Source: Octopus vulgaris (Eukaryota). From it: a stretch of DNA of 64,000 nt. The stretch covers positions 161,572,001 through 161,636,000 of the forward strand of contig OX597816.1 in assembly GCA_951406725.2 (NCBI GenBank), written 5' to 3'. The stretch's first letter is position 1; every line of letters begins with the position of its first letter. The notes under the pieces were generated by a model. That model saw only the letters and a program-made list of their open reading frames with translations, did no database searches and was not told the origin of the DNA. The position numbers were made by a program, and so were the translations under genes. Positions 1 through 64,000 of this stretch are shown piece after piece.

Positions 1-192
1 GTTTACATGTGTTATAGTGTTCAGTTTGTTAAATGTAGACATGGTTATGTCATTTGAATGCAGTTATATATGCAGGATGAGTATTTGTGTGTGTATGACA
101 CAGAGTTATAAAATATACATCTGTAATACATATAGGTATGTGTGTACTATGTAGATAGATATATTTTTCATTATATATACATACATGGTAAT

Positions 193-836
193 GGTGTCAC
201 ATAAAAAGCACTGGTGCTGGTGCCACATAAAAAGCACTGGTGCTGGTGCCACATAAAAAGCACTGGAGCTAGTTCCACATAAAAGCACTGGTGCTAGTGT
301 CACATAAAAAGCACTGGTGCTGGTGCCACATAAAAAGCACTGGTGCTGGTGCCACATAAAAAGCACTGGTGCTGGTGCCACATAAAAAGCACTGGAGCTA
401 GTTCCACATAAAAGCACTGGTGCTAGTGTCACATAAAAAGCACTGGTGTTGGTGTCACATAAAAAGCACTGGTGTTGGTGTCACATAAAAAGCACTGGTG
501 TTGGTGTCACATAAAAAGCACTGGTGCTAGTGTCACATAAAAAGCACTGGTGCTAGTGTCACACAAAAAGCACTGGTGCTGGTGCCACACAAAAAGCACT
601 GGTGCTAGTGTCACATAAAAAGCACTGGTGCTAGTGTCACACAAAAAGCACTGGTGCCGGTGTCACATAAAAAGCACTGGTGCCGGTGTCACATAAAAAG
701 CACTGGTGTTGGTGTCACATAAAAAGCACTGGTGCTAGTGTCACACAAAAAGCACTGGTGCTGGTGTCACATAAAAAAGTACTGGATCTGGTTCCACATA
801 AAAAGCACTGGTGCTAGTGCCACATAAAGGCACTGG
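193..836 (+). repeat. 26-bp minisatellite, ~25 copies (GGTGYCACATAAAAAGCACTGGTGCT)
   Basis: Direct tandem units with period 26; the variant GAGCTAGTTCC recurs 129 bp apart; the unit matches the head of family C elements (5804, 44445). Confidence 0.95.
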
Positions 837-1539
837 CCTTTCATAAACAACCTTGTTCAGACTTGTTCCTTGGAGGGGACTTTCTATGTGCTGTCACATG
901 GTTATTCATGACCAAAGGGATCTTTCCCCTCTAGAGTGTTACCCAATACATGACTGTTAACTTTGGAAAGATACTTTTGCCATCATGAATAATACCAGGA
1001 AATATGGCACCTATACAATAATTATTACCTAACTTTTATCAAATTTCTTGATTCTTATACAGAACGATGGAATGAATACTAATTTTCAAAAGAAAAAATA
1101 TTTACCTTAACACAAAACTGAATTTCTTGTTTGTATATTTGCAGTAAGAATATTATATTAGTTTTCTAAATTTTATCAACATAATTACAATCTACTCCAC
1201 TGGAAACCTATATCTTCAAAATATCATTAAAAATGTATATTTTCCAAAAATGTTATAAGACTTCTTGCCTCTTATGTTAACACTTAACCCCACTCTTTTG
1301 CTTTCTCCACCCCACTTTCTCTATATAATGTAAAGTGTGACAACCAAAGTTTATATCTGTTGTTGTTGTTATATATAGATTAATTAACTTCAGATCGTAT
1401 GTGCACATAATTGACTAAAAGCTTGAGTTGATTCTCTGAATTGGCTTGGAATATAAACTACAATCCGATTGGTTTTCTTTTCTTGTTGGTTTGCAGGATT
1501 CTTTTAGTTCCATTTCCTATGATTTACTTTCATTTGTGG

Positions 1540-1823
1540 TAATGCCAGTGCTGCCTGACTGGCTCCTGTGCCGGTGGCACATAAGAAGCACCATTCGAGT
1601 GTGGTTGATGCTGGTGTTGCTTGACTGGTTCCTGTGCTGGTGGCACATGAAAAAGCACCCCTACACTCTTGGAGTAGTTGGCATTAGGAAAAGCATCCAG
1701 CTGTGTAGAAACCTTAATAGATCAGATTGGTGCCTGGTGCAGCCTCCTGGCTTGCCAGTCCTCTTTCAAAACTGTCCAACCCTATGCCAGAATTGAAAGC
1801 AGACATTAAACGATGATGATGAT
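1540..1823 (+). mobile_element. Family C non-autonomous RTE-type retroposon
   Basis: GGTGGCACATAAGAAGCAC units, GTTGGCATTAGGAAAAGCATCCAGC motif, (GAT)n tail; many copies in the window. Confidence 0.75.
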
Positions 1824-2249
1824 GTAATATTTTATGATCCAGTCACAACTGGTAACAAACATAGTTCAAATTTGAAATTTATTATTAATATTTTCTATTG
1901 AGGCAGCAAGCTGGCAGAATCATTAGCATGCTGGGTGAAAAGCTTAGCGGCATTATTCAACTTATTCCCGCCCTTAAAATTGCTGGCCTTGTGCCAAAAT
2001 ATAAAACTAGTATTTCCCCATTGTCAGACATGTTTTTATCGAAGATTGCAAATGAAGGATACTGTGTGCATGATGTTCACACTTCTTTAGAACTATCACA
2101 TGATGTGAAGATGCACACAGGCACACACACCTGCACACATATGCACACACACACCTATATAGACACAGGTATTCATGTGCATGCACACATACACACATAT
2201 GCCTATATAGACACAGATGTACATGGATGCACACACACGTGCTTACACA

Positions 2250-2652
2250 CTCCACCAGCATGGGTGCCAGTCAGGCGGCACTGGGTTCAACCACACTTGA
2301 GTGGTGTTTTTTACATGCCACCGGCACGGGTGCCAGTCAGGCAGCACTGGCATCAGGCAGCACTGGCATCAGGCAGCACTGGCATCAGGCAGCACTGGCA
2401 TCAGGCAGCACTGGCATCAGGCAGCACTGGCATCAGGCAGCACTGGCATCAGGCAGCACTGGCATCAGGCAGCACTGGCATCAGCCAGGCTTGAATGATG
2501 CTTTTTTATGTGCCACCAGCATTGGTGCCAATCAGGCAGCTCTGGTGTCGGCCACATTCAAAAGGTGCTTTTTATGTTCCACTGGCACAGGTGCCAGTCA
2601 GGTGACACTAGCATTGAGCATACTTGAATGGTGCTTTTTATGTGCCACCAGC
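2250..2652 (-). mobile_element. Tandem ~60-bp head units of family C element with internal 16-bp VNTR
   Basis: Reverse-complement family C head units (TGCCACCRGCAYRGGTGCCAGTCAGG...GGTGCTTTTTA). Confidence 0.7.
2337..2484 (+). repeat. Perfect 16-bp tandem repeat, ~9 copies (TCAGGCAGCACTGGCA)
   Basis: Identical units; explains the QAALASGSTGIRQHWH repeats seen in three ORFs. Confidence 0.95.
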
Positions 2653-3242
2653 ATATTTTATTTTTTTAAAGTTAGACATTTCATAATCATGGAAGGAGTA
2701 AAATATTTGAGGTGGAGAGGGTCACCTGTTGCTATGAGTTTCAGATAAAATTGTATCTTGCTGTTAGTCAGGGAAATAGAATATGCTACAGTGAGTTAAT
2801 TATTCTTCAAATCATATAGCCATTTTGGATATTGAGTAAATGTCTGGTCCAGTGGCTTGTGAGGCTTTTAACAAATTTTCATTGTGGTGGTTAATTACTC
2901 TTCATTTAACTCCTGTCAATATACATAAGTAGATAAACAAGATCAGCCAGGTTAACGACCTGTCACTTTATAGTTTAACTTATTGTATTTTTTTGTACAT
3001 ATGCTATGAAAACTGGCAGCATAAAGCATAAATTTGTGACTTGTATTTCTTAATAGGAAAGAAAATAGCAAAATTCTGTAGGGCATATTTTATTGTGGTT
3101 GTGTATTATATAACTATAAATAAATTAGGGTTTTTGGTGCCAATATACATGCGATTGTACATTAACATGTGACTATAATATAGTTCATGGGTGTATGTTT
3201 CACTTGATCATTGTAATGGTGTTGTTGTTATTGTTATTATCA

Positions 3243-3370
3243 TTCATGGTATGCACAAAGGTTTTACACTCAGAATTGATATCTTTGATACCGGGTCACA
3301 ACCAGTTTCCTAAGATATCAAGACCTTTCTTACAATACTTGTTATTTCAACAGAGCAGATTTCTGAATTT
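3243..3370 (-). mobile_element. 3' end of R4/Dong-like (RLE-clade) LINE in a TAA microsatellite
   Basis: Minus strand translates, with a frameshift, to IQKSALL..TSIVRKVL, typical of the RLE-clade ORF C-terminus; flanked by (TTA)n-like tracts. Confidence 0.55.
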
Positions 3371-3407
3371 ATTATTATTATTATTATTATTATTATCATC
3401 ATCATCA

Positions 3408-3453
<46 letters not shown>

Positions 3454-3462
3454 CAGTAGTAT

Positions 3463-3681
3463 TAAGGCGGTGAGCTAGCTGAGCTGTTAGCATGCCAGGC
3501 AAAATTTTTAGTGCGTTTTGTCTGTCTTTACATTCTGAGTTCAAAATCCACTGAGGTCGACTTTGCTTTTCATCCTTTCAGGGTCAGTAAAATAAGTACC
3601 TGTTGCATACTGGGGTTGATGTGATCAACTTAACACCTCCCACACCGAAATTGCTGGCCTTGTGCCAAAATTTGAAACCAT
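3463..3681 (+). mobile_element. Family A SINE (Meta-domain-like core)
   Basis: AAGGCGGTGAGCTAGC head, GAGTTCAAA B-box-like motif, CTTTCATCCTTTCAGGGTC..AAAATAAGTACC core; more than 15 copies in the window. Confidence 0.85.
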
Positions 3682-5803
3682 TATTATTATTGTTGTTCTT
3701 GACTTGTAAGAGATGACGTGTACTAATTCTGTTTCATCCTGAAAGAATTGTTGATAATTTCAGGAATGCTGTCAATTATTGTGCCTCAGAAAATAAATAA
3801 ATAACTAAATATTTTGCTTTCGCATAAGCATAATTACATTAAAATGTCTGTCACAACTGTCATAAGATGATTAATTGCACGTAATAAATGTACAAATTGT
3901 ACACTGAACAATACAAGAAATGAAAATTAAATTATTATTACCACCAGGTAATAATAGTCATCATCATCATCATCATCTAGTGTTTTAAATCCTGGTTTTG
4001 TCCCCGTTAACAGGGAATGCCGGGATCTACCTCACTGCCATAGCAACTGAAGTAGGCAAGTGCAGTCCACCCCAACCTTTGGGCTGGCTGGTGCCCATTC
4101 TCCCTTGCTATCATGAGGCTTTTTTGGAGCTGGATTTTCTAAGGGGAGTATGCTCTTGCTTACCCCCAGCCTCGGTTTCAAGACATGAGTGGTCCCGAGA
4201 CCAAGGCCTCTACCACAATTTTTAAGAAATGTGGTGGAAAACTAGCTCAGGAAGGCAGAGATGGTACTCCTTGAGACCACTTTCAGAGTCCTCACCTACA
4301 TTCTCTGCCTTACATCCAATATTCTGCAAGAATATGCCTGGCTATGGGGTAATATTACCTTGTTTGGAAACCCAACACATACAAGCATGGAAAAGTGAAC
4401 TTTAAAAATGATGATTAGAGACAGGCTGAAAATGACAACTGATGATTATATAGTTTTTATTATTTTACTGGTTTAAGGTGGCAAGCTTGCAGAATTAATA
4501 GTATGCTAGTCAAAATGCTTAGTGCATTTCTCAATAATAATTATAACAACAATCACGAAGGCCAGATATTTGGGGCAAGGAAGTATAGTCAATAACATCA
4601 ACTCTAGTACTTGACTGGTACTTTCTTGTATTAATCCTGGATAAGTTTCAAATAGTTAAAATGCACTGTTTTTTTTTCCTTTTTTTAAACTTCATTTGTC
4701 CTCTATAATCATATCTGGTCCCTTTGCTTCTTCAGTATTACATTTAGTCTTTATGGGGAAGTCCCATAAAATCCTGTAATTTTTATTCACCATTGCAGAC
4801 TCTTTGTTCCTGTTCATTATAGTGATATTATAATCGTAATGATCTTGATGATGGTTAAAAATTAGACTTAATAGTTCTTTTTTATATTTTTCTATTTAGA
4901 AATTTACTTCCCATTGAAGTTAGCATTTAAAATAATGTTACTACTATTTTGAAGAGGAAAATAACAGCATTGTTGTTCCCATTGTTTGCAAATAGTTTAA
5001 ATGTAGATGTATGTGTATGTGTTTGCTTATGTTTATGTCTTTGAAGTAAACAATCAGCTTGCAAGTTTCTCTACTTTGCCTCTCTAATTTAATTTTAAAC
5101 TTAACTCTGCTCCAATAACACAGTGTAAATAGAGTCTTGAGTTTTTATATATGAACCAATTCTCGTTAAATCTTTTGATGTTGTTACTCATAGCACATTT
5201 GGTAATATAATTATCTTCCTTGATATAATTCTTGGAAGTAATTAGGGTATAAAATAGTTAACTGAATCTGGCAAACTATCCACAGTTTAACACCATTTAA
5301 ATTCATTTCCTGTAAATATTATTGAGAAGTTTTAGGGGGCAGTGCTCATGAAGACATATGTACAAGAAGTTCTTGGTTCATGTTATATAATTTAATGTTA
5401 CTGTGATCCTAAAAAAGAGAGTGTATATAGTATGAAAGAAGATAAAAATAACATTAACATACATTTCATGCAAAATTTTATACCCATGTATATATATCTG
5501 CTAGTCTTCTTTTTCTAACCAGATATATGGTTAAAAAAATGTATACACATAATAAAGACTGTTCTCAGGAATTATTTTATACTGTTTCTTTGAATGAACA
5601 AAAGTTTTAAGTTCAAACCATTCCAGGATCTCAGTTTACCTCTAGAATCAAAATAACAAACTGAATCGCTTCATTGGATTGTATTTTATGTCACTCTCCT
5701 CACAACACTAACACACACATATATAGGAAATATGCTTAGCCTTGAATTCAGGTCATTATGTCTACAATTTTATATTCAGTTGTATTGTATGTATGTAAAA
5801 TGC

Positions 5804-5995
5804 ACTGGTGCTGGTGCCACATAAAGATCACTCAGTACACTTTGTAAAGTGGAAAGTGTTAGGAATGGCATCCAGTCTTAGAAATCAAGCCAAAAACAGA
5901 TACAGAAGTCTGGTGCAGGCTCCTGCCTGGCCAGCTCCTGTTGAACTGTCCAACTCATGCCAGCATGGAAAATGGATGTTAAATGATGATGGTGG
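5804..5995 (+). mobile_element. Family C retroposon
   Basis: TTAGGAATGGCATCCAG and CATGCCAGCATGGAAAATGGATGTTAAATGATGAT tail. Confidence 0.7.
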
Positions 5996-7591
5996 TAACT
6001 GTATATATATAGTATGTTGCTATTTTTAGTGATCTTGGTATCCTTTTATTATAAACTGAAATGATTAATGTTTAATGTTGGGGTAACCAGCAAATGTTGT
6101 AGAGTAGGAAATAATAAGTTGGGATAACTGATGAATTCTGAAAGTAGGAAATATATTAGTGATGGTTAATGTTGTACAGTAGAAGATATGTAGGGGAAAC
6201 TGGTAGGAGATGCAGGATAGATGATAGAAGATTTGTTGGGATAATTAGCAAGGGATGGGTTGGGACTGTATTGGGGTAAATGGTGAGTGTCATATGGTTG
6301 GAAATATGTTGGGGATATTGGTGAGAAAGGGACAGTTGGAAATGAGCTTCTGGTTAGTTTTGATTTCTTGTAGAAGCTACTGTATTTATCCCTATAATAT
6401 TTTTGGAAAGTGCAAGAACATGGCAACATCTCATTTTCCTGTCAAATAAATGTGGGCTCTTGCATCTTAGAAAAGAAGCCAAATTTTAAAATGTGGATGC
6501 GTGCACACACACACAAACACACACTCACACTCACTCACACACATGTTAATGTCATAATTCTCCCAAAAGGATTTTATATATGTATATATATAGGCACAGA
6601 TACACACACACACAAACACACACACTCACACTCACTCACACACACGCCACACACACACGTTAATGTCATAATTCTCCCAAAAGGATTTTATATGTGTGTG
6701 TATATATATATATATATATAGGCACAGATATGGCTGTGTGGTGAGAAGTCTGCTACCCAATCACATGGTTTCGGGTTCAGCCTCACTGCATGGCTCCTTC
6801 AAAGTGAACACACCGACACCAGTTGTCAAACGGTGGTGGACACACACACACACACATATATGTACGTATGTATGAAATATGAATGTAACTTTCTTGTCTG
6901 AACCAACTCAAATTACTGAAAAAAATCTGAGTAAAGATGCTTAAATGATGAAAAAAAATGAAAAAAACAACAAAAAAACCCCCCAGAAAAATCTATTTCC
7001 TTTCTATTAATCCTATCTGAACTACTTTGTCCTTCTGCAAACAGATTGATTTCATTTTGTATTTGTTTCCTAAATGTTATTATTACAACTACTAAAACAA
7101 ATTCATGTGCTCTGTTCCAGAGATTAAACATTCTTCATATGTAATTATTCTGCAATCAAACTGTCATTTATACAGTATTAGCCAGAGCAGTATACCATCA
7201 AGAAGCTAAACCTAACACTCTGATGCCTTCGTCTTTCTTGTTTTCTACACTATTACAATCAGTATCTAACTTGAACCGTATCTTTCTCCTTTGTGGATTA
7301 GACCCATCTTCTATACAAATTAATCACAGAAATAAGTGGTTAGTTCAGTTCAGTTCCATCTTCATCTCTTTTATCACCAACGTAGTGCTTCCTTTTACCC
7401 ATGATCTTTCAAAGTCATAGAGTTACAATATTCTCCCTGCTTCCCAAAGTTTTCGTGCTATATTATGAAACCTTTAGCTTAGAAAAATTCCCTTTTGTCA
7501 AAAACAAATTTTCAAGTAGTAGCAACTGTTTTGACATTACTTTTGACTTTGGTGTCTATTACTGAATTTTGTGTTTACAAGTGCACAGGGT

Positions 7592-7631
<40 letters not shown>

Positions 7632-7699
7632 CCTGTACGCAAACTGTGTACTGTGTGTGTGTGTAGGTGCACTCACATGCAATGTGTCAATATGTGTAT

Positions 7700-7860
7700 G
7701 TGGCATGGCTGTGTTCTGAAGAAACTTGCTTCCCAACCATGTGGTCTTAGGTTCAGTTCCACTGCACAGCATCCTGAACAGGTATCTTCTACTATAGCTC
7801 TGTGCTAACCAAAGCATTGTGAGTAGATTTGGTAAATAGAAACTGAAAGAAGCCTTACAC
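7700..7860 (+). mobile_element. Family B SINE, 5' half
   Basis: GGCATGGCTGTG..CTTGCTTCCCAACCATGTGG..GGTTCAG head; matches 28978-29384. Confidence 0.75.
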
Positions 7861-7863
7861 ACA

Positions 7864-7899
<36 letters not shown>

Positions 7900-7900
<1 letters not shown>

Positions 7901-8216
7901 GCATTCCATTGGTCATGACGATGAGGGTTCCAGTTGATCCGATCAACAGAGCAACCAGCTCATGAAATTAACATGGAAGTGGTTGAGCACTCCACAAACA
8001 GGCACAGAGACCCTTAATGTAGTTCTCAGGGAGATTCAGCATGACACAGAATGTGACAAGGCTGGCCCTTTAAAATACAGGTACAATTCATTTCTACCAT
8101 CTGAATGAGCTGGAGCAATGTGAAATAAAGTGTCCTCAAGGGCGCAGTGTGCTGTCAGGGATTGAACTCAAAACCTTATGATTGTGAGCCAAATACGTTC
8201 ACCACTATGCCATGCA
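7900..8216 (-). mobile_element. Family D tRNA-derived SINE
   Basis: Minus-strand tRNA-like head (GGTGCATGGCATAGTGG...GAGTTCAATCCC); body shared with 22860-23142 and 47800-47905. Confidence 0.75.
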
Positions 8217-8425
8217 CCTACACTAAATACACACACTCACATATACACGCACACACTCACATATACACAATACATACACACTCCCATATACACATGCACT
8301 CACATATTCACACACACTCACATATACAAACACACTTGCACACACACATGCGCGCACACACAAATGCATATAATCTTAGTCTTGCACTATAACTCCATTC
8401 ACATCTAGTATTCCTTATAGGAGTC

Positions 8426-8822
8426 TTCTTTTCTACTCTAGGCACAAGGCCCGGAATTTTGGGGTGGGAGGACAGACGATTAGATTGACTCCAGTACGCA
8501 ACTGGTACTTAATTTTATCAGCCCCGAAAGGATGAAAGGCAAAGTTGACCTCAGACTGTAAAGTAGGTCGAAATACTGCTCACCGTTTCACCTGTGCGTG
8601 CTAACTTTTCTGCCAGCTCACCACCTTATCCTTTCTACTATAGACACAAAACCTGAAATTTGGGGGAAGGGGATGAGTTGATTACATCGACCCCACTGCA
8701 TAACTAGTACTTAATTTATCAACTCTGTAAGGATGCAAAGCAAAGTTGACCCCAGCGGCAATTGAATTCAGACCGTGAAGACAGAGGAAATACCACTAAA
8801 TGATTCACCCAGTGTGCTAACA
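8426..8822 (-). mobile_element. Two tandem family A SINEs
   Basis: Two consecutive reverse copies, each containing GTACTTAATTT..GGATG.AAG.CAAAGTTGACC. Confidence 0.8.
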
Positions 8823-11800
8823 ATTCAGCCAGCTCGCTGCCTTTCCTTATAGGAATATTAAATCTCCATCAGTACTTGACTGGACTTCAATGAATGTTGA
8901 CCTCAGCAGTATATGAACTCTACATTAAAAGTTTGTAGCTAAACACTGCTAGTATTTCAGCCTGTTCTGATGCCTTTAGAATATTTTTCACTTTAAAATT
9001 TAACTATGCTTTATCAGATAAACTTTCCTGATATCTTCCACTTGTTACATTCATCTACAGCTGTATGCATTTTATTTGTATACTAACATGATACTATAGT
9101 ACCTGTCAAAAATGATTGGGTTTGTTTCCTTTTAGTAATTCTTGATTATTCTCCATTTTGATTATTCTCATTTTCATTCAGTTATTGTCATTAACTTACA
9201 TGTTTCATTATTTCTTCTCTTCTCCGTCTATATCCATATTTCCGTAATCTTTTTCTCTTAACTAAAATCTAATCTACTCCTTTTCTCTTCAATCCTTATC
9301 ATTCCCCATCTGTTCCTCACTAATATGACACAACTTTTCCCTCTCCTGCTCCCTCTCCCTCCCTCTCTATCATTCTCATTTTCTATGCCTCTTGTATTTT
9401 ATCACAGCACCTCTCTAATTCTCTCTATTGCACAGAGAAAGCAAGAGAGAAATTAGAGAAGGACTCACACAGACGCTTCCTCCCACACTCTTTCTCCCAT
9501 TCCTGCCTATAATTCACTGTCTGCTTCACATGACTGTGCATCACACAGACTGCCGACTATTGATGGCGTCTCTCTCTCTCTCTCACTCTCTCCCCCCTCC
9601 CCCATCAAGGTCCCACAACTCTTTGTAATACTTTCTTTATATCATTTTCCACCTCTCTCATCATGGCTACTGCTTACTTTTTCCAGCATGTCAGAAACAC
9701 GGAAGCCAACCTACATAAATAACCTGACATGTATGGCTTAGCATTTTATACATTAAGATGAAAAAAACAAAAAAAAAAACAAAAAAAAAACATTCATATT
9801 GCCACATTCTGACACTGCAGCTGAAACCATTTACATTTTTCTCATCCTTTTGTCTCTTTCAAATGTGTTCAACTTGAAAGAAATATATATAAAAGGGGAA
9901 AAAATCCTACATTAAGAAATATAAAAAATAGAATGTTTTTTCAACAGATGTTCTCATAGTCTAAGCAATTGTTATAAAACACTTCAAAATTACAAGACTA
10001 ATGACTCCAAGGCAATCAAATCAGGTTTAACATTCCAATTGAAAATAGAATGAATCATATCGTTATGTTGAACTATTAAACTCTTTCACACTGATTTCTC
10101 TCTACTCCACCCCACCTTTTCTCGCTATTAATTATGGTTATTCATTTATTTAATCAACTCCGGAATATTTCTCTCTTGACTCAAACACTTGAAACTATAA
10201 GAATTTAAGGTTTCAATTTGGAAAAGTAAACAAATAAAACTGATGGTAATATATAAATAAAAAATAGAAAATATTAAAAAAAACACACACACACACAAAG
10301 AAATAACATGCTTGCTTCTGTTAGGGTCAGTCTTACAGAAAACAACCTACCTTGGCTGAAGTTAGATGGTCCATCTGCATTGTTGGCACCATTTTTGCTG
10401 TGTGTAATATTTTTTTCCTGAGTTATTTTTTTGTTCAGTTGTAGCAATTTTAAAATCAAATCTTTGTATATAAGTGTAATGGATGAAAGTAGAGGTTGGG
10501 TGCCCTAGAAAATTTGCGTCAATGAATTCCATGGACATTAAAACCATGATGCTGATGATGATTGTCATCGTCATCATCGTGGTGGTGGTAACTTTTGGGT
10601 GTGTAATGCTTCTGATAAATTTAAGAGAAATGTAGGTTAAAAATAAGCTAATTGAATTAACTTTTGTGCTAGAAATCAATTCTTTGATGTTTTAATCTTT
10701 ATAATCTTTTGAACTTTATTTCCACATTTTCACAACATAGTTTGTGACCTATTTTCCAGATTAGGAGGATGCCAAATCATTTCTACTTATGCTGGAAGGA
10801 ACAAGGATATAAAGAATCTAAGAAACCCCATATTCTATATCATTGATTTATGATGCAGTGATTGATCATAGCTTTAATTGATTGATTGATTGATCATATC
10901 TTTAATTTTTATTACATCTTCTTTGATATGATAGAAAGTCAAAATGGAGCAATATTTCTTATGAGTTTAGTCAAATATAAAGTACAAGAAGATAACATCT
11001 GTGTCCCTAAATAAATCTCCTAAAAGGTTCTTAAGCAACATCAGTTTTTTGGTGTTTATATGGGATATCTGATAGAGGTTACTATCAATAGAAGGGCCCT
11101 CAGATATCCTGTGCTCTGTGATTCTCTATGGAATTTGAACAAAAAAAGAAAGCATGATAATTTATATATTTTCATTTTCAAATTGCAAAGACTCAAATTA
11201 ATTTTCATTCAGTTGCTTTTATTCCATCTGAAATTCTAATGAAAATCTTTGGATTTTATTCTAACCAATCAAATTTTGAGTCATGAGTAAAGGCTTATCA
11301 CCAACTTTTTACATGCCACAGGTATGAGAGCTAGTCAGGTTGTACTGGCATTGACCACTCTTATATGGCGCTTTTTACATGCCACCAGCATGGGAGCCAG
11401 TCAAGCGGCACTGGCCATCCAACCCATGCCAGCATGGAAAGCGGATGTTAAATGATGATGACGATGATATATATTCTGAAGTAAGAATATGTCTTGTACG
11501 TACACCTCCTTGGGGAACAGTACTGTATTGCTTACATTGGACTTGATCATGTATTAATCATAACCTCGATATATCAGTTTGTCTATCTGTCTTTCTTTCT
11601 TTCCTTTAACTTTGTTTCATCACCACACCATAAGCTGTGTTCGTCTGTTCCCCTTTTCATTTGTGTGAATTCTTTAGTCTTGTGAGTGCTCTAAAAAAGC
11701 ACCCAATAAACTCCGTAAAGTGGTTGGCAAATCATATAGCAACAACACAGAGAGGACTTTTTAGTCTTGTCAAGAGCAAGACAACCTCTATAGTGCTGGT

Positions 11801-11964
11801 GCCATGAAAATATGCTTGCTGTATACTCTGTAAAGTAGTTAGTGTTAAGAAGAGCATCTGCCTGTAGAAACCATAGTAAAACTGGAATCTTGGAGCAAGA
11901 TGTTGTTTTCTTACCCATTGGAAACTGTTGACCGATCCAACCCTTGCCAAGCCAAGTATATGCA

Positions 11965-12320
11965 TGGGCATGTGGTTAATAGGTTTGCATGGCAACTGTC
12001 TGGTTTTGAGTTCAGTCCTATTACACAGCAAGTTCCTTCTATTAAAATTCTGGGCCAACAATTGCATTGTGTGGGAATTTGGTTGACAGAAACTGTAGAA
12101 CCCTGTCATATGTGTGTATTTATGTCTTTGTGTTTGTTCTGCCCCTTCCTCCCCTTGACAACAGGTGTTGGTTTGTTTATATCCTTGTAATGTGGTAGTT
12201 TGGTAAAAGAGACTGATAAAATGATTATTAGACTTAAAAAATAATTGCTGGACTGTCAACTAAAACCTTCATGGCAATGCCCCAGTATGGCCACTGTCCA
12301 GTAACTGAAACAAGTAAAAA
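11965..12320 (+). mobile_element. Family B SINE, diverged full length
   Basis: Collinear with 28978-29384, ending ACTGAAACAAGTAAAA. Confidence 0.7.
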
Positions 12321-12499
12321 AAAATATTGGACGAGGGAGAGAGATTTATTCTTAAATATTTCTGAGCATCCATTTGTCAACTTCCTTCATACAATTCTAG
12401 TTTTACCTTACAGCATGGAATAATCTCATAAAAATGGATATCTTGTGACATGTCATACTTCTTTCCTATAACTTGGACTGGAAATAGACATAACTGGTT

Positions 12500-12503
12500 G
12501 CAC

Positions 12504-12545
<42 letters not shown>

Positions 12546-12745
12546 TCTCTCTCTCTCTCTCTCTCTCTCTCATACATGCACACACACGTGTGTGTGCTCA
12601 CATACATGCACACATGCGTGCACACATACATACACACAGACTCACTCACACACATATGCACATACACACATACATGCACGCACACACAAATATGCACATG
12701 CATTGAAAAATGCACACACACTCACACATACACACACACACACAT
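12500..12745. repeat. Compound (CA)n/(CT)n microsatellite
   Basis: Directly visible. Confidence 0.9.
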
Positions 12746-13210
12746 GCATTGGAAAATTGACAGAGTTGTTAAGAGTATCAGCTTTGTCTTGCAGTATCCC
12801 CCCCCCTCTCTCACTCTGTGCTCTCAGTTCAAATCTTAATCTTTTAACCTTTCAGGAATAAAGTAACCAGTCTAGAGTGTTGGACTAGAAGAATTATCAG
12901 TGCATTAGACAAGACACTAGACAAAATCTGTTCCGGTTATTTGCATTCTGAGTTCAGTTCCCACCTAGGTGTCTATGGTCAGGGCCTCCTGCAGCTGACC
13001 AGTTCAGACACAAAAAACCAGCATTGATTGATGACTTTTGGTATTTAACTCTTCTTCAGTGACACAGCACCACATAAGACTGCACCAGTCAGCTAGTCCT
13101 GAAACAAACAATATCACAAGAATTATTCTAATTTTATTGACATTCATTTCTCTATTGCTTATTTCTGTTCTGTTATGGAATCCTGACAAAACAGAATCTT
13201 TGACTTAGAC

Positions 13211-13537
13211 CAGGGCTGGCCAACCTAAGGCCCGTGGTGCACATTCGGCCCGCAGACTTTTATCTTGCGACTCGCTTGATACTTTCTTGAAGTATTTTGT
13301 TTAATTTCAAAATAAGACTTTATGTAAAATATTTGTTTCAAAATAAATTTAAAATTTGTAAGTGGCAATAAAGCAAAGGCCTATGATTTTATAATTTTAA
13401 ACAAACGAAAAGTTTGAAAAATTCTTGACTCTGTAATTTAATTGTTTGACTGTTAGTGCATAAAGTATACAAGTGGTCCTCGAAAAACTTTCTCCGATTA
13501 AAGTGGCCCACAATGTAATTTGAGTTGGCCAGGCCCG
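13211..13537. mobile_element. hAT-type MITE
   Basis: TIRs CAGGGCTGGCCAAC ... GTTGGCCAGGCCCG; 8-bp TSD ACTTAGAC / ATTTAGAC. Confidence 0.8.
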
Positions 13538-13849
13538 ATTTAGACAATTTTTAATCGGATGCTGGTGTCATGAAGAAGTACCCAGTACACTCTGTAAAGT
13601 GACTGGTGCTACAAAGGGCATCTAACTGAAGAAACCCTGCCAGAGCAGACATTGGTGCATGATGCAGTCCCCTGTCTCCTCAGATCCTGTCAGAGCATCC
13701 AACACCTGCACAGCATGGAAGCTGAATGTTAAATGAGGATCATGTTAAGAATTAATATTATTTCTTTGGCCAAAAGTCGCTGAGATCGACTTTGCCTTTC
13801 ATCCTTTTGGGGTCGATAAATTAAGTACCAGTTGTGTACTGGGGTCGAT

Positions 13850-14016
13850 CTAACTGACTTATTCTTTGTAAGTCCAGCACCTATTCCATCGGCCTCATTT
13901 GCAGAATGCCAAGTTATGGGGATGCAAACACACCTAAATCGGTTGTCTAGCGATGGTGGGGAGAGACAAACAGACACACAAACACATACATACACATACA
14001 CACACACACACAGACA

Positions 14017-14050
<34 letters not shown>

Positions 14051-14207
14051 TGACAGGCTTCTTTCAGTTTCCATCTACAAAATCTATTCACAAGGCTTTG
14101 GTCAGCCTGAGGCTATAGTAGAAGACATTTGCTCGAGGTGCCACACAGTGGGACTGAACCCGGGACCATGTGGTTGGTAAGCAAGCTACATACCACACAC
14201 CAACTCC
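13850..14207 (-). mobile_element. Family B SINE with internal (CA)n
   Basis: Reverse complement of the 28978-29384 consensus. Confidence 0.8.
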
Positions 14208-14647
14208 TTTTTACTTATAAATATGAACTTGAAATATTTTGCAAGGTGACTATATGTTCAATGTCTACAACTTACAGAATTAACTCATAGGCATAACTTA
14301 GTAGATAGCAATGGTTTATTGGTTATTAGTTGACCTGTTAAGATCAACTTTACTTTTCATCTTTCTGGAGTTGATAAAATAAATACCAGTCAAATATCAT
14401 ATTCGATTTGATCAACTGGCTTATCCCTCCCTTTCCACCAAATTTCTGGCCGTGTACCAATGTAAAAAGATATTTTTAGTTGAAACTGCTCACCTCATTG
14501 ACAATGGTTTAATGATTTCAAATCAACACAGAATCATAGTTTTTCTGAATTAAGTCTTGTTGGAGAAGGAAGTTGTGAATACATAAAAATACTACTTAAT
14601 TTAAAAAAATTGAAAATACTGACAATATAGATAACATTTCAAATACT

Positions 14648-14939
14648 ATTATTATATGTTTGACTTTTGCTTTGTATTTGTTCAAGTTGACTCCAAGTCT
14701 CACCCAGAGACCTCAAGAGACAACAAGTTAGAAGTTCATGTTGGTGCTATGCCAAGGGTGCCATATATTTGGTTTTGCACATAGTATTGTTCTAGAGAAT
14801 GTTTAAGAAAACATAAGAAAGTTACGAGTTTGTTTTAAAATTTGAGATTGCATAGACAGTATTTTACATAGGATATACATACCATTTTGGGGTTTCCTGA
14901 TGTCTGAGTTAGGTAGGAATCAGCCCCTTTTGCTGCTAT

Positions 14940-14940
<1 letters not shown>
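14648..14940 (-). mobile_element. 3' end of R4/Dong-like LINE
   Basis: Minus strand encodes IAAKGADSYLTQTSGNPKM..ILCKILSM, resembling the RLE-clade C-terminus; 3' UTR contains GAGGTCTCTGGGTGAGAC; flanked by (ACT)n and ATT repeats. Confidence 0.55.
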
Positions 14941-14989
<49 letters not shown>

Positions 14990-14998
14990 TTTTATATA

Positions 14999-15180
14999 GT
15001 GGCACGTAAAAAGCAGCCACTACACTCACAGAGTGGTTGGCGTTAGGAAGGGCATCCAGCCATAGAAACACTGCCAAATCTGACTGGGCCTGATGAAGCC
15101 TTCCGGCTTCACAGACCCCAGTTAAACCGTCCAACCCATGCTAGCATGGAAAACGGACGCTAAATGATGATGATGATGAT
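14999..15180 (+). mobile_element. Family C retroposon
   Basis: GTGGCACGTAAAAGCA..GAGTGGTTGGCGTTAGGAAGGGCATCCAGC..(GAT)n tail. Confidence 0.85.
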
Positions 15181-15869
15181 ATATATGTAATAGAGAAAGA
15201 TAGTCGAATAGACATCAAAATACTCTAAGAGCGTTGGTGCTCAATTATATTTCCTTTGGTTTACCTAAAGATTCTTTACATAAGGTAAGATCTATAGAAT
15301 TACAAATTGATTCGTAAATAAGTGTGTATACTAACAGACTGGATCACAGTCTGTAGAAAAGATTTCTGACATGTTGCCTCGTATCAGAAATAAATAAAAT
15401 CTTACTTTTGTATTAAAGTCAAAAGCTTTTGGGTTTCAAATTGTTTCCAAAATGTCTCACTTTTGTCTTCTCTTCCATTAGCGTTCATGAAGAAAAAGAA
15501 AAACACAAAGAATGAAAAGCAGGAATACATGTGTGTGATCGTGTATATGTTTGTTATATGCAAACATACTTATATATCTGTGTTTGAAAGAAAAATTATG
15601 ATTTCTTGATTACCTTGTTCTGTTCTATATTTACTTTATAATTTAGTACACTTATCTTCTCCTTGTGCATGTATGACAGACTATTTAATCTGAGATTATT
15701 TGTTGAAACTAAAACTGGCTGCAGGTACAGACGTGGCTGTGTGGTAAGAAGTTTGCTTCACAACCATATGGTTCTCGGTTCAGTCCCACTGGATGGCACT
15801 TTGGGCAAGTATCTTCTACAACAGCCTTGGGCTGTTAGAGAGAAACTGAAAGAAGCACACCATGTATAA

Positions 15870-15915
<46 letters not shown>

Positions 15916-16040
15916 TTAGGGATAATCACACATGTATTGAAATTTTTTCTGATTTTTCAGATTTTTTAGATATGCTAGGCTACTGGTTTTAAATTGATAT
16001 TAATTAAATTAATATTCAATTTATCTCCCTCATTATTGAA

Positions 16041-16080
<40 letters not shown>

Positions 16081-16152
16081 GTATATATAAATGTATACAT
16101 ATATATAAATGTATATATAAATGTATACATATATATATATATATATAAACGT

Positions 16153-16209
<57 letters not shown>

Positions 16210-16266
16210 TATTGTAGAATACCATGAATAGCCTTTGGCTATTGTTAGACGGAAACTGAAAGAAGT

Positions 16267-16329
<63 letters not shown>

Positions 16330-16893
16330 TTGTCTCCCACCATCTGGGAATCAATTCATTGAGATAAAAATTTCTCAAGGTGGTTCCCCTGTATGGCTGG
16401 AGTCTAATGACTGAAAAAAGTAAAAGTAAAAGATAAGATAGTCTATTATGGTAGAGTCATATCAGCCATTTAAAATACTGAAACGTACCCACACCCACAC
16501 ACACACTGTTATTTCCTCTTCAGTTTCATTGTTATTTTATCATAATTGTTTCAAACTTTGATCCAAGGCCAGAAATTTTAGTAGGAGGTTGGGGATGGGT
16601 AGTTGATTACGTTAATCTTAATATCTCTCAGGTACTTTATTGTATCTACACTGAAAGGATGAAAGGTGAAGTTGAATGCAAAGAGCTGGACAGATGCTGC
16701 TAAGCATTTTATCCAACACACGAGTGATTTTACTAGCTCATTGCCTCATTTTGTAATAATAATACTAGTATCAAAAAAATCTTTAATTGAACATTGATTA
16801 ATCTACTGTATTTTGTTTCTTTCTTTAATGATTTCTTAACTCTTGATGAAGTCGTAGGAACATAGTTGTAGCTTAGTCTGAGTATTTTAATCT

Positions 16894-17297
16894 GATGAGG
16901 TTCATTCTTCTCCAGGTCTGATATATCTGTTTGAAGTCCATTGCTGGCCAGTTCTTATTTTGGGTCCTGATTGTAACAAACATTATCTCTTTGCAGTTTA
17001 CATTTTATGCAATGTGCACATGCTTGTAACCTTATATATATATGTGTGTGTGTGAGCTATTTTCACCAAAACATTGGCCAGGATTAGCTAAGACTTATAT
17101 ATCATTTGGTTTCCATTGTTAAGTTTATTGAAGATTATTTTGAATATTAGGGTCCTGACTTCAAATTCCCTTCCAATATGGTTAGCCAGAATACCACTGA
17201 GTATCTGAAAAAGATTTAAACCACACTTAATGTGAAAACTTGTGAATGCCTTTCTATGCCCCTGAAGTTCAAATGCAACTAATTCCAGATGAAGCTG
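16894..17297 (+). pseudogene. Possible highly decayed Ran-like small GTPase retropseudogene
   Basis: Collinear frameshifted motifs EVH (16897), FEV..AGQ (16943), VCE, YFE, PF..WLAR (17179), MPFYAPEVQM (17246) and PDE resemble Ran EVH, FNVWDTAGQ, VCE, YYD, PFLWLAR, MPALAPPEV and PDE. Confidence 0.4.
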
Positions 17298-18202
17298 TTA
17301 ATAAAGAGTTATGTTGAAGACAAAGAAAATCCTGTTGAAAACCATGCAAAGGATTGTATAGAATGAAGAATTAACTGGTAGCTAAGATGAAGATAGAATT
17401 TTTCTGCTTTTAAGAGATTTTTGCAAATTTTTCTATATAGTCTTATTTTTTAAACTTATTTTTGTTTAAATTCTATGATAATTCATATATATATATAAAA
17501 CATAAACTATCAACTAAAACAGAAAGTTAGGATCAGAGCTTATAGCACAATGTGAACATTATGAGAATGACATAATTTTATGTATTATATATACTTTAAC
17601 AATTTCAAAGTTTTTAGAAAATATCCATTTCAGAAGTATTAAAGATGTGATACTGAGATAAAAGCAATATCTTAATGATAATTGCCATCATTACCACCAT
17701 CATCATAACTGTCAACACCACTGCCATTATCATCATCATTGTCATCATCATCATCATTACCACCCACTCCCACAGCTACCATTTAACGCTTGATTTGAAT
17801 GCTGGCATGGAAAGTATGGGTGTGTCTGTCATTCAGCATATTTTCATTCATCTTGATCCTGAGTCATATACAAAAATATTGCTATCATCTGATTTTATAA
17901 TGAAATAAGATTTGCTATGAAGTAATATAGCCATGTGTACTGATTTCTTTGAAATAAATAGAACAATGAATAATAGGGTTACACCTTATTTTCATAAATT
18001 TAATAATCAACATACTAGAAGATGTTTCTCTGAATGCAAATATTGCTGTTTTGCTGTAATATGTAAAGTGGGGGGAAAAAGGAAGAAAACAAACATACAA
18101 ATCTTGATAAAAATCTTATCATATTCACAAATGAGAAATATGACATGTGACAATCAATGAATGCTTGAGCTTTAAATTTAGCTCTTGCCAAGAGATAAAG
18201 CT

Positions 18203-18235
<33 letters not shown>

Positions 18236-18579
18236 TGTCATCATTATCATTATCATCATCTTCATCATCACTGTTGCCATCACCATCATCACTTGCTACC
18301 ACTACCACCATCACCACCATCACTGCTACCACCACCACCACCACCACCACCACAACCATTTTAATGTCTACTTTCCCATGCTTGCATGAGTCAAATGGAA
18401 TTCGTTGAGGCAAGATTTCTATGGCTGGATACCCTTCCTGTTGCCAACCCTCACCTGTTTCCATGTAAAGTAATACTCCCCTTGGCTGGACATGTTTATT
18501 TTGGAAGACTGGAAGTGAATGACACCATCCAATCGTGGTTGACATAAAAACACCATCCAATCATGGTCGATACCAGCTA

Positions 18580-18792
18580 CTCTGGCCCCTGTGCCAGTGG
18601 CACGTAAAAAGCACCCACTACACTCTCAGAGTGGTTGGCATTAAGAAAGGCATCCGGCTGTAGAAACACTGCCAGATCAGACTGGGGCTTGGTGCAGCCT
18701 CCTGGCTTCCCAGACTCCAGTCAAACCGTCCAACCCATGCCAACATGGAAAACGGATGTTAAACGTTGATGATGATGATGATGATGATGATA
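18580..18792 (+). mobile_element. Family C retroposon
   Basis: Near-consensus copy with (GAT)n tail; an opposite-orientation relative lies at 18360-18530. Confidence 0.8.
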
Positions 18793-19317
18793 ATGAGGGT
18801 TATGAGTGAACAGAACATGACTGATTATGTGCCAATTTCATTATGTAAGATAACTAGGAAAGCATGGAGTAGACGATGTTATAGTTTCTCTCTTAAAATA
18901 TAATGAGTGTATTTTCCAGCTGACATCTTGCTCCCTCTTTCATAAAGTCTCTAATTGACTAATCGACTGGCCCCTTCCCCCCAAAATTTTGGGCCTTGTG
19001 CCTAGAGTAGAGAAAGAATTTCATTATTTAAGCCATTCCCTTTTTTATTAATTTCCATAAAAATTTTAACATAGGAGACATTAGTCCACATAAATATCTA
19101 AGAGGCACATGATAAATGGGATGGCAGATAAAGGAAAATATGAACATTAATCACTGTGCAAAATTAGCTTGTAATGGATTAAAATAATCTGCCGTTTTAT
19201 TTTTATTTTTTATGCTTTCAAAATATGGGGTGGAGACATTTTTAAATTGCTATTTGGGGAGGGAAAAGAGGGCACTGAGCTACAGTAGTTGAGAACTCCT
19301 GCTAATATAGTTACTAG

Positions 19318-19955
19318 CATGGCTGTGTGGTAAAAAGTCTGCATCGCAACCACATGGTTTTGGGTTCAGTCCCATTGCATGGCATCTTAGGCAAGTGTCT
19401 CCTTGGGCTGCCCAAACCCCTGTGAGTGGATTTCGTAGACATAATCTGGAAGCTGGTCATGTATATATATTACGTGTGTACGTGTGTGTGTGTGTGTGTG
19501 TGTGTGCGTGTGTGTGTGTGCATGCGCGTGTGTGTGTGTGCATGCGTGTGTGTGTGTGTGTGCGTGTGTGCATGTGTGTGTGTATATTTGTCCCCAACAC
19601 TACTTGAGAACTGGTGTAGGTATGTTTATATCCCCATAACTTAGTGGTTTGGTAAAAAAGACTGATAGAATAAGTAACACACTTCATCATCATCATCATC
19701 ATTTAATGTACGCATTCCATGCTGGCATGGGTTGGACTGTTTGAGGTCTGGAGAGCCAGCAGCTGCACCAAGTTCTAATCTGATCTGGCAATGTTTCTAA
19801 AGCTGGATGTCCTTCCTTACACCAACCACTCTGAGAATGTAGTGGGTGCTTTTTGTGTATGACCAGCACAGGAGCCAGTCAGGCAAAAAATAATATCAAG
19901 AACTGGGGTCAATTCAGTCAACTAAAAATTCTTTGTGGCAGTGTCCCAGCATGGC
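19318..19955 (+). mobile_element. Family B SINE interrupted by a reverse family C copy (19686-19883)
   Basis: B head at 19318, B body to ~19680; B 3' part resumes at ~19900 (ACTGGGGTCAATT...CCCAGCATGGCTGC). Confidence 0.7.
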
Positions 19956-19957
19956 TG

Positions 19958-20227
19958 CTGGACTGGCTCCTGGGCAGGTGGCACGTAAAAAAACACCATT
20001 TGAGTGTGGCCATTGCCAGTACTGCCTGACTGGCCCTCGTTCTGGTGGCATGTAAAAGCAACCACTACAGTCTTGGAGTGGTTGGCGTTAGGAAGGGCAT
20101 CCAGCTGTAGAAACTCTCCAGATCAAGATTGGAGCCTGGCGCAGCCATCTGGTTCGCCAGTCCTCAGTCAAATCGTCCAACCCATGCTAGCATGGAAAGT
20201 GGATGTTAAGCGATGATGATGATGATG
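19958..20227 (+). mobile_element. Family C retroposon, well preserved
   Basis: Head units plus GGAGTGGTTGGCGTTAGGAAGGGCATCCAGCTGTAG and (GAT)n tail. Confidence 0.85.
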
Positions 20228-21959
20228 TTGATGCGTGTGTGTGTGTATATATATATGTGTGTATATATATTTATGTATATGTATATATGCATATATGTAT
20301 GTGCACACATACACACACATAGAAATATGCACACATATATTTGCTAGCAGAGACTTTAATATCTTGGGAACTTTGATGTGTTTCTACTATACATCATTCT
20401 TACACTGGTAGTAGAGAAACATTCCAAATAGAATTGCCTGGAATTGTAGAAGAATTAGAGCAAGATATCTTAAGAAATGTTTCTGTCAATCATTTTATTC
20501 AGCTGTTATAATATTTATGGTTTATCAATTAAGAAAAAAAAAAAAGAAAGAAAATATAAAAAAATTACACTTATTTGGTGGTATCATAGAATGGTCACAT
20601 CTCACTGGATATAACCAATAAAAGACTTTCTCCTTAGTTTAGAAACCTAAGTTCAATCAAGTTATTTAATTTGTCTTTTAGATTTATTTTATAGACACAT
20701 AGTGGTGTGACTATTGAGTGTTTGAAGTTGTGTGTGTGTGTGTATTAATATGCATTTGTAGCTCTGAATGTATCGCCTTATTTTTCATGTGCATCCATGC
20801 ATTCATATAATAGTATTTACATGAAATTTTTTTTCTGAATATCCACAAATATTCTTATATTTAGTATGTGGATGTGCATGTGTGTGTGTTAACACAGCCT
20901 ATCTTAAATACTGTACTCGGTATGATTACTAGAATATGCAGTTTTGTCTATAGAGATTTATCATTTTTCTTTTCATCAAATAACTTTTCAAAAAGAAACA
21001 CCCTTCATTTAGTTAATTACCAATTAATTATCTTGATCAAGAAATTATTTATTATTTCAAGATTTTAATTTGCCCTATGGTTACACAACCTGATTGCTAC
21101 TCCTGTACATGTGACCATATAAATACTAACATTCGTTGGTTGTTAAGTACTGATAGTATAACAGACTTTATTATTTCCTTGTTCAGATAACATTAAACAT
21201 TTAATTAACAATTATATAACTCCAGATGCAGTATTAATACCAAACTAATTTCTTTCTCCATATAAAAGTGGATGTTGTTAGAACACAAAATACTGCAATC
21301 TCTCATATAGGCTTTTTGGTGCCTATGAGCACTCTTGTTTATATCGCTAGTGGGAGATAGATTTATCTCCATTGCCACTGCTGGCACTTCCAGATCATAT
21401 GATTTTGGTTTTCCTTGGCCTTGTCATTGCTAGATGCCCGACTGCTGCAAATAACAGTGATATCTCTGCTTGCAATATTCATAGAATCTCAGTGCCTAAT
21501 CAGGCACTGATGTTGCAAATACCCAGCAGGGTTACTAAGAAATATTTTAATGATGGTGAGAGTTGGTTTTGGGGAGAAAATTCTGCTTCCCTCAAGAGAA
21601 TTCAAGATGGTTTCATATTTCTTAATCACCTGTGTGAGAAATGCATAGATTAGACAAGAGAAAGGCTGTGCCTATAACCTTTAGAAACCCCCAAAGACCT
21701 GTAAGACTGAGTTGATTTATATTCAGCTTGAAATGTATCTGAAAGTTGTCAACTGCAGGAAAAAATGCATAAGAGAGAATTTAGTGTAAGGAAGAAACAG
21801 AGATAGAGAGATAAATAGAAAGAGAAGAGATAGGAAGGCAAAAACAAAGAAGGAAGAATATATGTATTCTTGTGCACCTGTGTGTGTATGTGTGTGAACT
21901 AGGTTTTCTTTTTGTTGTTTCATTGGTGGATGTAATGAAAGACATCTGACTGTTACATG

Positions 21960-22310
21960 ACCTTTCAGGAGGTGGTCAAACTACTTGACCATCAGATGAC
22001 CTCTTAAGAAGTGAGGAAATATGCTTGATCTCTGGTGATTGAAGGATAACAACTTGGTGATGAAACAATTAAAGGTTACAGTTCTGAGGAAGAATGATTG
22101 AGCTAGTGTTTAGTGTGGGGAGCAATGGCTGAGGCAAGATATTGTAGATATGACAAGGACAGACTGGCCAGTTGAGTGGTAGTAATTGTAGTGGTGTTGC
22201 TTTCTGATTGAGCGACGCAGTCACTGTTGTAGTAGCTGTGTAAAAGACAAAGGAAAGTTCTAGATATTTTTGAGCGAGGGCTTGTAGTGCATTGGTGTGT
22301 GCTTATCAAT
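21960..22310 (-). mobile_element. Old CR1/jockey-like LINE 3' relic
   Basis: Minus-strand peptide FLCLLHSYYNSDC resembles the LSLFYRYYxGxC motif at the end of such ORF2s; weak. Confidence 0.3.
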
Positions 22311-22721
22311 CTGCCTTGGGATAATTTTGTGATGTTACCCTGGGTTACTCATGTGAATGTGTATGCATATGTACATACATAGATACACACGAAAGAGAAT
22401 TTGAAAATGCATAGGTCTTTTAAAGATGTTTATTGATTTCACTGGTTTCACTTTAAAAAAAAAGATTTTCAAAAGTAAAGTGCGAGGTTTTGTTTAGCCT
22501 TTGTGGTGTTAAAATTAGTTAACATAGTTGTATTAAAATACAGTTATACAGTCTCTGATAATGATAAGAATATGTTAAGAAACAGCTTACATAAAAGTGT
22601 TCAAAATAGGCAGTAAAATAAGTTCATAATTGTTTATAAGGATTTCAGAGGAATGACCAACCTTTTTTCTTCATTGCTAGTCTTATATTTATCTGTCTGT
22701 CTATCTAAATATCTATATCTA

Positions 22722-22782
<61 letters not shown>

Positions 22783-22859
22783 TTGTATGTATAAGAGAAA
22801 ATAAACAGAGAAAGAATAAAAAAGCTTGTGGGTTTAGCGATCAAGCATGGTGACTGTAA

Positions 22860-23142
22860 TTTCAAATTGTACCTGTAATTTCAAAGGACCAGTCTTGTCA
22901 TATCCTGTATCACTGAATCTCTCTCAGAACAATTTTAAGGATACGCATGTCTGTGGAGTGCTCAGCCCCTTTCACATTCATGTTACAATCACAAGGGTTC
23001 CAGTTGATCCAATCAATGGCACTGCCTGTTTGTGACATTAATGTGCAGGTGTCTTGCTCAGGGACACAATGCGTCGCTGGGAATTGAACTCACAACTTTA
23101 CGATCATGAGTCAAATACCCAAACCACTAAGCCATACACCTT
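22860..23142 (-). mobile_element. Rearranged family D SINE
   Basis: 22990-23142 matches 7900-8216 in the same orientation with a middle deletion; 22860-22990 is the missing middle in the opposite orientation. Confidence 0.65.
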
Positions 23143-23316
23143 CATATATGTATGTATGTGTGTTTAGTTTTTTTTTTTATATATATATATATATACACAC
23201 ACACACATCCACACACATACCTCATATAAGTGTGTGGGTGTGCAATTGTACTCATCAACTTATTGAAAATGATTCATAATGAGTGCATGTTTTAATATAT
23301 GTATATAATACATGCA

Positions 23317-23379
<63 letters not shown>

Positions 23380-23917
23380 GTAACACATATATATAATACA
23401 TTATATATATATATCTATATATAATACATTATATATATATACATATATATATGATACATTATATATGCACACACACACACACATTAGTTGAGTGTAAATG
23501 ATAATTCTGTGAATTTTCCTGAAATATTGGCAGTGAGAGCAATTATGAGATTCTGTTGTGGAAGAATATTTAGCAGTTCCTTATCAGAATTGGATTAAAT
23601 GTAAATAATTTCAAAAGTGAGTCATCCTGGCAATATAATGGAATATTGGTGTTTCAGTTCTTTCAGATGGAGCTGAATTCCTGCATATATAGCTGCCAGT
23701 AGGATGACTTGTCAGAAATACCCCATCCCTCCTCTATTTGTCACCATTTTCCTTCCATAGTTTTTTTTTTTTTTTTTTTTCATATTTTCTACTTTCACTT
23801 TCTCTTGAATATTTTCCTACCATTGCTATGTACATTATTTCCTTTATTTGCAAAACCCCTCCCTACATTTTGCTTAATACACTCCTATTCAACAATACAG
23901 TATTATTTTCTGAAATA

Positions 23918-23980
<63 letters not shown>

Positions 23981-24409
23981 ATATAATATAATATATAAAT
24001 ATAATAAATAAATATATACAAAACCTTACCTTGATGTAATTTGTAATTCCACTGAATAGATTAGTTTTAGCTCTCCTTTGTTCAAAGTCACCGATTACTC
24101 ATAGCATTGACTCTATTTCAACAAGACTCGCACACAATTCATGAAGTTTGCCAGGTGGAGCTATGGACATTCCATCCAGCAGTTAACATCCAGGATACAA
24201 TATGGTGTGTGTTGGTGAAATATAAAGCCCATATTATTTGGTGGCTTCATGCACCTTTCAAAGAATGTTTTTATAGATATATTGAACAATTTCTATTTTT
24301 ATTTTTTTTAACTGTATTCTTCAAAGTACAGTATTCATAATCCAAAGTAGGTTTATTTATTTGTTTGTTGCATCCATTTGAAATACCATTTACATATAAG
24401 AAATGGTTA

Positions 24410-24615
24410 ACAGAATTGTTAGCACCCTAGGCAAAATGCTTAATGGAATTTCATGTCTTTACATTGTGATTTCAAATTCTACTGGGATTGACTTAGCCTT
24501 TCATCCTTTTGGGGACAATATAATAAGTAGCAGTTGAGTATTGGGGATGGGGTCGGTGTAATCAAATTACCCCCGCCCTAAAATTTGCTGGTCTTGTGCC
24601 AAAATTTGAAACCAA
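24410..24615 (+). mobile_element. Family A SINE
   Basis: GCCTTTCATCCTTTTGGGGAC core; CTTGTGCCAAAATTTGAAACC end. Confidence 0.75.
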
Positions 24616-24689
24616 TATAAGAAATCGTTAGAGATCCATTGGATGGAAAGTTTGGAAACTTTACCCTGAGAGCTGATGAATCAAGCCAA

Positions 24690-25066
24690 GCCAAGCTGGG
24701 GCACTGCCTTGAAGGGTTTCAAGTTGAACAAATCAACCCCAGGGCTTATTTTTTAAAGTCTGGCAATATTCTATTCATCTCTTTTCCTGAACTGCTGAGT
24801 TACTGAGGTGAAGTAGGGGCATAAGCAAGCCAATAGTGACTGTCAAACAGGGTAGGTGTAAGGGAAAACAAGCACAAAGATACACACACACACACACATA
24901 CATGGTTGGCTTCCACCATATTTCTGTTCACCAAATCCACTCACAAGACATTGGTCAGTCTGAGGCTATAGTAGACACTTGCTCAAGGTGCCACACTGTG
25001 GGACTGAACCTTAAACCACCACAGAATTTCAAAGTGAGCTTCTTAACCACACAGCAATGCTTCCTG
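24690..25066 (-). mobile_element. Family B SINE
   Basis: Reverse copy containing GAGGCTATAGTAGACACTTGCTCAAGGTGCC..GGGACTGAACC. Confidence 0.7.
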
Positions 25067-25772
25067 CTATGATAACAGCATTATAATTGCAACCCAGACA
25101 AACAATTGCTAAATAACAATAAAAACAATAATTGATGATTTATCGTTAGACAGTAGGATGTTTTTCTTTTCTATGTTGCATTGTCAAACCTTTTCTCATA
25201 AATTTGATTGAAGATTATTTTATTTTCTCTGCATTAGTCTTAGAAAAATACTATATTTCATCTTAATTTTTTGCCTAGACCAAGCATAGGAATGCTTGGA
25301 TCCATGACAACTCATATGAAGGCTCAAATTAACAGCCCACATGCATGTACACATACTTTTGTAACAGAAGTTTAATCCACAACATGAAAATTTCACAATA
25401 TATACTTTGTTTTGTCGAAAAGTCTTGTCAGAGGCTGAAGTAGTAGAACTGGCTTGTTGCACAAAACTACTTTAGCCCCTGATAGGACCTTTGGGCAAAC
25501 AAAGTATATGTTGTCAGATTTTCATGTTGTGGATTAAATTTCTGATACATCAAGTTATTTTATTCTAAGAAGCCTGGCCATGCTCCTTTAAAGTTGTTAA
25601 CACAAACGCAGACACACACACAGAATAATAATAAAGTACTAATTATGTTTTAAGTTATATTTCACTGCCTTTTCCTAAACAAATACAAGTAGTTCTCTTT
25701 GAAACATGCATCCCCTTCTCATATGTAAAAAATGCATACATACATACATACATGTGTGTGTGTGTGTGTGTA

Positions 25773-26641
25773 TAGGGTGCAATGGGTAAATTGTTGCATT
25801 TTATATATTTTAATTTTGTGCATGTACATTGTTTGTTTTTGATTTCTGTCGACTACATAGTATAGTAGGGTCAGTTGGGCACTGTCTGAGAAAAACAGTA
25901 CCATGATGACATTCACTTTGCCAGAAATTTGGAAACAACATGCTGTACTGCTTGGCATTTGTGCCAGAAACTCTAATAAGAACAGATGGTGAACACACAG
26001 AACAATTGTTGGCTTGCTGTGTCCCCAAAACATGTACCAAGAGTGATAAAAATCAAACATCCAATCATCATCATGGTGTTCACTAGTGATCACTAGTGAT
26101 GGTGACGTTATGACTCCATTTAGCTTCTCACACAGCCTCAGGCTCAACATGGAAGAGATAGTGCTGCCCTGGGTCAAGAGGATAGCTGCTAGAAGATCCT
26201 TATGTCTGGCAACAGGACTCTGCACCATGTCACACAAGTGGGAGAACCTAGTCATGGCTGTCAGACAATTTCTGTGACCACATCACCCCTAACATCTGAC
26301 CTCCTAGCTCCCTAAACTGCAACCCCCTTGATTATTATGTTGGATGCACAGTTGAGCGAGAGACCAACAAAACTCCATGTAACACCAAAGATGAACTGAA
26401 GGCAAGGGTTATGGCAGGATTCACCAACTTAAACAAGGAGACCATCCAGAAGAGTTGCAGGAGATTCTGAAGTCGTCTGGAGGCCATGGTTGAAGCCAAT
26501 GGTGATTTCATTAAATAAATTTACTCTTTAGTATTTCCAGATATTTTTGTGTTATTTTGGTAAATATATCTGTAAAAATGAAACGTCAGTGTTATTTTCA
26601 TTTTTGTGTAATTTAGACGACAGTTTATTCACTGCACCCTG
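25773..26641 (+). mobile_element. Internally deleted DD37D (maT-like) Tc1/mariner transposon relic
   Basis: Imperfect TIRs (Y)AGGGTGCA.TG..TAAA.TGT / ACAGTTTATTCACTGCACCCTG after a TA; 26201-26518 reads YVWQQDSAPCHT...I*PPSSLNCNPLDYY...RLEAMVEANGDFIK* with 37 residues between the 2nd and 3rd catalytic D and three in-frame stops. Confidence 0.88.
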
Positions 26642-26809
26642 TGTGTGTGTATATTAATGTTTATTTTTATATCCAGTTTCAGCTTGCTAGCCTTCATTTG
26701 ACACACGGACACACACACACACACACACTCACACACACATAAGGGGCAACTGAAGACTAGACAACAGTTATAAAATTTAATAACATCAGTGTTTTAACAT
26801 AGACGATAT

Positions 26810-26867
<58 letters not shown>

Positions 26868-26872
<5 letters not shown>

Positions 26873-27076
26873 ACCACGTGTGTACCGTTGGTGATTTTTT
26901 TCCCTCCGTCTTCCCTTCATTGGATCTTTCCTCTCCCTATGTTTCTGAGGAAGAGCTCTGCTCGAAACGTTAAATCCTCCTTCTTTCTTTCCTTTCCTGA
27001 GAGTCCAATAACACTATACTTGTTCCATGTCCTCGCGTTGTGTTTTCTCTTTATGTTTTCATGTTTGGATTAACTA
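26868..27076 (+). mobile_element. Penelope-like pseudo-LTR fragment inserted in (TA)n
   Basis: ~210-bp pyrimidine-rich unit flanked by TA repeats on both sides, carrying a minimal hammerhead motif. Confidence 0.6.
26941..26975 (+). ncRNA. Minimal type I hammerhead ribozyme motif
   Basis: GUUU-CUGAGGA-A-GAGC(UCU)GCUC-GAAA-CG-UU-AAAU: core boxes, stem II, palindromic ACGU stem III, short stem I. Confidence 0.65.
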
Positions 27077-27764
27077 TATATATATAATTTGATAGCATCA
27101 ACTGTCTGCTTTGTGTGTGTGTGTGTGTGTTTCTAAAAGAATTGTATTTCTTTAAAGAAAGTAGTGAAATATAATATAAAATTTTGTTATTACTTTATTA
27201 AATCATTTTCCCATTGTAGCCTATTTTACAGTGTTTTAAGTAGTTTCAGATGAAATTCTACTAGAACTTGTGTAAACAAACAAACACCCACCACACTGCG
27301 TTTTCAAAATTGTCACATCTGTGATACAAACACGACTTCATACTATTATTTAGCTATGGCGTCCTGGCTGGGATAAGCTGTATTTTGCACTTAATGACCT
27401 TGCAGAATCTTTCCCCTCTATTAACAAATAAAAATACCACAAAAGTTGGGATGAGTCTCTATTGAAGTTAGTAACTTTTTACACAATGCTTTGAATATTT
27501 GTACCATTTGTCCTCTCCTGGCTTCCGCATCTGAAAATCGTTCACCTAAATCCCAACCTTCCCCTCATGTTTAACTTAAAAATAGCTCTGTCATAAAGGA
27601 CCAACAACTCTTTTTATTTTTCTTGTAACCTAATCTTTCTGACCAGTAATTTCATTGAATAATTTCCTCAGTTTCATTCGATTCATTCCTCCAGTTTTTC
27701 TTTTTAGATTTTTTTAAATATATATTTATGCTTTATTATTTTTTTCTTTCTTAATTTCCTCTTA

Positions 27765-27804
27765 ATGAATTGTTTTTTTTTATCTTCTCCCATTTCAGGT
27801 AAGT
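27765..27804 (+). promoter_or_regulatory. Candidate recursive splice site (polypyrimidine-CAG|GTAAGT)
   Basis: TTTTTTTTATCTTCTCCCATTTCAG|GTAAGT: strong acceptor directly abutting a perfect donor, on the same strand as the RING exon. Confidence 0.45.
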
Positions 27805-28233
27805 TTCAACATTCATGTTTTGTTTGTGTTCCAACAAAAAGAAAAAAAAAAAAAAAAAAGAAAGAACACACCACTAAAGCCAAGTACAGGAAATCCAAAC
27901 TGTTTTCATATTTGGTTCATGATTCCCAATAGTAAGGTATGTATGGTATGAATTCTTTCTGAAAAAAATAAATAAATAAACAAAGGAAAAAGGTTATTGA
28001 GGACATTTTAAGAACAAGTGTTTTTGTAATGTTGTGAAAGGTACAGAAGAAGGGAAGCAGAATATTAATGTTGTAGTTGGGGCCCTTTATTGTTATTTAC
28101 ACTAAGATTATTTATATTCCTAGTTGTGTTTTTTGGGGTTTTTTTTTTTTCAGCAATGATTCATTTTAACTGTAATATTTAAGTAGATTGAATTAATGGA
28201 GACTGGAAAAAGTCCATCTTGTGTGTGTATGTG

Positions 28234-28283
<50 letters not shown>

Positions 28284-28287
<4 letters not shown>

Positions 28288-28404
28288 CGTGATCACCGTG
28301 ACCGACCAGGCTATCAGATGTTGTTACACATCGCCGGTCACAATGCGCTTCACATTGTTTTAGCCTTGAAATGACGCCACCCCGCTGGCTAAGCGAGCAG
28401 GCCA
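28284..28404 (-). mobile_element. Retroposon 3' tail fragment within (TA)n
   Basis: GC-richer 120-bp insert ending (minus strand) in tandem TCACGGTGA repeats, flanked by TA tracts. Confidence 0.5.
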
Positions 28405-28417
28405 ATATCTATCTATC

Positions 28418-28455
<38 letters not shown>

Positions 28456-28555
28456 ATCATCATCATCATCATTTAACATCTGTTGTCCATACTGGCATGA
28501 CATTTATATATATATATGTGTGTGTGTGTGTATATATATATATATGTATGTATAT

Positions 28556-28960
28556 CAGGCATGTGCCATCAGTAATTACTCAGGGTAGGCAGTTGGTGAG
28601 ATTTGTGTAGTAAAACGCGCAAAAAAATAAGTGAAACACAGGTGCACAACTGAGTTAGAGGCAGAATACTTCTGCCTTTATAGCACGTAAAGGATACGTT
28701 CTAGGAATGTATGCAGCATGTGTACTACAGCAGTGCTATGCTTAGCTTTAATGCTGTGATTGAAAGGCAGGGGCAAATTATGCCCACCTAATCTACAAAA
28801 AAAATAAAATATTTTGCATTTTATGCATAGTAATCAGAGTAATCTTCATAAATTTATTGAATTGGGTGCATATTCTGCCATAAAGGGAAAATGTTACTAT
28901 CGATTTATTTTATTCAAGGTAGGCACTGCCTACCTTGCCTACCCAGGCAGCACATGTCTG
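28556..28960. mobile_element. hAT-type MITE
   Basis: TIRs CAGGCATGTGC ... GCACATGTCTG; 8-bp TSD ATGTATAT / ATGAATAT; subterminal GGTAGGCA / TGCCTACC repeats. Confidence 0.75.
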
Positions 28961-28977
28961 ATGAATATGTATGTATA

Positions 28978-29140
28978 GGCGCAGGAGTGGCTGTGTGGTA
29001 AGTAGCTTGCTAACCAACCACATGGTTCCGGGTTCAGTCCCACTGCGTGGCATCTTGGGCAAGTGTCTTCTGTTATAGCCCCGGGCCGACCAATGCCTTG
29101 TGAGTGGATTTGGTAGACGGAAACTGAAAGAAGCCTGTTG

Positions 29141-29173
<33 letters not shown>

Positions 29174-29384
29174 CTGTGTTTGTCCCCCTAGCATTGCTTG
29201 ACAACCAATGCTGGTGTGTTTACGTCCCCGTCACTTAGCGGTTCGGCAAAAGAGACCGATAGAATAAGTACTAGGCTTACAAAGAATAAGACCCGGGGTC
29301 GATTTGCTCGACTAAAGGCGGTGCTCCAGCATGGCCGCAGTCAAATGACTGAAACAAGTAAAAGAGTAAAAGAGTAAAAGAGTA
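28978..29384 (+). mobile_element. Family B tRNA-derived SINE, full length and young (CORE-like)
   Basis: A box TGGCTGTGTGG, B box GGTTCAGTCCC, CORE-like ATCTTGGGCAAGTG, internal (TA)n(TG)n, (GTAAAAGA)n tail, CpGs retained. Confidence 0.9.
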
Positions 29385-30204
29385 TATATATGTGCACCAG
29401 ACGTTAAATGATAACGATGATGATGATATATATATCATTCAACTATGGTAGTAGTTGAATGATATTCTTAAGGCCACAATTTACTCACAAGCAGCATCTT
29501 TCAGAGCTTGTCACTAATTCAGTTCTTAACCAAGTTGAAAACTGTTAACAGTTTTGAAGAGGACTAGTCCCCAGCTACATTTAGGTATAAAAAAAATTGA
29601 GATTTGATCCAGTAGAAAAAAGTATACATCAAAATTTGTAGCAACATTACAGGAGAGTAACACCACCAATCAAGTTTAGATCTAAACTTTTTTAGTTTGA
29701 AAGCAAAATATATTTATCTTAGCTTCAATGATAGAAGAAAGCATGAAAAATTTCATAGTTTTGTTCCCATGCAACAAAAATTTCTATCGAAAAGGTTGAG
29801 GTAAAATATCATGAAAAAATATAAGTAAGGCAAAAAATTGGATGTAAGTATAATTAACTTTTTTTATTTAAAAAACAACCATGCATGTACATACATATTT
29901 ATACATGCACACACACATACACGATAGAATTTTTTAGTTTCCATCTACCAATATCACACAAGGTTATTATTGGTTGACCCATGGCTATACTATATGACGC
30001 TACCCCGATAACATTCATACATCATTCATGCAAGGAGATTGAACTGCCACCCACTTGGCTCTGGAGTAAATTTCTCTAATGATATAAGAAATCATTTCCA
30101 TCTCTTCAATTTAAGAATTAGCTTAAGTTTGACATATCTGACTTTTCTGTTTTGTAGTAATTTCAGAAACAAATGATATCGTCACATCCTAAACAAAAAA
30201 ACAA

Positions 30205-30257
<53 letters not shown>

Positions 30258-31884
30258 ATAGAAGACAGGAAAAATGAAGTAGCTGTTACCAGTGTTCAGA
30301 AAAGTTTACAGATGATTTCCTATTTTAACACCAATTGTTAGTTTTGTTTTCGTTTTTGTGTTTTGTTTGTGTGTTTGTGTGTGTTTGCTTTAACAGTAGA
30401 AATTGTCAATGTCAGAAAATTGTCTGAATGACAATCGAGTTGGATTTTCAAGTATTTAATTCTGTTTGGTGTGATATTTTTTTTTTCTTCTTTTACTTCA
30501 TTTAAGCGATATCTATTCAATTTTGGCAAGTGTAGAAATGTTTAAATTCATTTCACTGATTCACTAACTTCAATTCTAAATATGCATAAACTCAATTTAG
30601 CTGAAATAATAGAAACAGAATTAAGAAGACACTAAATGTTTTTCTTTTTCCTTTTTCATGTACACACACACATGCACACACAACTATATATCTCACAAAT
30701 TGTTGCTTAACCCTAGGTTAGTCCTGATTAAGTAGACAGTATGGTAATATACAAAAAGTGGGTTAAGTGAAATATAAGCGAAAGAACTTTTACATGTTTT
30801 AGAAATTAATTTTCTCTCTTCTTAATAATGAAAATCTTACAGTTTGGTAAATGGATTATTGTATCACAGATCCACTGACTGGAATAATACATTTGTCTTG
30901 GGGTCTATCTCTAATTGAAAGAAGCTGCTTTCATCATCATTATCATCATTGTCATTGCCGTCATCATCTTCATCATTGTAATCATCATCATTATCATCAT
31001 CATCATCATCATCATTTCTTTTAATGTCCACTTTTCCATGCTTGCAAGAGTCAGATTGAATTCATGGAGACAGACTTTCTGCAACCGGATGGATGCCCTT
31101 CCAGTTACCAACCTTCATTTGTTTCCAAGAAAGAGTAATAATATTTCCCTATGGTTAGATATGTTTCTATGGAAGATTGGAAACAAATGACACTACTTGT
31201 ACAACAGTGACACTCATTTACAACTATTATTACATCTTTTTAATAATGATAATTCACATTTATAAAATCTCACCAATTTCAGTAGCTAAAACAAAAACTA
31301 TGGGAAGGTCTTCAACACGTTATTTTATTCGTGAGTTTATTTTAGCTCCTTGAATATTTTTGACTTTGTGTCATTTGTTTTTATGTCCATTTTTCCTTGT
31401 TAGCATGTGATAAATGAATGTTATTGAGGTATTGCCTGTATTTCAATTTAGGGATCCTTTATTCACATAGCTTCAAAGGCACCGAGTGAGTGGTTGATTT
31501 ATTGGCAAGAGATGTTCCAAGTAGAACACTGTCGTATAAGCAGGTAAAAATGTAAATAATACACTTATATACAAGTGCATGTGCACACACACACATTCAC
31601 ATGCATACATTTATATGTGTGTATGATAGGCTTTTTCTGTTTCCATCCTACCAAATTGACTCACAAGACATTTGTTGGTTCAGGGGCTCGTTTAAGGTGT
31701 TATGCAGTAGGACTGAACTCCAGACCACATAACTGCAGTGCCAAGCCACTTACTAAATTAAAAGATGAGAATAAAGAGGAAGAAGTATTTAGTAAACTGT
31801 AAATTTATTTAATGCAACAAGGACCATCTGTAGAATGAATCTTGTAGGTTTGTTGTTGAGTTCTTGGAATTTATGCATGTCACC

Positions 31885-32211
31885 TGACTGGTCCCATGCC
31901 AGTGGCACATAAACAGCACCATTCCAGCATGTTTGTTGCCAGTGTCGCCTGACTGGCTCCCATGCTGGTGGCATGTAAAAAGCATTATCCAAGCATGGTC
32001 GATGCCAGTACTGCTTGACTGGCTCTTGTGCCAGTGGCATGTAAAAAGCACCCGCTACACTCTCATAGTGGTTGGTGTTAGGAGGAGCATCCAGCTGTAG
32101 AAACTTTGCCAGATCGGATTGGAGCCTGGTGCAGCCATCTGGCTTGCCAGCCCTCAATCAAACCATCCAACCCATGCCAGCATGGAAAGCAGGCGTTAAA
32201 TGACGATGATG
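31885..32211 (+). mobile_element. Family C retroposon with three head units
   Basis: Tandem GACTGGYTCC..GTGGCA..AAAAGCA units followed by the RTE-like body. Confidence 0.8.
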
Positions 32212-32306
32212 AAACTCAAAATTTGACTTGTTTCTTCACAGTATTCCAATTTCGTTTCAAATACTTCCGCTTACAAAGGTTTCTTTAGCCAAATCAACTG
32301 CATTAA

Positions 32307-32523
32307 CCCTTTTGTTACCATATTTTTGTTGAAATACATTACCTTAATTTCAGTTAATTTTTAAAATAATGAAGAATTTAGTAAAATAACTCGTTATAAA
32401 TCTGGTGTTTGAAACATAAACTATCATTAAATTTTGATAGAAGTTTTTAATTCAAATCGGTTTAAAACAAGGAATCTCCACCAAAGAACCTTGGACAGTT
32501 TCAGGTGGGTTGGCACCAAAGCA
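32307..32523. mobile_element. piggyBac-like MITE (diverged)
   Basis: TTAA-CCCTTTTGTTACC start; body matches the 63104-63828 copies. Confidence 0.65.
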
Positions 32524-33427
32524 TTTACTTACTTTTGAAAGTATGTTTGAAGTATTAACCATTCCAATGACTACATAACAATAAAAATCAAGCATTTGTC
32601 AGTTCTCAGTTAAATTGTATCTACCTTAGGAATTTATTTTGTTAAGAATTTATTGAGGTGCTATCAGTGTTGTTCGTTGCTAATTAAGTTCTGTGTTCGC
32701 ATTGTTAGGTCTGAACAATTTCTTTAACTTAACAAGAATATAATGCAGGAAGTGCCAGCAACAATAATGAAGGGGTTAGCACGCCAAAAATGAAGGTGCT
32801 TGTAGCAGAATCCGTTCTGTTAGAAACAGTTAAATTAGACAGATGGTTAGGAAATCTCTTGATGATAGGCCAATAAAATGGAATATCTTGCGCTATGTGC
32901 GAATGAAGCTTTATCCATTTAGTCATTTGTGACTCCTTAGAATAGTTTCACAATAGAAAGAATTCTAATAATTCTCTAATTATGTTTGCTGTTTGAATCA
33001 GGAAGAAGAGATTTCCCTTATTAAAACATTTATCTTTAGATAATCTGCAGAAGATGCCTCCTTACAGCTTTTATTCCATCAATAGAATTTGTTAAGCACT
33101 TCCTCTGCGATGAAATTACTATTCCACTGCCAGTCATTAAATGTTGCCTTTACAGCATGTAATGAATTTTTTTTTTTTTGGTAATATTTTTGTATAATAA
33201 TATCATTGATAATGATTTATGGTAGCATGAATACAACTGTCATACTTGAAAATGATATTTGCTACAGCAGAAAACCTTGAAGCACTCAAAAGGCTTTCAT
33301 TTTTTATATTTAATAACATTGTGTTTTCATGTATTTTTAATGTGTGGGCATACATTTAACCCAAGACATCCACAAAGATAATGTTTGAAAATGAATATAT
33401 CTACCCATGACTGAAACTTTTTTAGTT

Positions 33428-33648
33428 TCTTATTCCTTTATTGCCCACAAGGGGCTAAACATAGAGGCAACAAACAAGGGCAGACAAAGGGATTATGTCG
33501 ATTACATCAGCCCCAGTGCATAACTGGTACTTAATTTATCGACCCTGAAAGGATGAAAGGCAAAGTCGACCTCGGTGGAATTTGAACTTAGAACATTAGA
33601 GCAGATGTTTCGCGCAGCGTGCTAACGTTTCTGTCAGCTCACCGCCTT
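33428..33648 (-). mobile_element. Family A SINE with alternative 3' tail
   Basis: Reverse Meta-like core; tail TTATTGCCCACAAGGGGCTAAACATAGAGG also at 52310 and 62405. Confidence 0.85.
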
Positions 33649-34165
33649 TAAACTAAACTAAAACTTTTTTACTTTTAAACTTTTTACTTTTTTACTTTTA
33701 AACTTTTAGTTTAAAACTTTTGAACTAAAACTTTTTTAGTTTCTCACAGCATGTTAGGCAAGTGTCTCCTCTTATAGGCACTGGACTGACCAAATCTTTA
33801 CGAGTGGATTTGGTAGAAGCAAAGTGAAAGAAGCCCATAGTATAATTGTGTGTGTGTGTCTATGTGTGTGCGTGTGCACCCTTATCTAGACATTACATTA
33901 TAGTTACAAATGTGCTTCATTGTCTTACAAGCAAGCTTGTTTGTTTCCATGAAAGATGTGTCTAGCTATGAGAAAAATATTATTTTGCTTGGAAACAGCT
34001 GAAGGGTTGGTGACAGAAATAGCATGTGGCAGAAGAAAACATGCATGATGATGATGATGGATAATGACAACGATGATGAGAACAATCATCATCAGCATCA
34101 TCATCATCATCACCATCATGGGGGTGGGTAAACACAGACACACAAACACACACACACACATATTT

Positions 34166-34376
34166 TGTTTCTACTCTAGGCACAAGACCCAAAATTTTGG
34201 GGTGGGGGCCAGTCGATTAGATCAACTCCAGTACACAATTGGTACAGTTTATCCACCCTGAAAGGATGAAAGGCAAAGTCAACCTTGGTGGAATTTGAAC
34301 TCAGAATGTAAAGACAGACGAAATACCACTGAGCATTTCGCCCAGCGTGCTAACATTTCTGCCAGCTCACTGCCTT
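34166..34376 (-). mobile_element. Family A SINE
   Basis: Full reverse copy, TTTCTACTCTAGGCACAAG...CTGCCAGCTCACTGCCTT. Confidence 0.88.
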
Positions 34377-34392
34377 CACACACACACACACA

Positions 34393-34455
<63 letters not shown>

Positions 34456-34477
34456 ACACACACACATAAATATACAA

Positions 34478-34625
34478 TGAGCTTCTTTCAGTTTCCATCT
34501 ACCATATACACTCACAAGGCTTTGGTTGGCCTGAGGCTATAGTAGAAGACACTTGACCAAGGTGTCATGAAGTGGGACTGAACCCGGAACCATGCGGTTA
34601 GTAAGCAAGCTACTTAACATACAAT
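34478..34625 (-). mobile_element. Family B SINE 5' half
   Basis: Reverse head GGGACTGAACCCGGAACCATG. Confidence 0.8.
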
Positions 34626-35089
34626 TATCACATGTCATTTGTCTTATAATACAAACAAGTAAAGAAGAAATCAATACCTTTAAAAAAAAAACAATAAAAA
34701 ACTCCTTGTTATACAATATCGCCTCTATTCCGACTGGAAATCTTAGATAAGAAAGCAAAATGACATTTTCATTGTAAAATTGATATAAAACTCATTTCCC
34801 GAAGCCTTGAATTTTTTTTTTTTATCAACTTGGTCATATCTCTATGTTGTCTTTTTATTTTATTTTGTTAGTTTACTTTTTTAGTTATTTTATTTTTTTG
34901 AAGAAGACAGACGTTTGAATATTTTGTAGGATTTATATATTTAATGTTAAGTATTGTTGTTGTCATAGTGTTGTTGTGTATTGTTGGTGTTGTTGTTGTT
35001 GTTGTTGTTGTGTATTGTTGGTGTTGTTAGTAAGTGGAAGATGAACAACATGTGTTAACTGATGGTAATGAAGCAGATAGGAGAGGTTG

Positions 35090-35395
35090 ATACCATCATC
35101 ATCATCTTTTTCTCCTATTTCTCCTCGGTTCTCCCTTCCGACTCTTTTCTCCTCCTCCTCCTCTCTTCTTCATCTTCTCTTCCTCCTCTTCTCTTTATTT
35201 GCTCCTCTTACTCTCCTCCTCTTCTCCACTTCTCTGCTCCTTATCTCATCTTCTCAGCCTCTTTTTCATCTGCTCTGCTTTTTCTTCATCCTCCTCTCTT
35301 TCCACTCCCTCTTCCTCCACTTCTCCCCTTCTATCCTTCTCCTCCTCTTCTATGCCCCTCTTTTATCTTCCCCTTCTCTCTGCCTCCTCCTCATC
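35090..35395. repeat. Polypyrimidine (CT/CCT) low-complexity tract
   Basis: Directly visible. Confidence 0.85.
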
Positions 35396-35839
35396 ACATA
35401 ACCAACAACAAAAAAATATAGCAATATACTATAGCAATAGGACAAACATAGAACAAACGGTGTTCCCAGACGTGCTTCAAATCTAGTAGGGGCCAACTTG
35501 GGGCTCCAGGCCAGAATTCTAACATGGCATTCACACGGCAATGTACTACCATGTAAATCTCTCACTCCACTCACCAATGTCAGGCTTTGAAATGTGACGA
35601 AACTATTACAAATACTTGGGTATTATACCAAGTGATAACTTTCTTTAAACATCTTTGCAGATTTCTGTTGTGGGATAAAAGTTAGCAAAGTAAAACAAAA
35701 TCTGCCAACTGAGATTAAAAACCAGCTTTGAAATCAATTTACCTTATCTATTTGGCTATGTATATTGCACACAGAGGAATAGAAAACTTTTTATTACAAG
35801 CCAAAATTGAGTCAGCTATTTTTTTATTTATTTATTTAT

Positions 35840-35858
35840 ATATTTATTATTATTATCA

Positions 35859-35905
<47 letters not shown>

Positions 35906-35920
35906 TTATTATTATTATTA

Positions 35921-35976
<56 letters not shown>

Positions 35977-35977
35977 T
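35840..35977. repeat. (ATT)n microsatellite
   Basis: Directly visible. Confidence 0.95.
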
Positions 35978-36894
35978 AATTTTTTTTTTTTGTTAAATTG
36001 TTTAGAGTTTCCAGATGTTTCTAAAAAGTATTTTGTTGAAAAAAAGTTATTTGATTGAGTAGGAATAAGAAGAATGGGAAAGTTTGAAAAAAAAAAAAAA
36101 TTGTTTTTTTTTCTTACATACATTATTAGAATGAAATATTTTTTATGAGAAAAATGTATTACAAATGTATGAGTGGTAAATACTAAGGAATATCTTAATG
36201 CATTCATAATGTGTGTAATGTATATTAGTTAAACCCCCCCACACACACACACATTTAAACCTCTCTCTCTCTCTTTTGTCTTTATCGTTTACTTGGTTCA
36301 GTCATTAGACTGTGGCCATGCTGTTATGTTATAGGAATGTAAACCATACCGATACCAGTTGTCATCAAGCAGTGGTGGGAGACACACAGACACACAAAAT
36401 ATGAAAGAAAATGGAATTCACAACACTCTTTGTTATTCACTACGATTGTTTCGACCCTTTGTGCATTGTTGCTTCCAGGCCAGTTGTGGGGCATCATAGA
36501 TGCAGATGTTTCTCATCCGGTGACTTGTCAAAAGGCACCTAAGATTTTAATCCCCGATTTGCTTATTTGGATTAGAATACATTTTGGTAGTCATAGTTCG
36601 CTACACATCTACACAAGAAGTTTTATATACATCAGTGGTTCCCAAAGTGGGCAGTGCTGCCTCCCTGGGGGTGGTGGAAAGATCTAGTGGGGGTGTTGAA
36701 GGGAAGTGGGATGATAATGGGGTGGCTGTGTGGTAAGTCGCTTGCTTACCAACCACATGGTTCCAGGTTCAATGCTACTTTTGTTTATAAGTTCCAGGAG
36801 GACATCTCCTCCAGCTGGTTAACGACACACTGTATGTGTCCAATTAGTATTTCCAAAGGGAAATCATCATTCCCATCTCTAGCCTTACATGAAA

Positions 36895-36939
36895 CACACG
36901 GACTCAGGTTTCTGGATAGCAACCCATCATCAGCGTGTG
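36895..36939 (-). ncRNA. Type I hammerhead ribozyme
   Basis: Minus strand CACACG-CUGAUGA-UGGG(UUGCUA)UCCA-GAAA-C(CUGA)G-UC-CGUGUG: perfect 6-bp stem I, intact core, GUC cleavage triplet. Confidence 0.85.
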
Positions 36940-37185
36940 ACAATCACCAGCTAGCAATGCAAACTCATTCCAAACGCAAAATACTATATGCATTTCCAGT
37001 TACAAACTGTCACTGATCAAACTGTCCGCCACATTTAGGTGGCAAATATACTTCACGGTTCCATGCTGCTCAGAGATTTATTATTTCTTGTTTCTCCTTT
37101 TTCGAAATCAGCGACAGTTTGTCACTGGTAAAAGCATAAAGCATTTTGTGTTTGGAATGAGTTTTCATCCCTAGCCAGTGATTGT

Positions 37186-37230
37186 CACATGCTGATGATG
37201 GGGTACTACTCAGAAACCCAGGTCTGTGTG
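37186..37230 (+). ncRNA. Type I hammerhead ribozyme
   Basis: CACAUG-CUGAUGA-UGGG(GUACUA)CUCA-GAAA-CC(CA)GG-UC-UGUGUG: intact core, stems kept through GU wobbles, predicted cleavage after C37224. Confidence 0.82.
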
Positions 37231-38189
37231 TATCGCATAAGGCTAGAGATGACAACGATGATTTCCCTTCGCAAATACTAATCGGACACAGACAGTGTGT
37301 CATTAGCCAGCTGGAGGAGATGTCCTCCTGGGGCTATAGCCAACAGTAGCATCACCCTCTATGGGTCTGCCACGTTTTGGTGGCAAATATCTTAATCTTA
37401 AATGTATATTATTAATTCAAGTCCCCCCCCCCACACACTTAAATGCCTTTCTTTCTCTTTTTTCAATGAATTCAACATCTTCATTGATAAAAGGAATTTA
37501 GAATTTAGGCTGTTTGCTGAGTGAGAAACACAATTCGACCCAATACTCACAATTCTAATCTGATGATTAGCACAATGATACTTCTAGCTACGAGAATATT
37601 ATCTGTAAGATTTCCTTTCCTTCAAGTTGAGAAAGAGAGAGAGAGAGAGACAGAGACAGAGTGACAGAGAAGGAGGTGGTGGGGGAGTTGTATTCATAAT
37701 TTAGGCATTGTTTCTTCTCCATGAAGGTCACTAAAATAACCCATTCTTCATGACTAAGAAAACTTTACAAACGCAAAAAGAGAGGAAGAATGATTCTTTG
37801 TTTATTGGTTGGTCGTAGGTCATAAGACTAACCTAAAATGAATGCTATGAGAAGGGTGGGAGTGGGTGGGTGGTTGGGTGGGGTGGGGGAGTTTCAGTAA
37901 ATGTTTTGGTTGTGGTTTAGTTATAGTAAGCAGAATGCTGGGATACAAGAAACTTAAGTGCTGAGTTGAACGCTGGGATACGATGATAAAATAAATAACA
38001 GAGTGCTTTATGTATTGTCAGTGCCAGTAAGCTAGTGGAATTCTAATGACAATATATTAACTATTCATCTATTTACTATAAAGAGCACTTAATAAATTTA
38101 TTTTTAATTTATATATATATATTAGCTATTAGTGACAGATACATACATACATACATACATACACACATACATACATACATATGCATTCA

Positions 38190-38221
<32 letters not shown>

Positions 38222-38594
38222 CATTCATACATACACACATATGTATGTATGTGTGTGTATGTATGTATGTATGTATGTATGTATGTGTGTATATATGTAT
38301 ATATGTGTAGAGATAGCTTTTCAGTCTTTCTGATTATGAAGCAATTACTGTTTGCATGGTTAAATTTCTTATCCTCTGATAACATTGTCCCGATTCATAT
38401 CAAGACATTCTTGGAATTATTATGTTCTTGTTGAATAGAACTGCTCTTTTATAGAATTAAATATCATCATTTACTTAGCGGAAGACAAACATTTTCTCTT
38501 CTAAAATGTTCCATAAGCTTAAAAAAAACATCCTATTGACATTATTTATACAATTCTGTTCTGTCTCTGTCTCCTCTCCTTCTTTCTCTTTCTA

Positions 38595-38632
38595 TGTGCA
38601 TATATGTGTATACACACACACACACACACATG

Positions 38633-38671
<39 letters not shown>

Positions 38672-38985
38672 ATATATATTTATATATATATATATGTATG
38701 TATGTATGTATATATATATATTTATATGTATGTATGTATGTATATATATATATTTATATGTATGTATGTATGTATATATATATATTTATATGTATATGTA
38801 TGTATATATATATTTATATGTATATGTATGTATGTATATATATATATGTATATGTATGTATGTATATATATATTTATATGTATATGTATGTATGTATATA
38901 TGTATATATGTGTGTGTATATATATATATATGTTTGTGTGTGTGTGTAAACACTACACACACACATACACACACACATATATATA
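38595..38985. repeat. Compound (TA)n/(TATG)n array
   Basis: Directly visible. Confidence 0.95.
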
Positions 38986-40739
38986 GTAAAAATGCGTAAT
39001 AGAAATGCTAAATGTGATAAATATCCATTTGGCAAGAAATTTCAACTTTTTTTTAATTGCTTCATTAGAATTTACGTCTCTAAATTTCTTACTTATTTAT
39101 GCACATATAGCAGCTTTTTGTTCTTCACATGAAATTAATTTCATTTTTCTGTTCAACATTTATGCACATTATTTTAAACAATTGTAATTATATATGGATC
39201 AATAAGTGAATTGTCTGTCGAGAGATTAGTTTTACACCAATATTATCTTTCTCTGTTGACCGACATCAAAAAGTGAAAATTTAAACGTCATCTTTTAAGT
39301 TTAAAACAATCACTTGAGGAGTCATTTAAGGGGAAATAATTGTCCCATAAAAAAACATCAATTGACACATTTTGATGGCTTTTAATGCTCTCTCTCTCCC
39401 TCCTTTCCTGTTTCACACACATGCATATATACACATATACACACCAGATTTTGTACATGTGTTTTTTGTAGCTGTGTGGTAAGAAGTTTGCTTCCCAACT
39501 TCATGGTTCCAGGTTCAGTCCCATTGTGTGGCACCTTGGGTATGTCTCTTCTATTATAGCTTTGGGCTGACCAAGGACTTGTGAGTCGATTTGGTAGATA
39601 GAAACTGAAAGAAGCTGTTGAAAGATACACACTCACACACATGTATGTATACTGCAGTTATTATGCAAATGTGCTTTAAGTCCAAAATATTGCTTTTTCA
39701 GGAAATGAAAAAAGTTTCACCATTCCATAGAATCGATTTGCTCGATTAAAGGCGATGCTCCAGCATGGCCACAGTCAAAAAGGACTGAAACAAGTAAAAG
39801 AGTAAAAAGAGAGTAAAGAGAGGTCAATTAAAGAAAAATTTATTATATTTATAGAGGGAAGTCAGTTAGGAGCTGCCAGAAGGATGCTTGAGGGCTACAA
39901 TCAGTCCTCGCATCTGCAGTTGAGAACCACTGATGTAGAGGCTTCTTTGTGGGTTTGTGATCGTTGTCCTTTAGTCACGGTTGCAGCAGTGTTGGTGGTG
40001 TTATGTCTGAATAAAAGTCAGGATGGTCTAAGCAACAATACCATTTACAACAATAAAGGAGCCTCATTTGGTGTAGCTTACTTAACCTGCTAAAAATAGC
40101 TGTCAGATCTCCCTCAAATAATGCACCTTATCGAGTTACAAAAAAGAAATGACAAATTTGATGTATTATGTCTGAAAACAGTAAGACAGGATGCTATTTT
40201 TGTAAGCTTCTGTAAAATCATTGATTTTTTTTTTTTTTGAAGTCTTTATGTCATGGTGATTTGAAATGTTTTAACCTTCATAGATTTCAATAATAATTTA
40301 TTACCAGTAGTTTCTATGGAAATTTCTTGTTTACTTTAAAGACTATAACATTCTTGAAAGTTTATACAAAACCATGGAATGCATAATTTCTTTTGAAATT
40401 ATATTTTTTTCTGAAGTGTTTTATATGCGAAATGGTGTAAAATCTGCAAAGTTTGCACTACTGAGTTGCAGTCTTAGACAAGAACATCTTTGAAAATTAT
40501 ATTCTCTCTTACCTTTTTTACTTTATCTTTATATCAAAAAATATGATCTAGAGAAAATACTGGTTCACTTTCCTTCGCCTTTCCTTTATTTGCTGTTATT
40601 AAAATTACTGAAAATGTGTTGAAAGAATCTTGTTTTAATCCTTTAGTGTTTGAACTAGCTAATATTTTCAAACTAGCGATATCAGGCTTCTCACACCTAA
40701 CTTGTAATGAGATTATATAAAAAAAAAAAGCAATCACGG

Positions 40740-41123
40740 AGAGGCTGTGTGGTAAATAGCTTGCTTACAAAGCACATGGTTCTGGGTTCAGTCCTACTGC
40801 GTGGCACCTTGGGCAAGTGTCTTCTACTATAGCCTTGAGCCAACCAAAGCCTTGTGAGTGGACTTGGTAGATGGAAACTGAAAGAAGCCTGTTGTATATA
40901 TGTATGTATGTGTGTGTGTATATGTTTGTGTGTCTGTGTTTGTCCCCCCAACATCGCTTGACAGCCGATGCTGGTGTGTTTACATCCCCGTAACTTAGCG
41001 GTTCTGCAAAAGAGACTGATAGAATATGTACTAGGCTTACAAAGAATAAGTCCTGGGGGTCGATTTGCTTGACTAAAGGTGGTGCTCCAGCATAGCCGCA
41101 GTCAAATGACTGAAACAAGTAAA
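40740..41123 (+). mobile_element. Family B SINE, full length
   Basis: Collinear with 28978-29384. Confidence 0.9.
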
Positions 41124-41189
41124 ATAGTACATCAACAAGTCTGAAGCCTACAAGATAATGCATGATTAATTCAAGACGATCATGATCTT

Positions 41190-41340
41190 CATCGTTTAAT
41201 GTCCATCTTCTAATCAGGCATGGGTTGGACGGTTTGACGGTAGCTGGCAAGACAGAGGACTGCACCGAGCTCCACTGCCTGGTTTAGCATGGTTTCTACA
41301 TTTGAATGCCTTTCCTAATGCCAATCACATTACAGAGTGA
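41190..41340 (-). mobile_element. Family C retroposon
   Basis: GGCATGGGTTGGACGGTTTGAC...CCTAATGCCAATCAC, reverse body. Confidence 0.7.
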
Positions 41341-41517
41341 ATAAACAAGCATTACATTTGACCAAGTAACTGATTACCCAAGGGTCAAACAACCTTAAAT
41401 CTGGAACAAAACTAACAACATAATCATTGAATAAAATGTTTGAAGTATGACTGCATTAGAAAAGTTTTAACAAACCCTAATATGCTGTGCTGTGTCTTTT
41501 TATTTTTTTTTTCATGT

Positions 41518-41672
41518 AATTACATCGACCCCAGTACGTAACTGGTACTTAATTTATCAACCCTGAAAGGATGAAAGGCAAAGTTGACCTCAGCGGAATT
41601 TGAACTCAGAACATAAAGACAGACGAAATACTGCTAAGCATTTTGCCCGACATGCTAACGTTTCTGCCAGCT
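41518..41672 (-). mobile_element. Family A SINE (truncated)
   Basis: Near-consensus reverse core and head. Confidence 0.85.
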
Positions 41673-42663
41673 AAATAATATGAATGCTTTGTGTAATATA
41701 GATTCTTTGAATTCGTTCTATACATAGATTGGTTTTAATTAAACATCAAAGGAAAAATCTTCATCTGTGACTTTCATCACACACGCTCATACATAGGCAA
41801 ACATTTGGTGACTTTTATCACACCCTTAGAATGGTTTCACTGGGAAGTCAGTCACTAGCAGACTGTTTGGCTGGGAAGAAAAATCTGCTGGGAAAATCCT
41901 CCTCATCATTAATATCATCATTATCATCATTCTTTATATCTGCTTTTCCATGTTAAAAAATGGGTTGGGTAAAATGCAGCTGGGAAATATCATAGAACTG
42001 TTATATATTATGTAACACACATGCATGTGTGTTTGTGTGCGTGTGACCAAGAGAAAAAGACAGAGAGAGAGAGAGAAAGAGTATGGAATAAAGGAAATAG
42101 TTGTGTCTCTTTTCTCTCTCCTCCAATTTTTCAACAAAATGATCAAAAAAGTGTTATGCACTTGCAAAATACTTCTGCACAAAATATTCATTTATTTTAA
42201 GCTTTATTAAATTACCAACTTAATTATAATTATAATTAATATTAGAGAAAGTTTTGTTTCTGCTATATTAAAAAAAAAAGCCCTAAAACAATATTTCTGT
42301 CTCTTGTGTTCTTATTTTTCATTTGAAAATATCTAGAAATCTACAAGAAAAATTTTAATGAAATTTTGTTATTTTAATCTGCTAATAAGTGTTATCTCAG
42401 CATTTACTGAATAAATCAGCTCATGAAGAAATTTATTCAAAAATTTCTTCTTATATTAACAGTATAGCTGCTAATACTATAGTGGTACTAAGAACTCCAG
42501 TATCAGCAATATTTGAGAACATATATACTTCTTTGTATGTTTGTTATCTTCTGTTTCTCAGCAGTTAGTGAAGTTCTGGAACACATCTACATTTAGGAAA
42601 GACATCACATACACATATACATATGCACCCCCAACACACACACACATATATGAAAAACACATC

Positions 42664-42666
<3 letters not shown>

Positions 42667-42741
<75 letters not shown>

Positions 42742-42750
42742 ATATATATA

Positions 42751-42801
<51 letters not shown>

Positions 42802-43253
42802 GTATATATATGTTATATATATATATATGTATATATATATGTATATATATGTGTATATATATATATATGTATATATATATGTATATATATGTGTATATAT
42901 ATATATATGTATATATATATGTATATATATGTGTATATATATATATGTATATATATATGTATATATATGTGTATATATATATATATGTATATATATGTGT
43001 ATATATATATATATGTATATATATGTGTATATATATATATATGTATATATATGTGTATATATATATATATGTATATATATGTGTATATATATATATGTAT
43101 ATATGTGCAAGTATATATATATGTATATATGTGCGTGTATATATATATATGTATATGTGTGTGTGTGTATATATATGTATGTGTGTGTATATATATATGT
43201 ATATATGTGTGTGTGTATATATATGTGTATATATAAATATATATGTATATATA

Positions 43254-43287
<34 letters not shown>

Positions 43288-43290
43288 CAC
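42667..43290. repeat. ~620-bp (TA)n/(TG) compound microsatellite
   Basis: Directly visible; source of five spurious long ORFs. Confidence 0.97.
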
Positions 43291-44279
43291 TTGGAAAAAG
43301 CATTACATCATTATCGTTGTTTTATCATCCACATTTCCATTATGTATGTATGTATATATGCATGCATGCATATATGTGTGCGTGTATGTATGTATTAATG
43401 AAAGTAGAAAATTAAATTAATAATGATACTAGCAGTGGCATCCGGACTGTTTTCTTAAAATTCACACTGTAAAAGTTGTTAGTATGTTTTCTAAGAAGTT
43501 GTTTACTTTGCTCCTTCAAGACTGATTCCACCTCCAAATAAAGAAAGTTCTGTTGACTCATATCGCAACAGAGCTGGAACTCATAGATAAAACCACTAAT
43601 ATGTGAAGATATTAAACTAAATATTTCTATGCTCGAAAAGAGATTTTATTTATTTACTTATTTCTTCATTTGCTTATTCTAAATTCTTGTTGAGCCCTTC
43701 ATTTATCTTTTAAGCCTTTTGGCACCAGTGTATATAATTCGGCATATCTATATATGTTGCAGTTATCACCTTCAGTACTGTAATTTAAGATGTCAGGGAA
43801 TAAATGAGGTGAAAAAGAAGATAGAGACAGAGAGATAGAGCTTGTTGTTAACCTGAAATTTCAACTGATTTGGGTTAATATTTTAGGAAGCAACTGCTAA
43901 GTAACTAATCCTTCCTGAACCACAGGAATATGTAGTACTATTTGGTGCACAACTGTGGTTTTGTAGCATTAAGTGAATAAGAATTAACATTTCCCTAGAT
44001 GGAATGCTGATCTGATATAGAGAGCATTTTTTTTGTGGGTGCCAACTGAAGTTATATTCTGCAACACTTATTTATTACTAGATGAAATGGAGCAGCAGTG
44101 AGTTAAGTATGTTGGAAATACCCCAGTCCTGGGAAAAGTGTACAAATTTACAGCCCGTCAGCTGGTTATCCAATATTACATTAATTCTGCTATTTGCAGA
44201 AATGATTCCATATGGTACAGAATTAACCATGAAGTCATGAAGCAAGCAATAACATAAGAAATGTATTAACTTGTTTTAA

Positions 44280-44672
44280 CCCTTCAGCATTTAAACCATC
44301 CATATCCAGCCCAAATATTCTTCCTGTTTTATATTAAAACCTGCCAGATCTGACCTCTCACACCTACCCTACAATGCCATTCTAAAACTAAACAATCACA
44401 TCAAAATCTTGAAGCTGCAAGATAAAGCATGATTGTGCTCGTTCCACATAAAAAGCACTGGTGATGGTGCCACATAAGAAGCATCCAGTACACCCTGTAA
44501 AGTGGTTAGTGTTTGGAAGGGCATCCAGCTGTAAAAACCAAGCGAAAACAGTCCATGGCACCTGGTGTGGCCCCTTGCCTCGCCAGCTCAGAAAATGGAC
44601 GTTAACTGATGATGATGTTGAATGTGAAAAAATAAGCGTTACCTTTTGCAGAGTAATCTGAATGCTAAAGGG
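44280..44672. mobile_element. piggyBac-like MITE (second family) with nested family C insertion (~44435-44618)
   Basis: TTAA-CCCTTCAGCATT ... AATGCTAAAGGG-TTAA. Confidence 0.75.
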
Positions 44673-45055
44673 TTAAGAGAAGTGATGTACTCTTCCCTTG
44701 TAAAGGAGAAACTCTAATGCTGTCTTCTTTATTCATTTTCATTTTGTACAAAGTATCTACAGCTAACTGTCACTCATGGTGTACCAAACTTTTGCTAATT
44801 GTTTTAGATGCCTATACAGGCATGAGCAGATGTGGACATTCTCTCAACCCTCTCATCCTTGACCAAGTGGTGCCACACCTATGATGTGACCAGTGGAGAG
44901 AGAGCAGGGAGAGAGAGAGGTACATCAGCAACTAGTTGTGTAAACTGGAGCAGCATGTGTCCTTTGTGTGCTCAAGGACACAATATACTGCTTTGACCAG
45001 GAGTTGAACCCTTGTCTTTACAATTGTGTGTCAAACATTCTAGGATGAATTTTAA

Positions 45056-45276
45056 CCCTTTTGTTACTGTATTTATTTTGAGATGCTCTGTGTTTCTTTC
45101 AATTACTTTAAATATAACAAAGAATTTAGAAAAATAACTTAGTTATCATTAAGCTAGTGTTAGGAACATAAATTGTGACTAAGGTTTTGGTGGAAGATCT
45201 TAATTTAAAACTTATGAAAACAAGACATTTGTACTCAGAGCCAGAGCCGGTTTCAGCCGGGTTGGTAACGAAAGTG
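45056..45276. mobile_element. piggyBac-like MITE
   Basis: TTAA-CCCTTTTGTTAC ... GGTAACGAAAGTG-TTAA. Confidence 0.85.
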
Positions 45277-45762
45277 TTAACTTCAAAAATTTTAAACCAG
45301 ATTATCTCTGCTTTGGTGAATTGAACCTTAGTCTCTTACATAGCATGAGAAGAATAGTTACCACAGCTTTCACTTGTATCAAGTGCGAAATTGTTGATAC
45401 ATTAAATGTTCACATCATTACAGAATGAGTAGATGTTTGTCTCTGAAGGATTTCTTCATGAAACCTGACTAGATGAGAGAATATATATATATATTAGCTT
45501 TAACTAGAACATAATAATATATGTCTGAAAGAGGATCTGACAATAAAATCAGCGGTTATAATTCATCCTTCAGTTCTTGTTGTAAGATCTTACATTACTC
45601 TGCTGTTTGATCAACCATTTCCCATGATATTTATTAAAGCTAAAATTGGAGGAATGATAACTGAGATCTACAAATATAGCGTAATTAAGAAATCTAATGA
45701 CTAACTTTCCATTTTTTCACTGCAGTAAATAACAGACTCGTTAGAATATATTAATGCTTTAA

Positions 45763-45955
45763 CCCTTTTGCTAATACATTTCAGTTAATTAATTTTTTTT
45801 AATAATGAAGAATTTAGTAAAATAATTATGTCCTAATTAATCTGGCGTTTAGAACATAAATTAACATAGTGGATGGTTTTAATTAAGTTCACTTTAAAAC
45901 AGGAAGCTTGTTTCATACAGGCAGGGTGGTCTCAGGTGGGTTGGTATGAAAAGGG
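45763..45955. mobile_element. piggyBac-like MITE
   Basis: TTAA-CCCTTTTG ... GGTATGAAAAGGG-TTAA. Confidence 0.75.
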
Positions 45956-47104
45956 TTAATAATATGAAGTAACTAGTTTTAATCATGAAAAACTTTAAAT
46001 TAAGTTTGAAATAGTCACCACCATAAAGCAGCAACATACTTGTCAAGGAATTGGTTCAGTACTAAATCATTGATCATTTTCTTGATATTGATTCTCATTA
46101 TAGTTAATTGAAGCCAGACCAGCTCAGAGACTTTATGAAAGAGGGAGCAGGATGTCAGCTGGAAAACACACTCATTATATTTTAAGAGAGAAACTATCAC
46201 CTCGGCTACTCCATGCTTTCCTAGTTATCTTTCTTTGCTTTGTTCCATTATTTAGTCAGTCTTGTGAAATCATTGAGGTTGCGGTTCAGCTTGAAGATTA
46301 GCAGGATGATGTCTGTAGGGAAATCATGGGTTGGAAGGAAAGAATTTCAGAAGTCTGCTGTTTTTGTAGGAGGAATCATTATTTAGTATTGTGTATGGCG
46401 TGTGAGGCACAATAAAGATGGTGATAAGAAGTGAGTTAGATGGAGCTGGGTGGAGATGATACACATCTTGCTAGTTTAGGCTGTTGTTGTAGTGGTTAAA
46501 AAGACAGACAAATAACAATGTGGTGTGTTGCAGACATTTATTTTAAGTAATCTACAATTTTGTATATGTAACAAAAGCACTGTCCCAGATATCTAAGTCG
46601 GAAGTATGGTAATTGTAACATTCTGAGATGCACTGCAGGTTTTATAGACAGAGAGTTATCTCCCTTGTTGGACATTGTTAACAGATCATGGTAAGAACTG
46701 AGAGACGATATAAATGGTGGTTTCCTGGAATGTGTGGGAAGGAATCTTTGCCATGAGATTCCTTTTGCTATGGCAGAAGTCAGACACTGATATGCAATGT
46801 TCATTGTTGTATCTTTTCTATGGATGAAATTTCCCAGACAGCAGTCTAGTCGGTCATTACTCATTGACATGCATCCACTCCTTCCAGCTCAGAAGAAGTT
46901 TCAGTAATAACGATTGTACTTGAGTTTTATAGAGAATCAGTGCTTTCATTACCCCTTTTGTTATCCTATTTTTGTTGAAATACACTGTCTCTGTTTCAGT
47001 TAAGTTTGAAAGTAATGAAAACTTGAGTAGAATAACTGTTGTCATTTAGCAGATGTTTAGAATATGAATTAACATGAAATCTTGAAAGGAGATTATAATT
47101 TAAA

Positions 47105-47571
47105 CTAGCTGGCCCTGTGCTGTCAAAAATGATGGCTAATTGTAGTATTTTATATATAAATATGGATGGTAAATCAAATTAGTAGAGATTGTCTTGTGAG
47201 ATGTGATATTGATCATCATTTGTTACTGAAACAACTCTGGTTCACACAAATATTCACATATTTCCCTTGTACATGCACACACATACACACATATACTCAC
47301 ACAAAGTTGAAACGCTGTTTGATTTTTCTTATCAGCATTGAATGTTCACCATCCCACTTCTCATTGCACACACACACACAAACATTCACATACTTCCCTT
47401 TTACATACACACACGCACTCACACATATACTTACAAACAGAGTTGAAACACTGTTTGATCTTTTTTTCACCGTAGAATTTCCATCATCCCACTATCAAGT
47501 TTGTTATTACCCCTTCCTTTGTCATTCATATGTTGTGACAGAGAAAAACACAAGAGTATTATTATAGTCGA
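47105..47571 (-). mobile_element. Putative non-autonomous Helitron
   Basis: Minus strand begins TC..CTATAATAATAC and ends CTAG before a T, with subterminal hairpin GCTGTCA-AAAA-TGATGGC; internal ~120-bp direct duplication. Confidence 0.45.
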
Positions 47572-48149
47572 CTACTTCAAAAGGCGATATTTGCATCGTA
47601 GAACTAAGTGCAGTTTTAGGTTCATTGGCATCAAAAAGGTTTAGAGCGAAATATTTCCTGTCCCCAAAGACAAAATTTAATCTTTGGGATGCAGTTTTGA
47701 TAATGTTATATATGTGAGGTTACTATAAATGTTAGCCTCATTGTCTATTATGATCTCTCATAGTGATCTTATCAAAAACTGCATAAAAAAGCTAAATCTC
47801 CTTGTGTGTCTGCGGAGTGCTCAACCACTTGTATGTTAATGTTATGAGCTGGCTGTTCTGTTGATCGGATCAGTTAGAACCTCCATTGTTGTCCAACCGA
47901 GTGCCAGTTTGGTTTTTATAAAATTCTGGTTATGGTAATACTATCTTTTGCTTGGAAATAGGTGAGGGTTGATGACAGGAAAGGCACCTGGTTGCAAAAT
48001 ATCTGCTTCAACAAGTTCTGTGTCACCCATTCGAGTATGGAGATGTGGACATTAAAACAATGATGATGATGATGGTGGTGTTTTATATGTTTTGTTTGTT
48101 TTGTTTTTCCAGTTTCAGCTCTTGAGCTGTGGCCATGCTGGGGCACCGC

Positions 48150-48314
48150 CATTGTGGTGAAAGAGTACAGCAGGGATCACCACCCCCTGCCGGAGCCTCG
48201 TAGAGCTTTTAGGTGTTTTCGCTCAATAAACACACACAACGCCCGGTCTGAGAATCGAAACCGCGATCCTGAGACCGCGAGTCCGCTGCCCTAACCACTA
48301 GGCCATTGCGCCTC
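48150..48314 (-). mobile_element. tRNA-Arg-derived SINE (possibly octopus OR type), young
   Basis: Minus strand GGCGCAATGGCCTAGTGGTTAGGGCAGCGGACTCGCGG..GGTTTCGATTC: A/B boxes, TCG anticodon-like loop, CpG rich, non-tRNA 3' body. Confidence 0.75.
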
Positions 48315-49013
48315 TACTAAAAATAACTAACATTGGTGCTCTAGTATGGCTGCAGTTCTTGAGATGAAGCTAGTTAAAGAGTTAAAGAGTTACCACTTAA
48401 GTAAGACATTCCTGGAAAAAAAAACCCTGTATTATGATGAGCTAGGAAGATAGAGAGTGAGAGAGATAGAAAGAGAGTGAGAGAAATAGAAAGAGAGAGA
48501 GAAAGATAGAAGAGAGAGAGAGAGAGAGAGAGAGTTACACAAACACACACATACAGAAAGACAGAGAGGGAAGGAGGGTGGGAAAGATTCCTAAATCCAC
48601 AGAGTTTCTTTTTACTGCAAGATTCTCTGTAAGAAAATGGAAAGAATCTGTTTGCAGTGTAGCATCAAAGAGTTCTTAGGCATAACACTACTGTATTTTG
48701 TAGGTACTCTAACAGATTAGAATTTTCTCAGGAGAGGGATAGACATTAAAGAAGAAAAAATACCATCATCCCATGAAGCAATACAAACAGAATGACCTTG
48801 CTAACAGGACAACCTTGGAAAGTTCTTATCAGATGAAAAAAATAAGAAAGTCAGATATTTATGGTACACAATGAGAATCCTATGACATGCTTTGATGAAA
48901 TTTCTATTTCAGTGAAGGGATATCAGCTAAGGAAAAAAATCATAGAAATAGTTGACATGGGAAGTCATTTCAGAGAGTGAGATTACTAGCTATTGTTATT
49001 GAAATAAGTTCAA

Positions 49014-49235
49014 CCCATTTGTTACTGTATTTATTTTGAGATGCTCTGTGTTTCTTTCAATTAATTTTAAATGTAACAAAGAATTTAGTAAAATAACTTA
49101 GTTATCATTAAGCTAGTGTTGGGAACATAAATTGTGACTAAGGTTTGGTGGAAGATTTTAATTCAAAACTTATGGAAACAAAACATTTGTACTACAGAGC
49201 CAGAGGCAGTTTCAGCCGAGTTAGTATTGAAAGGG
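49014..49235. mobile_element. piggyBac-like MITE
   Basis: CCCATTTGTTAC ... GAAAGGG-TTAA; body matches 45056-45276. Confidence 0.85.
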
Positions 49236-50811
49236 TTAACCAGAGTTAACCTTTTGATAGTGGTCTGTCTGAAACTGCCTCTCACTCAAAGATACAAAAC
49301 CTTTTGTTTTAAAGAACTTTCTATCTATATTAAAAGCTTCCACTATAACAAAAGACTCATGCTCTCAACTACTGCCCTCATATAACAATCTATCTGTACC
49401 TCATCATACTTTGCCTCCTGTCATCATCTCACTCTCTTCCAATCTCCTTTCAGTCATGGAAACTCATTTGTCTTTCTTGCAAGTTACAAGGTGACCTCAT
49501 GAGTGCTGGTGCCATAGGAAAAGTATTTGCCAGACTTTGTAAAGTGGTTGGCATTAGGATAGGCATACAGTTGTGGAAACTTTGCCAAAACTGAGATACT
49601 GAAGTCCTGCACCTTGTCAGACCTTGTTGAGTGTCCAATCTATGCCAGCATGTTAACTGGATAAATGGTGGTGGCAGCAGCAGCAGCTGTCGTGCCAATT
49701 CCAGTTGAAGTACGAGGCTATTAGTTCTTTTACTAAACACTTTAAAAATCTTGTTTATTTTTTCCAGTTAACTGAAATATGGTCATAGAAGGATTGAATA
49801 TCCCCTATAATGACAAGTTACCAACTCTTACTGGATTGTGACATTGTAAAGGGGAAAATTGAAACCTTACATCAGAAATGAAAATTCTTGAATTCTAACC
49901 TAGATCATTGACAATTAGAAAATATACCATTGTAACTATATTACTACTTCATAATATAATGTTAATAGATTTAAATAATCAAATTATACTAAAATATTTT
50001 CTAATATTATCACTTTTAGATTTCTCTCATGGACAGATGTGAGAAAGATATGAACATTGAAACTTTGGAATAGGTCATTAGGGAGACGTTGAGAGAGGAA
50101 CATGTTCTAAACCAATTCTTAACTTCTTTATTTTAAATAGCATAAATTACATTGCCATTTATACTTATATTGCAACCAGAAATAATGAGCTAACCTCTGT
50201 TCAGTTTGTTAAAAAAAGTAGCAGCTGACTATTCTGCAAACCACATTCTCTTGACTATGATAAAGAAAGATGTATTGTCCATTGGACAAAGCATAATTTT
50301 TAATATTTCAAAAACTGACATGGTCGTGTCTGGAACATTTTGCTTCTCCTGAGCTGACCTGGGGCTAAGCAACATCAACAGCAACAACATAAATATGACA
50401 ATGTAGAAAAGTTATTGGACAGAGCTTATGAACTTATGCAGTGTGTTATGTTTGTTGAATTCTAATTTCCAGTTAATAGTTGCTTAAACTTCGTAAAATC
50501 ATTGATTCTGGTTAAGTAACTATTATCGGTCTCACTGAAGCAGGAAAAATACAGGTTAGAGCTTTCATATGACCTCTATTATGTAACAACCACATCTCTC
50601 GATTAGCTTACAACTAACTAATTGTTGGAAACCACATGTGACATTACTTAAAGCCTAGGGCAATAGTGTCTCCCCTACCCAACAAAAATGTTAGAGTTAC
50701 TGGTGAAACAGTTGATCAAATATTGAAGTTCACCCTAGTAAATAATATGGAAACTACACTTATGACCTCTCCTTAAAATCTCTCTGTAATACTTCAACTT
50801 TTAGAAATGTG

Positions 50812-50854
50812 GTGTATATTAAACCTGATGCTTGATATCAGGTTTAATATACAC
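50812..50854. repeat. Perfect 18-bp inverted repeat with 7-nt loop
   Basis: GTGTATATTAAACCTGAT-gcttgat-ATCAGGTTTAATATACAC. Confidence 0.9.
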
Positions 50855-52302
50855 TAACTTTGTAAAAGAAACAATATTCTTAGCGACAAATAGTCACCAT
50901 AACCAAAGCAAAATGAAAGTAAATGCAGTTATGATCTTAGTTAATAAGAGGAGTCTCACCAGCACTGTATGGGTTACAAATGAATAAATATATGGAGTTA
51001 TGCTTGTATTGTTAGGCAGTTCACTTCCCAACATATATAGTTTCAGGTTCAGTCCCACTGTGGCACCATGGGCAAGTGTTTTTTATAGTCCCAGATGAGC
51101 CAAAGCCTTGTGATTTTAATAGATGGAAACATTAAAAAAGCCAGTTGTACATGTGTATGTGTATCTGCATATGTTTGTATGTGAGTGAGTTCTTGTATTT
51201 CCTCTTGTCCTTGTGTGTGATTGCTGATTGTAAACAATGGCCTTGCAAGCAAACAGAGTTGTTTGCTTGCAATCCATCACAAAAGTTTGTCTTGGTTTCT
51301 TGACATGTCTTGACATGTTGCCTGGTGTTTGTAAACAAAAGACTTATTATTCTACTGGTGCTGTGTGTTTCTAGTATTCTACATAACGATGTCCAGGCTG
51401 ATTGTTGTTCCATATTGACTGGAATAGTTTAACTTCACTTGGGAAATACGCAGTAGTTGGTGTCACAAAGGTCGTCCAGCCATAGAAAATTCTGTCCCAA
51501 CTAACCTTCATTTGACTCATGCAAGCATGGAAAAATAAATTTTAAAGCAATAGTGATGCTGTTGCTGATGATGATGATGAAAATGATGGTGGTGATGATG
51601 ATGATGATGAAGAAAAAGAAGCATTTCCTTAAGTATTTAGTTTCATTATAAAATTTATCCCCTTGGGTGCATTTCCAGCAGTTTAAGATGAAGATCTAAT
51701 TGATTTTGTTATTACTTAATGATTCACCAACTAGGATCAGCTTACCTTTCCTTCCCAGGGTGACAATAATGGTGGAGTGCTACTGCTTAACGAGTAAACA
51801 AGTGTTGGCCTTGGCTCTCATAATAAATAAGGGTTGAAAGGTTGACAGCAGTTACTGGTTATTTGTTAAGATTTTATCCTTAAGAATAATCCAGTGTTTA
51901 TTTGTAATTTACCCATAAAAAAATAAATAAATAAATGAATAAATAAATGAAATCAGATTAATTGAGAAATTTTAATTATCCTGGAACCTATAATATTTGA
52001 TTTAGATCAATGACCAGCAAGCTTCTTAATATCATTGACCCTTCATGGAATTGTGAATAACTTACTGAACCCCATCATGCAAATTTCCAAAATTGAATTA
52101 AAAAGTATAATTAATTACAAATTTTTTGATTTAAAAACAATAATTTCATCATTTTAATAAGAAATATTTAAAGAAATTTTATAAAAATGCTTAATAAAAT
52201 TGATAAAGAACAATAAAATTCAGTTGTATTGTTATTGATTTAGTCAGAATATTAAATGTGAAATATGTGTTTTGTGAGTACAAGTCATTGCATTGATATA
52301 TA

Positions 52303-52755
52303 TTTCTTGGTTGCCCACAGGGGACTAAACATAGAGGGGACAAACAAGGACAGGCAAAGGGATTAAGTTGATTACATTGACTCCAGTGTGTGCTTAGCAG
52401 CATTTTGTTTGCTGTTGCGTCCTGAGTTCAAATTCTGCCAAGGTTGACATTGCTTTTCATCCTTTCAGGGTCGATTAAATAAGTACCAGTTACACACTGG
52501 AGTCGATGTAATCGACTTAATCGACTTGTCATGCTAACGATTCTTTTCTAATCTAGGCACAAGGTGCAACATTTTTGGGGAGAGGAGGGCCAGGCAATTA
52601 GATTGACCCCAGTACACAACTGGTACTTAATTTATCAACCCCAAAAGGATGAAAGGCAAAGTCGACCTTGGCGGAATTTGAACTCAGAACATAAAGACAG
52701 ATGAAATACCGCTAAGCATTTCGCCCAGCATGCTAACGATTCTGCTAGCTCGCCA
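52303..52755. mobile_element. Cluster of family A SINE pieces in alternating orientation
   Basis: Minus piece 52303-52390, plus piece 52392-52520, minus full copy 52543-52755. Confidence 0.8.
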
Positions 52756-53808
52756 TTCTTTGCAATGATATTTGGCTAGAAATTAGTGAGTTTTAACCTT
52801 AAATTATTGAGCTCTTGCAGATTTAGTTCACCCATAATCCAGCACCCTAAATGTTAAAATTGTTGCAAGTGTTTGTTGATCTCTTGGATAGTTACATAGA
52901 TCTGCATGGGGTGGGGGTGGGGATCTATTGACCATTTTTTCATGATCTCTGAGTTAGATCAACTGATCTGAATGAACATTGTTGGAGTTATTTGTTACTC
53001 ACGTAAAGTAACCATTCTTAAGAATCAACCATTTCAATAACAAATCAGATCCAAATATAACTGTATTCCAATAGACTTATGTATATGTGCTTTTGTGTGT
53101 GTGTGTACATAAATTAGCAGCTGGTAACTGTTTCATACTCTGTTGCATACATGCTATAGTTTTCCTACTCATCAGAACTCCATAAGTACAGCACATCCAT
53201 CCTTAGGCATTATGGAGAACAAAGGAGAATGGAATTTCATTGGACAAACAAAATAATAGGGAAAAATACGAGAGGAGAGGGTGATCAAGTCACTTGCAAT
53301 GAAGTCCTTTTTTCTATAGGGGTTTTGTTGGGAAGGAGAGTCAATCACATTGGCCCCAGTGTTTCACTGGTACTTAATTTATCGACCCCAAAAGGATGAA
53401 AAGCAAAGTCACCCTTGGCAAAACTTGAACTCAGAACATTCAGACATGTTTGTTTTTCTTTTTTCATTTTCTCCCATTTTAAAAATCTTTTTTCCCTTTT
53501 TCTGTCTTGTAAGTTACTTGGTAATCTCGCTTGTGCCAATGGCACCAAAAAGCACCCAATACACTCGCTAAAGTGGTTGGTGTCGGGAAGCGCATCCAGC
53601 TGAAGAAACCATGCTGAAGCTGATACTGGAGCTCAGCACAGCCCTGCATCTCACTGGATCTTGTCAAGGCATCCAACTCATGCCAGCATGGAAAATGGAC
53701 ATCAAAGGATAATGAGGATAATGAAGATTATAATGAAACATTATTTTCTATTTTCTTAATTAGAGAGAAAAACTGTGTCCAGCAATTGTCCTTAATCTAT
53801 TATAACTT

Positions 53809-54172
53809 CATCATCATCATCGTTTAACGTCCGCTTTCCATGGGTTGGACAATTTGACTGAGGTCTGGCGAACCAGATGGCTGCATTAGACTCCAATCTG
53901 ATCTGGCTGAGTTTCTACTGCTGGATACCCTTCCTAACGCCAACCACTCTGAGAGTGTAGTGGGTGCTTTTATGTGCCACTGGCATGAGGGCCAGTCAGG
54001 CAGTACTGGCAACGGCCACGCTCAAATGGTGCTTTTTATGTGCCACCTGCACAAGAGCCAGTGCAGCGGCACTGGCAACGACCTTGCTCAAATGTTTTTT
54101 TACACGTGCCACCAGCACAAATGCTAGTAACACAGGTAACGATCATGCTCAAATGGTGTGTTTAATGTGCCA
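53809..54172 (-). mobile_element. Family C retroposon with tandem head units
   Basis: Reverse complement of the 19958-20227 type; faces a + copy at 53490-53720. Confidence 0.85.
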
Positions 54173-54199
54173 TCAGTTGCTGTGGAACATTATTACTCA

Positions 54200-54412
54200 A
54201 TGAGCTGGAAGACATTAGTATGCTGGGCAAAATGCTTGGTGGTATGTCATCCATCTTTAGGTTCTGAGTTCAAATTCTGCTGAAGTTGACTTTACCTTTC
54301 ATCCTTTCTGGGTCAATAAAAAGTAAGTACCAGTTGAGCACTGGAGTCAACATAATCAATTGGCCCCATCCCCCAAAATTTCAGGCCTCGTGCATATGGT
54401 AGAAGGGATTAT
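54200..54412 (+). mobile_element. Family A SINE
   Basis: Head, B box, core and CCCAAAATTTCAGGCC tail. Confidence 0.8.
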
Positions 54413-54877
54413 TACTTGATGATGTTAAAAAAAAAAAGGGGGCTTAGAAAAAGAAAGAAAAGAAGCAAAACGAAAAGCATAGTTCCAAAGGGTTCCTTAC
54501 GTCATCATTTTTTCTTTTTCTTTTTTTTTTGTTTTGTTATTTCCTTCAAAGTAAGAATCTGTTGATTTGGATTTAATTGGACATATGATCACTTTCCCCA
54601 CCTATTTTCTCCATCGCTTGCTCCCACTCTTCTTTCCTCCCCCTGCAACTCCCATCCCACCTTATTTCTCTCTCTCTCTCTCTCTCTTCTAATCTCTGTT
54701 CAATTTTCCCTGCCACTTCAGCTGGGTTGAATCAACATGGAATTTTTTTTTATCAGTTCTTCACTGTTTTTGTTGGCTTCACTGAAAATTTGTTGCCATT
54801 GAACAACAGCTGCAGATTTTGCTTTTCATTATATCCGACCCCTCTCTCTATTACAGACTTTCTTCCTTACCCTCTGT

Positions 54878-54880
54878 GTG

Positions 54881-54918
<38 letters not shown>

Positions 54919-54941
54919 CACATATATATATACATATATAT

Positions 54942-54992
<51 letters not shown>

Positions 54993-55102
54993 TATATATA
55001 CACACACATATACATACATATATACATACATATATATACACACACATATATATACATATATGTATATACATACATACATACATACATACATACATACATA
55101 CA
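54878..55102. repeat. (TA)/(CA)/(TACA) microsatellite
   Basis: Directly visible. Confidence 0.95.
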
Positions 55103-55623
55103 TGTCTATATGCACAGTGAAGAGGAACACTCCATATCTCATTTTTCAATTGCTTCATCAGACAGAGAGCTGTGTTTACAGCTAATTTCTTACCTTTTCT
55201 TTTCCAAGATGTCTGATTTTCTTGCCCCTTGATCATTTATTTATTTATTTTTTTACTTTGTCAGCACAGATGTTTGTGGAGAGGGTGAGAGTTGTTTCTA
55301 AATGTTGCAGTTCCAAAAACCTGTATAGGTAGCCTTTGGTTCTTCTTATATATTTATGTACCTTTAGCATCTGTTTATCTAACATTCCTGTTGTTCATGG
55401 AATCTTTTTGGTGACTTGATAATAAATTTGGAATTTTCAAGTTTGAAAGAACTTTAAGATGCAAGAGATTCTCAGACTGATAGGCACTTGATACCCCACC
55501 CCTTATCCATTAAAAACATTAATGAGTGAAAGCTTTTGTCCCCCACCAACCTTCTTTATTAATGAGAAAACGAAACAACATTTGTATATGTACAATTATT
55601 CATTCTTTGTTGTAGTATCAGAT

Positions 55624-56350
55624 CAATGGTTCCCAACCATTTTTTACCTATGGACCTCTTTGATTTCTATTTCCTTGGTGGACCTTCACAGTCAATCAAT
55701 GTTTAAAACAATCTTGTTGTATTTGTATAATTCAAAATTATCAGGAATTGTAAGGTGGTGAGCTGGCATAGACATTAGCATGCCAGACGAAATGCTTAGC
55801 AGTATTTTGTCAGTCTTTGTGTTCTGAGTTCAAATTCTGCCAGAGTTGACTTTGCCTTTCATCGTTGCGGAGTCAATAAATTAAGTACCAGTTGCATACT
55901 GGAATCGATCTAATTGACTGGCCTCCTCCCCCCAAATTTTGGGCCTTTTGCCTAGAGAAGAAAAGAATATTGTTTTTCCTTAAGGCGACGAGCTGGCAGA
56001 AACACTAGCATGCTGGGTGAAATGCTTAGCAGTATTTCATCTGTCTTAATGTTCTGTGGCATTTCATCTGTCTTTACATTCTGAGTTCAAATTCTGCTGA
56101 GGTCTACTTTGCCTTTCATCCTTTCAAGGTTGATAAAATAAGTACCTGGTGAACACTAGGGTTGATGTAATTAATTTAATCCTTCCTCTAAATGTGCAGG
56201 CCTTCTGCCAAAATTTGAAACCAATATTATAAATATTTTGAATATTTTGTGTATTGTAGAAATATTACCAGTTTATTGCACATAAAATTTTAACAAAAAA
56301 ATCTCATATGGACCCCCAAGGGTCATGTGGACCCTGGTTGAGAACCACTA
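55624..56350. mobile_element. hAT (Charlie-like) MITE with two nested family A SINEs (55752-55968, 55981-56225)
   Basis: TIRs CAATGGTTCCCAACC ... GGTTGAGAACCACTA; TSD TATCAGAT / TATTAGAT. Confidence 0.78.
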
Positions 56351-56388
56351 TATTAGATAGATTTAATAAAATTTAAAAACCATCTCAA

Positions 56389-56614
56389 CTCTTTTGCTAT
56401 CAACTCTTTTTAGATCACTCTTGGTTCTTTGAAATAAATTTGCTTTTTTTATGTAATCGAAATTAAAACCTTCCATTAACGTTTTATGTTAATCTATATT
56501 CCAAACACCAGTTTTGGTAGTGACAGAGTTATTTTATTCGGTTCTTTTTTTTTTAAAAAACAAACAATTGAAACAAAGGCAGTGTTTTTTGATAAAAATA
56601 TGGTAACAAAAAGG
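56389..56614. mobile_element. piggyBac-like MITE, reverse orientation, diverged
   Basis: Ends ATATGGTAACAAAAAGG-ATAA; body is the reverse complement of the 45056 family. Confidence 0.6.
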
Positions 56615-57735
56615 ATAACCATGGCAATTTGCCTACCTACTTTTCAAACTTCATTCCACGCCCACCTTGTCCAAGAGAAACATTGCAAGAAGAGATTATT
56701 TTTGCCTTTGAACTAAGACTATCCATTATATGATAATACTAGTTCAGCATTATTGATAAAACATTATTTGAAGCATAAGATTTATCAACAAATGATTTAT
56801 AATGAAAGAAGGAGAGATGTCATCTATTTCTTACTTTGTTGTTTAAATTTCACTACCATTAACTTTGTATTTTAACATAGCTGTTCTGGTTTAGCCCTAG
56901 GTCAGTTTCAATAAAGCAAGCTTATGATCAAGAGCATTCCATTTGTAATCATGTTATTTTTCAGTCTCAGTGTACCCAAGACCAACTACATTGGTGAATG
57001 TGTTTTTGTAAGATGGTTTTTACTTAAGAGAGATTTAACTGTTATTTCTATTCCCAACAGGTTAAGCAACCATGTCAAAGCTCTTTCAGTAGCTTAGTTT
57101 ATATGTCAAGTATTTAATTATTTTTTCATTATCTTTTCACTTTCCAGATTCTTTTAAAAGTTTGAATCAAACCTAAGTGTTTTCTATTGTTCTCTTGGTA
57201 CATAAGGAGTCAAAAAGCATTTGCAGGTCTCTTTCTTAATGATAATTACTCATAAAACAGAACCCACTTGTAACTACTTAAATGATTTATAACCACTTAA
57301 ATCGCTATGAAGCACAATTCTAAGCTGATGGTTTTGCTTGAATTTTTACTATAGATCAATTAAAAACTCAATTGTTAGCAATTTTGCACACCAGCTACAA
57401 ACTGTGTTTTTTATTGCAATTATTTTCCTCACACTTCTCAGATTTTACAAAACAATATTGTAATCATTAGTTACTTTCTTAACGAAAATTTCTCCACTTT
57501 GGTGTTAATCATTTAGACATAGTGTAATTTTAACCTGACACTTAATTTATCCATTGTTATTTTTTCTTGTTCCTTCAAACAGACATGGTACTCCTCTAGT
57601 AGGCTTCATCTTAATGTTAACCTCTTCATTCTTGATATGTGCTTAATTTATGAACTTTTTAATGCTACATTTTGTTTGTATCATTTATTTTTTTACTAAT
57701 TCTTTTATTCATTTTTTTTTTCAGAATGGCTAAAA

Positions 57736-58169
57736 ATGGCTAAAGCTGGCCAATACACCTTAAAGGAGAAGATACAAGAAGAATTTTTGGAATGTAAAAT
57801 TTGTTTTGAACCTTATGTGAAACCCAAAGCCCTTCCTTGCTTGCATTCATTTTGTGCAGAATGCCTAAAGGATTATGTTCGAAAAAATCCTGACAAAAAC
57901 GCTATGCGTTTTTGCTGTCCAATTTGCCGGAAGGAGATACCAATGCCACCTAGAGGCATTGATGACTTCCAAGACAATTTCTGGCTTCTTAGCCTCTCTA
58001 ATTCTTTGGAAGAAGGCGAAGATGAATGCCGCACTTCTTGCAATGGGAAAAATGCACGTAGTAATGTGTGGACAACTCAAAAATGGAACCACCAAGCAAA
58101 AAATGTAACTACAGCATCAAACCCATTGTATCCACCCTCATTCCAAGAACTAAAACTCCGTGGATTTGA
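57736..58169 (+). CDS. First coding exon of a RING-HC E3 ubiquitin ligase (TRIM2/TRIM3/TRIM56-like or RING-NHL type); CDS continues beyond the phase-2 donor
   Basis: C3HC4 RING: FLECKICFEPYVKPKALPCLHSFCAECL...CPICR followed by TRIM-like GIDDFQDNFWL; acceptor T10CAG ends 57724; donor GA|GTAAGT after 58169, so the ORF stop at 58173 is intronic. Confidence 0.92.
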
Positions 58170-58281
58170 GTAAGTTGTTCATAATTTTTTTTTATTTGAT
58201 GTTAAGAAACCATTGTTGTGGTGGTCGTCACATTTGCTTTACTTCCTTATAGCTTTGATAAAACTGAATAGCACAAGAGTA

Positions 58282-58521
58282 CAGTTCTATATTTAAGAGA
58301 TGAAGAATTATGTACATTATTTACATTCAACAGATATTTGTCCTCATCTTGTTTGTTGTTAACACAACGATTCGGCTGATATACACTCTAGCCTTCTTCA
58401 GGTGTCTTGGGGAAATTTTGAACCTCAAGACACCTGAAGAAGGCTTGGAGGGTATATCAGCTGAAATATTATGTTAACAACAAACAAGATGAGGACAAAT
58501 ATTCGTCAAATGTAAATAATG
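58282..58521. mobile_element. Foldback Penelope-like pseudo-LTR pair with 13-bp TSD and decayed hammerheads
   Basis: ~97-bp inverted arms 58313-58409 / 58426-58523; TSD TAGCACAAGAGTA at 58269 and 58522; each arm carries GACAC-CTGAAGA-AGGCT..AGCY-GAA(A/T)..TT-RTGTT. Confidence 0.8.
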
Positions 58522-59441
58522 TAGCACAAGAGTATTGTACAAAAGTGAGGAAAGTAAACAGTATTAGTTATATATTGGTTCAATCCAGTTCAGTTGTTTT
58601 GTTTTCCTTGCTGAGTCTGGAGGGAGGGGCAATGCGTATGATTTTCTATGTTGTCCACGACTGATAAGCTTGATATCATTAATATTCCATTGAAACTGTT
58701 GTGAGTCAACTCTGTCAGAGAAGACATGAGCTAGAAGAAGATTGCAGGAGGCCAATGTCCTGGAGGAGGAAGGACTGGGTATATAGGGTGGTGGTGGATG
58801 CAACTAGAGTGATAGAAATGGGGAAGACTAGTAAGTCAGGGATGCTTGAGTGGAGGAGGTCTAGTCCAGCCACTTTGTGGAACAGAGGCCATAGTATACA
58901 AATATACTTCTCTTCTCCTTCTCCTTTAGAAATCTATGACCTTGTGCTAGTGTATGAAACCATTATTTGGGGATGGTCAAGCAGCCTCTGAGACAGTGAG
59001 GTTGCTTACTGCTCAATTGAATATCCTTAAAAAAAGTCATGAAGACCCACAATTCCACAGCTAACTCATTTCTAATATCCCTTGCACTTCCTTATTAAGA
59101 CATTATTATTATTACTGCTATTCTTTTTAATTGCTTATTGCTGTAATTGTTGTTGTTGTTAATCTTGTTAATCAATTTCCACCATTGATTAGTTTTCAGT
59201 TTTCAAAAACAACATTGCTTACAAAAATATAGTAAAAATATAATTTGATCAGATATTCTTATCCTGTGATCTTTGAACTATTATTATTGAATTTCAAGAG
59301 ATCAGTCATTTATACGATAACCCGAGTTTATTTAACCCTTCATAACCATATTTCTAATTGAAACATGCTTTCTATTTGTTTTTAATCCAAGAATTCAGAT
59401 GGGTTTAGTAAAATATCATCATTATAGTTTTAATATCTACA

Positions 59442-59790
59442 TAGGCACAGGAGTGGCTGTGTGGTAAGTAACTTTCTTACCAACCACATGGTTCTGGGTT
59501 CAGTTCCACTGTGAGTGGATTTGGTAGATGGAAACTGAAAGAATCCTGCAGTATGTATATATATATATATATGTATATGTGTGTGAGTATTTGTGTGTCT
59601 GTGTTTGTCTCCCTACCATCGCTTGACAACCGATGATGGTGTGTTTATGTCCATGTCACTTAACAGTTTGGCAAAAAGAGACCAATAGAATAAGTACTAG
59701 GCTTACAAAGAATAACACCTGGGCTTGATTTGTTCATCTAAAGGCAGTGCTCCAGCATGGCTGCTGTCAAATGACTGAAACAAATAAAAG
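59442..59790 (+). mobile_element. Family B SINE with internal deletion
   Basis: Collinear with 28978-29384 but lacking the CORE-like segment. Confidence 0.85.
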
Positions 59791-60029
59791 AATATTCATA
59801 CCTGTATGGATCAGGAAAGAGCTTGTTGTGTTGAGGAAGAGCTTTTATGGCTGGATGCCCTTCTTGATGCCAACTCTCATCTCCAACTCTGCAGACATGG
59901 CTAAGAACAATACTGTATGAACAAGTCTTTAATTCACAAAGATTGCTCAACATGTCAAGATATGTCAACAAGCCTGAACATGCTTTTGCAATATCAGTCA
60001 TCATCATCATCATCATCATCATCATTATC

Positions 60030-60280
60030 ATTTAATGTTCATCTTCCATGCTAGAATGGGTTGGACAGTTTGGCAGAAGCTGGCAAGCCAGAGAACTGCA
60101 CCAGACTCCAGTTTGTTTTGGCATGATTTCTGTGGTTGAACGTCTTTCCTAACACCAACCACTTTACAGAGTGTCCTTGGTGCCTTTTGTGAGGTATCAG
60201 CACCAGTGAGGTGTATTTGGTATAGTTTTTATAGCTGGATGCACTTCCTAAGGCTAACCACTTTTCAGAGTGTACTGGAT
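60030..60280 (-). mobile_element. Family C retroposon
   Basis: (CAT)n followed by the reverse body CTTCCATGCTAG..GGGTTGGACAG. Confidence 0.7.
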
Positions 60281-60974
60281 GCTGTGGTGTGGGATCCTGG
60301 ATTTTTTTTTTTTGGGATGTTGCCCAAAAGTTTTGAGAAAAATCGCATTTGTATGTATTCTAACTTGTGGCAAACCATATACATATGAAACAGAATTGCT
60401 GTGAAACTGCTGGAAATAAAATAACAACGTTATTATATTTGCAACAGTGCAGGGAGTATTGATTTACCTATGGAATGTAGTAGCAAACTACACTTGTGTA
60501 TCATCATTGGGATTGTTTAACACCCGTCTTCCATGCTAGCATGGGTGGAATGGTACCACAAGAGCTGGCCAGGCCAAAGCCTGCACCAAACTCCTGTGAC
60601 TGTTTTGGCAGGATTTTTACTGCTGGATGCCTTTCCTAACATCAACCCTGCAGCAGAGTGGACTTAGTGCTTTATCATAACTTAATAACATGGAAAACAA
60701 CAAAACCATTATTAAAGTTCAAGCTCGTATTTTCAAAATTTGGTCCCGATTTTTTTGGCATCGGCTTGGCTAGAAAGAGTGTTGTCTGGGCAACTAGGGC
60801 AACACCCCCCTGCATCCGCCACTGTAAGTGAATGACACCATCTGTATGAACAGTGAGACCTTTGTTAACAATCACTGAATACATGTGATGACGAAGGGAA
60901 ATCTGAACACATTTGCAAAAACACACAAACACACATACATATACACTTACATATGGAGATAAGTATACATCAGA

Positions 60975-61132
60975 CTTCTTCTAGTTTCCATATCCTGAAT
61001 ACACTCCTAAAAATTTTATTAACCTGAGGGTACCATAGAAGTCTTTTACCCAGGGTGCCACACAGTGGGACTGAACTTAAAACTGTGTGGTTGGGAAGTG
61101 AAATTCTTTACCACACAGCCATGTCTGGGCCT
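60975..61132 (-). mobile_element. Family B SINE 5' half
   Basis: GGTGCCACACAGTGGGACTGAAC..ACCACACAGCCATG. Confidence 0.7.
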
Positions 61133-62477
61133 ACAAAGATTTAGTAAAATAATTTTGTCCCAATTAAGCTGGTGTTTGAGGTACATAGCTTAGCAAAATC
61201 TTCTTTAAATTGATGGGAGTTTTTTCTTAATTTAAATTTGAACATATTAATAAAAGAAGTGTTGTATACAGAAATTAGAATCAGAAGCAGTTCATAGTGA
61301 GTTAGCATCAAAAGGGTCAATCTTTAAAAAATTGTTTCTTTGATTTATTTTTTTTTTCTATAAAAATATGTTAATTGGCTTAAAAAATAGTCTGTTATTT
61401 TTTTCCTTGAAAAATGCGGCTGTTATGTAGAGTATGGTACATTAAAAAAACAAAATATGGCTGTTTGCTTGGTGTATGATGCAAATTTCAGATATAACAT
61501 TCAATGGATTTCTTTGATAAAGGGCAATAAAACTACTTTGGTTATGGAGATAGAGGAAAATGCCTGACTATCAGATAGAGACAAATTTATATCAATTCTG
61601 ATCATTTTGTGCTTAGAAGGCATTCATTGCACTTAGAAGCATTACTCCACTCCTATACATACACACGCATGCACATACGCACACACATACACACTATTAT
61701 ATATCTAATTCTCTTTCACTGAGTCTGTCATAAAACAGTATTTTAGCTTTTTTGATGTTGTAGTTTGTTTTTCTCTTTTCAAATAAAGATTCAATGTGTG
61801 CTTAAGAAGCTTGCATTCCCGAACCATTTGGTTCTGAGTTCCATCCTTCATGTGGCACCTTGGGCAAGTGTCTTCTACTATAGCCTCTGGCTGACCAAAG
61901 TCTTGCGAGTGGATTTGGTAGGCAAAAATGGAAAGATGCCTCCTCATGTGTGTGTGTGTGTGTGTGTGTGTGTGAGTGTGAGTGTGTGAATGTGTGAGTG
62001 TGTATGTGTGTGTGAATGTGTGTGTGCACGTGTATGCATGTGAGTTGTCTTCAGTAATCATGATATCACATGATTATTGTATACAAGTGTCACTTTATCT
62101 GTGTCATAAACCCCCTCCACTTAAAAGACTATTCCAGTGGGAGGTGCCACACAAAAAGCCTCCAGTGCACTCTATAAAGTGGTTGGTGGGGTATTGGGGA
62201 GGGCATCCAGCTTTAGAAACCATGCCAGAACTGACAATGGAACCTGGTGCTGCTCCTGGCCATACCAGCTCCTGTCAAACCACACAGCTCCTGTCAGCTT
62301 GGAAAACAGATAGTAAGTGATGACGATGACGACGCAATCCCTATTGCTCATCCCCACTTTTTTTCCCCCTTCTCTTCTTCCCAAAAAGAAAAGCTCTACT
62401 TTGTATTTTGTCCCTTCTGTGTTTAGCCCTGCATGGCCAATAAAGAAATCTATTATCATTATTATTATTATTGTGAA

Positions 62478-62793
62478 GGTGCATGGCTCAGTGGTTAGAG
62501 CATAGAGCTTATGATCATGAGGTTGTGAGTTCGATTCCCAGACCGGGCTGTGTGTTGTGTTCTTGAATGAGACACTTTATTTCATGTTGCTCCAGTTAGC
62601 TGTAGAAATGAGGTGTGACATCACTGGTGCCAAGCTGTATTGGCCTTTGCCTTTCCCTTGGATAACACTGGTGGCATGGAGAAGGGTGGCTGGTATGCAT
62701 GGGTGACTGCCAGCCTTCCACAAACAATCTTGTGCCTCGGAGGGTAACTTTTTAGGTGCAATCCCATGGTCATTCATAACCAAAGGGGGTCTC
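62478..62793 (+). mobile_element. tRNA-derived SINE (family D-related head, different 3' body)
   Basis: A box TGGCTCAGTGG, B box GAGTTCGATTC; 3' end matches the fragment at 836-930. Confidence 0.8.
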
Positions 62794-62800
62794 CTCCTCC

Positions 62801-62837
<37 letters not shown>

Positions 62838-62857
62838 TAGGGCAATCATTATGCAGT

Positions 62858-63066
62858 GCGCTGGCAGAATCATTAACATACTGGGCTTCACAGCGATTCT
62901 TCTGTCTTTACATTCTGAGTTCAAATTCTGCCAAGGTCAGCTTTGCCTTTCATCACTTCAAGGTTGATAAAATAAGTACCATTTGGGCTCTGCAGTCAGT
63001 GGTATGGCCCAGGGCTGCACCCTTCTTCCAAATTTCAGGTTTTGTGCCTATAATAGAAAGGATTAT
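62858..63066 (+). mobile_element. Family A SINE
   Basis: GCTGGCAGAATC head, core, TGTGCCTATAATAGAAAG tail. Confidence 0.75.
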
Positions 63067-63103
63067 TTAGTACAATTATTGAATCAAAGTTGTTTCTTAT
63101 TAA

Positions 63104-63828
63104 CACTTTTGTTTCCGTATTTACTTTGAAATGCTCTGTGTTTCTTTCAATTAATTTTAAATATAACAAAGAATTTAGTAAAATAACTTAGTTATCATTA
63201 AGCTAGTGTTAGGAACATAAATTGTGACTAAGGGTTGGTAGAAAATTTTAATTCAAAACTTATGAAACAAGACATTTGTACTGCAGTGCCAGAAGTGGTT
63301 TCAGCTGGGTTGGTATCAAAAGGGTTAAGAATTGTTTCTCTATTATATATTTTAACCCCTTTGTTACCATATTTCTATTGAGATGCTCTATGTTTCTTTC
63401 AATTAATTTTAAATATAAGAAAGAATTTAGTAAAATAACTTAGTTATCATCAAGCTAGTATTAGGAACATAAATCGTGACTAAGGTTTGGTGGAAGATTT
63501 TAATCCAGAACTTTTGAAAACAAGCCATTTGTACTACAGAGCCAGAGACGATTTCAGCCAGGTTGGTACCAGAAGGGTTAAATTAATCCTTTGTTAAATT
63601 AATCATTTGTTGACCCTTTTGTTACCATATTTCTGTTGAGATGCTCTCTGTTTTTTTTTTCCAGTTAATTTTAAATATAACAGAATTTAGTAAAATAACT
63701 TAGTTATCATCAAGCTAGTGTTAGGAACATAAATTGTGACTAAGGTACGGTGGAAGATTTTTTTTATGAAACAAGACATTTGTACTACAGAGCCAGAGGT
63801 GGTTTCAGCCAGGCTGGTATCAAAAGGG
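63104..63828. mobile_element. Three same-orientation piggyBac-like MITEs (63104-63324, 63356-63577, 63614-63828)
   Basis: Each ~220 bp with C(C/A)C..TTGTT.CC / GGTA..A.AAGGG ends; the first two flanked by TTAA, the third by TTGA on both sides. Confidence 0.88.
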
Positions 63829-64000
63829 TTGAAGGAGGGTAGGGATACAGAGGAGAGATAATTTCAAACCAAATTATGTTTTGGGCTCAAGGCCAGCAAG
63901 TTCAGGTGAGAGGTAAGTCGATTCTGTCAACCTCAGTGCTTGAGTGGTACTCAACATTTTGCCTGATGTGTTAACAATTTGCCAGCTCACTGCTGTGTAG

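What the first reader, a model, noticed from the sequence alone, without database searches (positions are those of the whole stretch)
36895..37230. Two intact-core type I hammerhead ribozymes, one on each strand
Seen: the minus-strand copy 36939-36895 and plus-strand copy 37186-37230 both have CUGAUGA, GAAA, a GUC cleavage triplet, 6-bp stem I and 4-bp stem II. Although the arms differ at many positions, all core nucleotides are identical and stem changes remain pairable (GU). The implied ancestral stem III is the palindrome ACCCGGGU, typical of dimer-active metazoan hammerheads (established for Penelope-like elements and retrozymes). Inference: a self-cleaving RNA module that could cut transcripts from either strand; best candidate for an undescribed system in this window.
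Basis: partly seen in the sequence, partly recalled or inferred. Interest (0 to 1): 0.8.

Follow-up and report, generated by a model that had tools for sequence, protein, structure and literature searches.

The report
Decayed octopus hammerhead retrozyme insertion
Two hammerhead-ribozyme sequences lie back to back because a short octopus repeat of about 350 bases is present here twice, once upside down and shortened; this is most likely one ageing insertion of a known kind of self-cleaving jumping RNA (a retrozyme), not a device for cutting RNA from both strands.

Summary
Both hammerheads are there as described, but they are two copies of one repeat: an inverted 246-nt piece (36772-37017) joined head to head to a forward copy of 341 nt plus 26 nt of terminal redundancy (37024-37390); arms 84% identical. 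The host is Octopus. Contigs of three organisms show a large family whose sequence closes on itself with a period near 341-358 nt, and other inversions at other breakpoints. The fold is canonical type I. This fits an animal non-LTR retrozyme inserted with a Penelope-type inverted head; hammerhead pairs 100-700 bp apart on opposite strands are already in print (PMC4209133). The identical cores are within chance (P 0.08-0.24); both copies are predicted to fold worse than intact controls, and a read-through RNA would pair the arms and block both. No report of this family in octopus was found. The scan had not seen this sequence but noted similar architectures in other genomes. Cleavage, expression and true multimers are untested.

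The parts
36772..37017 (-). Inverted, 5'-shortened copy of the repeat unit (equivalent to 37107-37352)
   Evidence: 83.8% identical over 247 columns to the right arm
36895..36939 (-). Type I hammerhead motif, left copy; predicted cut between 36901 and 36900
   Evidence: one G-U wobble in helix II; hammerhead fold 12.1 kcal/mol above the ensemble
37018..37023 (.). 6-nt linker at the head-to-head junction; 37018-37026 repeats 37003-37011 exactly (9 nt), a likely template-switch footprint
   Evidence: sequence printed; interpretation inferred
37024..37364 (+). One full repeat unit, 341 nt, 44.6% G+C, no coding capacity found; lacks about 17 nt at 37068-37070 that many other copies carry (family unit about 358 nt)
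   Evidence: loose ends at 37068 and 37070 table 7
37024..37049 (+). 26-nt segment with a small hairpin, first copy
   Evidence: direct repeat D3, 88% identical, period 341
37186..37230 (+). Type I hammerhead motif, right copy; predicted cut after 37224; U at +7 (37231) and A at the end of loop II fit the loop-loop contact
   Evidence: contact described in PMC11875169 passages; three G-U wobbles, fold 9.2 kcal/mol above the ensemble
37160..37256 (+). Rod-like extension of helix I around the ribozyme (also on the left copy)
37290..37340 (+). Hairpin segment shared with far more abundant sister repeats; holds the longest run identical between the arms (37307-37331)
   Evidence: summed contig depth 30-100 times that of the ribozyme part (table 2)
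37353..37390 (+). 38-nt extension present on the right arm only; ends with the second copy of the 26-nt segment (37365-37390)
36716..36771 (+). Head of an abundant dispersed repeat (SINE-like, label from recall) cut off at the end of the left arm
   Evidence: 11 other copies in the window at E below 0.01
37386..37464 (+). Right flank; direct repeat of 36189-36280, starting in the last 5 nt of the element; possible long target duplication
   Evidence: table 4

Best explanation
The two hammerheads belong to two copies, one forward and one inverted and shortened, of a roughly 350-base non-coding Octopus repeat, and the pair is most likely a single old, now decaying insertion of a non-LTR retrozyme written into the genome by a Penelope-like reverse transcriptase. 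Shown: the unit, its canonical type I ribozyme, its head-to-tail continuity across the family, the inverted head, the 26-nt terminal redundancy and the 38-nt one-sided extension. Inferred: in the active ancestor, multimeric transcripts were cut after the GUC, monomers were closed into circles, and reverse transcription of a circle (or of an uncut multimer) gave a cDNA longer than one unit: the forward copy is 367 nt and runs across the cleavage site, which a cut linear monomer could not template. A template switch then gave the inverted 5'-shortened head. Since insertion each arm has drifted on its own, about 0.06-0.09 substitutions per site (very roughly 15-25 million years on the published octopus calibration, if the arms began identical). 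The two copies here are probably weak or silent ribozymes.
For: Inverted repeat and 341-nt period. Family: 2812, 1885 and 2236 contigs laid from DNA-type runs of three organisms (many on the shared high-depth segments; 48-67 contigs per run carry the majority letter at loop-II position 37203); 7 of 15 joints shown (of 109) go back; 6 of 11 back-joints with letters give a period of 341-342, the other 5 give 317-335; loose ends before 37024 read as the end of the unit in 3 of 4 runs among 24 of 1001 rows shown. Inversions at other breakpoints: 4 clear and 2 probable of the 15 joints shown. Canonical geometry (6-bp helix I, 4-bp helix II, 2-bp helix III) as defined in PMC4209133, unlike minimal Penelope motifs. 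Unit length, G+C 44.6% and self-pairing (circular fold z -3.0, 0 of 100 shuffles as low) fit PMC7229834. Inverted 5'-truncated copy at the 5' end and a 30-40-bp one-sided tail are the Penelope insertion pattern (PMC8557442). No reverse transcriptase or GIY-YIG match in 130 open frames of 70 aa or more. Decay: 15 of 24 CpG-context columns differ against 23 of 221 others; each arm departs privately from the family majority; only 6 of 300 and 3 of 300 intact-helix controls fold as badly. Octopus vulgaris has 190 Penelope-like families, 6.83% of the genome.
Against: No piece shown carries two ribozymes, so true multimers are not shown; a closed cycle of neighbours also arises from many 'one unit plus overlap' insertions. 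977 loose ends, 94 joints and 192 variant rows were not shown, so a Penelope body attached to some copies is not excluded. The opposite strand of the unit also folds better than shuffles (z -2.5), so the fold score is not strand-specific. All 4 helix differences between the arms are C/U changes opposite G and keep pairing (about 1 in 16 if G-to-A were as likely), and both arms share U-A at 10.1-11.1: a weak hint of selection or of a U-A subfamily. CpG columns were defined from the two arms themselves, which inflates their rate. The one-sided tail may instead reflect later loss of the left end where it meets the SINE-like head. Inversion joints rest on one contig each, laid at 80% likeness. No partner element was identified.
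Confidence: 0.72

Rival explanations
1. The unit is the terminal repeat (pLTR) or a gutted derivative of an autonomous Penelope-like element; the locus is a truncated insertion of that element, and no circular RNA cycle is involved.
For: Opposite-strand hammerhead pairs 100-700 bp apart were linked to truncated Penelope-like elements; the inverted head and tail are Penelope traits; retrozymes are proposed to derive from pLTRs; Penelope-like elements are abundant in Octopus.
Against: The ribozyme is canonical, not the minimal type with 7-8-bp helix II found in metazoan pLTRs; the family sequence closes on itself at a near-constant period with no body in the cycle; the 24 loose ends shown read as variants of the unit; no RT or GIY-YIG match in the window.
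Confidence: 0.17
2. Two independent insertions of the same family, at different times, one beside the other in opposite orientation.
For: Arms differ at 38 of 245 columns; the region is crowded with repeats.
Against: Only one locus of this family in 64 kb; the arms meet head to head with a 6-nt linker that repeats nearby sequence; both share U at 10.1 where the family majority is C.
Confidence: 0.07
3. A domesticated or ambisense module that cuts transcripts from either strand, for instance upstream of the SRK2 kinase gene.
For: Both cores intact; 4 of 4 helix differences keep pairing; an SRK2 coding exon starts 20 kb downstream.
Against: Core identity within chance and the ribozyme less alike than the rest of the arms; predicted misfolding; a read-through RNA pairs each ribozyme with the other arm (-362 and -391 kcal/mol); the unit has no core on its opposite strand; inversion breakpoints vary in the family.
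Confidence: 0.04

Closest known systems
Animal non-LTR retrozymes (Cervera and de la Pena 2020, PMC7229834), especially the mussel Mytilus galloprovincialis family of 350-390 bp
   Same: Canonical type I hammerhead with 2-bp helix III, unit of about 341-358 nt, G+C below 50%, no coding frame, self-paired unit, head-to-tail continuity, mollusc host.
   Different: This locus is one unit plus an inverted partial copy, not a direct array; U-A (family majority C at 10.1) instead of G10.1-C11.1; cephalopod host not named in the text read; cleavage and circular RNA not tested.
Hammerheads in pLTRs of Penelope-like elements (Cervera and de la Pena 2014, PMC4209133) and Penelope insertion structure (Craig et al. 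2021, PMC8557442)
   Same: Two hammerheads on opposite strands within 100-700 bp; inverted 5'-truncated copy at the 5' end; 30-40-bp extension at one end.
   Different: Canonical rather than minimal ribozyme; no RT or GIY-YIG frame; the whole cycle is about 350 nt.
Retrozyme monomers derived from Penelope-like elements (Li, Clavereau and Pollet 2026, bioRxiv 10.64898/2026.07.22.740005)
   Same: Dispersed solo units beside multimers; proposed Penelope mobilisation; most tested genomic copies inactive (1 of 9 cleaved).
   Different: That study covers 31 vertebrates, 3 insects and a coral, has no mollusc, and argues from co-occurrence and pLTR similarity, not from insertion junctions. By its rule (two consecutive units with ribozymes) this locus is not an active retrozyme.
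Viroid-like circles with hammerheads in both polarities (Avsunviroidae; PMC5680766 passages)
   Same: Hammerheads on both strands within a few hundred bases.
   Different: There both ribozymes lie in one circle; here the unit has a ribozyme on one strand only and the second is a genomic inverted duplicate.

Membership tests
Canonical type I hammerhead | Core CUGANGA, GAAA and NUH triplet | tested here: met
   both copies
Canonical type I hammerhead | Helix I 6 bp, helix II 4 bp, helix III 1-2 bp with 2-4-nt loop | tested here: met
   all pairs standard, 3 and 1 G-U wobbles; definition
Canonical type I hammerhead | Loop I - loop II contact: U seven bases after the cut, A closing loop II | tested here: met
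   sequence signature only: U at 37231 and 36894, loops end in A; contact described
Canonical type I hammerhead | Highly conserved (not invariant) G10.1-C11.1 pair | tested here: not met
   U-A in both copies; family majority C at 10.1; a standard pair is kept, so this marks a variant
Canonical type I hammerhead | Site-specific self-cleavage | not testable with these tools
   needs in vitro transcription; folding controls predict impairment
Canonical type I hammerhead | Match to an Rfam hammerhead model | tested here: not met
   no match at gathering score or E up to 10; no positive control was run, so model coverage of short-helix-III forms is unknown
Animal non-LTR retrozyme | Unit of 150-450 bp, G+C below 50% | tested here: met
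   341 nt here, about 358 in the family; 44.6%
Animal non-LTR retrozyme | No protein-coding frame | tested here: met
   no Pfam match in the frames over the locus; none to RT or GIY-YIG among 130 frames
Animal non-LTR retrozyme | Multicopy family with head-to-tail continuity | tested here: met
Animal non-LTR retrozyme | Arrays with two or more complete ribozyme-bearing units | tested here: inconclusive
   absent at this locus; longest pieces shown cover under 250 nt
Animal non-LTR retrozyme | Highly self-paired unit | tested here: met
   64% paired, z -3.0, but opposite strand z -2.5
Animal non-LTR retrozyme | Target duplication longer than 4 bp | tested here: inconclusive
   an 80-92-nt direct repeat flanks the locus but also encloses 490 nt of other DNA
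Animal non-LTR retrozyme | Expressed as circular and linear monomer RNA | not testable with these tools
   no raw RNA reads were offered
Autonomous Penelope-like element / pLTR | RT and GIY-YIG frame next to the repeat | tested here: not met
   (frames of 70 aa or more, window only)
Autonomous Penelope-like element / pLTR | Minimal hammerhead (helix II 7-8 bp, helix I 4-5 bp, bulge at 5' of helix II) | tested here: not met
Autonomous Penelope-like element / pLTR | Inverted 5'-truncated copy at the 5' end, 30-40-bp extension at one end | tested here: met
   36772-37017 and 37353-37390; the extension has an alternative explanation
Ambisense viroid-like circle | Ribozymes in both polarities of one unit | tested here: not met
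   no exact CUGANGA on the minus strand of 37024-37390

The most novel reading that the evidence does not exclude
An undescribed, very large octopod retrozyme superfamily whose insertions record the mechanism directly: longer-than-unit cDNA read across the cleavage site from a circular RNA, with Penelope-type inverted heads and tails, and with a non-ribozyme hairpin (37290-37340) kept across sister subfamilies that would be the recognition signal for the Penelope enzyme. The 2020 review states that animal retrozymes show no conserved motif pointing to their partner, and the 2026 preprint links them to Penelope elements without junction evidence.
Probability: 0.3. Interest if true: 0.55.

Novelty: new member of a known kind. 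Interest (0 to 1): 0.27.

Why it matters
The locus itself is ordinary: a worn copy of a repeat. The family is of some use. It would extend non-LTR retrozymes to cephalopods, and its junctions (inverted head, more-than-unit length, varied breakpoints) can be counted genome-wide to test the open proposal that Penelope-like enzymes mobilise these RNAs. If the locus is transcribed, the 245-bp hairpin would be a double-stranded RNA, a likely editing substrate in octopus (inference), rather than a two-way cutter.

Tried and rejected
Rfam: nothing at gathering score in 64 kb; 4 weak unrelated matches at E up to 10. Own genome not held, so no copy count, tree, covariance model or covariation count could be made; two rows are too few. 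A 22-nt motif of the shared segment found 0 matches in metagenome and viral contigs. No RNA holder listed; run X10 is RNA by guess only, so its 97 contigs and one back-joint are not used as evidence of expression. Summed depth was not used as a copy number. Two 'opposite strand' joints (36838-37292, 36950-37093) were dropped as mere switches between the arms. Absolute folding energies of the hammerhead state were rejected as a test, since even intact controls lie 5-7 kcal/mol above the ensemble. Look-ups in earlier findings by sequence and by place gave nothing. Literature searches for a cephalopod report found none; 'ribozyme' is absent from the main text, and 'ribozyme', 'hammerhead' and 'retrozyme' from the one supplement, of the 2026 O. 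vulgaris repeat annotation. The supplement of PMC7229834 could not be read and may list cephalopods; Repbase, Dfam and the O. vulgaris repeat library were not searchable.

Full report
Observation. The two motifs are present as described. A pattern for the core finds 36901-36933 (minus) and 37192-37224 (plus), plus one unrelated match, against 0.63 expected. Both have helix I of 6 bp, helix II of 4 bp with a 6-nt loop, helix III of 2 bp with a 4-nt loop and C17 at 36901 and 37224. Both have U seven bases after the cut and A at the end of loop II, the signature of the loop-loop contact (PMC11875169 and PMC9217987, passages). Helix I extends into a rod of about 100 nt (z -3.25 and -2.57). Rfam did not recognise them; no positive control was run.

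They are two copies of one repeat. The motifs sit in an inverted repeat, 36772-37017 against 37107-37352, 83.8% identical over 247 columns, the only such locus in the window. A 26-nt segment occurs at 37024-37049 and 37365-37390, 341 nt apart. So the forward copy is one unit (37024-37364) plus 26 nt, and the left arm is an inverted copy that lacks the first 83 nt and the last 38 nt of the forward copy. The arms meet head to head through 6 nt; 37018-37026 repeats 37003-37011.

Host. An exon at 57736-58170 is 99% identical to Octopus sinensis SRK2. No RT or GIY-YIG domain was found in the 130 frames of 70 aa or more that passed a low-complexity filter. No genome was held.

The family. Twenty runs from 12 studies hold part of the stretch. 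Four were laid at 80% likeness: 2812, 1885, 2236 and 97 contigs, from three coded organisms. Of 15 joints shown (109 in all), 7 go back. Of the 11 back-joints with letters (12 of 63 rows shown), 6 give a period of 341-342 and 5 give 317-335. Loose ends before 37024 read as the end of the unit in X1 (23 records), X9 (19) and X10 (5); X3 has none among its 6 rows shown. Loose ends at 37068 and 37070 show about 17 nt that the window copy lacks, so the family unit is near 358 nt. The family sequence therefore closes on itself with no long body in the cycle. This does not prove multimers: no piece shown exceeds 250 nt. In unit coordinates four joints are inversions (36833-37294, 36925-37178, 36958-37073, 37179-37270), two probably are (37023-37298, 37024-37183) and two are only switches between arms; each clear one rests on one contig. 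The breakpoints differ from each other and from the window's.

Is the core under selection here? Not detectably. The arms differ at 38 of 245 columns; 13-15 core columns would all be identical with P 0.08-0.11, or 0.19-0.24 at the non-CpG rate. The 45-mers are 36 of 45 identical, and the longest identical run lies outside them. CpG-context columns differ at 15 of 24 against 23 of 221 (the definition uses the two arms and inflates the first figure). Where one search shows the majority letter, now one arm and now the other keeps it (left at 37139, 37142, 37149, 37190, 37203, 37235, 37253; right at 37165, 37169, 37205, 37209, 37232, 37272, 37291). No core position is among the 40 of 232 variant rows shown, which leaves core-versus-flank conservation among paralogues untested. 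Against my reading: all four helix differences between the arms are C/U opposite G and keep pairing, and both arms share U-A at 10.1-11.1 where 62-70% of X1 depth has C at 10.1. With core, loops and flanks fixed and helices I and II re-dealt as perfect pairs, the hammerhead state lies a median 4.8 and 6.8 kcal/mol above the ensemble; the window copies lie 9.2 and 12.1 above, matched by 6 of 300 and 3 of 300 controls. An RNA across both arms folds as one hairpin with each ribozyme paired to the other arm.

Mechanism. Shown: anatomy, family, junctions. Taken from the literature: animal non-LTR retrozymes are 170-400-nt units with type I hammerheads, cut from multimers, closed into circles and thought to be copied by Penelope-like enzymes (PMC7229834, parts 1-4 of 6 read, supplement unreadable; PMC7761336, passages and section 8); Penelope insertions often carry an inverted 5'-truncated copy at the 5' end and a 30-40-bp extension at one end (PMC8557442, passages and section 6). 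Inferred: the forward copy is 367 nt and spans the cleavage site, so its template was a circle or an uncut multimer; the inverted head came from a template switch in the same event; both arms then decayed. Jukes-Cantor distance between the arms is 0.11-0.17, or 0.06-0.09 each, very roughly 15-25 million years on the scale in PMC13282606 (part 1 of 3, passages and supplement search).

Comparison. It works like a non-LTR retrozyme and meets the sequence-level features; multimers, cleavage and circles are untested, so membership is likely, not proven. The G10.1-C11.1 pair is replaced. It is not a minimal Penelope hammerhead (PMC4209133, passages and section 5), but that paper already reports hammerhead pairs 100-700 bp apart on opposite strands and ties them to truncated elements, which removes the surprise of the two-strand layout. 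The 2026 preprint (parts 1-3 of 5 and passages; supplements not seen) describes solo monomers, derives retrozymes from pLTRs, found cleavage in 1 of 9 genomic dimers and has no mollusc. PMC6155905 and PMC5680766 were seen as passages. On dimers the papers differ: 2014 says weak palindromic helix III needs a dimer, 2020 says most invertebrate motifs cleave as monomers.

Novelty. Searches for hammerhead with octopus or cephalopod, retrozyme, and related terms gave no report of this family; subscription papers, repeat libraries and two sets of supplements were out of reach. Earlier notes of this scan describe like architectures in other genomes; they are unchecked leads and sharpened the pLTR rival. 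Verdict: new member of a known kind, interest 0.27.

Left open. Segments 37290-37340 and 37029-37052 carry far more contig depth than the ribozyme, and loose ends at 36794, 36829, 37287 and 37305 look like diverged sister units. A direct repeat, 36189-36280 against 37386-37464, is the best match among 2542 tiles (score 56 against 35 elsewhere), and an X1 contig over the right flank carries 13 extra letters that raise the likeness; it encloses the element and 490 nt of other DNA.

Noticed in passing
window 37290-37340 and 37029-37052: Summed contig depth up to about 500,000 and 290,000 in X1 against 4,000-16,000 over the ribozyme: segments shared with more abundant sister repeats; whether those carry hammerheads is unknown.
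   Followed up: partly
window 36189-36280 and 37386-37464: Direct repeat of about 80-92 nt flanking the element and 490 nt of SINE-like pieces and unknown DNA; long target duplication or older local duplication.
   Followed up: partly
window 57736-58170 (+): RING-finger exon 99% identical to Octopus sinensis SRK2; relatives in other molluscs join RING, SH2 and tyrosine-kinase domains.
   Followed up: partly
window 36633-36715: Begins with a sequence resembling a hAT-type terminal repeat (label from recall); no other copy in the window at E below 0.001.
   Followed up: no
window 192-836: Array of 24.9 copies of a 26-nt unit, 91% matches; related to the 16-nt array at 2337-2488 or the 66-nt arrays at 31878-32052 and 53963-54176 only by eye.
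   Followed up: no
window 63100-63830: 2.9 copies of a 252-nt unit, with dispersed relatives near 32300, 45050, 46950, 49010 and 56460.
   Followed up: no
window 44606-44640 (+): Third match to the loose hammerhead pattern, inside an ATG-type repeat; taken as chance.
   Followed up: no

What the first reader, a model, noticed from the sequence alone, without database searches (positions are those of the whole stretch)
37024..37393. 341-nt terminally redundant unit compatible with a circular-RNA retrozyme
Seen: GTCCGCCACATTTAGGTGGCAAATATACTT (37024) recurs as GTCTGCCACGTTTTGGTGGCAAATATCTT (37365), period 341, enclosing one hammerhead and no meaningful ORF; the repeat itself is a GCCAC/GTGGC hairpin. 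Established: metazoan non-LTR retrozymes are tandem hammerhead repeats of a few hundred nt that yield circular RNAs. Inference: cDNA of slightly more than one round of a ~341-nt circle, or a tandem Penelope pseudo-LTR.
Basis: partly seen in the sequence, partly recalled or inferred. Interest (0 to 1): 0.72.

Follow-up and report, generated by a model that had tools for sequence, protein, structure and literature searches.

The report
Aged two-armed hammerhead retrozyme insertion
This is the right half of one old, mutated copy of an abundant non-coding repeat that carries a predicted self-cutting (hammerhead) RNA motif and was likely pasted in by Penelope-type jumping-gene enzymes, an ordinary kind of animal genomic parasite, and nothing here shows that it came from or makes a circular RNA.

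Summary
The repeat (23/26 identical, period 341), its hairpin and a canonical type I hammerhead (37178-37236) are real. A 246-nt inverted copy with a second hammerhead sits head-to-head on the left (36772-37017, 84.5% identical), and the right arm runs 38 nt past the left arm's end. That inverted-copy-plus-tail layout is the published Penelope-like (PLE) insertion footprint. Public DNA runs lay 2,429-3,119 contigs on the unit in three organism labels. Other copies read across the unit junction and invert at varied points, which argues against a MITE. This copy lacks 17 nt that other copies have, so the family period is about 358, not 341. No RT or GIY-YIG frame was found in the window. With one hammerhead per strand, this locus cannot release a monomer by double cleavage. 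The template was likely longer than one unit, but an uncleaved tandem transcript explains that as well as a circle does. Verdict: a new member of a known kind (animal non-LTR retrozyme / non-autonomous PLE). The scan already noted this layout many times in this genome, including 355-360-nt units.

The parts
36772..37017 (-). Left (inverted) arm: 5'-truncated copy of the unit, equal to 37107-37352, head-to-head with the right arm
   Evidence: 207 of 245 aligned bases identical, 38 mismatches (26 transitions, 12 CpG-type), 2 gaps;
36889..36947 (-). Second type I hammerhead motif (core starts 36933, predicted cut after 36901); helix III loop no longer palindromic
   Evidence: 16 of 17 drawn pairs valid; descriptor hit
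37018..37026 (+). Inversion junction: 9-nt re-copy of 37003-37011 whose last three bases (GTC) are also the first three of the right arm
   Evidence: Sequence; template slippage/microhomology is inferred
37024..37364 (+). Right arm, one full unit (341 nt here, about 358 nt in other copies), GC 44.6%, no ORF
   Evidence: fold z -3.26, 0 of 100 shuffles as stable; 17-nt difference near 37070
37028..37043 (+). GCCAC/GTGGC hairpin, first occurrence, 4 nt inside the 5' truncation point
37178..37236 (+). Canonical-architecture type I hammerhead: 5-bp distal helix, internal loop, 6-bp helix I, core CUGAUGA (37192-37198), 4-bp helix II with 6-nt loop, GAAA, 2-bp helix III with 4-nt loop, predicted cut after C37224
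   Evidence: 17 of 17 drawn pairs valid; descriptor hit, 0 in 30 shuffles; 77% of laid depth in X1 has G at 37220, which makes helix III palindromic; cleavage untested
37353..37390 (+).
   Evidence: Left arm ends at the 37352 equivalent; 30-40-bp one-sided tail described in PMC8557442 and PMC11167929
36719..36771 (+). Flank, not part of the element: head of a very abundant dispersed repeat (SINE-like, label recalled), cut exactly at the element's left end
   Evidence: Other copies in the window and in four runs continue past 36771 with different sequence

Best explanation
36772-37390 is one aged copy of a high-copy, protein-free repeat of about 358 nt with a predicted type I hammerhead, laid down as two head-to-head arms plus a 38-nt tail, likely by Penelope-like reverse transcriptase/endonuclease supplied in trans. 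Shown: the two arms, both hammerhead motifs, the tail offset, the absence of an ORF, the family's abundance, and that other copies cross the unit junction and invert at other points. Inferred: a PLE enzyme cut both target strands and primed two cDNAs on a longer-than-unit RNA, one from the site just 3' of the hairpin (about 37390) and one 38 nt upstream (37352). The first cDNA ran about 367 nt, through the uncut or religated ribozyme site, and stopped just past the next hairpin. The second ran 246 nt. The two were joined with a 9-nt re-copy and a 3-nt overlap. An uncleaved tandem transcript is my preferred template (about 60%), ahead of a circle (about 30%) and a template jump on a linear monomer (about 10%). 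Both arms have since mutated independently. With one ribozyme per strand the locus is likely a dead end that would give a long imperfect hairpin if transcribed, not a monomer circle.
For: Inverted arm and 38-nt offset. The same layout is described for PLEs: an inverted 5'-truncated copy and a 30-40-bp tail at one end (PMC8557442; PMC3846280), and hammerheads 100-700 bp apart on opposite strands (PMC4209133); here they are 259 bp apart. A purified PLE cut and extended both strands from two internal RNA start sites that bound the tail (PMC11167929). Family: 2,429, 2,931 and 3,119 contigs laid at 80% in runs X1, X6, X10. Loose ends before 37024 carry the unit's own 3' end (23 contigs in X1, 30 in X10), and those behind 37353 run into the hairpin (15 in X1, 21 in X6). 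Long pieces span 37033-37231, 37068-37324 and 37191-37387 in X10, so the short unit is a family trait. 6 of the 15 joints shown change strand, at varied places (53 more not shown); 36842->37302 and 36954->37257 have this locus's head-to-head polarity. At 14 listed positions in 37129-37253 where over half of X1's depth differs from the right arm, the left arm has the family letter at 12 (read by hand), as expected of independent decay. 0 of 144 frames scanned matched an RT or GIY-YIG family.
Against: No partner PLE was found; the whole genome was not available, so mobilisation by a PLE rests on layout alone. No contig with two same-strand hammerheads was seen (pieces listed are short). Rfam misses the motif, and the hammerhead fold is not the minimum-energy fold (-7.6 against -16.0 kcal/mol for the 59-mer). 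Position 10.1-11.1 is U-A in both arms, not the G-C called highly conserved in PMC4209133. No target-site duplication of 6 nt or more at the two ends, and the rest of the interrupted left-flank repeat is not on the right, so the empty site is unknown. The left junction and the inversion junction are covered in other runs by only 26 and at least 24 letters on one side, under the tool's 31-letter rule. Fixed 3' ends across the family could not be read from the cut tables.
Confidence: 0.8

Rival explanations
1. One reading: the arms were copied from a covalently closed monomer circle (about 358 nt) made by double hammerhead cleavage of tandem source copies and ligation, so the right arm is 1.07 turns of rolling reverse transcription. 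This shares the PLE step with the best explanation and differs only in the template.
For: The right arm exceeds one unit and runs 200 nt upstream of the predicted cut, which a doubly cleaved linear monomer cannot template without a jump (sequence). Unit size, GC under 50% and a self-paired fold match retrozymes shown to be circular in coral and mussel (PMC7229834). Circle templates were proposed for PLEs (PMC4209133). Weak hint: 3 of the 9 inversion joints shown have an end at 37221-37226, at the predicted cut; a mismatch of this copy at 37220 could also clip alignments there.
Against: An uncleaved tandem transcript gives the same DNA. Ribozyme-dead PLE RNA inserted equally well in vitro (PMC11167929). 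The overlap length is what a PLE tail plus truncation gives.
Confidence: 0.3
2. The locus is the stump of an autonomous PLE: pseudo-LTR ends of a long RT-coding element with an internal deletion, not a self-standing mini family.
For: All layout features come from autonomous PLEs. Summed depth is highest at 37290-37340 and 37024-37057 and lowest at 37144-37179, as if ends outnumber middles. 827 loose-end rows were not shown.
Against: Independent contigs from three organism labels run through the low-depth middle (table 8). The hammerhead has 6-bp and 4-bp helices like canonical motifs, not the 4-5-bp and 7-8-bp helices described for schistosome PLE minimal motifs. No coding frame follows it. 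The tool warns that depth is not copy number.
Confidence: 0.12
3. A DNA fold-back/MITE element with 246-nt terminal inverted repeats; the hammerhead-like motif is a passenger.
For: The whole locus is a long inverted repeat.
Against: The ends are offset by 38 nt, there is no TSD, inversion points vary between copies, and copies cross the unit junction.
Confidence: 0.03
4. Chance repeat or assembly artefact.
For: Two of the three junctions are not bridged by 31 letters on both sides in the pieces listed.
Against: The shuffle controls. The arms differ by 15%, which an assembler would not create. The right junction is bridged in X3 (37309-37620) and X6 (37343-37520).
Confidence: 0.01

Closest known systems
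Metazoan non-LTR retrozymes (coral 220-240 bp, mussel 350-390 bp; PMC7229834; vertebrates, bioRxiv 10.64898/2026.07.22.740005)
   Same: ORF-less unit of a few hundred nt, GC under 50%, one canonical-size type I hammerhead per unit with a 2-bp helix III and (in the family majority) palindromic loop, self-paired fold, many copies, copies that cross the unit junction.
   Different: This locus holds one hammerhead per strand, so it is not an 'active' tandem by the preprint's two-ribozyme criterion. It is two-armed and decayed. Cleavage and circles are untested. Helix II opens with U-A (C at 37199 in about 60% of laid depth), not G-C.
Insertion units of endonuclease-bearing Penelope-like elements (PMC8557442, PMC3846280, PMC4209133, PMC11167929)
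   Same: Partial tandem, inverted 5'-truncated copy head-to-head at the 5' end, 30-40-bp tail at one end, hammerheads on opposite strands 100-700 bp apart, TSD optional.
   Different: No RT/GIY-YIG ORF in the element or the window; the partner element is not identified.
MITE / fold-back DNA transposons (features recalled)
   Same: Short, non-coding, high copy, long inverted repeat.
   Different: Offset ends, no TSD, variable inversion points, direct-repeat unit junction and a ribozyme motif.

Membership tests
Metazoan non-LTR retrozyme | Type I hammerhead with canonical helix sizes | tested here: met
   Rfam models did not detect it
Metazoan non-LTR retrozyme | Non-coding unit of about 150-450 nt, GC under 50% | tested here: met
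   341 nt here, about 358 in the family; GC 44.6%; no ORF
Metazoan non-LTR retrozyme | Many genomic copies | tested here: met
   2,429-3,119 contigs laid per DNA run against 1 of 64 kb in the window; not an exact copy number
Metazoan non-LTR retrozyme | Head-to-tail tandems with two or more same-strand ribozymes | tested here: inconclusive
   Not met at this locus; other copies cross the unit junction, but no listed contig holds two ribozymes
Metazoan non-LTR retrozyme | Self-cleavage in vitro | not testable with these tools
   Bench assay needed
Metazoan non-LTR retrozyme | Monomer-length linear and circular RNA in tissue | not testable with these tools
   Only contigs were available, which cannot show RNA ends
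PLE insertion unit | Inverted 5'-truncated copy adjacent to the 5' end | tested here: met
   36772-37017
PLE insertion unit | 30-40-bp tail at one end only | tested here: met
   37353-37390, 38 nt; one locus only
PLE insertion unit | Fixed family-wide RT start sites bounding the tail | tested here: inconclusive
   Loose-end tables were cut (827 and 991 rows not shown)
Autonomous PLE | RT plus GIY-YIG ORF | tested here: not met
   0 of 144 non-repetitive frames of 65 aa or more in the window; rest of genome not available
MITE | Terminal inverted repeats flush with both ends, a TSD and fixed ends among copies | tested here: not met

The most novel reading that the evidence does not exclude
A cephalopod-type retrozyme family still has intact tandem sources that release a ~358-nt circular RNA, and PLE enzymes copied that one circle from two start sites into both target strands. 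The near-perfect tiling of the arms here (left arm starts 12 nt upstream of where the right arm stops) and junctions at the predicted cut site would then be a genomic record of circle-templated, twin-primed PLE integration, through a hammerhead variant with a pyrimidine at position 10.1.
Probability: 0.2. Interest if true: 0.55.

Novelty: new member of a known kind. Interest (0 to 1): 0.2.

Why it matters
As a single decayed copy it matters little. As a family it adds one more case where a canonical-hammerhead retrozyme carries the PLE integration footprint. The 2026 preprint names invertebrates and the life cycle as its gaps, so a genome-wide end map of this family could test where PLE reverse transcription starts and whether circles are the template. 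Younger families noted by this scan in the same genome would serve that test better than this locus.

Tried and rejected
No whole genome was held, so tandem arrays, empty sites and partner PLEs could not be searched. Rfam: 0 matches at gathering level over the window, and 4 unrelated sub-threshold matches at E up to 10 over 36600-37500. Pattern scans: 0 in viral contigs, 0 and 0 in metagenome contigs. No RNA holder listed. X8 is only guessed to be RNA; it laid 87 contigs including junction-crossing ones, but dispersed DNA copies explain these, so it says nothing on circles. The summed depth profile was not used for copy number or element ends, because this copy's mismatches and 17-nt loss clip short contigs. 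Two other inversion joints at 37023/37024 were not taken as a preferred stop, because the query itself begins the unit there. A TSD was sought and not found (longest shared word 5 nt). A long TSD between 36189-36277 and 37386-37463 was considered: 1 of 193 random segments scored as well, the match is partly low-complexity, and skipped 36150-36286, so it is unresolved. An ATG at 37198, like the ORF start at helix II in the anole PLE, stops within 30 codons. Literature searches listed no paper describing a cephalopod retrozyme; the supplement of PMC7229834 could not be read and the preprint's supplements were not seen, so either may list one. Earlier-finding look-ups by sequence, near and relatives returned nothing.

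Full report
Observation. They agree at 23 of 26 ungapped positions with period 341, while 200 dinucleotide shuffles of 36900-37500 gave at most 20 of 26. Each forms a small hairpin. Between them lies a type I hammerhead motif: distal helix 37178-82/37232-36, internal loop, 6-bp helix I, core at 37192-37198, 4-bp helix II with a 6-nt loop, GAAA, 2-bp helix III, predicted cut after 37224. All 17 drawn pairs are valid. A strict descriptor gave 3 hits in the window and none in 30 shuffles. Against it: Rfam found nothing, the ribozyme fold is not the lowest-energy fold, and helix II opens with U-A instead of the usual G-C (PMC4209133). The helix sizes match the 'canonical' metazoan motif of PMC4209133 rather than its minimal PLE motif.

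Directly upstream is an inverted copy of 37107-37352 at 36772-37017: 207 of 245 bases identical, 12 CpG-type differences, and a second hammerhead with 16 of 17 pairs valid. The arms are head-to-head. The junction holds a 9-nt re-copy (37018-37026 repeats 37003-37011) that overlaps the right arm by 3 nt. The left arm stops at the 37352 equivalent and the right arm at about 37390, a 38-nt one-sided tail that contains the hairpin. On the left, the element cuts the head of an abundant dispersed repeat at 36771; other copies of that repeat continue differently. No TSD of 6 nt or more was found. The element is therefore 36772-37390.

The family. No genome was held, so I used public runs. At 80% likeness, 2,429, 2,931 and 3,119 contigs of X1, X6 and X10 (organism labels A, C, E) lay on 37000-37520, while the right flank drew single contigs. 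Position 37024 is not a fixed 5' end: 23 contigs in X1 and 30 in X10 carry the unit's own 3' end before it, and joints such as 37338->37024 with 26 letters between, or 37353->37027 with 14, return a period of 341 in window coordinates. Other copies have 17 more bases near 37070 (21-28 contigs per loose-end row; record 9 of X10 shows 17 gaps), so the family period is about 358. Pieces in X10 cover 37033-37231, 37068-37324 and 37191-37387, so the short unit is not peculiar to this locus. Of 15 joints shown (53 not shown), 6 change strand at varied places, and one search shows two more with this locus's polarity. At 37220, 77% of X1's depth has G, which makes helix III palindromic as in dimer-competent hammerheads; both arms here have lost that symmetry. 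Other majority letters turn G-U pairs into Watson-Crick pairs (37235, and in part 37190, 37210). Reading together by hand, the left arm has the family letter at 12 of 14 listed positions in 37129-37253 where most X1 depth differs from the right arm (58 further variant rows were not shown). The right junction is bridged in X3 and X6, so the insertion is shared by at least labels B and C and is old; the other two junctions are covered by fewer than the 31 letters the tool asks for.

Surroundings. None of 144 non-repetitive frames of 65 aa or more matched an RT or GIY-YIG family; the only clear domain is a RING finger at 57700-58170. A second, unrelated two-armed repeat with degenerate hammerhead-like cores sits at 58308-58529, so the layout recurs within 64 kb. 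The host looks like an octopus-type animal, from recalled repeat motifs and from earlier AI notes; I did not test this.

Mechanism. PLE insertions are described with a partial tandem, an inverted 5'-truncated copy at the 5' end and a 30-40-bp tail at one end (PMC8557442, 12 of 16 passages; PMC3846280, 12 of 13 passages), and with hammerheads 100-700 bp apart on opposite strands (PMC4209133, parts 1-2 of 4). A purified anole PLE cut and extended both target strands from two internal RNA sites that bound the tail, and it did not need ribozyme cleavage (PMC11167929, 9 passages and the second half of the main text). I infer two cDNAs primed at the 37390 and 37352 equivalents and joined at their far ends. 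The right arm is 367 nt long and extends 200 nt upstream of the predicted cut, so a doubly cleaved linear monomer is a poor template. An uncleaved tandem transcript or a ligated circle fits, and the DNA cannot tell them apart. The left arm starts 12 nt upstream of where the right arm stops, which suits twin priming on one multimer but also follows from fixed start sites plus a stop near the hairpin. Three of nine inversion joints shown end at 37221-37226, a weak hint of cleaved templates that alignment clipping could also cause. Because each strand has one ribozyme, this locus cannot release a monomer by double cleavage.

Comparison and novelty. The unit matches animal non-LTR retrozymes in size, GC, fold and ribozyme type (PMC7229834, 12 of 29 passages and Results part 1 of 3; supplement unreadable). 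A 2026 preprint argues that such elements are non-autonomous PLE derivatives and counts solo monomers as likely inactive offspring (10.64898/2026.07.22.740005, parts 1-3 of 5; supplements not seen). Tandem two-ribozyme arrays, cleavage and circles were not demonstrated here, so membership rests on sequence features. Seven searches listed no paper on a cephalopod retrozyme; PMC10886601 (3 passages) was irrelevant. Earlier notes of this scan describe the same two-armed layout many times in this genome, including 355-360-nt units; they are unchecked AI notes, and I could not test whether they are this family.

Verdict. Real, already explained at the level of class: an aged, two-armed, retrozyme-type insertion likely made by PLE machinery. 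New member of a known kind, interest 0.2. The circle reading stays open at about 0.3.

Noticed in passing
window 58308-58529: Second two-armed (head-to-head) repeat, arms about 105 nt and 85% alike, each with a degenerate hammerhead-like core (CTGAAGA..., at 58434 on +); unrelated in sequence to the 37-kb element.
   Followed up: partly
window 26945 (+): Single minimal-type hammerhead motif with an extra A before helix II and no helix III loop, as described for PLE minimal ribozymes.
   Followed up: partly
window 36189-36277 and 37386-37463: About 90-nt look-alike on both sides of the element, partly low-complexity; 1 of 193 random segments scored as well. Runs X1 and X2 carry a longer allele at 37396-37400 that looks closer to the upstream stretch; X3 and X9 lack 6 bases at 37389. 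Unexplained.
   Followed up: partly
window 36632-36771: Nested fragments left of the element: a stretch starting CAGTGGTTCCC that resembles a hAT-type transposon end (recalled), then a SINE-like head; neither continues on the right of the element, which suggests a target deletion.
   Followed up: no
window 57700-58170 (+): Frame with a RING finger (PF13445 E 6.4e-10, PF00097), likely a host exon; the only clear protein domain among 144 frames.
   Followed up: no
window 186-836 and 63100-63830: Tandem repeats of about 103 nt and about 250 nt; the latter has dispersed copies at 45048 and 49006.
   Followed up: no
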